The position numbers and the translations under genes were made by a program. Of a stretch of DNA of 64,000 nt, positions 1 to 64,000 are shown piece by piece. The notes beneath the pieces are model-generated. The model was not told where the DNA came from and ran no database searches. It saw only the letters and a program-made list of their open reading frames with translations. Positions within the stretch are counted from its first letter, which is position 1. Each line of letters begins with the position of its first letter. Source of the DNA: Diadema antillarum (lineage: Eukaryota); the NCBI RefSeq assembly GCF_040938485.1, contig NW_027271395.1:124001-188000 (forward strand), read 5' to 3'.

Positions 1-1148
1 AGTAAGATGAGAGACGCCACACTTCTCATGATGTCGTCACTGAGATGACAATGCCCTTTTATTTTTCACAAAACGACCATTCGACGCGCCAGTATAACAT
101 GGTACTGCATTGGTTACATATAGCACGATGTAGACTTCGCCTATGGTTATTCTTCTACTTAGTACTGGTTCCAGTCACTCAGCTTGTAATTGGAAGACTT
201 TGCAGACACCTACGTAAAAATGTCCGGGAGTGTTATCGGAAAACAAACACAAAGTCAGAATACTCGGATCACCTAATAATGTATATTGATAATGAGTTAG
301 AATACACACACACACCTTGCAGATTAAGTGTCTTTGATGATCGAAGTATGCATACAATAATAATATTGTAAACAAATTTGCCCTCACCACACCGGATTTT
401 AATATAGTCAAGCAGTCCGTAAGAGGTTAAGCTTGAGACATAATCTGCCTGTTTAGCAAGTTAATGATTAAACTGACTTGAGTCTTCAAATGGTCATCGT
501 CCCATACCGAAGCATGAACGTTTTATGCAGCGGAAACTTGCTGTATATCAGCCATGCACGAGAATGCCAGAATTCAACTTCTCAAAGTTTGTCCAAATTG
601 ACAATAAAAATGAGAGAGGGTGTATGTGGGTGAGGGTTATACTGTAACTCATTAAAAGAGGGCGGCATAGGTTATGGCAGTCGGCTATGTTTATAGGTAA
701 GAATTAAATCATATTTTTCGTCCATCCGACAAAAGGGTAAAGCTTAATAGTTATCTTTTTGTTTGAACAGTTTATAAAAGATACGTCTGGTACAAGGTGG
801 ATCATAAAGTATATTACAAGACATGGAACGATTATATACAAACGAACTGCAAAATGAGAGAAACAATGCATACTTTGCAAAGTTGACGTAATAAAGCAGG
901 AATGTAATGGTGGAAAAGAGTGGTCCAATAAAGACAGAGCTTTACGGTGGATACGTTACTTTACAAAACATTTCCTTTATCCCATTTTCTAATTGTATTG
1001 TCTATACGTATAGTTCAACAAGCTTGCCCTCTGATAGGAAGGCATCATCTTAAAGGTCCCATTTACCTTTGAGAGTAGTGATTAAAAAAAAAAGATATCA
1101 CATTTGCTGCATATGTGTGGGTTTGTTGTATCACAAAATATTCTGCCA

Positions 1149-1149
<1 letters not shown>

Positions 1150-1183
<34 letters not shown>
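1150..1183. repeat. (TA)n microsatellite
   Basis: Uninterrupted TA run. Other simple repeats: (TG)n ~1940-2005, (TG)n ~14428-14470, (TA/TATG)n ~32680-32780 and 33340-33375, poly-C ~42274-42306, (GA)n ~44714-44745. Confidence 0.95.
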
Positions 1184-1187
<4 letters not shown>

Positions 1188-3288
1188 CAATAAATCCTGA
1201 AGTATAAGGAGATATCAGTATTTTTCTCCATAAACCTTAACTGTAGACGGTTTTAACTAGTCTGGAAACATTTATATTATAATTATTGTTCACATTGTGT
1301 GCGTTTAACAATACTTAACGTCGATTATACGGATTTTAAAATTTTACAATGGTTGTTTCTATTCCTAACTCACATTTTAGAACTATTTTAAAGCACTAGT
1401 GCTGGGTTTTTGTTTCATCAAATGGTAAATTATGCCTTTATTGTTTCCATTTTTCTTCGATACATGATCACTGTAGACCTACCTCATATTTATGAACACA
1501 TAAACTGGATATTTAGGCCTACAAAACGTTATGCATCGCTATTTTCTCCTGGGTCGAGCAGAGATTAATGCACATTATTATCTAGTTTTGATGAAAGTCT
1601 AGAATTATAGAACTGAAAGAGCAAGTTCATATACTACAAAAGTTATGAGAAACAATGCAAAGTATGCATTGTTTTGTCATCATTTATCAAATAAATTCTG
1701 TATTATACTTACATTTTGTATTAGATGGCACACATGACTTTTTACAGATTATTACACACCTACTATGTCAAATATATGAGAATACTAAGTCTTTATATTA
1801 TGTATTACCTTTCGTTGCATGAAAATAAAGTATATTAAATGAATTGAATTAAATTGAAAAGAATAGAATAGAATGAAATATTGAAAATGAATTGGATATC
1901 TGCCTCAATATTGATGAGAGCGGTAAAAATGTATGTTACTGTGTTTGTGTGTGTGTGTGTGAGAGAGAGTGTGTGTGTGTATGTGTGTGTGTGTGTGTGT
2001 GTGTGCGTGACTGAGGGAAGGAATCGAAACATCGATTTAAATTTATTTTTCACCTCCTTCAGCCAAACAGCAAAAATTCTTATATTGTAGTATTGATGTA
2101 TATAACATAATATGAAATGAAAGTTGTTATATTATTGACCCTCCTTGAAAAGAAAATACGGCCAAAACTATTCTTTTCTATTCAAAATGAATGTTGTTGT
2201 TAACAAACAAACAGACAAACAAATATTTATGTACTCAAATGAGACAAAATACGATTGAAGGCCCTTAATGGTAAACAGGTTAAGCTTTCTTTTATCTTAA
2301 TAACCCCAACGTAGTTTTGCTTTTCCGGTAAAAATAACAACAACAACAACAAACAAATAAAACATAACTTCCGTAATGAAATGAATGAAATGAAAATGAA
2401 ACAATAACTTGATGTACAACTGAATTGTTATGGATCCCACTAGGTCGAGTCTAAATAAAACAGGTTTTCCAGTGAATCAGTGAGATAAAGGCATTATCAA
2501 GAGAAAGAAAGAAATAGACAAAGAAAGATCAACAATGCTAGCCCATGATGAAAATAGTGAACTGCAGTCAGTGAGGAATAATGGCCATTCTCAAAGGGCA
2601 TCGCCATCTATTGTTGTAATAAAGTGTCGATCACAATGAAACAAGCGAAAGCCTATGGGTCTGTGCCTCCAGCCACAGTGGACAGGTGACGCGACTTTGT
2701 CCCATGTGACGATCCTTCTCTTGCAATTACCGCAAGAGGGCGTTTAAAGACACTCGACTGCTCGACTGCGATGAGGGTGAATCAGAAGTTCGTATGAATA
2801 AGCAATTTCGTAGTTCGACTTTGCGCATGAGCGCGCATGAGCAGAAAAAAAAGAAGGTTATTTGCCACAACAGGCATCGATTTATTTGAGATAAAAATCT
2901 GTGCGTCATGGTTATTGCCAGCACATCCACCTGACAGCAACTAAGCGTTCTTTAAAGCTTATTTGGCAATAATACAGAAAATAGTTTGTTACTGCATACA
3001 GTGCATTGGCCGGCCTATAAAACAAAGGATGCATTCGCGATTGTTGATGGAGAAGCTTTTGTGAATGGTCAGCTGGTCGATGCAATTTCATTCTTTTGTT
3101 TGAACATGACTTCCAGAGATTGCTACGTCAGGAAATTTTGTGCATTGTGTCTCTTTGAAAAAAAGTGAATTGCCTAGAGAGCTGAGAGAAGAGAAAGACA
3201 ATTTTCCGAAAATGTGCACATGAGCTAATTACGAAATGGCATACATGTATTTTTATTGCTGTCATATCATTCTTGAGGTTGAACGTAT

Positions 3289-3538
3289 GGGGGCACTGTG
3301 GCATAGTGGAAAAGACTCCCTACTCCCAATCTGAGGACCCGACTCTCGAATCCCGCCCAGTGATTACGTCCTTGGACAAGATGTTTTTACCCACTGTGTC
3401 CCTCTCGACCCAGGTGTATAAATGGGAACCTGGCAGCGCTAGGGTAATGATAATAGCAGGGCCCTCTGGTAGAGCAGTGGCAACACTGAAGAGGCTACCC
3501 TGGGTAAATAAGACCTTATTATTATTATTATTATTATT
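3289..3538 (+). mobile_element. tRNA-derived SINE with (TTA)n tail
   Basis: GGGGC head with A-box-like TGGCATAGTGG and degenerate B box (CTCGAATCC), body motif CTCTCGACCCAGGTGTATAAATGGG (fragment again at ~4690-4708), tail of TTA repeats. Confidence 0.75.
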
Positions 3539-4095
3539 CCTTTCCCGTCCTCTTCAGAATAGGTCAGCAAGCCTTTTTGACCTATATTGGTGCAAATTGA
3601 CAATACCAAAATAAAAACAAAACCTGATTACAGCTCTCATCGGAATTACTGCAGACCCCCCCCCCCCCCCACACACACACACACAATCATTATATCCGAA
3701 CTATGAAATGAAACACGATTCCCTTGATTCCCATGGAAGAAACACGTTTGATCTGTTTAAGAAATCATCTTTAGTTATTAAGATTTCAAATACTCATAAC
3801 TTAAATCGCATGTTTCTTCATATCATTTAGGGACCTAATTGGCGGGAGGCTTAACCCAACACACACACGTAGCCATGCGATGAAAATTAATTATAGATAG
3901 TATAAAAAAATATGCTTAGCCTTGAGAGCTTCTGGTTAAAACTATGGGAAGAGGTTACTTTTTTTTCGTAATAGGTTTGATAAAAAAAAAAAATGCAAAA
4001 AATGGGGGGGGGGGGGGGGATGAGAGGCGAGAATTCATTTAGTGGATGCCATGTTGTGAAGGCATGTTCCTACACTGACCGAAAGCTGCGAACGA

Positions 4096-4371
4096 TGTCA
4101 GAACTGCTTGTTGATGTGCGTGCACAAAGCAGTGCGCAAATGTCAGAATTGTTTTGTGACGTCACAATTGTTTGTTTTTTTTGGTATAAATGGTTACATT
4201 TCATGGAGAGTGACGGTATGAAACAATGCGCAATGTCTGAATTGTTTTGTGACGTCACATTTGTTGTTGTTGTTTTAAAGAAATATGACGATGTTTCGGA
4301 CGGTACGATTGTACGAACCTGTGCATAATTTTAGAATTGTTTTGTGATGTCACAATTGCTTTGTGACGTCA
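4096..4371. repeat. Degenerate ~94-bp tandem repeat carrying CRE palindromes
   Basis: Unit core GAATTGTTTTGTGACGTCAC; TGACGTCA at 4157, 4250 and 4364, TGATGTCA at 4345 (spacing 93 and 95 bp between the first three cores). Confidence 0.75.
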
Positions 4372-4745
4372 TTTCGGAAATAGTACTCCAAGGAGTGTCA
4401 AAATCAAATATGCCAACATCGTGACATAACTGAAAATGCCTATAGGCGCTGATCCCGTGAATCTCTTTCAACCAACCACTAATAGAATACATTTTTAAAA
4501 TCTAAAATATGACATATATAGGGCCTAATCTCATTTTAGAGTACCCGTTTGATATTGCCTGCATTACACGTTAATCATTCGCAATGACAATGCCCCCCCC
4601 CCCAAAAAAAAAAGAGTGATTTATTACTATTACTTTTGTAAAGATGTGTTTTCTACTCAATGCGATCATATTATTATTTTGGCAACAAAGTCCCTCTCGA
4701 CCCAGGTGCGTGAGTGAGTTAGTGGCAATGGGGTTACACTATAGG

Positions 4746-5389
4746 CAGGCTCGACATTAAAGGGGCTGAACAGTACTGGTTGAGGTGGGGATTCATGATT
4801 TTTACATTCCTATAAGTGAGATAATGAGAAACCTCTTATGAAATATGAAAGAGCATGTATTTTTTAGAAGGATTCAACGTTTATTTGATGAAAATTGGTT
4901 TTCAAATGGCTGGGATATTAAAAAAAGTGATTTTTAATAATAAAAGGCGACAGGCCACAACTTTATTAGGATCTCTTTGTTTCACCTTGTTTTTGGATAT
5001 CTCGGCCACTTCAAAACCGATTTTCATTAAATAAACTTTTGATACCCCTTAGAATTGCATCCTCTTTGACATCTCATATAGTGGTTTCTGAATATCTCGC
5101 AAAACGTTATAATCTAAATCCTCACCTCGACCAGAACTGTACACACCCTTTAAAGCGGTGGCCCGGTGGCCCGGGGCTACCAGAAATAAATGTCGGGCCA
5201 ACATCTGGGAAGCATTCATGAAGCGTTTTGGTCGGATATTTTTCTGACAAACTGTTACAAGCTACTGAAATCCTTGCATCTGATTGACTGAGAGCAAATT
5301 TCTCTATGTCGGACAAAATGCTTCATGAAATGCCCCCCTGGACATCAAATTCATTGTCCGGTCATCAAAAGTTATAGTGTCAAGCCTTG
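4746..5389. mobile_element. hAT-like MITE (same family as 51442-51832) interrupted by a Kolobok-like MITE
   Basis: Left end CAGGCTCGACATTAA resumes at 5154 as AGCGGTGGCCCGGTGGCCCGGGG, matching the intact copy at 51442; right end AGTGTCAAGCCTTG at ~5376-5389. Confidence 0.7.
4761..5149. mobile_element. Kolobok-like non-autonomous DNA transposon
   Basis: TTAA at 4757-4760 and 5150-5153; imperfect TIRs AGGGGCTGAACAGTACTGGTTGAGGTG vs reverse complement AGGGTGTGTACAGTTCTGGTCGAGGTG; AG...CT termini. Confidence 0.8.
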
Positions 5390-6789
5390 CTATATACCGC
5401 ATGGAACTTTGGAGAGGAGTGATACTAGTATTGAAGATGTGTTCCTGTGGGTAATAACATTATGATTGTCATGGCGGTGTAGGACACTATTACTAACAAT
5501 GTCTCCCACCGTTTTCTCCTGAATCGCCTGCAATAGTTTCCCTTATTGTGCAATATGAAGGGTCAATTTAGGGTGCATGTGAGCGAAACGTCCATTTGCG
5601 CAGGTCAGAAAACATGTCGTTTCTGCATTGAAAAATACAAAACGAAGGGTAAAATTAATGATGTTATTTCTTACATTTTTTAAATATAACTTGTGCCCCT
5701 TCGGTTCTCTCACTGACTATTTAAAATAGTATGTGTGTGACGTTTTAAGCAGATATAGTGCGTGATTGTATAGTTGCTAGTTTCGTTTACTGACCGTGGT
5801 AAAAACTAAAACTCTGCAGGGGTTTAGGATGGTTTGTATAATACTTCTTATAGAGTATAGGACCTATATGTCGGCGTAGGCCTATACACTTGGCCTATCA
5901 ATCGTTCATTCCTGCAACTTCGCACTTGGTTAGGCCTATATTTCTGGCACATCATGTTGTATTCTAGTAATTGTTATCATCGGCAAAAATTATGTTTACA
6001 TAATAGACTACAGTAATTTTTCGACCTTGTGGTCGCATATCGTGTCAAAATGAGAGAAGAAAGGGCAAAATGCATGCAGAATCGTCCACCTGCGGTTCTG
6101 TAATACGTAACGGAGTAACGATGATAAAATTGAAAAGAATAATCAGCGAGCAATGTACTGTATGTTTTGTGAAGGGGACAATACGAGAAGGGATCGGAAG
6201 GACCTGTCAAACTAGAGAGCTATAAAATCATAGCAGTTCCCACCTCCATGTTTACAGCTATATTTCTTTGGTGCCTAAGTCTTCGAAGTAAAAGTAATCA
6301 GGAACATCAATTTTTGTTCCTACTCGTGATGTGGTATTTTGACATTACGCTTGGTCTATTTATAGTAACAGACCACAGCTGACAACCGACCCTGTGTTGT
6401 ACTAGTAGTAGTGCACTTCATCGGGGATGTCCACATCTATGACGCAATCGTGGGAATCGCAATCACATGCAATAACAATATCCTTCCGCATGTGTCGCAC
6501 ATAGAAAATAAACTTTCTCACTAAAACAATATCCGTCAAAATTTAAGTCATGTCATCCCATCTGATTAAACTAGAGCGCAGTTGCACATAACAAGTGCTG
6601 CTTTAAAACTTTGAGAGATATTGAATGCAGTAAATTCATAGTGTTAACCCATTTTCACACCAGTGTGAAAAAACTGAGGGCAGTAACATAAAGCGGAGTA
6701 ATTCGGTCGCCATTTTATCAACAAAGTGGATGTGCACGCAGATAAGTGTCCGACACAGTGATCTGACTCTTAGTTCACAAATTTGATAA

Positions 6790-12068
<5,279 letters not shown>

Positions 12069-14425
12069 AGTGCAATCCACGGACTCGGCTGCTCTCACTT
12101 ATTCCGTGCTTTGTCGACACACAATCATATAATCAATAATACACTGGAGGAAAGAAAAAAAGGAAACAAAACAAAACAAAAAGGATATTTAAACTTTAAA
12201 GAAAAAAAAGCGAGAAACAACCTTGAATTGAAAGAAGTCAAGATGGAAAGTGAGAAGCATGAACTGAAAAAGAAAAAGAAATGATTAAATAAATAAAGAT
12301 CGTTGTGAGCTCTACATAGAGAGTATGGGAAGAGCACTTTTTTTCTTTTTTCTTTTTTTCTTTTTGCCTTGGCTCTGTGCTGGTAATAAAGGCTTTTCCT
12401 TTGTTTAATTAATACTCTTCTTATTTGTCATTTATCTAGAGATAGCGATATCAGCTTATCATGCTGATATTATTCAACAACTATATTTTAATGTAAATAA
12501 TGCAATGTGTGTATACACTGTAATTATTATATGCATGTAGAATTTTGTGTAATCTGGTTTGTAGGTGCACTGACTGTATTATAAGCGGATACGTGAATTT
12601 TTCTGTCAAGAAATTTTAGGTGCAGCCTTTGAGTACATGCATGTACATGTATGTACAATATGTTGCCATGCATTGTGAAACCATTAACGTAAGCTGTACG
12701 CTGTCACTGTGAAATGAAAGTGAATTAAAAACTTGTGAGGAAGTTCAGAGATCTTGCCTTTTATACCATGTATAGAAAGGTCTTGTGGGGGGGGGGGGGG
12801 TGGGGGGAGTTGGCAGTTAACACATTGCACAGTTTCAAGAAGTGTATAATGAAACTTACGAAAGACACTTCTGTGCGTCACATACATATAAAACCTGCAG
12901 TCATTTCACCTAAAGCACTTTATGGTGTGTGTGTTTTACATGTTCTGCTTTTTATAGTGTTGAGAATCATTTACTCATCCCCACTGATTCAAGTGAACTG
13001 ACAGTTAACCCTGGGATAAAGTACATTAGAAACATGACTTTCCCTCATATCAGCTTGGTGTTACAGGGAATCAAACGTGACCATGGCTTTTGAACTTTTT
13101 TTTTTTTTTTTTCAAAGACCCCTCTGTTTCAAAAGCAGCAAACAGTATACACTGTACTTGTTTTAGTCCTTGCATTTATATTGAACAAAACAATGATTTC
13201 AAAAAGTGCACCTTTTTTATTATTATTATTATTTTTTTAATAGAATAGAAACATAGAGTGAATTTTTACCATGTTGGTTCTGGTTCAGCTTTAGAGCTTG
13301 TATTGTTTCTGTGTGTATTTTTAATACTTGACTTTTTTTGTTTTGGTAAACTTATAATAGTAAATACGTCTGTTAATGATATGTAATATTATGTATGCAT
13401 GGTCAAGCTGAACACAATGGTGTGATACCTGCACAATGTATTGCTACTTCAGCATCTATATGAAAAAAAAAGAAGACAGCTTTAGCCTGATGTTGCATTG
13501 TGGGTGTTTTTGCTATTTGTTGTGTGGTTTTGGAATCCCTCCCCCCCCCCCCCCCCCCCTTCCAATCTTGCATAGCAGTATTTCATTGCCCACAAGGTTT
13601 GCAATATGATTATGAAAGTCTTTGGGTCTTTTTTATTAGTCCTGAGTAGAATCTTCTTTATTTAAAGAAATTTTACTATAAGGAGGGTGATTGGATTGTG
13701 TATGATACAGCCAAAAACTTGACAGATTTTGATTTTATTTGTTTCATTTGTTTATTAATTCTTTTTATTTAAGTTTATTGCCGTTATTGTTATCCTTATT
13801 TTATTTATTTTATTTTGCATACTGTTCATAAACTTTGTATATAAGTAGAGGGCTGTGGGATTTTCATTCTGCATTTGCAAGAGCTGATAGAATTCTCAAA
13901 TGTGGCATTGTGCCTCAATCATGTGTCTATATAAGCCATTATGCTTGAACATGCCGCTGCAAAAGCCAAAGGTAAGTACACGTATCTTGAAAAGCTAGCA
14001 CTTGGGGTACATGTCGTAAAAAACAATGCAAATTAGGTATCTAGACACTTGCATTGTACACGTACATGTCGTCTTCGTGGACTATACAGGTCAAAAACAT
14101 CTTCATTCAGAAGAAGCGTAGGTGTATGCTGTAGAGGCCAAGGCTGTACTCCGTCACATACAAAGTGGTATTTGCATCCATTTGGTAGTTTGCAGCAGTG
14201 TATTGGAAGGTTTGAAGTTGTTGATTTATTGTCTCTGATCATTGTCAAAGGCTGTGTGAAAAAACCCGAAAACAAAACAAATATAATATTCAATACCATC
14301 CGTGATGTATCGTTTTGATGATTTCTTTTGTGTTTAAGTCATTAGAGGTACCAGTATTTTGCAAGAGATATTTTGGAATGGAGGATGAGTCAGCTCTTTG
14401 TCAACAGTATGCTGAGAACCCCACA

Positions 14426-14466
<41 letters not shown>

Positions 14467-14555
14467 TGTGTACAATAACAAATGCATGTACAAAAAAGGG
14501 GTTGTAAATGTATACATAAGTACACATGTACTTGTATTAAAATGAGTCACTTGTA

Positions 14556-14755
14556 CAGTCAACCTTGCTTAAGTCGACCTCGCGTATTAAGTCAAATAAT
14601 CGCCCCCGTTAAGGGTCTTTTCAAGTCCTCTTCTTTTTATATTGTACATGTACAACTGGTACTGATTTAAATCCCTCTTCATATTAGTCAAATTTCCTCT
14701 AAAGTCAAAGCTATTTCGTCAGTCCAAGTAGATTCGACTTGATCAAGGTTGACTG
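14556..14755. mobile_element. Tc1/pogo-type MITE
   Basis: TA on both flanks; 12-bp TIR CAGTCAACCTTG / CAAGGTTGACTG followed by AAGTCGA similarity. Confidence 0.85.
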
Positions 14756-15360
14756 TAATTGACACCAATATCTTCTCTGTGAATGTGTGTGTGTGAATTG
14801 AAGAGCCATGACCTTTTGTTTGCTGTGTGTGACTGACTGGAATACTGCAATTGAATGTTCTTTGGAACATGTTTATCAAGTGTACTCTATGGTGCGTTGG
14901 GATATTTTTGATGCAGGGTTACAAATTATGTACTGTACTGGTGAATTTCAGTGAGTGTGTGTGATACATGGGGACTTTCTGTTACAATGTTATCTTTTAA
15001 TACAAGATTAATTTGCTTTGCACTACTCTTGTACAGAAATGAGATAGAGGAAGCAAACCCATACTACACATGCAAATCTCACATTCCCCTTCCACCCCAT
15101 CCTTCTCCCATTTGCTTACAAAGCTACAACAACGATGACGACAACGACGATGACGATAACAACAACAACAACACCAACACATACAGACACACACACACAC
15201 ACACAAACAAAAACCAAGCACAAATGCTTGAGAACAAAGGTTAATAAACATCACTAGAATTTTGAAATGTAGTGCAGTATAGTACTCTCTCTCTCTGGCA
15301 AGCATTTAAAAAAAAGTCATAGGAAGTCATCAATTGTTTTCTTTGAATGTGGATGTACAC

Positions 15361-15877
15361 AATTATTAAACTAGAAATAGACAACTCTTTCACAGATCTA
15401 GAGCAACTTCTCATTCCCTGTATAAATCAATTCGGTATATTAGGCCAAATGTGTGGAATTCTCTGCCTCCATCTTTACGCAATATTCAACTGAACACATT
15501 TAAAACTGGGGTATAAATTTTATCTTTTGTCTTATCCTACATCCTACATACACTCATACACACGCTCACACACAAACACACATTGAGTAATTTTGTGCTG
15601 TGAGTAATTTTGTGCTGTAACAAAACGTAGATTTATTTCCATGTCCTACATAATGGGTGTATCTACCTGTCAACCCTCATAGAATTTTTAATTACTGATA
15701 CAAGGTACATCCTATTTCATTTTTCTTAAATATTATAATGCACTCTGTTCATTGTATTTGTTTGCTGAAATACTTTTTCACAGTTTATACCTGTACATAT
15801 TGTGTATACATGAATGATTGTTATTTTCCAATTTTTATCTGAAGAATGAAATAAAACGAATGAATGAATAAATGAAT
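15361..15877 (+). mobile_element. L2/CR1-type LINE 3' fragment
   Basis: 15361-15513 translates NY*TRNRQLFHRSRATSHSLYKSIRYIRPNVWNSLPPSLRNIQLNTFKTGV*, the typical ORF2 C-terminal WNSLP motif; (GAAT)n tail near 15857-15877. Confidence 0.7.
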
Positions 15878-16095
15878 AGCAGCAAATTTCAACACAAATT
15901 GCCATTGAAGGAAGGCCTCGCATGCACAGGACATACAATGCAGCAAACTTGTTTATTTCCAGTGGCAACCTATCTGGATACAATGGCAATGGCGCAATCA
16001 GATTATTAAACCTACAAGAGTTAGACATGTATTGCATGGATCAAACACAGCCTATGCAAGTCATGTGTGAGATACACACCTGTAGTAGACCTTAT

Positions 16096-16421
16096 GGCCC
16101 GAATTCACGAAGGTGGTGCAAATAAAACCATGGTTTAAACCATGGACAAAAACCATGGAGCGCCAAGTGTCGCATGGCATATTTCGTTACGAAATCAGTC
16201 ATTTCGTCGACAAAATGACCGACCATTAACGAAATTATCATTTCGTGGATGAAAGTGTTCATTTAGTTACAAAATGTTGTCATTTCGTTACAAAATAATC
16301 ATTTCATCGACTAAATGACTGATTTTGCAACGAAATATTACATGCGACACTTGCCGCTTCATGGTTTTTGTCCATGGTTTAAACCATGGTTTCATTTGTA
16401 CCACCTTCGTGAATTCGGGCC
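16096..16421. mobile_element. PIF/Harbinger-type MITE
   Basis: Long TIR GGCCCGAATTCACGAAGGTGGT(G/A)CAAAT(A/G)AAACCATGGTTTAAACCATGGACAAAAACCATG; 3-bp TSD TAT. Confidence 0.85.
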
Positions 16422-16909
16422 TATGCGTTTTCAAAGTCAATCATGCATAGATTATATTCGCTGATCACAGTCTACCTTTATCACCCATCTACAGTACATT
16501 ATGGTGCAACTTGAGCAATCCTCTAGGATAGAAATAGTACAGTGTACCTTCACTTGTAAATGAGTTACCTGGTACCAGGTATTTTGTTTGGACAGTTCAT
16601 TATGTAGAATATCCAACCAAAAAAAAACACAAACAAACAAAACATGATTCAAGCAACACACACATCTACCTAGCATTACCAGGGAACACAGACTCCTGTT
16701 ATATATGTCTTGATTTTTTTTGTTTTGTTTTATTTTCAAGCATCTTTTGAAGCACACACCAAGTTGTATACGTACTTTCAAGCAAGAACCAAGGAATATT
16801 AAGTGTCAATGTACGAATACAGCACAGACTCTCGATTCTGGTGAGACGCAGTATTGAAACAGAGGTACCAGGTATGCATGATTATTATTCTAAAACATTA
16901 AGACCTATA

Positions 16910-17439
16910 CAGTGGACTCCTGGGGGGTGTTTTATCAACGTTTGTCAGCGCAAAAAGTTGTCATTGCTGACAATCACCATAGTAACAGTCAGTAACCAGA
17001 GCATCTCATCCAATCAAAACCGAGGATTTTGCTGAAATTGTCAGTGCTGACACTTGTCGGCACCGACAAACATTGTAAAAAACCCCCCAGGACTCCCGTT
17101 ATAATGAAGTCCTTGGGACCAGCAGTTTACTTTCGTTATAAGCGAACAAATAAACAATAAAAAACATAGAGCGATTAATTTTGGGCCTGGTTTCTTATTT
17201 CTTTGTAACCAAAATTTTGTTACAACCATGTTCATTGTAACAAATAAACAATAAAAAACAGAGCGAATAATTTTGGGCCTGGTTTTTATTTCTTTGTCAC
17301 CAAAATTTTGTTATAACCATGTTCATTGTAACAAATAAACAATAAAAAAACATAGAGCAAATAATTTTGGGCCTGGTTTTTTATTTCTTTGTAACCGAAA
17401 TTTTGTTACAACCATGTTCATTGTAACAGGAGTGCACTG
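16910..17439. mobile_element. Tc1/pogo-type MITE with nested MITE (16919-17091) and 3x ~93-bp internal tandem repeat
   Basis: TA flanks; TIR CAGTG(G/C)ACTCC..GTTA(T/C)AATGA; inner element CCTGGGGGGTG...AACCCCCCAGG splits the left TIR; repeat anchors TTGGGCC at 17181, 17273, 17367. Confidence 0.85.
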
Positions 17440-20400
17440 TACGACTGACCTGGGTTTGGGACCATCTTGGTCTGAGGGAAAGGGGCTGCAGGAGAATAAG
17501 TGTGAATCTGATTTTGGCTATGGGAGATCTTGCTTTTAGAATGGCTGATGGCCCTCAAAATTTGTGCAGGCAGAATATATCACAAGATGTGGCAATTGCA
17601 TAAATACAATGTATATAATCTATATTTACTTGTATACGAGTTCTGTTCCATGTACAATGTATCTACAATTACAAACACAATCACATCATTTCTCAAGAGT
17701 GTTATTTTTATACTGATTCGATGATTAAATGCTGCCACTCTAAAACAACAGCTGCAGGAGTATCTGAACAGCATGCATCACACTGATGTTAATGCATATA
17801 TGACATTAAGTACAGTGTGGGGACTTGAGATCTGATTACAATATTAGAAATGACTGATGTAACCTGTTTTCTCGGTCCAAGTAGAACTTCTCGAATACAT
17901 GTACACGTACTCCACTTTTGAGTGGCTGCTTTAAACAGAACAAAACAAAACAAAATTGCTACAATATGCAAAAACTTCACTCTTCCATGGACCTCTCTGT
18001 ACAGCGGAATTTTGTCATACCGAGGCCTGATATAACGATTGCTGATACTGTATCACATGGTACTTATGCGATCCCTTGCCTTTTACCTAGTGATACATTG
18101 CACAAGGATGATGACATGGGGGCTTACGTACTGTATTCCAGTAACGTCGCAATGTAATTCATTACAATACCACTTGCACGAACAAGTTCACGTTCACCTA
18201 TGAATGATTTATGCATACATTGTACGTTCTTCTGTTGTTCTGCTTCCTTGAGCACCAAAACAGGCATTCTTATGTGTATGTAAAGCTGCGATATTGTCAT
18301 CCCCATTCATTATGATTTATAATGAATTTTGAAAACATTTTCATTCCTCATTCCAATCTTTATAAATCCTAAAACTTTGTAGGCCTACCCATTATACCCA
18401 ATTTCTAGACGTTAAAATGCAAAAGTCTCAAATTCATCAAGAGGTTTCCTCTAAAATCCCATAAAGTTCTAATCTCAGATTCTAGTTTTATGAAATCTCT
18501 TCCATTCTGTGTTTGTCTGATTTTACTCAGTTACATCTTTCTATGTGCCATGTTTGCACGCCAAACTCGGTTGCGAAGTTCACACATTTCGCTCAAACTC
18601 GCCCAAACTGATCTATAAATTGCCAAATGCCACAGTATGTATAATGAAGCTTCACTCGCAAACCTATTCATCTAACATACTTGTATATCTTGCACTGTGT
18701 GGTGATTGAATATCAAGCGGTGTTCCCTATTGGATTTTTGAGTGATTTCTAAGTTTCTCTTCCTGTTTTGTGAGCACAGGTCATGCCAAGACAATAATGT
18801 ACATGTAGCTACTGGTCATTTGACAGAAAAAAAAAAATCACAGATTTGTCATAAGATTTACATTAAAGCAATGCTTGGCATTTTTTCTATAACATTGCTC
18901 TTTGCATGCCCAGCAAACAAACATCTACAAGAAGTTACATAGAGATTAAAAAGAGAATGTTTTCCCAAAGAACATCTGCATTGCAGACTCAGAACAATGT
19001 GGCACACAGGGAGTTTACACTTGTTCTTCTCTCCAGTGGGATGTCCTACACAGTTGGTCCAGATGACTACCTGATGTCTGATGACTAGCAGTTGACTGCT
19101 TGTTCAGTGTGCCCCATGCCACTACATTCTGAGTACCCCACTGGCTAGTTGATGCCCCATTCTCACCTCTCATCTACACCAAAAAATTACCCCAGAAGGC
19201 ATACCACATCATACACCAGCATGGCATCAAATCCACCCAGTTTATCTTTCTAACCTATACACTGGAGGGCAGCGCAATTAAAGCAAGTTCACAGTTAGCG
19301 CTAGTCTAAAATGACCTCTCCAACAACACACTTTACAAAACATGAATCGTCTTCAAGAAGACCAGTCGAAAATAGCCATGCAGGAAGTGGTTATTTACAT
19401 GTCAGTGCTGCATGAATGGCTTTTGTTAATTTTGCTGAAAAGAATGCATATTCACATGTAATACCAATCTGCACCTGGTTCATTTACAACACATTTGTCA
19501 TGAAGCCCTATCTAGGTTTTGAATATCTCAGTTTCAAATCCATTTCAAGAGAAGGTCTGCAATGACCTTCATCTGCACATGCTCAGATTGGAACTATGAA
19601 CTGGCTTATTGTCTATGTGGACCAACAGACACAGATCATGGAGTAAATGTCCAATAAGTGTGTTATTACCACAGGTTTAATACGTGTTTGCACACAATTT
19701 CGATGACATTCTGAAATTGCCCTCTTCAGAAGATCAAAAGAGGTTGCACTGCCTACCATCATAGTGATGAGGCCTCCTGCGTGCCCCTCCACGGTGTAAC
19801 AACATGAAACAAGTTTTTTCTTTTTCACTACATTGCTCAAAATAAACCTCATTTTTACTTCAAGAAACTATCTTCATAATTATCATTCATCATTTTCACA
19901 CCCTATGGCACTATTCATCTTCTGTGACATCAGTATAACTTTGCCCAAGAGCTGTTTTATAATGGTGTACTGCATTGAGTGTTCAATAGTCCCACTCTGT
20001 GTTTCTATGGTCAATCCAATCCTCATTCCGCCCATTTTTTTTTTAATTACCATGATGGACAAAAAGTGCAAACTTACTAATATATTTGTTATAATATGAT
20101 GGGGTAAAAAGAGACAATATTTTGACACTTCCTTATGAGTTATAAACATGAGGACGAGAAATCAATATAATTGTGCAAGTCAGAATAGGTATGCATCAAT
20201 TTCACAATCATTTCATATCTGCACATAATACTTTAGGTAATACATGTATGATGTACTGTAAAAGAGGAAACTCTCATCGTGTGAATTATTGTTGCTTGTC
20301 ATATGTCCCACCAAGTGATCTCTTGATTCCGCAGGATTAAAAACATGGAAAATTCATCTTACTCGACAGAGCGCGAAAAATATCACTTTTACGGTAGTAC

Positions 20401-20586
20401 AAATATAGAAACATTGACCACACCATCCCCACTGCCACACCGCAATGCCACGTTTGAAAGTGAACTATTTGCAAGACATGCAGGATAACAGCATGCGGCA
20501 TTCTGCAGGGTAACTGGCGGAGAAGTCACAGGAAATAATCAAGTGACACTCCATCTGTCCATCTCTGAGGCTCTGCACAATAAATA

Positions 20587-21106
20587 CAGTGCACTCCCAT
20601 TACAACGAACACGGTTATAACGAAATTTCATTATAACGAAGTAAATCTTCTGGTCCCAAAATTATCACCATTAAAGTCTATGGTACAAATTCGCTTATAA
20701 CGAACACGGTTATAGCGAAATTTCCGTTATTGTATAACTAAGTCTTTTCTGAGTGCCACAGACAAAGAAAAACAAAAGAAATGTGCTCTGTTATAACGAA
20801 ATGCAAATTGCTTTCGAAAATACGTAGCGGAACAAGCATTTATAACGTCTCTGCATGGGTGTACGCTCCTTGTGTCACGCACAGTTTCTGAGGGGAACTT
20901 GTTATTGTGATACTGTCACAGTTATCCCATCACATTTCACATAGCTTTCCAGTGTATGATGAGAATTCAGCAAACATAATATGATATATAGACATCTATA
21001 CGTGGTTCCTTGTTTTCGTTTTGTTTTTGTTCGGTTATAACGAAATTTCGTTATAATGAAAGAAAACTGCTGGTCCCGAGCATTTCATTATAACGGGAGT
21101 GCACTG
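20587..21106. mobile_element. Tc1/pogo-type MITE, copy 1
   Basis: TA TSDs; TIR CAGTGCACTCCC(A/G)TTA(C/T)AA; many internal TTATAACGAA motifs; second copy inverted at 55778-56284. Confidence 0.92.
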
Positions 21107-21611
21107 TACAGTGAAGAGTGCTGATACAGAGACACCGTCTATCCTACAAGTTGCAGGCGAACACATATCTATCGTAGGCTGATCAAAACAAAGATGAACA
21201 AATCTAAAAACCTTCCGCAAAGGCAGTACATGAGTTCCAACAAGCGGCACTAACTGATACGCAGGAGAAGACGTAAGATGCTCTCTCTGTCATTCTGTCC
21301 ACACTCAATGCCGCATCCGCTTTGGATGATGTACAGCCTGCAGCAACATGATCTTTTGGGTCCATGCTGTACATTGTAATGTTTTTTCTTCCTTTTTTTT
21401 TCTTCCAATTCTCTTTTTACATTGAAGCATTCTATGCTAATGAGCTCACTTTGTGATTCCAGGTGCAGGCAGTTATTAAAGATACATGCATTCCGGTGCA
21501 GAATTCTGCCATTTTGTAAGAATCCACACTGCAGTGACTCAAATCTCCCTTTTTTGGGAGTTCCTGCATATGTCAACAGTTTGGTACATATATATGTGGT
21601 CGCTTAACTTG

Positions 21612-24600
21612 CTATGTGAAATAATATGGTTTCTTCACATTTATTCCGTGATCTGTCAGCGCTGGATTAAGATCCTCCATTGTCAGTGTGTAGCGTTTGT
21701 CCTGGGCATGAAGGAAAGAACACAAAGAACAAAGAACAAAGAAAAATCAAATCAAAAAACAAAAAAATACTAGTACATCAACAAAATAAAATCTGAAAAA
21801 AAAAAAATACTGCCGGTTGTAACAGATGCTTCAAGAACCACTTTCCACTCCGATAATTATTCTCACTTTTATGTAGTCAATAATCTATGACAGTTTTCAA
21901 TGCACTTTAAAATCATTTCACTTGAAAGTTGAACACCATGTACATTTTGAGAGCCTTTACTGCACTCAATTTCTAAACTTGTTATTTGCTAGGCTACTGT
22001 TTCTATGAATTAATACCAAAACAAAAAGGAGAGCAAATATCAACTGACCTTGACAGATTTTTTTGAACTTTGACCTGAGCCCCTCATCTTGCAGTGCTGG
22101 AGGGCATCGTTGGCAATATCTGAGATGAATTTTTGAGCTGCTAGAGATATCAAACGCACACTGCAGAGAAGGGAAGAAAACAAATTAAAACAAAATAAGT
22201 ATAATATAACAAATAGCTACTTGAAAGACATATGACTAATTGGTCAAACATAACAGGTATGATAAGAAGTATTGACTCCCAAAAGCTTCACAAATGTCAC
22301 TACAGTGGGATCATTCCTACTAGAAAACACAAGAATTAGTGCTAAGGGTATAATCTCCCACTCTGCTAGATCAACATATTCATAGATCTTTCCTCTAACT
22401 TCAAGGTGTACACTGTGGTAATGCAGTAAACCATTCTGCCCTTGCCCAGCACACATCCATAACTTCCAGTCTTTGGAACTCACTAGCAGCATGTATTAAC
22501 CATCTGGAGGCTTTTATACACTGTACTCTTGACTTGTGCTTCATATCCTATAAGCTCCTACAGGCAGTACCAGATATTATATGAAAAGAGCCTCAAAGAT
22601 TTTATGCTGTGCAATCTAATCTTCAGATCTGGCAGGAAAAGAAGAATCAATAGATACTTCGCAAAGCGTGCACAAATGTTTTCATGCCTGCAATTGACAT
22701 ATCCCAGCAAAAATCCTTGATGTTAAAAATCTTGTTAACATTCCACTGTAAGTGTGGCTGATCCTTTGGTCAGAATCCATGTTTGACTTGCTATGACATG
22801 TACCTTGTACAGTAGAATCATTTGGTATACTTTTTTGGGGGTTAATTCTGACTTTCACATGTAAGATTCATTTTCATTAGTTGACAGCAGTCAGTGACTG
22901 TGTAGTCTTATGTACCTAGACACTGCCAATGATTGACAAGATTGTCCACTCAACACTTACACTCTTGGATCAGAAGCCTCAAACCCTGCCCTGTTCAAGT
23001 AGTAGCCAGTAACTGCATCTGGTATCTGTTGAGTGAAAAAAAACCAAAACAAAACAAAGAGAGGAAAGGAATACTTAACCAGGATTTTGCACAAAGAGAA
23101 TACACACCACAATTAGAAAAGAAGCTTCATCATGTATTTACATGAGATAAATATTGAAGTGCCAATGACCAGTTACAAAGGGAAGAATGATCCGACCCAC
23201 ATCATATTATTGATGATTGCAAACATTATCATTCAATATCTTCAATACACAAGAAGCACTTTGTGAGTCATGGGTGGAAAATGGACTTGACATAAAGTCT
23301 AGGGTGACTGAGCACAGTCTCTGATGCAGAGTAGCCCAATTCAGGTTAAACTGCTTGTGCAAACCTGTCAGAAATATGGAACTCAACTGTATACCATTCA
23401 GCATTACAAACACAATATTTCTTATATTTCTTAGGTTTCTTTGGCATTATCGTCATTTTCTCATATCATGATCAGATCCTTTTAATAGACTTTAGACACA
23501 GTTGAGAGATTCTCATCATCTGCAATATACATATCAGTATCTCCATCCCCCCCCCTTAAAAAAAAAAGATAAATAGGCAACTACTGGAAGTAGAGTTTGA
23601 GTATGCACTTTTCAATCAAGTCCTCCAAATTCTTATAGACTTGTATGCATTTATTCCATACCATAACAACCATAACATATTGTTTGTAAGACTTACTTTA
23701 CTGTCACTCACTCTGCCGTTTATCTTGTTTGTCAAGAATCTACTCTCCTTTTTAAGTTTTGCAATTATTTATCTAGACCTTGCATTAATTTGCATTAATT
23801 TCCTTTTCAGCGTTGCCTTGCAGTTTGGCATAAATTAAAAAGATACATTGTCAGTAAATGGTATTTAGTTTTCACCCCCATCCCCATCACCACTGCTCAT
23901 GATACCTTCCATCTTGTTCAGTTTTGTCACTTTCACCCTTTCTCTATTCAGGTGTGTTCACTCATTCTGCCTCACACGAGTCAAACCTGATCCTTTCGTT
24001 AAACCCAGACATCTCCCAATTTTTTATTTTTTTTTTTTTGTGATCATCCCCACCTACTAATCATGTTATGCCCTCCTTCACCTATTCGTTGACTGAATAA
24101 GATTGCTCAAAAAAAAAAATAATAAAATAAATAAATGAGTCCTCTATTCCTTCCATTTTTATTGGTTCATATCTGAATATGAAAATATTGTTTAATGTAT
24201 TAGTAAAAAGAGGTTCAATTGGAAGTTCTGCTGAGTGTAAGTAGCATCAGATTAAAATCAGAGCCCTACCACTACCAGAACTCGTACTCATCCTGATCAG
24301 TTCATCTCTATTTGTGTCTTCTCCAAGCTCTCTCTAGACTATAAACAAGTTACAAGTACATAAGCCTATAAAATTGTTAGGAAGCAGTCTATATTCTTAG
24401 TTCTACATTAAGTTTTCTCCCTTCGTCAAATCGACTTCAGTTAGCATGGTTAGAACATTGATTTTATAAAAGTCTATGTTGATAATAAACAACATTAAAT
24501 ACATATCCAGTGTGAAAAAAAAAAATGTCATGAAGTATGGGAGGAGGGCCCGTGCAAGCAACGCTTTGCAAATTACCCTAACACTACTGCTAGACTATCT

Positions 24601-26666
24601 ACAACTTGTAGTGACGTACTCGTAGTGTATGCTACCTTCTCATTAACTATACACAGCCCAGTCGCTGTAGGTAGTGACAGCGTACTACTGTAACAGCGTC
24701 TGGTCAGGCTACCTTTTCATTAACTGCGACAGCCGCCACACGCAGTGTGGCGGCTGCGCCGTGCTCCTATTCAAGATCTTCATGTTGAACAAACGGGTGC
24801 CTTTGCGGCGCTATATTTCCTTAATTTTTCAACAGAAACTACTAGGAATACTTACATGGGTCGATGAAACCTAAATGACTATCATCGGCGACTGTTTGAT
24901 GCATTTCATTGCTTGTGATGCACAAAATGATGTCTTATAAGCAGCTCACCGATGTTCACAGAATTCACAATCACTTGGACAAGCGCACAGAATACTTGAA
25001 CTGTATTGCTAGCCTTTTGTCAAGGCCCTCTCGCTGTAACGGAAGAGCGAACAGACGAGCGAAGCTAGTCCATCCGAGCGCACAGCGGTACCCCACTCGG
25101 CTGGCTCTCCACACCATACAGCGAGAGGGCCTTGACAAAAGGCTACGTATCACTTGCTACAGACGTAAATATTCATAAATGAATGATACACGCCAAAAAA
25201 ATAAAAATAAAATAACAACAACATGCTGCTGGCATTTTTTTTCCGTACCCTTAATACGCCGAAGAAATGTGTTCTAGTAATGCTGCTTGAATCGCTTACA
25301 AAAGAATAATAATAATGATAATAATGTCTTGATCATGCACACTGAGTCATGAATATTCATTTACAATGTTACTAGTATTATGTACATCGACGATGCGGCC
25401 GATAGGGGAAAAAAAAAAAAAAACAAGGAAAAACTGAAACCCCACCTCTTCCTCTATCTCACTGAAGATGGCATCCATGATGCTGTGATTCAAATCACAA
25501 TTCTATATGAACTAGACTGTTAGTAGTTGTAACTAAGCCAGCCGTGTAATTGTATACAAAATGATACAGTACCTGTACTGTACTACAGTATTGCAAACAT
25601 TGAAAATGAACTGTTTGATGCATATTCATTTCACCTTGTAATTATGCACTGAGTAATTATGCATTATTCATATCCTTGAGCTTCCCTACCGATGACGTCA
25701 TTATTTACGCATGCGTAGATGCGTGCAAATGGATACACGTTCAAAATGGCAGCAAGGCTCTCCTCACTGGGGCAGGTCGCTTACTCCTAAAAAATGTGGA
25801 AAATTTTGCAGTTTCCAGATGAATTGGTGAGAAGAACCAAGCCAATGAAGTAATCTATACTTCAATTTTGATTGTTACTGTGTTCATTATCAAAATTTAG
25901 TTATTGTTTATTTGTGAAGTCGCCGCATGTGGCAATAGGGGAGCTCACATAAGCGAAACTGCGGGGAAGCCGCCAGGACCGCGCCTGGCGGCGCAGTCTC
26001 CGGGGCTACCTTCTCATGATCTATGGACACAGACAGAGTTGTCAAGAAAAATAGATTGTCTTTCACATGTTCATCTGTAAGTGTAACTCACCGTGGGTGC
26101 ATATTCCTCCATCTGACCAAGCAGTTCTTCGAGGGCATCTCCAGCCAGCTTGACTGGAGCAGTAGCAAGAGCATCACTCTCAGCTTCTGCGGTGGATCCG
26201 TTCATCGTCTGAGCATTCTTGGCAATCTTGCCCACTTCAGACGACACACCTTCCATTGCTTCTGTATTTCACAAAACAGGAATACTTATGGAGTGTGAAA
26301 CAAATCATGGCGTATATTTACGGTGTATATATATATGGGCAAAGAAGGGTGAACTTGAGTAAAATAAGTGAAGTATCTAGCTAAAATCAGCTGTATTTTT
26401 CACAGAGGATCATTGATTACACGAACCTACATATTACAGGACGGGTGGGACCGTTACCACTGATAGACGCACTAGACAGTAGACACAAAGATAGAGGAGT
26501 AACAGTGCAAAGTACTAGTATATTGGTAGATTGTTCTAGCTAGATTTCCAAAAGTGTATCGACAGTCTTAACTGAACATATGTAGCACTGGATCTACTGG
26601 TATGCTAGTGTCAAAGGGATGGGTCTAATCAATATTTCGTTTTCACTCACCTTCCTTGACATTCAT
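21612..26666 (-). CDS. TAF10: TATA-box binding protein associated factor 10 (TFIID/SAGA subunit), 150 aa, 5 coding exons
   Basis: Exons 26666-26651, 26261-26092, 23025-22961, 22160-22049, 21701-21612 (16+170+65+112+90 nt), GT-AG, phases consistent. Histone-fold: [63 protein letters not shown]...-DKRYTLTMEDLNPALTDHGINVKKPYYFT*. The 16-nt first exon is less certain; ATG 26256 is an alternative start. Confidence 0.96.
23200..24400 (-). mobile_element. Highly decayed LINE (endonuclease/RT remnants) in a TAF10 intron
   Basis: Minus-strand scraps in plausible order: GSDFNLMLL (~24270), FLTNKINGRVS..LWYGI (~23770-23680), YIADD (~23510). Many stops and frameshifts. Confidence 0.3.
24721..26008 (+). 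mobile_element. Non-autonomous DNA transposon with 9-bp TSD and TAAC...GCTA ends (AcademH- or MULE-like), copy 1
   Basis: Flanks CCTTTTCAT (24712-24720) and CCTTCTCAT (26009-26017); homologous in inverted orientation to 39031-39750 over both arms; GC-rich subterminal hairpins. Confidence 0.85.
25010..25145. mobile_element. 136-bp MITE (TAG...CTA, probably hAT) nested in the 24721-26008 element
   Basis: Perfect 29-bp TIR TAGCCTTTTGTCAAGGCCCTCTCGCTGTA; degenerate 8-bp flanks TGTATTGC / CGTATCAC. Confidence 0.85.
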
Positions 26667-27479
26667 CTTCGTTCTTGAATTCAATACGAGCGATCATCAA
26701 ACATGAAATGCTAATGATGCCCTCTTGCGCCCATATCAGTCTAACGTCCTCCATAGAGGACTGCTTTGTACCAAAATGTTTTACTGGTGTACTACTAGTA
26801 TAATACAAAAGAGTCCTCTTTGAAGGTGGAAATCTACCCTGATTAAGATGAAATAAACTTAAACAGAAAAGAAGAATATTCCCTACCAAACCTTACAAAA
26901 ATGACAAAAATCGGACAAGAAAAAGGAAGATATGACATTTTGAAATGTCACATTTTTTTTTTCAGAAAACATTTTTTCTTGACCAGTCCTTATGACATAC
27001 TCTCAAAATGTCTTTTTCATTTCATAGTTTTTACAGCAATGAAAAAAATATCAAATTTCAGTTGCATGATTATAAAACCTATCTTAAAAATTACCCCCCC
27101 CCCCCCAAAAAAAAAAAAAAAAAAATGTTAACTCAGATACAGTGTATATCTCGGTATACTAGGAACATGCTTTTACTTGCATTAGCTAAAAATAATAATT
27201 TCGCCGAATTTCTTATAGAACATACACACACACACACACACACACAAATATTGTGAGGGTCCGACACCATCAACTCGCTCATTAAAATATTCAGAAGGAC
27301 TGGTCAAATAATGTTCTAAAAAAGGGCGGAGATCAATGTCGTATATCTTTCTTATTTCTTTTCTGATTTTTGTCATTATTTTTGCATCATTCTGTAAGGA
27401 ATATCTTTCTCTTTCGTTTGAAGTTTATTAGTGTTTGAGGTGGATTTCATTTTTAACATTGTGTAACTGTTTTTACGGA

Positions 27480-28380
27480 AAACCAGAACCCAAATACAAG
27501 TATAAATTGAATAATGTGACTTGAGTGAAAGCAGCAATCATTAGAAGAACACAATATCAGTGAAAGTTTGAGGAAAATTGGACAATCGATTAAAAAATGC
27601 TTTTTTTCCCTTTTTTTTTTTAAGTTTCGGCACCGGCGTCACTGGATAAGAAGACTTCATAGTACAGTATGTCCCAGAAAAAAATTACAACGGCACCCTC
27701 CGCACCAATAAGTTTAAAAATAGATAATCAATCCAAATATACTTTCAGGGTGTGAAACTTATTACCCACGTTTTACAGAAAACCCCATTCGATTTGCTTC
27801 AGCGGTCGAAAAGAAATTACAGGATTTTTGTAGAGCATGTCAGGAATCGGTTCCCTCCAAGTTCTGTCCATTGTGTTCACACATGAATATGCAGTTCCAA
27901 GAGCATGGAAGTGCTAAACTGGGAAGAATCAGACTCACGGACCTGCTTTAATTGTAACAATCCACATTTCACCACTGTGAACACTTAACAAAACTAAATG
28001 GAGTTTTCTGCAAAACAACGCTAAAATGTTTTATTTCAAGACCCTGAAACAGCATGCAGACAGTTTAATCATATAAGAAGTTATCAATGCAAAAATCCGG
28101 TTGTATTTTTTTGACAGTACTGTATACTGTTCATGTCTTGTTTTGTTCATGTAATGATAATATTATTGGCAAAATGTTCATCCACGAACTACACGCCAAT
28201 AGGCCTAAATCGAAACGGCAACTGCACTCGTTATTATGTGGACAATAATGTAAAGAAAATATACAGAGAATTCCACAAAAATTTAATGTTTCATTTCATC
28301 GAATTGTTACTGACATAAATTGGGGTAATGGCATTCCCCTGCTTCTCGAAAGAGGAAAGTCAAGTGCTCTTTCATTAGGC
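27480..28380. mobile_element. Kolobok-like repeat fragment interrupted by a Tc1-like MITE (27665-28122)
   Basis: Pieces ~27480-27662 and ~28240-28380 match the reverse complement of ~40430-40790; the insert has TA flanks and TIR-like ends CAGTATGTCCCAGAAAAAAATTACAAC / CAGTACTGTCAAAAAAATACAAC. Confidence 0.65.
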
Positions 28381-29262
28381 TATACATTATTATCATAATG
28401 ATAACCAGACGATCAGTGTCACTGAGAACGGACCTTAGTTGAAGCGGTTAATAAGGAAGTCAAATCTTCACCTTTTTTTTTTCCACGGAACACTGATAAT
28501 CGGACTGACTACATTATGCAAATTAGGTTGAGGACTTTGATGTTGTTATGGTCTTGCACGACATACCCCTCAATCTCTAATACACAAGTCTTCGAATATT
28601 TCCATTTTCAACATGAAATGTAAGGAAAAACTGACGTATCAGTTTTGCGTTGCGTTGCACAAACCTATCATATTATGATGGCATCTTCTTTCTTCATTTT
28701 CTTTTTTTTTTTTGAGGGGCCAGGTCACATTTTGGCCTTTATAATAATTTGCATTATTTTCAGCAAGTCAGTTCATCAACTCACGAGTGCATAATGTGCA
28801 ATTTGATGGTGAAGGTGAATTTGGCGAACGTCCAGGTCTACAAAACCTGTTGGATAAGTCAGCATAAGCATTTGCTTTAATAAACAAACATATCGATAAT
28901 CTATCGCTGTGATTATGAGGCTTAAACAATGAAACAGGTAATCATATATCAATTATAATGATAAGTTGTGATAACTTGTTATTGTTAGAATAATTATATT
29001 TTATTCGAACAATAAGGCTTGCGAGCTTGCGAGTGCAAAGTTCTTTCCTTTCTATCTATGATCATATTCTAATATTAATGTTTGTTCTTCGCTATCGGTT
29101 GCGTTAATCTTTGACCACCTCTTACTGTTTGCAACGTAAGCAAACAGATTCGAGATGGGCACTGCATGTAGATAAAAACAATTCCGCAATCATCGATAAC
29201 GAGCCTCTGAAATAAGTTGTAGGCCTGTTCCGCAGAAGTCGACAGAGCAGAAAGCAGCAACA

Positions 29263-29931
29263 ATGAATTCGTTCTATGTTGTATCGACGGTGATCGTCTT
29301 GTGTCTGGTTTCCGACGTTTACGGAGCCCCTCATGAGCGACGACAGGCCGAATCTGCGTCAATTCCAGCAGCGGTAGCCGGAAAAGTGTCGCAGCAGAAC
29401 ATGATGGGCGACGCTCGCGAAATCACGCCTGCTGAAGAGGACTACTACACAGTCCTAGGTGGACAACATGTGCAACAGATTGATTTGGATGACGACGTCG
29501 ACATGCACGAGCCGGTGTATCAACCAAAGGTTGTCCCGCCGCAGAAAAATTCACAGATGACCCGGGATGAGGAAAAAATCGATGTCGGCATATCATTGGC
29601 AGACATGGCGAGGCTGGCCGAAGTGTATTATGGGGAAGCTGACGTTGTTGACGTCGACAACATCGAGATAGGAGTCGACTTTCTGAGGAGCATGGAGCTC
29701 GACGACAGCCTGATGCATCCCGGAGGGGCACGGCGACCCCTGTACGGACTGAAGGCGCCTTCGACCCGTCGTCGGCAGGAGATGAGTAGAGATCAGATGC
29801 ACCCGTGTTTGAGCTGCGGACAGCGAAGTGTCTCCGTTCCCGCCAAACCTTCGGCAGACGAGGTCAACCAGGAACTCGACCCGGCTCTGCTGAGGAAGTA
29901 CGATGACGATGACGCCTTCATCCATGCGTAA
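29263..29931 (+). CDS. Orphan secreted acidic protein / candidate peptide precursor, 222 aa, single coding exon
   Basis: Longest clean ORF in the region, GC-rich against AT-rich flanks, AACA-ATG context, hydrophobic N-terminus MNSFYVVSTVIVLCLVSDVYG-AP resembling a signal peptide, Asp/Glu-rich body, basic sites RR, RR, RRR and RK. No family recognised. Confidence 0.8.
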   Translation: MNSFYVVSTVIVLCLVSDVYGAPHERRQAESASIPAAVAGKVSQQNMMGDAREITPAEEDYYTVLGGQHVQQIDLDDDVDMHEPVYQPKVVPPQKNSQMTRDEEKIDVGISLADMARLAEVYYGEADVVDVDNIEIGVDFLRSMELDDSLMHPGGARRPLYGLKAPSTRRRQEMSRDQMHPCLSCGQRSVSVPAKPSADEVNQELDPALLRKYDDDDAFIHA

Positions 29932-30830
29932 GCCGACATCGTGTCAGTACCAAAGAAGTCCTGCTTCAAGCCGTCGGGGGAAATGATTCATCGAGACGAA
30001 ATGCATCCACGACCCCACTCCTAATCATCTCACCAGTCGTATTTGTCATCGCCGATTGAAATCAGAGCATCGGAAGTAAAGTTTTATGGCTATTATTGAA
30101 CCATAATTGACCAACAGTCACCATGCAAAGTCACAAGATGAGAAAGTATACATACAGCAAGCCTTATTTTCTATACTTTCAGTAAGATTACGATTACTGG
30201 TTTGACTATTTTCATTATGATATAATATTGTCAAAAATAGTAATAGATAGATCTCCTTCATAAGTTTTGTGATGGAAGGTTATCAATTTTATTTTCAGAA
30301 AGGCAGATCTTTCAGTCTAGATGATTTCCCTATTTCATTTTATAATCATTTCAGGGTGTTTTTTTTTTTCAGAAGGCGGGATGGACATAGTGGTTCTCCA
30401 GCACAAAAGAAAAGAAAAGAAAAAAAAAATGTTTCTCTTGCGGAAGGTTCTGCAAATTTCATTCATTGAATTCAATTTCATTTTCATTCTCTTTATCCTG
30501 CGTTTTAGGCTGGAAAACGAAATATCCTGGCATAGTGACCACATTAAATCCGTTTATCGGGAGTGATTTTCCAACGTGGTTCCAACATTGTACTATTGAA
30601 CTGCGTCAATTTTGTAATGCTCTTATTATAATATAGATAATAATAGACAGTTACTCACAAATATCAGAAAGTGAAGAATACGAACTAAGAAATTTTCCAA
30701 AGAGCTTCCGTACATTATTTTGCATTTCTTTCACCTCGCGTTTGTTCTGTTTCTGTTTTCTTTGATGATCATTCAATCTATAACATTCCCAAAACACATA
30801 CACACACAAATTAAAAAACAAGCAAAAAAA

Positions 30831-30862
<32 letters not shown>

Positions 30863-31865
30863 AAGAACTCGAAGGACATAACCAATTTAAGAGAATCTGA
30901 CCGTGTTCGATCCTCTTGTTTTTCACATCACCGTCACAATTTTACATTACCGTCTGAAAGTGTCTGTTATTGATGACATATTTGACATCCACATACCGGT
31001 AGTTCATTTCCTGAATAAATCAGACTACATGTATGTGGTGATTTCTCATTTGTATACTGTATGTTTAGCTATTTACCTAATTGATTTGGTTATGAACATG
31101 AATAACTCTAGAAGTATTCATGGTTAAGAATATCCTATATTGATTACGATGCATACTTATCCATAAATAGGTATTATTACGCAATGAATCACAGTGGATA
31201 TAGGAACGCAGTGATTTAAAAACATGCCCGTGACATGATAAGCAATATCTCAAGTGTAAAGTTACGCCGTTATATACCGTCATCGTTGCGTGAAAAACAA
31301 GGCTCTTAATTTTAATGGAACACCAAATCATGCATAAAAATTCTGAACAACAATGATCACTGCATGAGGGGTAGGCCTATTAGATTTCGATAAGGCGTGC
31401 CCTCTAAATCGTTTTCATTATTCGTATACCCCACTATATCTTGAATTGGCCACATTTTTATTTTTCGTTGACACAACAATTATGATTATGTTTCTTGGTT
31501 ACCTCTCCTTATATCATTGTTGCATGCTACAAGGGAAAACGATTTGCGCTATATTCAGATGATAAAAAAGTCAATGTATGTTTTATAATTCAAATCTGTA
31601 TACTAATTAGTTTGTAAAATCTTTACCCTAAGAATCTAAACATTAATATACATTGTCATGTACTTAGCTTGTGGGCCTCGCGCTAACGGAGCTTGCTAAA
31701 TCACTCTCTACACGGTGCCCTGTCTCTCGCAATGGTCATTGAAATCTATATAGTTTCGAATTACGCGAGCTATCTTTTTTTTTCACGAAGATTCAAGCAA
31801 TCAGAAGCCATCATTCCAAACTAGATTCATTGGTCCTCATACAATCGCCTGAGGCATAATAAATT

Positions 31866-32219
31866 GAGTTACAGTTCGTTATTCCGAAGGTTCGTTAATC
31901 TGAAAGTTCTTTAGTCCGAAGGTTTGTTATTCCGAAGGTTCATTAATCCGAAAATGAAATAAGGGTCGAAATTCCGAAGGTTCGTTAATCCGAAAATGAC
32001 ACAAAGCTCGTTATTCCGAAGGTTCGTTACGGACCCTATTTCATTTCGGATCAACGAACCTTAGGAATAACGCCACAAATGTTGAGATGAACGAACCCTT
32101 TTTTCATTTTCGGATTAACGAACCTCATAGGTATATGGAATTTGCGAGTTTCAGATTAACGAACCTTCGGTATAACGAACCTTCGGAATAGCGAACCTTC
32201 GGAATAACGAACAGCACCC
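31866..32219. mobile_element. Foldback-type MITE built of ~15-bp TTATTCCGAAGGTTCG units
   Basis: Left arm carries tandem TT(A/T)TCCGAAGGTTCG units, right arm their reverse complements; 21-bp match 31874-31894 / 32192-32212. Confidence 0.85.
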
Positions 32220-33331
32220 AATAGATATATTGTGGTATTAATGAGCGAAAACATTCATTTGAAGTTTTTCTCCCTAGATCAGTGGTTAGTTGTTCTATCG
32301 CTTGGACTATTCACCATATTCTATCAAAGTCTTAAAAAAAACAAAATACAAACTTGTAAAACGTGAATTGAACCAATGAACTTCCAACAACAGTGGGAAT
32401 TAATTCCGTATATGAATTTGACCGAGTACAAAACACATGCAATGCAAACTATTGTACATTCCTTCAAAGTTCTTCTACTGCTGTACTCGAAAATGTTCTC
32501 TTTCTCATCGTGCCGAGTATTAAAACTGCAGTTTATTTGCACATGTATCTCGTTGTTTGCTCTATATCAGGTCAGCTTACATATTTTTTTTTCTTCTTTA
32601 CTACTGGACATACATGTTGATACACGAAGTATAATGTCATTTGCCCGCGCACATAAAAATGCACTCACACTCACATGTATATGATATGTATATATGTATA
32701 ATACGTATGTGTATATGTATATATATGTATATGTTTATGTATATGTATACATAATATAATTACATCTATACATGTATATACATCGTATATAATTTGTTAC
32801 TCCCATTCATAGTACATATACATGACTCAAAACAAAGAGAACACTGTCCATCCAGTATATCAACACACAGCGAGGAGTTGGATATCCCAAGAATGCATCG
32901 GTAATAAATGTTCACTGATTTTTTTTTCTTCAACTGAATGACCTGATATTGCTTAAACAAGATTATTAATGTATCAATCCATGTTCTATTCAAGAACACC
33001 GTGTTCTACCATATCTAGACTTAGTGGTGAATGTATGTTACGTGGACTGACAAAAATGTGACAGCTAGGTCACATTATGGTATACAAGCACACCTTATGT
33101 GACCATCTGTCTATACATTCAATTTCTCTCTTGCCACAAAAAGCATGTTTCTGTCTCCCGCTTGGGGTTTTTGTCAACAGGTTTGATTTTATAGAATAAA
33201 ATGAACAATACATACACAGACACAGATGATGCATATATACATTTGGGTGTGTCTAGTATACTGTATTATAAACTAGGTATAAATATGTTATACATAATGT
33301 ACATAATGTATAACTTATAACATAATACACA

Positions 33332-33382
<51 letters not shown>

Positions 33383-34009
33383 TTATGTGTTAGTGTATAT
33401 GGCATACTAGCAATTTCAATTTTCTTTACTCTTGATGTCATGACCACAGAAATTCTACAGATACTGTATGATCACTGGAATTATCTGTTGACTTTGATCA
33501 AATACAGTGAAATCCTTTTTTTTAAAAGCACACTTTGTAAAGCTTTAGTATAACAAAATATTTTTATTCTCCAGTTTACACTTTTCTTAGCATTTCATTG
33601 TTTATCAAGCACTGCTCAATAAAATTTCCAAATCGTTAGGAGAAGTAACTTTTTATTAATGAATTTGTTTTATGAAATTTTCACAGAACTGCGTTTACGT
33701 CAGAACATGATGTAATACACTACAGGCAACTTCAGTTATCCAAATGACGAAGTCCACGGGACCGGCAGTTTTCTTTTGATACATCGAAATTTTATTTACT
33801 ACAGACAAACAAACAGGAGCATATAAAAATACAATATATGAATTCAAATTTTGGGACCTAAATTTTCACTTCATTGTGACAAAATTCCATTATTACGGGA
33901 GTGCACTGTACAAGAAACAGAATATTCATAACATTATGAGATAGGTTGCATTTGATTGTTCAACAATAATTGTATGGCACAATATGTGCAATACACTTGG
34001 TTGATACTG

Positions 34010-34346
34010 CTTGCTGACTATTACTAGTCACCTGGGCGGGGCGAGCCACGAGAGGTTGGCATCATTCGCCTTTTTCTTGTGTGGGTTGGTAGGAGGACCA
34101 CTTCACCGGGTTAGCACCCCCTGCTCTTTGCAATGAATGAATAAAGTAGGATCATTTACGGGCGTGAGTCATGGTTAACTCACACACGGGAACTCCATTT
34201 AATGTCCTATCCAAGGGACAGCTTTGCCCCTTACTGGAGGGGATGAAATGCTTAATACACACAACATTGCACAGTGAAACTTGGGAATCAGACCTGGGTC
34301 CTTTGGATCTGGAGGCAGATGCGCTACTGAGCCAAATCACCTCCCA
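34010..34346 (-). mobile_element. tRNA-derived SINE (second family)
   Basis: Minus strand begins GGGAGGTGATTTGGCTCAGT...GACCCAGGTCTGATTCCC (decayed A/B boxes), followed by a conserved-looking core (AAAGAGCAGGGGGTGCTAACCCGGTG). Confidence 0.6.
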
Positions 34347-34912
34347 TCAAAGGTCGCATTGACATCTCATGACTTTACCAAGAATCCTTGCACAAGTGGG
34401 TCCATCAATGCTGTAAATACCTTTTCTTTGCTGTAATGTAACAGCAGGTGTAAATGTTGTCTTCTTTGTCATACACTATTGTAGACTATCTGCTCTCTAC
34501 AGGCATAATACTCCTCTGTGCAATTATATTTCACTGATGCCATTAGCCAAGGTAGAATTGTTCTAGGTAAAGGACTCTTTTAATGCTACTCTTAATCACC
34601 AAAGCAGATGCGAGACCTAAAATACTCGCATCAAGTCTCGTGATGTAGCGATCATGAGTACCTGTCAGCCTGGAGAATTTGCTCTCAGCTGATCATTTTC
34701 CCTCTTCAGAACTTTGCATTCATGAATTGCAACTTTCTGTAGCTAGTGGGGAGAAATCTGTCCAGACCGTCTTTCTTCAGGTCAACAGGTTCTCAGGAGC
34801 GGAAAATCACTTTACCTGATGCAAACAGTGAGGTTTAGCAATGGTTAGGCAAGTAAAGACGTCATAAAAAGAGTCTTGGATGTCGACTAATGTGAAATGT
34901 AACTCCACTTGG

Positions 34913-35308
34913 CAGGGATGCCAAGTTAAAAAAAATGTTATGAGTGAGATTTGCATGACTCGGCATCGCTCGGCATCTCGGCGCGCGAATGAACGCGCAA
35001 GCGAGGATGTAGGAGGGGTTTTTCCCCCTGTGGCCTCCCACGGTAGGGAGCTTTTTCAATTTTTAGCCCTTAATGGTGTGATCAGGTGCATACTTAAGTG
35101 ATCATTTTTTACTTATTTTGAAAGACGTAAGGGAAGTATACCTTCAAATGCAACTATCACTTTAATCTTTTGAGCTAAGCTCCCTATCATAGGCTCAAGT
35201 TGCAGACTCCGCCCAATGCGTGAGAAAAATGGGTGCCATGCATGAGATCGTGAGACAGACCCTAAATGCTTGAGTCTCACGCATTCTGCGTGAGACTTGG
35301 TAGCTCTG
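34913..35308. mobile_element. hAT-like MITE with 6-bp TSD, copy 2 (just downstream of the TTC32 stop)
   Basis: TIRs CAGGGATGCCAAGT / CAGAGCTACCAAGT; ACTTGG on both flanks; colinear with 7533-7909. Confidence 0.88.
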
Positions 35309-35429
35309 ACTTGGTCCACTTTTTGAGATACTTGTGCATAATCTAGTACAGCGCATGTTAGACCAAGTACTAGTTATGATGTTCAAGTGAAATACATGCA
35401 TAAGAGGAAATTCAGCTGGTGAGTTGGTG

Positions 35430-38292
<2,863 letters not shown>

Positions 38293-38800
38293 GATACCGG
38301 AACTTCCTTTGGTGTTGACATTCGCACAACGAGAATCATCGGCCTCAACTTCTCGGTACGTTACGATCTTTGCTAGCACAAATAGCAGCTGCTGTATGCA
38401 TACATGCGCCGCATGCAGCATGAATTTAATACATCCATTCCACAGCCCGCACTTTCAAAGCACAGATCAGCCTGAACGCTTGTATTTCTGGTGAGTTGTC
38501 GATTATATTTCAGCATTCGCTGAACAAGGACATCGCCTCACTCATTAATGAAAAGCCGAAAAGTGTACTAGTGTACTTTCGCATCACCTCATGGTGGCTT
38601 TAGGAAGTCATTTTAACGGCCTACAGTGAACATTGTGTGCATTCATCATAGCGACGTGATTGTTTTTATTTCAAGGTTCTCTGAATGATCCCACACGTTC
38701 ATCGTGTCGCGCGGGCCGACAGCGCCCCGGCGGCGCGGTGTTAGCATTGCGTTTCGTGCTTGTAGCAGCAGCAGAGCAGCAGCAGTGTCAACAAAACCGA
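38293..38800. promoter_or_regulatory. CpG-rich candidate bidirectional promoter (TTC32 / allantoinase)
   Basis: Local CpG enrichment, ETS-like CCGGAA near 38296, divergent gene orientation, candidate 5' UTR exon donor GAAG|GTGAAT near 38802. Confidence 0.45.
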
Positions 38801-39030
38801 AGGTGAATAGGCGCACGCAGTAGAGTGGAGAGTGTGTTTGTTTCGAAGAATCACTCGTGCTCGACCGATTTATACACGTGATTATGCACTGTGCAGTGTA
38901 AGCAGGGAGGTTGGAAGAGAAGTACCTGTACAGTGCTGTATTAATTACTCGTAATGCAACATACCGCTGCTGGATGTAGACCCTACAAAAAGTATTGGAG
39001 TTCTATTTCTGTCTACTACTAGGTCTACAA

Positions 39031-39750
39031 TAGCCCCGGAGACCCGCCGCGGCGGGGTCCTGGCGGCTACCCCGCAGTTTCGTTCAAGTGAGAATCACGA
39101 ACAACTCCCTATTGCCACATATACGGCAACTTCACAAATAAACCATGGCTAAATGTTCATCATAAACACAGTGACAATATAAAATGAAATATACACTACC
39201 CCATTGCCTTGGTCCTTCTCACCAATTTATGTGGAAACTGCATAATTTTCCACATTTTTTAGGAGTAGGCGGTCTGCCCTAGTGGAGAGCTTTGCTGCTA
39301 TTTTGAACGTGTATATCCATCAGTACGCATCTACGCATGCGTAAACAATGACGTCAACGTTACGGACGCAGAAGGATATGAATAATGCATCATCGCACGG
39401 TGAATATGCATCATGTAGCGAGTAATACAGCTGTCAATGCACTGCACTGAATGCATTGTGTGCGCATGTGCAAGTGATTGTGAGTTTTAGTGAGCATCGG
39501 TGAGCTGAAGATATTTGCCTTATAAGACAGCATTTTCTGCATCATAAGCAATGAAATGCATCAAACAGTCGCCGATGTGAATCATTTAGGTTTAGTCGAC
39601 CCATGTAAGTATTCCCAGTAGTTTTTGTTGAAAAATTAAGGAAATACAGCGCCGGAACGGCACCCGTTTGGTACAACATTAAAATATCGATGCCAAAACG
39701 GCGCAGCCCCAACACTGTACGTTGTACGTTGGGGCTGCTGGTCGCAGTTA
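39031..39750 (-). mobile_element. Non-autonomous DNA transposon with 9-bp TSD (AcademH- or MULE-like), copy 2
   Basis: Perfect TSD GGTCTACAA at 39022-39030 and 39751-39759; ends TAGCCCCGG...GCAGTTA; inverted homologue of 24721-26008 lacking ~570 bp of its interior. Confidence 0.92.
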
Positions 39751-40246
39751 GGTCTACAACTACAAGGTTGCATAGCAGGTACCGTAATCATCGATCTGGA
39801 TTGTGGATCTACATATATTTACAGCATGGTGACGACAACTGCATGTGGAGTGAACTGAGTGAATTTCTCCCCCTTTAACATGTTTCATTTTCACCTTTTC
39901 CTGCATTTGCAAATTCACATGTTTTTTTCGTGGACAATCTGCACACTCCACCAGGCGCCAGATCTTATTATTTGGATGACAGCTAGTCCCCCCCCCCAAA
40001 TATTAAAAAGATGTTTTGCTGCCTCTCTGCTTTGTGGAGACTACCAGTAGGCCCTATGATCGTTATCGATATTCTTTTCATAGAGGGTAGTAGATATATA
40101 TTGTTGGCCCCTGTGGAATGAATGTCGCACCGATAAATATAGGACCGTAAAGTGCACAATTGCCAAATGATTAAAGTACCGATATTGGTTTATTCTTGGG
40201 GAAATTTTACTAGCCTACACTATCAAAATTTAAAAAAAACGACAAC

Positions 40247-40284
<38 letters not shown>

Positions 40285-40409
40285 AACAAATCAGAGGACT
40301 ACAAAATATGAATTATATAAATGAGGAATTTTCCTCCTGGCCAATTTCCCTCATGGCCAATTTTCCTCATGGCAAAGATAGAGGGAAAGAAAGGGAGTGG
40401 GAGACCCGG

Positions 40410-40790
40410 AGAGAACTTCACATATTTGCACTTTCCTAGCGTAATGAAAGAGCACTTTACTTGCCTCTGTTAGAAAGCAGGGAAAATGTAATAATACAAT
40501 CTTGTACTGACTGAAAGTGAAATTTTCATGAAAAATTACATTTTATGGAATTGTTGTCATATTTCCTTTGTTGTTGTCCATGCATGACATCATAAACTGT
40601 TACTTTAATAGTCTTCTTAAATCTTAATCTTATCCAGTGATGACAGCACCAAGTTCTTAGAGTACCTGTACTTTTAAATATAAATTGTTCAATTTTCCTC
40701 ATAACTTTCACTGATGAGTTCTACCAATAATAAAATAGTAAGAGATTGCTGCTTTCACTCACTGTAACCTACAATGTACATTTGAGTTTT
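40410..40790. mobile_element. Kolobok-like repeat fragment
   Basis: Reverse-complement similarity to ~27480-27662 and ~28240-28380 (e.g. TAATGAAAGAGCACTT..ACTT, AACTTTCACTGAT..GTTCT). Confidence 0.6.
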
Positions 40791-41299
40791 GCTTGAATAC
40801 ACATTATATCACAGACATGACATTTCAGACTGTCTCATTGTACACTCTGTATGTTCTTGCTTTGCCTTGACAAAAAAAAAGAAGTGCTCAGTCAATCACA
40901 AAAAAAATAAAAGAAAAAAGGTAACAGCAATACATGTTAAAACACTACACACATGTGATCTTGCTATGAATTGCAAAGAGGTCACAGTTCAAAACAGACA
41001 AGTATGTAATGTCATTACATTTCCCAATCAGGCAGCCATGACCACTTACATTTTAAAACATCCCATAATGTCACAGGTATCACATTTTGATCAGATTAAG
41101 AATGAAAGAAAGAAAAGAAAACACACACACAAACACAAACCTGATATTCAATACAACTGAACCTTTAGTACGGTAGCATTGAGGTATCTACATGTAGTAG
41201 TATCAAGGTATTACGAGCACTTTCTGGAGTTCATTTCGGATATCTACCTTTAACTTTCTTCCATGTCAATATTATAGTGTGCAATCACGCTAGACTACG

Positions 41300-42271
41300 A
41301 TGGCCAGTATTCGTGTCAGGAGTCGTAGGGTTCTGCTTCCAGGAGGGAAGGAATGTCCAGCAGTAGTGGAGATCAAGAATGGAGTAATAGCGGCTATCCA
41401 TCGGCAAAATTTAGACCAAGTGTCATGGGATCCACTTACGGTGAGTCTGAAAATGCAGTACTGGGCCCCGTTGCTAGAAACTTTGCGTTTAAACGCAACT
41501 TGCAACTGATTGTCACTGGCCAATCAAAATCATTGTTGCATGCATGTCTTCTTAATAGGGCAGACCCTGAGCCAATCAGAATGGTTGTTTCAAAATTAGC
41601 AATTATTTGCAATTGATTGCAACTTTCTTGCAACGGGGCCCTGTACTGGTACCGGTAAGTGTGAAAGTGACATTGTTCCCACAAAGAATCCATATTATTA
41701 GCAGTAAAAGGAAGGAAGAAACAATTTTCTTTTGAGAGAGGTTTTATTATGGCCTAGACACTCAACTCAAATGTATTTGTAGGGAAAGTGGAGTTTCCTC
41801 AGTCGGTTCTTGTCACTGTCATAGTAATTCTACATTTTGAACAAGATAAACCCAATCTTCATACAGAAATGCCATGTGAGTAATACCATTGACAAAATAC
41901 TGTGTGTAATGTAAATGTGAGTTTGGACTGCTGCTCTGTACTTGTGTTGCACAAGTGTGGGTTATTAAATTGTTTTTTTGGAGTAAGTGTCTAAAACTGC
42001 AAAGCAATAATTACCGGTACTCAAGTGCCTGGAATTACACCAGATATAAAGGTACCAGGTAAATGTTGAACTATCCAATATTGAAAATATTGGTGAATCA
42101 AATGGGTAGGCTATAGTTGTATTTAAGGTATTCACTTATGTTATATTAGTAGAAACTAGAAGGGTAAAAAAGCGTTAAAATTCAATTGTAGAAAACTAGT
42201 ATTTATATAATTTTTTCCCCCGCTAATTTATGATGCACACCCATTTTTACTTCTGGAACCAGACCCCCCCC

Positions 42272-42307
<36 letters not shown>

Positions 42308-44706
42308 ATAGTTGTTGGGGTAGTTGTCTTGAGGGGCAGTGGTCCTGGAGGGACATTGGTGTGGGGTTAGTTGTCCAGGGTTGATTGTCCGGAGGGTAAT
42401 TGTTCATTGGATAGTTGTCCTAATAGGATCAAATGTTATTATTATAGTTTATATTAGAGAGCTGCTTTGTTGATTTAAAAAAAGCAAAGGGAAAAGATCA
42501 GATTGCATAGGCCTCCTTGGGTCAGTTTAATTTCTAACATCATCTGTTCTCCTCATCTGTCATGAAAATGGTGCTAATCTGAAAGGACCTTGATGCTGGC
42601 GAGAAACTGGTCATGCCAGGAGTGGTGGACAGCCATGTCCATGTCAACGAGCCTGGCCGCACCCAGTGGGAGGGCTACCAGACAGCCACCAGGGCAGCAG
42701 CAGCGGGCGGGGTGACAACCATCGTGGACATGCCTCTGTGAGTGTCACTTAGGGCATGATCAAATCAAAAGAACAAAAGGACAATGTACACAATAAATGC
42801 ATAATGAATATTAGCTGTCCCACACAACAATGAAACTTAATGGCAATGAATCTGTTATTAAACTAAGAAGAACTCTGAAGGTCATGTGTCTAGGAATATG
42901 TAATGGGGAAACATGGAAATAGTCTGCTTTAGTGCTATGGCAAGAATATGCATGTGAATGTGCATGTCAGTCCTGATCTATATTATGTGAGAACACTATG
43001 CAATCCATTGAAAATTCAACATATCGTGTATTTCCATCCAGGAACTGCATTCCACCGACCACAACACTGGAAGCGTTTCATCTGAAGATGTCGCACGCCA
43101 AGACTTCCTGCCACGTGGATGTAGCTTTCTGGGGTGGAGTCGTGCCAAAGAATCAGGTAAACACCATATGATGATTATAATGGTATTGATTACTGCCATT
43201 TCAAATGACTGCTGCTGCTGGTGTCACTGCATCTGCTACAAGGGAACCTTGTTATGATGAGGACCTAAAAAGTTGACAATCACCTTGATGTATCGGGTGT
43301 CTCACTTTATCAGGGTACAAAGACAAAGAAATAGAAAAAAGTCGGAACCTGCAAAAGCACCTTGTTATTCAAGAGAGGAATTTGTTTTATCCAACCTCTT
43401 TGTAACGAGGTTCCACTGTACCAGTGATGCCGATAATGCTAACAGTATAACTGCTATTTCCTTTTCGCTCTGCCCTTGTTAGTGGCTTTCTGTTTTGCAC
43501 ACAACATTGATGTGGCTTTCTTTGTGGGTTTTTTTTTTGTTTTCGCTGTTTTGAGATGATGGTCCTGAGGAAAAGAAAAATGAAATTCAACTCCATGTTC
43601 AAATTGATTGTTTTAGACGGATCGGAATGAGACATCTAATGGAAGTTAAGCAAATATTTTTAGTTTTCCTGAGTCTAGAGCTTTCATGGCAAAATGGCAT
43701 AGCAAACTTACTGTGAAGTAACGAAAATCACACTCTAGTGTCAATATTTTTCTGGCAATATTCTCATGTGGCTTGTGACACAGTTCTCAAGCAACTGTGT
43801 ACAAGCTGTTATTTTCACGTACAGATATTTTCATGAATGAGGAGATCACAGACATTTTCGAGAGATGTTGTTTTAGCGAATTGACACTGACGCTGTTGAA
43901 AATGCACTTTTACATTTAATAGCGCATGGTGACCCTTATTTTCGCGAGTTGTTATATTTGAGACCCAACTGTAATTCATGATATTCATGAAAATTAAACC
44001 CTTGCGAAAATAACAGCTTATACAGTATGTGATGTCGAGATTTTTGATGTGCAATGTTAACAACTGTATCACATCAGTGTCCTCATGTCCACTCTTCCCT
44101 CCCCCATCCCACAGTTGGAGTTGCGCCCCATGATTCGGGCGGGTATCGCCGGATTCAAGTGCTTCCTGATTCACAGCGGTGTGGACGAGTTCCCCCATGT
44201 CACTGAGCAGGATCTTCACCAGGCCTTGCAGCAGCTGCAAGGCACAAACAGTGTTCTCCTGGTGAGTTATGCAAGAGAAAGTGACATGTAAATGTGTTAT
44301 AACCAGAAATATTGTCCGCATGAAATTTTCGCAAATCGGAGTCAACGGCCTTTTTTGCACCATGAAATTTTTTTTAAAATTGCCACTGACGTTCATTGCA
44401 TAAATGGTGTAGATAACTTTTATGGCATTTTGATTTCGCAAAGATTTCATGCATGTGAACATTTCTGGTTTCACAGTACAAACTTGTAGATAGATATTAA
44501 GTATCTATATAGTAGATATATGGATAGATGGATGGATGGATAGATAACTGTAGATGGAGAGACAGATTTAAGATGAATGAAGAGATAAATAAAATAGATA
44601 TAAAATGGATAGAAGTGTAGATGTATAATAAATAGAAATGGAAGGATAGATAGGTAGATCAGGAGTTAAATTGAATGTAATACAATAATGAATATTGAAA
44701 GACTGG

Positions 44707-44748
<42 letters not shown>

Positions 44749-47700
44749 GAGGTATGTTATAGACTTTGATACAGTTCTTGTGTCATATATTATCAAACCT
44801 GTCATAGTCTGAATGGATTTTCATTATTAAAACAGTGTTCTTTTGCTGTGTATGTATTGCATTTTGCATTGTGCGACACTCCAATATTGTTCTAAAGCCA
44901 TGTTTTGCCAGATATCGTAGGTTAAAAGAATTTATTTTGTTAATTGTTGGTCTGCAAGAGCATTAATTTCTCTTTTTCAGCTGAACAGCCTCAAGTGCAG
45001 GAGATTCAATATTCTTGTTGCAATGTAATGTATTTTGCATAATGTATACATGTAGATACTAATTTTTAGGATTTCATTGTAATGCTCCTGATCATTTGAA
45101 ACTCTCAGAAAGCTGTCAATTCATAGTTGTTTTTTGTTTTTTGTTTTTGTATTTACTTTCTCCTCTGTGGTAACCAAGTTCCATGCTGAAATGGAGTTGC
45201 CCAGTGAGTCTCAGAGTGGTGGACCTGAGCAGGTGGATGCCTCGTCTGATTATCAGGATTTCTTAGCGTCAAGACCGAAAGAGATGGAGAACAATGCCAT
45301 TGAACTTGTAGCCAAGATGTGCCTTCAGTATAGGTGAGAACCCTTAGGGGCATTTGATTTCATCTTCAATGTAAAACCCACTTGCACCCTTTCCCAGGGC
45401 AACTGAAAAGCAGTGTTTGGCAAGCATTATGAAAAGAATGCTTGCCTGTCAAAGTGCAATCGATGATGCACCATGGTAAAAATTTGGGCCTTTAATTGAT
45501 AGGACAAAGTAAATGCATTCGTAAAGTCAAGACATACACTGTAGACTATACAGGATTTTAAAGTTTCACATTTTCATAAAAACAGGAATGCCCACATGCT
45601 GTACAATATATAGCCGTATATTCAGCAAATCTTATTGGGACTTCTTGACAATTTCATGTGTGGTAAAAGTCGTGACTATGGAGCACAGTATCATCACGTA
45701 CCTTGTTCATGTACTGTGTACTGCATACCAGTACATGCATGTACAAATCTATGTTATCTTTTATCACATGAGGTCCTCTTGCTCCATAATCATCTTGTAT
45801 ATTCACTCGTCAATTCAAATGTGGCACTGCATGTAATTCACCCAGAGTACCCTGCCACATCGTCCACTTGTCTTCCGCTGATGCGCTCCCCATCATCCGT
45901 GATGCCCGTCGCCGTGGCGCACCCCTGACGGTGGAGACCTGTCACCATTACCTCTCCCTCAACTCGGATGACGTACCCCAGGGAGCAACCCACTTCAAAT
46001 GTTGCCCGCCGATTAGGCAGAAGAACAACCAGGTAACTGACAAGTCCCACAATTTGGGAAAGGGATAATGATGATGATAATGATGATAATGAAAGGGATA
46101 GCAATGTTGCTACCTCAACAACAAAAACAAAGATGATACTAATTCACCCCAAAATAGAAATAAAGCCCTGGCTATTGTGCTTGATTTGTTTGTTTTTTTG
46201 TTGTTGTTTTTTAGGTGGTCATGGCATGAGCAAAGTGTGGTTTTAAAGTATATCTATTTTATTGTGAGAAATTCCACATGAATTTCCTGGCGTTAATTGT
46301 TATGCAATGCTAGAGCTACGTTATTTGTGAGATAAAACCAGATTTTTGTAGTTCCGTATGAATGTTTTACATAATCATGGCTCATGTATGAACTATGATT
46401 GCAGCCTTCAACAAACACATTTGTTCAATTCCACTTCCAGCTGTGTGGAAAGAGATGGCCGTCACTTGTAACAGCACATGATTCAGTTGCCATGGAAGTT
46501 GTTTCCCTTTTTCAAATTTTTTTTTCCCCCTCATCCAGGAAGTGCTGTGGCAGGCGCTGAAAGACGGAGATATCGACATGGTGGTATCGGACCACTCGCC
46601 ATGCACCCCGGAACTCAAGGTGCTCGAGGAGGGGGACTTTATGAAGGCCTGGGGTGGCATATCGTCCTTGCAGTTTGGTGAGGCTTTGTGTCCAGTGCCC
46701 CCCGCCTTTTCACTCATTGCTGTAGATGTTTGCCTGCAGTTTTTCCCTCTATGTACCCATGCTCCTAGCTGTAACTTGTCAAGCTATCTGCGTTGCTTTT
46801 CATTAATCAACCCCACCCCCAGTAATGAGTAAATACACACCAAAAAACAACAACAACAAAAAAAAAAAAAAAAAAAAACGATCACAAACAAATATAAAAA
46901 TCTTGGAATCAGATGAGATAGATAAAGCCACTCAAGTACAGTAGTGCATAAGAAAAGCCTTTGTGAAAGAATAGGGATTAATGAGATCCCAGATTAATAG
47001 GATTGTGTTATCCTTGCTCACTGACAGTTACCCAGTAAGCCAGTTCACAGTTCCAATCTGAGCACATGCAGTTAAAGGTCGTTGCAGACCTACTCTTGAA
47101 ATGGATTTGCAACTGAGGTACCGGTATTCAAAACCTAGACAGGGCTTCATACATGACAACTATGATATGAATGAACCAGGTACAGATTGGTATTTACAGG
47201 TGAATGTGCATTCTTTTCAGCAACTTTAACAAAAGTCATTTATGCAGCACTGACATGTAAATTACCACTTCTTGCATGGCTGTTTTCAACTGCTCTTCTT
47301 CAAGACTATTCCATGTCTTGCAAAGTCTGTGTTTGCAGAGGTCATTGCAGACTAGTGCTAACTGTGAACTGGCTTGTAATGTCTGGATGTTGGAGCAGAT
47401 AGTTGAAAGAAGCAAATCAGGAGGATGTGCAAATCTGTACAAAGAATGCAGTAAGGGTTAGCACAAATGTGTGGCACAGACACAGCTTGTGTCATCATTT
47501 TTGGCTACATCTGTTTTCTACGGACTTAAAGGTATGAGATGTCAGCTGTTTGTATTGTACCTCCAGCAGGTTGGTGATGTGGAGTCTTTATGCATTATTA
47601 TGTTTGAGGGTGCCTGCCTGTCAGATATCTCGCTAGTGAAGAATTGTTTCCATGACCTGACTGTACGTAACCCGTTCTGTGCGAGGGACTTATGACATTG

Positions 47701-49336
47701 TGTACAATGCTGTGGAGTATTTTGTGCCAATTGGCTCTCAAAACTCACATAGGGTTTGTAACTGATGTTTTGTATCTCCATAGCAGTAGTGTTAATGCAC
47801 CTGACTTGTTTGAGTTTAATAGCATTTTTGTGTGTGTGTCAGAAGGTTACAAGTTTGAAAGCAAAATCCTGCATTTAAAATCCCTCGGTGACTTCATTGT
47901 CCAACAAGCATTTTTTGGAACAAGATACAAACATTTTTCAAGTTTTGCAGTGAATCCATGGAGCATTACAAACATTTTTATACACGAGCCTTGATCTGTT
48001 ATGAATAGGTCTTTCTCTTTTCTGGACGGGTGCCAAGAAGAACGGCATGGGGCTACAAGACATGGTCAGCTTGATGTGTGAGCGTACTGCCTTGCTGGCT
48101 GGATTGTCACACCAGAAGGGCGCCCTCAAAGTTGGCATGGACGGCGACATCGTTATCTGGGATCCAGAGTCTACGATCACAGTAAGCCTAGCTCATTGTC
48201 ACCTTTCATTGCTGTGAAATGGTGGGGAGGGTGTGGGGAAATGATTGAGTTATCATTGTTGTGCATGTGATTACACCATTGAGTTGCTCTGCTCTTGGCT
48301 ATGTCAAACATCTTGTTAGATTTTACAATGATCTTGGTGTTTTTCTTAGCACATCATTAATCTTGCATGGCAACATTTACATGTATGTGCAACCTGCTGT
48401 CAGACTGATTTCTGGTCCAGAATGGTATGGAAAAGTGATCATATGTTTGATGAGTTAAATGCTTGCTAACCTACTAAAATTAATGCTAAATTGTACACTC
48501 TTTTTGTTCATTTTCTTGGAAATAGCACATCTTGATAAATGTCCACGATCAATGCAGTAATTGAAGATTGCTCACTTTAAAATTGCGTTCATAATAATTT
48601 ATGTACTGACTGAAACAATATACTTTCACAAGAAGTGTACAGGTACACTTCTCCTTCACCAAAATTGATATTTTATCAAATCCATCAAAGGTTCATTCCA
48701 TCTGGACAGTCTTACCATCTTTTTGGGTAATTTTGATACCCCATGCTTACATACTTGCAAACTTTTATATACTTCAGCTTCCTGGCTTTTGCTTCTGCCA
48801 TCCTCAATATTGACTTTTCAGAGGTTGAAATTTGAAAGCTAAATAGATTTTTGTGTATCCTTCATACTCAGGGAGGCTAGTACTTAACCCTTGTAGGACG
48901 AGTCCTGAGTATACTTGGGCAGGTGTCTATGGGAAACGCGTGTTGTAGCAAAATCAGTCTGTCCTCAATGGGTTTGCTGGAGGTGTTTACAAAATTCATG
49001 GTAATCTTAAGTCTTAAAACACAGACATCTAAGCCATCTTAGCCATCTGATATCATAAGTTTGGTATGCTGCATTTTTACCATCTGCTCCTAAATCTGGT
49101 TGCATCATTTTTTAATTTTTTTTTTCTCTCGGTAGATTCAGCCTGAGAATGTTCACCACCGCCACAAGGTGACTCCATACAGTGGGTTCACCCTACAGGG
49201 AGCAGTCCACACGACCATCGTACGAGGACAGGTTGTGTATCAGGCAGGGTCCTTCAGTGAGCAGCCCAAGGGTTCGCTGCTCCTCTGTGACGCAGACCAA
49301 AGGAGGGGCCCGCCCAGGGCCGACTCCCACCTCTGA
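41300..49336 (+). CDS. Allantoinase (amidohydrolase superfamily, purine catabolism), 469 aa, 9 coding exons
   Basis: Exons 41300-41440, 42586-42737, 43042-43156, 44115-44261, 45179-45333, 45846-46032, 46539-46677, 48009-48181, 49136-49336, phases consistent, total 1410 nt. Metal-site motifs intact: [59 protein letters not shown]. Homologue of bacterial allB / yeast DAL1. Confidence 0.97.
43239..43418. mobile_element. Tc1/pogo-type MITE
   Basis: TA flanks; TIRs CAAGGGAACCTTGTTA vs reverse complement CAGTGGAACCTCGTTA. Confidence 0.75.
43795..44027. mobile_element. TACTGTA-ended MITE family (related pieces ~20255-20396, ~44300-44476, 50526-50737)
   Basis: Inverted ends AAGCTGTTATTTTC / GAAAATAACAGCTT terminating in TACAGTA; similar architecture in the other listed copies. 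Confidence 0.6.
48888..48972. mobile_element. Short piggyBac-like MITE
   Basis: TTAA then CCCTTGTAGGAC; right end reverse complement CCCATTGAGGAC; right TTAA degenerate. Confidence 0.45.
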
Positions 49337-51441
49337 GCCCTGCCCATTAACAGTCCAGCCCATTCAACTTACATTTACACCCACCGCAATCATCATGTCA
49401 GCAAAGCTTTGATGCTGTGCAGACACAATGGTAATTTTAGCCTAATAGAGAAAAGCAAGATGGCCATGGTCATGACGATGATATACACAAAGGTGGTTAT
49501 CATAATGAAGGTGATGATGAAGACGGTGGTGACACTGATGAGCATAATGGAAGATTTCGAAAGAGGACTTAATGAATATGATACATTTCTGACTTAGAGT
49601 CGCAGGCATTGTCAGGCAAAATAAAGCTTAAAAGGGGCATTAACATTAGCAGTTCGGAGAGTACAAGAAATAGAAAACACAGAGTAAACTAAATGTGCAT
49701 TATAAAGTTGCGTAAAAGGTCTGTTAAAACAAGATAGCTAAGCTGCTAATATAAAAAATGAATAATATAAAAGATAAATACTCTCTAAGTCATCGAAATA
49801 CACACTGTATCATTTATGATATGATGATACACTATGCGAAATGTACAGTGTGAAGGGCATGGAAGGAAAAAAAACCTGTTCTGATGAATTGCATGGGGCC
49901 CACAATATGCACCTAGGCAGTGAGTTATGACATAGCTTAGTGTAAAGTGCCAGCTTTCAGTTGTTTGTGGTATGTTGTATGGGTTGTTGAGCCACATAAC
50001 CCAACCCTTGTAATTCATGCCAACTTCCTAACAAGTAGGAATGAACCATGCAAAAAGTTGATTGTATAATGAAATTTTGTATTCTTCATTTCGCGGTGGT
50101 GGACTAGAATTATAGTCTTTTATTTATTGATGAGGCTTACGTAGATGCCTTTGATATAATGGGAGCATAAGGGTAACTGGGATGATTATAAAGGAATTTT
50201 TCACTATTGATCATTCAATTTAACTCAAATAGTTTTATTGCCATATAAAGTAATACATTGTATTGTACATAATGCTTTAAATACATGAGTACAGAATATG
50301 TTAAATTTTGAACCCCACAAGCTTTAACTATTGCATTTGTAAACAATTACAGTAATAACAAATTTGTATTTGGATAGATAAACAAGTGAATAAATACAAT
50401 TTTATTTTTGACAGTATATGGAAAAGAGGAATTCACAAAAGAAGCATAGCTTGTAAGTTTTGTGAATTACTCTCTAAATTTTGTGAATTTATCATTTCAA
50501 ACTACCTCATATTGAAAATTTGTCGTACTGTAAAGCAAGAAGTATTGGTAGTGTGAAATTTTCGTGAATTGGATCCGACAGCTTTTTTCGCAGCATGAAA
50601 TGTTTGTGAATTGCTACTTGCATGTAATGCATTTTAATTTAGACAAGAATTTTTGCTTCTATTTTAATTTCACAAAATTTGGCTCTTGCAAAATTCGTGA
50701 AATTGAAATGTACTTAAAAATTTCTGGTTTTACAGTAAGTGGTTACATAATATCAACAAGAATGTCCTGTATTGTGCATGCATGTGTGTGCGTGTTTGTG
50801 TGTGAATGTATGCCTAACTAACATGCTGGTATGCAAGAGATGCACCAGGGTGGGGTCAGACAGAGATCGCTATTTAATAGACAAGTTGTTTCAGTTGTTT
50901 CAGCATTTACATTTTGCCAGTTAGAATACAGTTAAAGAATTCTTGATTATGGAATTTAATGTGCAATCAAATTTCGAACATATCAATAGTGGAATTTACG
51001 CCATTCCATGAAGACTTTTTAAGGTCAGTATTCATGCTTGAATCGTAATTGCAATACCTTGACAAGAATTTTGCCACAGACACAAATCAGAGCCCTAGTC
51101 ACGATCATGTGCAGATCCTCTGGTTCTGTCAGACAAAATTGGAATATTTCCGTTACACTTCTACCAAAGGCCGACCTACTGTGTACATACATGTTCACTT
51201 GTGACGTGACGTGAATATGAATTTGCATACATGTATGTGTCGATATACCTCATATTCATTTAATTTTGTGCCATTATCTATCGTCAAGTTCTTGAGTATT
51301 TACAGCTGTTTGATATGCATTACAATGCAAGTGAACCAAGGAAAGTGAACTACACATGAGAATATTGCATTGTCATAATACACTGACTCTGCAGAAAACT
51401 TATTGTCTATTTCGTATCCTCTGGCAAAGTAATACTTTAAG

Positions 51442-51832
51442 CAGGGCTCGACACTAACGGTGGCCCGGTGGCCCGGGGCCACCAAAAATGAAAGTCGGGC
51501 CACCAAAATTTTTTGAAAAGTATGTCAATAAATTCGTAACTTTTTGCGCCGGAAATTAGCAGTTAAATTTGTTTAAAGGATGGATGAAAAGGACTGAATG
51601 AGTGCGTGCCTGAGAGTGAGTGTTGCAAGTTTGTTGAGTAGATATGTCCAACTTCTAATTCTTACTATCATAAAACTTAAATATTTGACTCATTAAAAAA
51701 AGGACTTTTAATGTTTTTTATTGTGTTTTTTTCGGGCCACCAAATTTTTCTCTCGGGCCACCAAAAATTTGAAATTTAGGATTTTGGTGGCCCCATCGGG
51801 CCACCGAACAAAAAAGTTAGTGTCGAGCCATG
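51442..51832. mobile_element. hAT-like MITE with 7-bp TSD
   Basis: 17-bp TIR CA(G/T)GGCTCGACACTAAC; CTTTAAG on both flanks; internal GGGCCACC subterminal repeats. Confidence 0.88.
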
Positions 51833-54379
51833 CTTTAAGGACCAGAAATATTTGTATCATGAAACTTGCAAATTTGAGCTGACAGCTTGTTTGTGGCATG
51901 AAACATTTGCAAATCGGCACTTGTCGTTCATGGCACTGTGTAGACAAAAACTTTCATGTGCATTTTATTTTGGTGAATCTTGGCTCCTTAAGAGATTTGC
52001 AAAAGCATCATGATACTTTAGCAAATGGACTTCAGAACAGATTTGTCTAACCATGCACATGGCCAGGTGATATATTGCTAGATGCACAATATATGTTTCT
52101 TTTTTTGGCATTGCATGAGTATAAAAAGCATTGATCTGTGCATGAGTTCACATTGTTTTTTTAATAGAAAATACAAATTGTCAGGAAAATACAACTTTTG
52201 GGTGTGAAGAATACACTTTGAATTCCAGAGATCGGATCATGCACACGAAAAGTTCTGGTTCTACAGAAGTCATGAGGGGTAGACATTGAGATTTTTTTTT
52301 TACAGCTCTTTTCATTAGAATAGGTAGAAAGTGATAATGCATGACACAGGGTTGAGATGCCAATCTGTGTCATTGCAAGCTGGTGGATTCCACCCATGTG
52401 GCTGGGATCCAGGTTCTGGTACTCGTGTTGTGCTATGTGGCACAATATGAACTGAAAGTTTGAGCATTTCACAGTACTTGTGTGCCTTGTGGCATGATAA
52501 TAATAAAGTTAAGTTTAGAGAATTTCTTGAGGGAAATGTGACCAGAGCACTAGAAATCACACACGAAAAAAAACATTGGCAAAATGATTGATCCATACTG
52601 ACATGCATGCTACGTATATGTTCCCCATGTGCCACTAATTTTGCGGCAATGAAGGGTCTGTCAAAACATTGTTATGATTGGCATCTATTGAGTGCAGTGA
52701 GTGCCTTATTTTTGTGTGTATGTCAGATTTGCTTGAGCTGTGTGATTTTAAATGCCTATATATCTTTCAGTCAACTTCAGTGCACTACAATGCACTACAA
52801 TGCACACATCCCATGAATGTAATGGGTATACGTAATGGTGTATGTGTATAATGATTATTACATATCATATTTATGTGCAGGGTATATTTGGGCTTACAAG
52901 CATATTGGTGGTGAAGTTTTGGAAGACCTTTCAGAGCGTATATTCTACTTCAGTATATCAAGTATCATCTAGAGATTGGATAATATTGGTGAGATATTCA
53001 ATTTTTGAAAAAAAGAAGTATGCTGTTACAAGCCAGTAATTATTGTATACATGTACATATTGTAACTATTCTCCATCGTGTTTTATTTTGCGTTGATAAG
53101 TATGGTTTAGTGTCAGTTTGAATTAATTAATTTGGAGTAGATATCGGGATGATAAAAAACTCCTGTCAGAGATGTTATGAGAAATTAATGAAGTAGACAC
53201 ATTGTATCAAGATATTTTATATGGAAAGGTGGCCTGCCGCTACGACAAGAAGGGGCCTGAAGTAGAAAACAGCTGAGCCTTAAAAAAAAACCAAATAAAT
53301 GAATAAAAAAGAATCTTGTTTGAAATCAGATTATCAAAATTTGATATTAATGATCATTGATCAATGATCAATTTTTCTGCCATTCATCAAAATTTTGCCA
53401 AAATGATTAAAGGAAAGGCAAACAATTGCATTTTCTTATGGCATGTTTGGGGATGTCAAGAAGTTAGAAATGCATTTTCATTTCAGAAAACTAGACTAGT
53501 ACAATTGTACCCTGAAAGGACTTTGCCCCTAGTATTCTAAACAAAGTGAGCATCATTGTTAGTCACACAGGCTCTTCTGTTTATTGTAGCAAACAAGCAG
53601 AGAGCTCACACAATGGCCATTACATTGCATGATCATGTGTGAGTGTGTGTGGGTGTGGGTGTGTGCATGTGTGTATGTTTTCATTGTAATTTCTTTATTA
53701 AATGGAATGGTGACATACAAAGCTAAGCTGTAAAAGTGATTTTTTGTTATACGTAATTATATACAATGCATAATATTTGGTTCTACATGGTGGTGTATGT
53801 ATTTTATAGGGGATGGTATTGTATGGGAAATTGAATATAAGTTTCTCTGTTATCACTTCATGCTGGACTTGCACAAGGCTTATAAGGCCTCGTACCTAAA
53901 GAGGGGGGAAACTGAGCTACATAGTTCGACATGTCTTACTCCATCTTGCTTGTTTCTGTTTCTCCTCTTTCACTTGTCCTCTTTTGTTTTTATTTGTCTT
54001 GTTTGCTGACTCTGTCATTTTCAAAAGGCTCACTTCAATCATTCCTGGGAGCATCTGCATTCCTTCAACCATTGTGTTCTGCCAGACTTTCCTTTTTGAT
54101 AATAGGATTTGCAAGTCTTTTCCAGGTCTGTTGTTGTATTTCCTCCATACAATATGGCTCTAAGTGATTGCTATGTACTACCCGTCATTTTCATCGGTGA
54201 GTACATGTCATGACTTAGTGCCGACTGACCATGACCAAGTGGGCAATGAATACTGGGTGTTGAGACACAGTGATCAGTCGGTTTGGTGAAACGGCCAGTA
54301 CATTTTAATAAAGACAAATATATTGGCAGTGGCTTGAAGAATAGTATATTTTCCATAGGTTGAGATTCTTTTCCATTTC

Positions 54380-55483
54380 CTCCAAATACCCTCTTTACTT
54401 GTCGCGGAGTCTGTGCATGAACTGTGTGCACAGAATCATGCTCTGTTTCCTTGCATCGTGCCCCATAAGCAGGGCCTCCAAGGTAATCGCACAGTCAGTT
54501 ATGGTTTCATTTGGCATTTGCAGACAAGCATAGACTGCTTCCATTGGGGAGATGGTGAAATCCAGCGCACCACACTCCTCCATGAGTTCTTTGAATACCT
54601 CTTCTGACAAGATCCCTTGCTTTACCACCAGTGTGCCACACCACCTCGTGGTATAACTTGAACTTGAACTTGAAGTTTATTCTGTTTCATTTAAAAAACA
54701 TATCATTTGTACAATAAGAAACTGAGGACAGGAAACGAGTATATGAACATACATACGTAACATAACAACAACTACACTATATGTATAAATGAAACATGGA
54801 AACTACAACATGTACAAAAGACTGGAGTCTTGTCAGGGTAGTTCCCAACAGAAAGAATAATTATAGGAAACAATATTGCTTTACGATCAAGACATAGGAC
54901 AGGTGAAAATATAAGAAAAAAAACCAACCAAACAAGCAAACAAACATACACAAAATATATACATGTATTATCATTAATGAAATAAAAGTGTATAGTCATA
55001 TCACACCTAGAAAACAAAAACCATTACATTATTTATAATCATAGTGTATTTCATAATGACAACTCTAACTTTCTAACAACAGTCTTTTCAGATTTTTCTT
55101 AAAAACATATGTAGTTGGAGAATTTATAACTGTATCTGGTAAAGAATTCCATAATGAGGGTCCAGTATGTCTCAGTGTGTGCATTACATACTTCTTATCT
55201 ACTTTAAATAAATGATATTTATTACTAATGCGAGTATTGTAACTATGAATTTGATAATTAGATTTAAACATACCAGAAATCATCTCAGGTAACAAATTCA
55301 TTTTATGCTTGAACATATACATAAGAATAACACTGCAGGAGCACCCGGTCCCTTCCCCCATAGGAGGAACCTCATATCCCTTACCCAATCTTGAATTGGG
55401 AGGCCTTGCTTTTCATAACCTCTGAAAATTTGACCTGTGAATGGCCCACCGTAGCTAATTTTCCTTTTCATATGTACCCAGTT
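54380..55483 (-). pseudogene. Decayed Gypsy/PNMA-like retrotransposon gag, split by a LINE
   Basis: 55483-55328 reads NWVHMKRKISYGGPFTGQIFRGYEKQGLPIQDWVRDMRFLLWGKGPGAPAVL and resumes in frame at 54653 with YHEVVWHTGGKARDLV; a frameshifted continuation has CLQMPNETITDCAITLEALL and LCTQFMHRLRD, gag-like Q.P.E.I.D and QF..GL.D motifs. Confidence 0.55.
54657..55327 (-). mobile_element. L2/CR1-type LINE 3' fragment, 5' truncated
   Basis: Translates MYMFKHKMNLLPEMISGMFKSNYQIHSYNTR...GPSLWNSLPDTV...FKKNLKRLLLES*; (CAAGTT)n tail at ~54655-54677. Confidence 0.85.
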
Positions 55484-55777
55484 CGTCTCTCGGGCAACCC
55501 GATTTAATCGGTAGAACCATCTTCCGCAGCTGCAGCACTTTACAAGACATCGCCTTTCCTTTAATCATACAGTCCTACAGCCATTCTGTCTGGAGAGTGG
55601 ACGGTGTTTCCATTTTCTGTCAGTTTGGGCTGTGTAGGCATTGATATCTTCCTTTTTGCCTCCTGCAGTGACATACTTTTACCGGAGACCTTTATTCACT
55701 GTAGGTTGTTCCATCCTCAGGAAGACATTGATCCACAGCTTTTTGCCACTGCTTTCTGTCTAGTGTCTGAGTCTATA

Positions 55778-56284
55778 CAGTGCACTCCCGTTATAACGAA
55801 ATGCTCGGGACCAGCAGTTTTCTTTCGTTATAACCGAACAAAAACAATATATAACGAAAACAAGGAACCACGTATAGATGTCTATATATCATATTATGTT
55901 TGCTGAATACTCATCATACACTGGATAGCTATATGTGAAATGTGATGGGATAACTGTGACAGTATCACAGTAACAAGTTCCCCTCAGAAACTGTGCGTGA
56001 CACAAGGAGCGAACACCCATGCAGAGACGTTATAAACGCTTGTTCCGCTACGTATTTTCGAAAGCAATTCGCATTTCGTTATAACGGAGCACATTTCTTT
56101 TGTTTTTCTTTGTCTGTGGCGCTCAGAAAAGACTTCGTTATAACGGAAATTTCGCTATAGCTGTGTTCGTTATAAGCGAATTTTGTACCATAGACTTTAA
56201 TGGTGATAATTTTGGGTCTAGAAGATTTACTTCGTTATAATGAAATTTCGTTATAACCGTGTTCGTTGTAACGGGAGTGCACTG
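55778..56284. mobile_element. Tc1/pogo-type MITE, copy 2 (inverted relative to 20587-21106)
   Basis: TA TSDs; TIR CAGTGCACTCCCGTTA; full-length similarity to copy 1. Confidence 0.92.
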
Positions 56285-58984
56285 TATGCATGTCCACATG
56301 CTATGCATGCTGAATGTAAGAAAAATCCTGAAAAAGCGGAAAATAAGTTCTTACAAAACAGTATGTTTTTTTTGTGTGTGTTTGTGGTTTTTTTTTGTTT
56401 TGTATTGTTTTTTTGCTTACAGAGCCAATAGTGTAATCTAATGGCCGAACTTTCCTGACTTCGATTCTCCAAGAATCCTGGCCATTCGGCTAGTGCATCA
56501 GGTCAATTTTAAGGTCTGCTTGCTTCCGGGGTTGGAGCACTTCTCATTCGTCTTGCTCTCCAGCTCCGCACCTTGCCACCTCGTACCTGTTAGTGCGGTA
56601 TGGTATGTAATCCCGTAGGATTTTTTTTTGCCAAAATTGATTTTTTTTTTTTGCTGTTTTGGCTTCAAAAGGGTCCCAATGGGCCAAAAATGATGGGGTT
56701 CAAATTTTCAGACCCCTCCTTCACTTCGTGGGGGGTCCTTTTTGGGTGCCATATTGGCTTGTATAAAGCCCAATAGGGAAATTAGGTTTATTCAGCCATA
56801 ATAGTAATACATAGATTTTCCCCAATTTTAGTGTGAAGCTGTCGGATATGTATAAGAATTACATTTTCAATGATATTGTGATGTAAAACTTTTTAACTTT
56901 TATCGCATGGGGGCGCACTTTACGAAATGTTGCAAGAAACTGAAAAATATCACAGAAAATTGTGCCCATATTCTTTCTTTTGGGCTAGAACTTTGAAATG
57001 ATATGTGGAAATGACATTACTGTGTTTTGTTATACAGTGGATTAATTGAGGATGTCATAAACATGATTATTTTCAGTCTGTGAATGCAAAATCAATCATT
57101 AGTATTTCATCAACGGAATGACTTATTACAACACCCGATGGCGCCACGCCTTTAGGCGATAATACGATCAAACAATCCTCTGAAATATCAACTTCTACGC
57201 ACTTTGATTGCATCAATGAATCAGAAAGCTGACACATTTCAAATGTGACAGCTTGCCGATGCAAAATCATACAAAACAGTGCAGTCCCCCCCCCCCCAGA
57301 AACACAGAAACAAGTAACTATTTTGTTCACAAACACATGTACGTGACACAATGTCTGCTAGAACTAAAGAATCATTTGGAATTTTTTTCCAGTTAAAAAC
57401 GAACATACAATGAAATCGAGAAAAGGGAAAATCACCTACTTTGTGGTTACCATGACAACAGGAAATGCTCATCAGACTTTCGCCAAAAGTCACTCGCTGT
57501 CACTGTCTAGAGCATCTTCCCTTGTCTGGTTTTCACATTCTCCACCATACCATTTGCAGAGAGGAGTCATGGGCGTCACCAGGGGGGGTGCGTTGGGTGC
57601 GAACGCACCCCCCTTCAGCCCCTTTAAAAAAAAAAAAAAAAAAAAAAAAATCAGTCTGAGAGCGACATCAACGCCGGACGCTAAATAATTATTTATTTAT
57701 TTATTTTTTTTTGCACCAGGGACAACAAATTCGTGGGCAAAAACAATTCGCACCCCTGGCTCTGGCAGCACTGATTTTATACATATCTACTAGTATACAG
57801 TGTTTACTATTTATCGACCGTACTGTACATCCGTACGGTACGGAGCACGTACACGTTTGCATGTTACGTGTGCTACTTACAAGTTAGTGTAGGGTCTATG
57901 TACGTTACTTCTGACCAATCCATATTGCCAGCCCAAGTGCGAGCCTTAGCCTCATTAAAAATAAAGAATAAAAAAATGCCCACCTCCCTCCATAATTCCA
58001 GAGACGAGAAGAATTCCTTCTTACCTTTTTTTTTTTTTTTTTTTGGACAGAAAATGCCCCCATCAAAATATTGGAGGAGCAAGCATATTATAATTTTGCA
58101 CCCCATAATCAATATTTAAAAATTAGTAAATGAGAAGATTTTTCTTGCTTTTGAAAGAAAAAAAAAAGTGGTGCCCCCATAAAAATATTGGAAGGCAAGC
58201 GCACCATTTGCCCCACCCCACATAATCATAATTCCCGCGATGAAAAGAAATTCTTGCTTTTTTGTTAGAAATATGTCCAATTATTTCACCCAAAAGCAGT
58301 GGCGTAGCTATGGAGGGGGTTTGAACCCCCCCCCCACCCCCATCCGCTGGTTTAAAAAAAAAGAAGAAAAAAAGGTAATTCAAGGGTTAGTAAACTGCTT
58401 TTGAAATCGACATGAAATGGTGATCAAGAAATAATATATTTTCCTTTGATTTCTTTTAACCATAATTCAAGAGGTATAAAGTGTGAAACATTGTTCAAAA
58501 TGCCCGGAGCCGACAAAAGATTGTGATTCAGCGTGATTCCTGGTTGACATTCTGCATAAAGCAGGATGTGCGCAGTGTACTCAGAACATCCGAACGGCAA
58601 ACAGAGTCGGTGCAATTAAATGTTGCGCAATGTGATGTAGAATGTACACCTTTAACCTTACGCTTTGTTGTATTAAAGCTAGATCATTGATTTTGCAGTG
58701 TTGCTTTACATACTAGTCTATATAAAAATGTCTTGCATTGCCAATAAAAAGACTTGACCTGGGCTAATTCCTAACTTTTCCATGTATATAATACATACAC
58801 ACAAACAAACACTCACACTTAGGGGATGCTCTAAAGTGCAGATTTTGGACATCCTTCCCCTGCTTGGTCACTTCGATGCCACCTCGCTGGTCATACCTCC
58901 CCCAGTCATGAACATAAACCCACACCCTGGACTACCAGTGGCGGATCGAGGAGTGGGGGGACGCAACGGGCGTCCCCCCCCCTT

Positions 58985-60110
58985 AATTTCCAATGCGAAA
59001 AATTATAGTTACAAACGGCAGTTTTTGGACTGTATAATGTCAAAATTTTCAAGCTCGCTCGCTCCGCTCGCTCGCATTTAGTCGTAATGCCATTTTCCTG
59101 ACGTTGCTGCAAGTAATTGCCAGCAGTTGCGCCCGTTGCGCCCCGTCCCTTTATTTCCAAAGCGAAAAAATATAGCTACAAACGGCAGTTTTGGGACTGT
59201 AAATAAAATGTCAATATTTTCAAGCTCGCTCTCTCCGCTCGCTCGCATTTAATTGTTATGTCATTAGCTGACAGTAATTGCCAGCAGTTACGCCCGATGC
59301 CCCCCCCCCTAATTTCGAAAGCAAAAAAAAAAATAGCTACAAACGGCGGTTTTTGGACTGTAAAATGTTAAAATTTTCAAGCTCGCTCGCATTTAATCTT
59401 TATGCAATTCTCCTGATGTTACTGCCAGTAATTGTCAGCAGTTGCGCCCAGTGCGCCCGATGCCCCCCCCCCCTCTAATCTCCAAAGCGAAAAATATAGC
59501 TACAAACGGCAGCTTTTGGACTGTAAAGTGTCAAAATTTTCGAGCTCGCTCGCTCCGCTCGCTCGCATTTGATTGTCATATGCCATTCTCCTGATGTTGC
59601 TGCCAGTAATTGCCGGCAGTTGCGCCCGGTGCGCCCCCTCCTTTATTTCGAAAGCGAAGAAATATAGCTACAAATGGCAGTTTTTGGACTGTTAATGTCA
59701 AACATTTCAAGCTCGCTCTCTTCGCTCCCTCGCATTTAATCGCTATGCCATTCTCCTGATGTTGGTGCCAGTAATTGCCGGCAGTTGCGTCTGGTGCGCC
59801 CCCTTCCTTTATTTCCAAAGCGAAAATATAGCTACATAGGGCAGTTTTTGGACTGTAAAATGTCAACATTTTCAAGCTCGCTCTCTTCGCTTGCTCGCAT
59901 CTAATCGCTATGTCATTCACCTGATGTTGCTGCCAGTAATTGCCAGCAGTTGTGCCCGGTGCGCCTCCCCCTTAAATTCCAAAGCGAAAAAATATAGCTA
60001 TACAAACGGCATTTTTTTTTACTGTAAAGTGTCAAAATTTTCAAGCTCGCTCACTCCGCTCGCTCGCGTTAAATTGCTATGCAATTTTCCTGATGTTGCT
60101 GCCAGCAATT
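58985..60110 (+). repeat. ~165-bp tandem repeat, about 7 copies
   Basis: Anchor (A/G)AGCTCGCT at 59051, 59222, 59379, 59542, 59709, 59874, 60043 (spacing 157-171 bp). Confidence 0.95.
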
Positions 60111-60149
60111 TTTCATTTCACACCGTCATTCCATAATCCATTGATAGGG

Positions 60150-61010
60150 GGGACCACAACCTCCCCCCTTGTTCGCTCCGCTTGCTCGGGCTCGGTCGCG
60201 TTCATGACATTAGTGTAAGAATTAATACTAGAAGTTTATTTAAATGATACTGTTTATAGGCAAATTGTTCAATAACAATTTACTTCAAAATGTACTGATG
60301 CCTTCAACAAGTAGGACTGTTTCGAGTCGATAAAACACGCAAAAAAACCTGCATCAAATTGCACACTTTACAACAGCAAAATGCAAAAAGTGCTCACCGT
60401 GGGAGGGGGGCACTCCCTCCCACATCCTCCCCCTCGCTCACTCCGCTCGCTCTTGCTTGGCCGCGTTCATGAAATTCAGTGTAAATATTAAAACAGGAAG
60501 TTTATTGGGATGATAATATTCTATAGGCAAATTGTTCAATAATAATCTACATCAAAATATACTTCTACCTTAACATGAGGGATTGGTTCAAGTCGATAAA
60601 ACAAGCAAAAACAAGCATCAAATTGCACCATAATTACAACATCACAATGCAATTTCAGTTCTAACCGTGGGAGGGGGGTTGGATTCCTCCCACATCTTCC
60701 CCCTCGCTCGCTCCGCTTGCTCGGGCTCGGTCGCGTTCATGACATCAGTGTAAGAATCAATACAAGAAGTTTATTGAAATGATATGATTTATGGGCACAT
60801 TGTTCAACAACAATTTCCATCAAAATGTACTGCTACCTTAAACAAGTGGGACTGTTTCAAGTCGATAAAAACACGTAAAAAAACTGCATCAAATTGCACC
60901 ATTTACAACATCAAAATGCAAAAAGTTCTCACCGTGGGAGGAGTGGAAACAACAGGGACTTCCACACCCTCCCCCCCCCCCCCCACCTTGCTCGCTCCCT
61001 CGCATACTAA
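60150..61010 (+). repeat. ~267-bp tandem repeat, about 3 copies
   Basis: Anchor GCGTTCATGA at 60198, 60463, 60733 (spacing 265 and 270 bp); shares the CGCTCGCTCCGCT motif with the 165-bp unit. Confidence 0.92.
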
Positions 61011-64000
61011 CACCCCCCCCCCCCCCAAGATGAAATCCTAGCTACGCCGGTGCCCTTTCCCCGCTTGGTTTCCCTCAAAAAAAAAAAGTCTGGGGATTGA
61101 GAGCTTCCTATATTCCAAATGTCTGTCCAAAAAATCGCGCTACATTTAGTGTCAAAACGCACCCCCCTTGAAAAAAAGCTGGTGACGCCCCTGGGAGTGC
61201 AGGGCAGATCGTTTTTGGATCAGCTACATCATCCCTTACATCCTGCATTTGATGAGTTCAAGTACAGCCCGTGGTGCAGGGAGCACAAGACACTTGACCG
61301 GAAAACATCCTCCATTCTCTGCACACCATCCATTCTCTTCGATAGGGGGAAGCACTGGGCAGTTTGTCTTGTATGATTTATCTCGCATCGTGATGTAATT
61401 GGCACGGAGAATGTGAGGTAGTAATGTGGCGCGAGTTGGAGGTAACATCTCAGCTTCCAGGTTCTTTGATCGGAGCAGTTCCCATCTGAGCGCTGGCAGG
61501 GTTGTTGGGCCTGATGAACAGTAATTACGACAAATGAAATGCTCTAGTGCCATCACCTGTGTTCGAAGCTCTCCGTTGCTAAGTTCAGTTGGAATGAAAC
61601 CTTCGCCCAGTTCTTTGAAACAGGTGATGGCAGGATCATTGATCCATGTCTTCTTGAATATCCCAACGAACTTTCCTCCCCAGTCGGCACCAGAAAAATT
61701 ATGAAGTCCAAGGAGGCCTTGGCATTGTTGATTTCCAATGACTTGAACCCGCTCCAGCACATCTATTTCTCGTTTCTTTGTTCCCCTGCCTGTAGAAAAT
61801 AGTAAGGAAGTGGGCACTGCATTGTTTCCACAAGATGCTGGATGAATTAAGAGAAGGAGGACATCAGTGTCAGGTGACCAGACAGTAATTTCTCGCAAGG
61901 CCCCACTAGCAGTAGAGGCAAGGACTTGATTGGGGATCAGAGTATCAGCCTCTTCATGTGTGTGTGCCTCCTCAAAATCATGTCCCTTGATGAAGGTATC
62001 ATACACAACCACCAGCTTGAAAGGGTTATCAATGTTCTGTGAGAAGTAATCAAGCAGCCCCTGGCCTAACAGGCATGTCAGCTTATAGTTGATGAAGATA
62101 GGAGCTCATTGATGGACATTGTGAGTTTCATTTCTGGGTGTATCTCGTATTGTACAAATGTAGTTGCCCTCTTTTGTCGTGTCTTGCTCTTTAATGACTC
62201 CTCCGTATATCGATCAAACACAACTCGACCTTCATCATAGCTAGCCATCATCCTTTCGATGCGCCTGTTGAACTCATCCTGTAGGTCTGACATCTTATGC
62301 ATGGCAGGTGTCATCTTCATGCCTTGAAGTACACCCATGGCGTCAATTATCAGCACCTTGACAGGAAGGCCACGTAAGAGGTTGGGATGTTGGGCTACTG
62401 CAGAAGGATCCTGCGTTATTTCATGTTCTACGGTAAACATAACCTCTTCCTGCATCATTTCAACCTGTGGGTTGGTTGGATGATTGTCCTCCACGTCGTC
62501 ACTCCGTTTCACAGAATCGGAAGGTGCTGCCTTTGCATCTTCAACTGCATGCATCAGACTTGCTTTGTCTGCTGGGATGTACAAAGTACCATCGACAGCA
62601 CATAGTGAATGGGGAACCACTGACATTTCATTTTCACCTATTGTCTCCGCAAGTTTAGGAACTAAGCTTGGGCGGTTGGCCTGAATGATTAGAAATCTTC
62701 CCAGCAATTCACGTTCCTCTCTCAACTTGATGACCTTATCTCCAACACGCACTTTCCTTTTCTCCATCCAGTTTGAAAACGATTTCAGCTTCAGTTTCTT
62801 CATTTTGTCCCACACTGAGAGGGTTGATGAGGAAAGCAAACGATCAGACACAAACTCCTCAAAGCGCTTCTGGCCCTTTTCTGCAAAGCGAAGAATGTCA
62901 CTTTTGGCCTCACAAGACACAACTGCTGATGAAACCAGACTCTTCAATTGTGTCTTCTCCTTGAAGGATTGTCTCCGCAATGCAGCTCGATTAGGTGGCG
63001 TAGATTCAGAACATTTTTCTTTGACCTCAACGCAATGTCTCCTGAGAGCTGATAATGTTCCTTCCTCCCTGAGGCTCCGGTAGCTTTGGGGAAATCGTTG
63101 AGATCACTATCCACCAGAGCAGCAAGGTAAGGTGTGATAGTGACTAGTCGGTCCAAAGCGGCTTTATTTCTTGTGAGTCCAACCATCCCACCATGCCCCT
63201 TTAGTTTCTTGATTTCTTGCTCTAAAGCCTGATCAGTGAAGAGATTACAAAACGCTATCTCTGACTTTGCCACCACAAAGTCTTCAGACTTGAGGGCATT
63301 CTATGTTTCTGGATCATCCTCTTCTAGGGCATTCATTTGAGGGAGATGAACTGGCATCAGACGGCATAGTTCAGGAGATCACGAGCGAAAAAGTACTTGG
63401 TGAGATCTTCTAGTGATGACAAGTAACCTTCCCAGTGCCCTGATCGAGAGGAACTAATGAAGTGTAGAAGACTCTCCACCTCGTGAAGATACTGGGTCAA
63501 GAACTGGGCAAACTCGCCTAGGTCTTCAGATTCTTCAAGCTGTTTGACATTGCTCGAGTACCAGGATTGAATTTCTTCGAAGATCTCCACCACCTGTGGG
63601 TCACGTTCATGAAGTCTCTCTTTGAGATTATTGCACTGGATGCGAACTGGGCCTTTGGGAAGATCCGATAGTATGGCATCAAAACGCAACATCATGATTG
63701 CAAGGCTTGCAGTGATGTGAAATTCAAGGCCACGCTTGTAAGTTTTACCGCCAAAGATCCGGCGAAGAGATGCTGTTCAAAGTGTATGCACCACATTCGA
63801 TAGCACATGTGTCAAGATGTGAGGGCCAACGACGGTCGCAGATATTCCCTGGGATAACCGGAGAACAGTATAGAGTGTCCATAATCAGTTGGTGATGTCT
63901 TGAATAATGAGGCAATCACCGCTGTGTTTGTAGGCGTGCTAGCGTGTGAAGATTGAGACAACAACAATGACCTAGTTGCAGCCCATGTTTGAAGAACATC

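What the first reader, a model, noticed from the sequence alone, without database searches (positions are those of the whole stretch)
29928..30024. Protein-like sequence continues in frame for 30 codons past the stop and repeats the protein's own motifs with synonymous changes
Seen: after TAA (29929-29931) the frame reads ADIVSVPKKSCFKPSGEMIHRDEMHPRPHS* (29932-30024). It echoes upstream VSVP, KPS and EMSRDQMHP. VSVP is GTC TCC GTT CCC upstream but GTG TCA GTA CCA downstream (all third positions differ, amino acids identical); KP is AAA CCT vs AAG CCG; E, D, H and P of the MHP motif also use different codons. Inference: the tail evolved under coding constraint. The stop also overlaps a strong donor (GC|GTAAGC at 29928). 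Options: a recent nonsense allele, programmed readthrough (TAA-G is not a classic leaky context), or a splice/stop switch producing alternative C-termini and a fourth MHP peptide.
Basis: partly seen in the sequence, partly recalled or inferred. Interest (0 to 1): 0.7.

Follow-up and report, generated by a model that had tools for sequence, protein, structure and literature searches.

The report
Extra stop codon before protein's last repeat
A sea-urchin gene for a secreted repeat protein carries one extra stop codon just before its last repeat, so the 30 codons after it are real former coding sequence, most likely cut off recently rather than read by a special mechanism.

Summary
ORF 29263-29931 (222 aa, signal peptide) ends in TAA, followed by 30 in-frame sense codons and a second TAA at 30022-30024.

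The gene is not an orphan. It belongs to an unnamed sea-urchin family that includes S. purpuratus LOC100891226. These proteins have a signal peptide, then alternating long units ending ..LDDSxMHP and ~26-residue short units ending MHP.

The tail is the collinear counterpart of the homologues' third short unit. A tblastn alignment runs straight through the stop (E 1.5e-7). In fixed register the tail beats at least 99.95% of stop-free windows from the same 64 kb. GC3 stays at the coding level through the tail and composition drops after 30024. Relative to the homologues, the TAA is an extra codon.

What the stop means today is not settled. No RNA run exists for this animal, and the DNA-run output did not show that codon. 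I favour a recent lineage- or allele-specific premature stop (about 0.5). UAA-G is a poor readthrough context, the homologues have no stop there, and no downstream RNA structure was found. The GTAAGC donor mimics the family's real exon-1 donor, but no downstream exons were found.

The scan had noted this ORF before, on this window only.

The parts
29171..29179 (+). TATA-like GATAAAAAC, about 90 nt upstream of the ATG; possible core promoter
   Evidence: Read. S. purpuratus has TATAAAAAC at a similar distance from its ATG. The DNA alignment of the two upstream regions is not convincing, so this is only a hint.
29263..29325 (+). Predicted signal peptide MNSFYVVSTVIVLCLVSDVYG
   Evidence: Hydrophobic core and small residues at -3/-1, by inspection. 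It aligns with the signal peptide of the homologues, MEFMKITRLAVFLCLFSAVLS. No signal-peptide predictor was available.
29263..29931 (+). Open reading frame of 222 codons plus TAA: a member of the sea-urchin MHP-repeat secreted protein family (long units 1-3, short units 1-2)
   Evidence: BLASTP to P0001 gives E 5e-12. The profile search finds S. purpuratus LOC100891226. tblastn of that protein hits 29452-30018 at E 1.5e-7.
29713..29721 (+). MHP codons of long unit 2 (ELDDSLMHP), the best-kept family motif
   Evidence: D147 D148 S149 M151 H152 P153 invariant in alignment A1.
29797..29805 (+). MHP codons of short unit 2 (QEMSRDQMHP)
   Evidence: It aligns with PEMDERVMHP of the homologues.
29902..29928 (+). 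Degenerate end of long unit 3 (YDDDDAFIHA, where the family has F-x-LDDSLMHP)
29929..29931 (+). In-frame TAA between long unit 3 and short unit 3; an extra codon relative to all homologues
   Evidence: Protein alignments from both sides leave a one-codon surplus in H-A-*-A-D versus H-P-V/A-D. The DNA alignment puts a 3-column gap of the homologues at GC[GTA]AG.
29928..29933 (+). GTAAGC, a donor-like hexamer in phase 2 overlapping the stop; use unknown
   Evidence: the only GTRAG in 29200-30100 apart from 30182. Base rate is 0.59 GTAAG per kb per strand, and 3% of TAA trinucleotides are G-TAA-G. The real exon-1 donors of S. purpuratus and L001 have the same form and phase.
29932..30021 (+). The tail: 30 sense codons. 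Short repeat unit 3 (26 residues ending MHP) plus RPHS
   Evidence: GC 0.54 and GC3 0.63 in this frame, against 0.62 in the ORF.
30001..30009 (+). MHP codons of the tail, at residues 24-26 after the previous unit, exactly as in the homologues
30022..30024 (+). Second TAA. Composition boundary and probable former end of the coding sequence
   Evidence: GC falls from 0.54 in the tail to 0.38 and then 0.29 downstream. No homology to the rest of the S. purpuratus protein in any frame downstream.

Best explanation
The gene at 29263-30024 is a Diadema-like sea urchin's member of an unnamed family of secreted repeat proteins that includes S. purpuratus LOC100891226. The family has a signal peptide, then alternating long units ending ..LDDSxMHP and ~26-residue short units ending MHP.

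The 30 codons after the TAA are the third short unit of that architecture. They were ordinary coding sequence for most of the gene's history.

In this lineage, or only in this allele, one extra codon appeared at the boundary between long unit 3 and short unit 3. It is TAA, and the most economical route is a 3-nt insertion splitting an Ala codon into GCG-TAA.

Ribosomes now stop there, because UAA followed by G is an efficient terminator. The product is a 222-residue protein lacking the last unit. The tail has become the first 90 nt of the 3' UTR and has not yet had time to lose its frame, motifs or codon-phase composition. That the stop also spells GTAAG is taken as coincidence.

Shown: the sequence, the family, the collinear homology of the tail, the extra codon, and the composition boundary at 30024.
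Inferred: that the stop is recent, that it is obeyed, and that the truncation is tolerated because the protein is modular.
For: - Family and architecture.
- The tblastn HSP of S. purpuratus P0003 runs through the stop to 30018 at E 1.5e-7.
- Fixed-register score of the tail against short unit 3 of three homologues: fraction of stop-free windows reaching it is 5e-4 or less.
- Tail identity to S. purpuratus in that HSP is 9 of 29 aligned positions, against 26% over the whole HSP.
- The homologues have no stop at this boundary, and a 3-nt gap lies exactly there.
- GC3 is 0.63 in the tail frame against 0.62 in the ORF, and GC drops only after 30024.
- There is no stable RNA structure after the stop (z +1.25) and no Rfam match.
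- No C-terminal-domain exons lie downstream to which a donor could splice.
- The gene evolves fast with weak constraint: 3 synonymous and 5 non-synonymous differences in codons 1-140 against DNA runs about 2-3% diverged. A tolerated truncation is therefore plausible.
Against: - Nothing dates the stop. No orthologue closer than about 30% identity was found, and the table of differences from the DNA runs was cut before position 29929.
- The tail is perfectly intact, with a perfect MHP, while the translated motif just before the stop is degenerate (IHA).
- Only 3% of TAA trinucleotides in the window sit in G-TAA-G.
- The family's true exon-1 donor has exactly this form and phase, so the donor reading is not negligible.
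- No RNA, ribosome or peptide data exist for this animal in the tools.
Confidence: 0.5

Rival explanations
1. Splice/stop switch. GC|GTAAGC at 29928 is a used phase-2 donor, as at the end of exon 1 in the S. purpuratus homologue. Spliced mRNA would add other exons. Unspliced mRNA would stop at the TAA inside the donor. The tail would be a recently intronised piece of the former exon.
For: - Exon 1 of S. purpuratus and of L001 ends TG|GTAAGA in phase 2 with an in-frame TAA. The intron is confirmed by the acceptor tacag|G and the annotated protein.
- The window has the same form and phase.
- G-TAA-G is rare among TAA trinucleotides, at 3%.
Against: - No match to the four small exons of the S. 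purpuratus C-terminal domain anywhere on the + strand downstream, at tblastn E up to 10, nor by tblastx. The one weak hit at 32871-32900 is chance.
- The exon side of the donor (TGC) matches no consensus position.
- Splicing would not translate the tail, so it does not explain the tail's conservation.
- It still needs the same recent mutation as the best explanation, plus a usable acceptor.
Confidence: 0.13
2. Programmed stop-codon readthrough. A fraction of ribosomes decode UAA at 29929 as a sense codon and make a 253-residue protein with the last MHP unit. The tail would then still be under coding selection.
For: - The tail is open and keeps the family motif, its spacing and its codon-phase GC3.
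- The motif after the stop is better kept than the one before it.
Against: - UAA followed by G is, by general knowledge of termination contexts, among the least leaky tetranucleotides. No CARYYA- or CUAG-type context is present.
- No stable structure lies downstream.
- The stop is not present in any homologue, so it is not an old conserved feature.
- An intact 90-nt stretch is also expected for a long time after a neutral loss.
Confidence: 0.08
3. The whole gene is a decaying copy. It lacks long unit 4, the linker and the C-terminal Cys-containing domain of the S. purpuratus protein. The TAA would be just the latest lesion in a gene no longer under selection.
For: - The window protein stops four codons after short unit 3, whereas the homologues continue for about 80 (exon-1-only ORF of L001) to 210 (full spliced S. 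purpuratus protein) more residues.
- dN/dS from 8 differences is about 0.5 and not distinguishable from 1.
- Some motifs are degenerate (KID, IHA).
Against: - A 222-codon ORF with an intact signal peptide, an ATG, a TATA-like element and no frameshift persists at about 30% identity to the homologues.
- Degenerate motifs also occur in the homologues (MHDP, GTYGP).
- The short form may simply be the ancestral or a tolerated architecture.
Confidence: 0.17
4. The TAA is an error of the reference assembly, and the real gene is a continuous 252- or 253-codon ORF.
For: The three bases are a surplus relative to the homologues, and no independent read of that codon could be inspected.
Against: - Contigs from three independent DNA runs (two samples) lie colinear over 28826-30139 with only small differences.
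- A clean 3-nt insertion outside a homopolymer is not a typical assembly error.
- However, the truncated table does not show the codon either way.
Confidence: 0.05

Closest known systems
S. purpuratus 'uncharacterized protein LOC100891226' (P0003) and its relatives P0001/P0004 (ENA contig) and L001 (Logan contig)
   Same: Signal peptide. Collinear series of long units (..F-x-R/Q-x-x-LDDSxMHP) and ~26-residue short units ending MHP. One large first exon. A G|GTAAG hexamer in phase 2 with an in-frame TAA at the end of the reading frame.
   Different: Only 26-33% identical. The window gene ends four codons after short unit 3. It has no long unit 4, no linker and no detectable exons for the C-terminal Cys-containing domain. 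It carries an extra TAA between long unit 3 and short unit 3.
Programmed stop-codon readthrough with conserved C-terminal extensions (many Drosophila and Anopheles genes, and a few mammalian genes such as AQP4, MDH1 and VEGFA; from general knowledge)
   Same: A protein-like, stop-free, in-frame extension follows the annotated stop.
   Different: The stop is UAA-G rather than a leaky UGA-C/UAG context. It is not conserved in relatives. No stimulatory structure is present, and no expression data exist.
Stop codon embedded in a 5' splice site, with intron retention or intronic polyadenylation giving a short protein form (principle known from the secreted/membrane immunoglobulin heavy chain switch; from general knowledge)
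   Same: GTAAG in phase 2 supplies TAA if the site is not spliced. In S. purpuratus an AATAAA follows within 15 nt of the donor.
   Different: In the window no AATAAA follows and no downstream exon is detectable. The sequence after the site is a former coding unit, not an ordinary intron.
Nonsense or truncating alleles in highly polymorphic species (ordinary premature stop near the 3' end)
   Same: A single extra stop sits in an otherwise intact frame, near the C-terminus of a fast-evolving modular protein. The downstream frame has not yet decayed.
   Different: The allele frequency and age are unknown. The event looks like a 3-nt insertion rather than a point substitution.

Membership tests
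Sea-urchin MHP-repeat secreted proteins (LOC100891226-like; unnamed) | Significant sequence similarity over most of the repeat region | tested here: met
   phmmer E 3e-4 across the whole library. BLASTP E 5e-12 pairwise. The profile search retrieves S. purpuratus P0003. tblastn gives E 1.5e-7.
Sea-urchin MHP-repeat secreted proteins (LOC100891226-like; unnamed) | N-terminal signal peptide followed by alternating long (..LDDSxMHP) and short (..MHP) units in the same order | tested here: met
   Alignments. MHP codons at 29713, 29797 and 30001. The signal peptide is judged by inspection only.
Sea-urchin MHP-repeat secreted proteins (LOC100891226-like; unnamed) | C-terminal Cys-containing domain encoded by four small downstream exons | tested here: not met
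   There are no collinear tblastn or tblastx matches in the 34 kb downstream. Short exons at low identity could escape detection, so absence is likely but not proven. L001's ORF also lacks the domain when read unspliced.
Sea-urchin MHP-repeat secreted proteins (LOC100891226-like; unnamed) | First exon ends in a phase-2 G|GTAAG donor carrying an in-frame TAA | tested here: inconclusive
   The same hexamer and phase occur at 29928, but at a non-homologous position (one unit earlier), and its use could not be tested.
Programmed stop-codon readthrough genes | Leaky stop context (UGA-C, UAG-CARYYA, UGA-CUAG) | tested here: not met
   The context is GCG UAA GCC GAC.
Programmed stop-codon readthrough genes | Stop codon conserved across species, with a protein-like extension under purifying selection | tested here: not met
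   All three homologues lack a stop at this boundary. Close relatives that could show selection after the stop were not available.
Programmed stop-codon readthrough genes | Stimulatory RNA structure just downstream (present in some cases) | tested here: not met
   MFE -17.6 kcal/mol against a shuffle mean of -21.6, z +1.25. No Rfam match.
Programmed stop-codon readthrough genes | Ribosome footprints or peptides beyond the stop | not testable with these tools
   No RNA run holds the stretch.
Alternative splicing / intron-retention stop switch | Junction reads from the donor to a downstream acceptor | not testable with these tools
   The three runs that hold the locus are genomic DNA contigs, colinear over 28826-30139.
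Neuropeptide precursor (repeated peptides released at flanking dibasic sites, often with C-terminal Gly for amidation) | Conserved mono/dibasic cleavage sites flanking each repeated peptide | tested here: not met
   KK/RR/KR pairs are present but not at conserved positions relative to the MHP motifs in the alignment of the window, L001 and P0001. There is no G-K/R after the motifs. No Pfam family matched.

The most novel reading that the evidence does not exclude
The UAA at 29929 is not a dead end but a regulated fork. Either it is read through at a useful rate despite its UAA-G context, or the stop-inside-a-donor arrangement is a family-wide device, also seen at the end of exon 1 in S. purpuratus together with an AATAAA 10 nt further on. 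Such a device would let one gene make a repeat-only protein or a longer one, and it would have been re-created here one unit upstream.
Probability: 0.15. Interest if true: 0.55.

Novelty: new member of a known kind. Interest (0 to 1): 0.3.

Why it matters
For annotation, the gene should be modelled as 29263-29931 with a note that 29932-30021 is a former coding unit. It should be linked to the S. purpuratus LOC100891226 family rather than called an orphan.

For biology, it is a clean example of how a modular secreted protein loses units from its 3' end. It also introduces an uncharacterised, apparently echinoid-restricted family with a very regular Asp-Asp-Ser-x-Met-His-Pro motif whose function nobody has tested.

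If the stop proved to be conserved and bypassed, it would be a rare case of UAA-G readthrough outside insects. The present evidence makes that unlikely.

Tried and rejected
- Pfam on the window protein and the homologues found no family.
- A word-index search with the window protein found nothing. An exact-protein look-up found nothing on record.
- RNA evidence: no RNA run holds the locus. The three runs found are genomic DNA, and their table of differences was cut at 29681, so the stop codon could not be read in them.
- The contigs' indel budget (6 letters in, 3 out) cannot be assigned to the stop, because the non-coding flanks alone explain it.
- Metagenome scans by protein and by a DNA pattern leaving the stop codon free were both empty.
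- The search for the S. purpuratus C-terminal domain or for synteny in the window found nothing. The hit at 32871-32900 is a chance match inside AT-rich sequence.
- The AlphaFold model of the S. purpuratus C-terminal domain had pLDDT 47, too poor for a fold search. The PDB sequence search found nothing.
- Promoter conservation is not convincing in the alignment.
- The literature holds no paper with the locus name, the motif strings or the run accessions, and nothing specific on readthrough in sea urchins.
- A neuropeptide-precursor reading was considered and rejected, because no conserved cleavage sites flank the motifs.
- A-to-I editing of UAA (needs two edits), a micro-intron (35 nt, too short) and reinitiation in the tail were considered and rejected as implausible.
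- Searching the scan's earlier findings by sequence gave nothing.

Full report
**What is in the sequence**

The + strand has an ORF at 29263-29931 of 222 codons. It starts with a hydrophobic, signal-peptide-like N-terminus (MNSFYVVSTVIVLCLVSDVYG). It ends ..KYDDDDAFIHA-TAA, with TAA at 29929-29931.

The same frame then reads ADIVSVPKKSCFKPSGEMIHRDEMHPRPHS (29932-30021) and a second TAA at 30022-30024.

The window is AT-rich animal DNA (GC 0.32-0.46 in 2-kb windows), with the ORF standing out as a GC-rich island. Earlier notes of this scan call the genome a Diadema-like sea urchin. I did not test that.

**Is the echo more than chance?**

On its own it is barely so. The best local alignment of the tail to the ORF is reached by 84 of 2000 shuffles, and 22% of all 30-codon windows in this 64 kb are stop-free. 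Different synonymous codons under identical amino acids are also what chance matches would give. They exclude a recent DNA duplication and nothing more. The decisive evidence comes from relatives.

**The gene is not an orphan**

Pfam and the word-index search found nothing. The full HMMER scan of 1.84 billion representatives found one relative, P0001 (E 3e-4; pairwise BLASTP E 5e-12). Iterating from it gave three more:
- P0002, on the Logan contig L001, whose complete ORF (L001:99-1139) encodes 346 residues with a signal peptide.
- S. purpuratus 'uncharacterized protein LOC100891226' (P0003, 435 aa).
- P0004, the N-terminal ORF next to P0001.

No paper mentions the locus or its motifs.

All members share one architecture: a signal peptide, then alternating long units ending in ..F-x-R/Q-x-x-LDDSxMHP and short units of about 26 residues ending in MHP. 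In S. purpuratus this whole part is one large exon. Four small exons then add a Cys-containing C-terminal domain.

**What the tail is**

The window protein is collinear with the homologues unit by unit:
- Long unit 1 ends DLDDDVDMHEP.
- Short unit 1 is degenerate.
- Long unit 2 ends ELDDSLMHP.
- Short unit 2 ends QEMSRDQMHP.
- Long unit 3 ends in a degenerate YDDDDAFIHA.
- The TAA follows, and then the tail.

The tail occupies exactly the place of short unit 3 (S. purpuratus VDGRVEWKKSSYYNGRDKTAGLRMHPKAAPH). It shares D at position 2, KKS at 8-10, an aromatic at 12, MHP at 24-26, and PH after a two-residue gap.

tblastn of the S. purpuratus protein against the window gives one HSP from 29452 to 30018. 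It runs straight through the stop (E 1.5e-7).

In this fixed register, with no choice of position, the tail scores +13, +16 and +24 against the three homologues. 33,287 stop-free 26-codon windows from the same 64 kb average -25 to -28 (sd 10). The fraction reaching the observed score is 5e-4, 2e-4 and 0.

The tail is as similar to S. purpuratus as the rest of the protein: 9 of 29 aligned positions, against 26% over the whole HSP.

Composition agrees. GC is 0.54 and GC3 0.63 in the tail's frame, against GC3 0.62 in the ORF. GC falls to 0.38 and then 0.29 only after 30024.

The tail is therefore a genuine coding unit of this family. The former end of the coding sequence is the second TAA.

**What the stop is**

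The homologues have no stop at this boundary. Aligning from the left (Y/F, D/E, DD, A/S, F/L, I/M, H) and from the right (A/V-D ...) leaves the window with one surplus codon in H-A-*-A-D against H-P-V-D. The DNA alignment places a 3-column gap of both homologues at GC[GTA]AG.

The most economical reading is a 3-nt insertion that turned one Ala codon into GCG-TAA. This is an inference. At this divergence the indel cannot be placed to the base.

*(a) Recent truncating mutation.* This fits all of the above, and it needs no special mechanism. By general knowledge UAA followed by a purine terminates efficiently. An unselected 90-nt stretch would keep its frame for a long time, roughly until about 0.1 substitutions per site, so an intact tail does not demand ongoing translation.

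The gene is fast-evolving and weakly constrained. Genomic contigs from two other samples, about 2-3% diverged, differ from codons 1-140 at 3 synonymous and 5 non-synonymous sites. The window protein already lacks everything that follows short unit 3 in S. purpuratus, so loss of units from the 3' end has happened before, or the other lineage gained them.

*(b) Readthrough.* The context is not leaky and the stop is not conserved. The 112 nt from the stop fold worse than shuffles (z +1.25), and Rfam has nothing.

The true exon-1 donor of S. purpuratus and of L001 is TG|GTAAGA in phase 2 with an in-frame TAA. It is confirmed by the acceptor tacag|G and the annotated protein. The window's GC|GTAAGC has the same form and phase, and only 3% of TAA trinucleotides in the window are G-TAA-G.

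Against it:
- The site is one repeat unit away from the homologous position.
- Its exon side matches no consensus base.
- No exon of the C-terminal domain and no synteny can be found in the 34 kb downstream (the hit at 32871-32900 is chance).
- Splicing there would discard the tail, not express it.

**What could not be done**

No RNA run holds the locus. The three runs that do are genomic DNA, with even depth over intergenic DNA and huge depth on flanking repeats. One 1317-nt contig in each lies colinear over 28826-30139.

The table of differences was cut at 29681, so I do not know whether these individuals carry the TAA. The contigs have 6 letters more and 3 fewer than the window somewhere in that span, but the non-coding flanks alone account for that many.

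The exact-protein look-up and two metagenome scans were empty.

**Verdict**

The present-day meaning is most probably an ordinary, evolutionarily recent premature stop (0.5). The alternatives are a decaying gene (0.17), use of the donor (0.13), readthrough (0.08) and an assembly error (0.05).

The useful by-products are a corrected identity for the gene, which is not an orphan, and a first description of the MHP-repeat family. The stop was bridged only with X, in one script alignment.

Noticed in passing
L002:5675-6000 (S. purpuratus AAGJ06000815.1): The S. purpuratus assembly has a tandem duplicate of the N-terminal unit (..EEAVMHPKKIY..DDSxMHD). A 1-nt frame difference between the copies makes the ORF that starts with the signal peptide stop at 5998-6000. 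The annotated protein therefore starts at the Met at 6001 and has no signal peptide. L001, a close relative, has one copy and an intact 346-codon ORF.
   Followed up: partly
L002:6913-6935 and L001:1134-1186: The exon-1 donor TG|GTAAGAATAATAAAC carries an in-frame TAA, two further TAA and an AATAAA within 15 nt. Contig L001 starts 98 nt before the ATG and ends 38 nt after that AATAAA. It looks like an unspliced short mRNA polyadenylated inside the intron, but the library type of SRR28370571 is unknown.
   Followed up: partly
ENA contig of P0004/P0001 (ERZ26222911, no DNA served): The two ORFs of the same gene overlap by 56 nt in different frames. That assembly therefore also has a frame break inside exon 1, between the first short unit and long unit 2. 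Three of four known family members show some disruption of exon 1.
   Followed up: no
window 27600-28387 and 31737-32327: Both flanks of the gene hold very high-copy repeats. Summed contig depth is 10^4-10^5 in the DNA runs, against about 20-60 for unique sequence.
   Followed up: no
window 61236-63695, minus strand: A run of long ORFs (258, 300, 110 and 112 aa) looks like one broken transposon-type gene.
   Followed up: no
window 32700-32800: A TA/TG-rich microsatellite-like stretch (gtatatgtatatatatgtatatg...).
   Followed up: no
P0003:306-435 (S. purpuratus exons 2-5): The C-terminal Cys-containing domain has no Pfam or PDB sequence match. The single-sequence AlphaFold model is poor (pLDDT 47), with one helix and five strands. 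Its fold remains unknown.
   Followed up: partly
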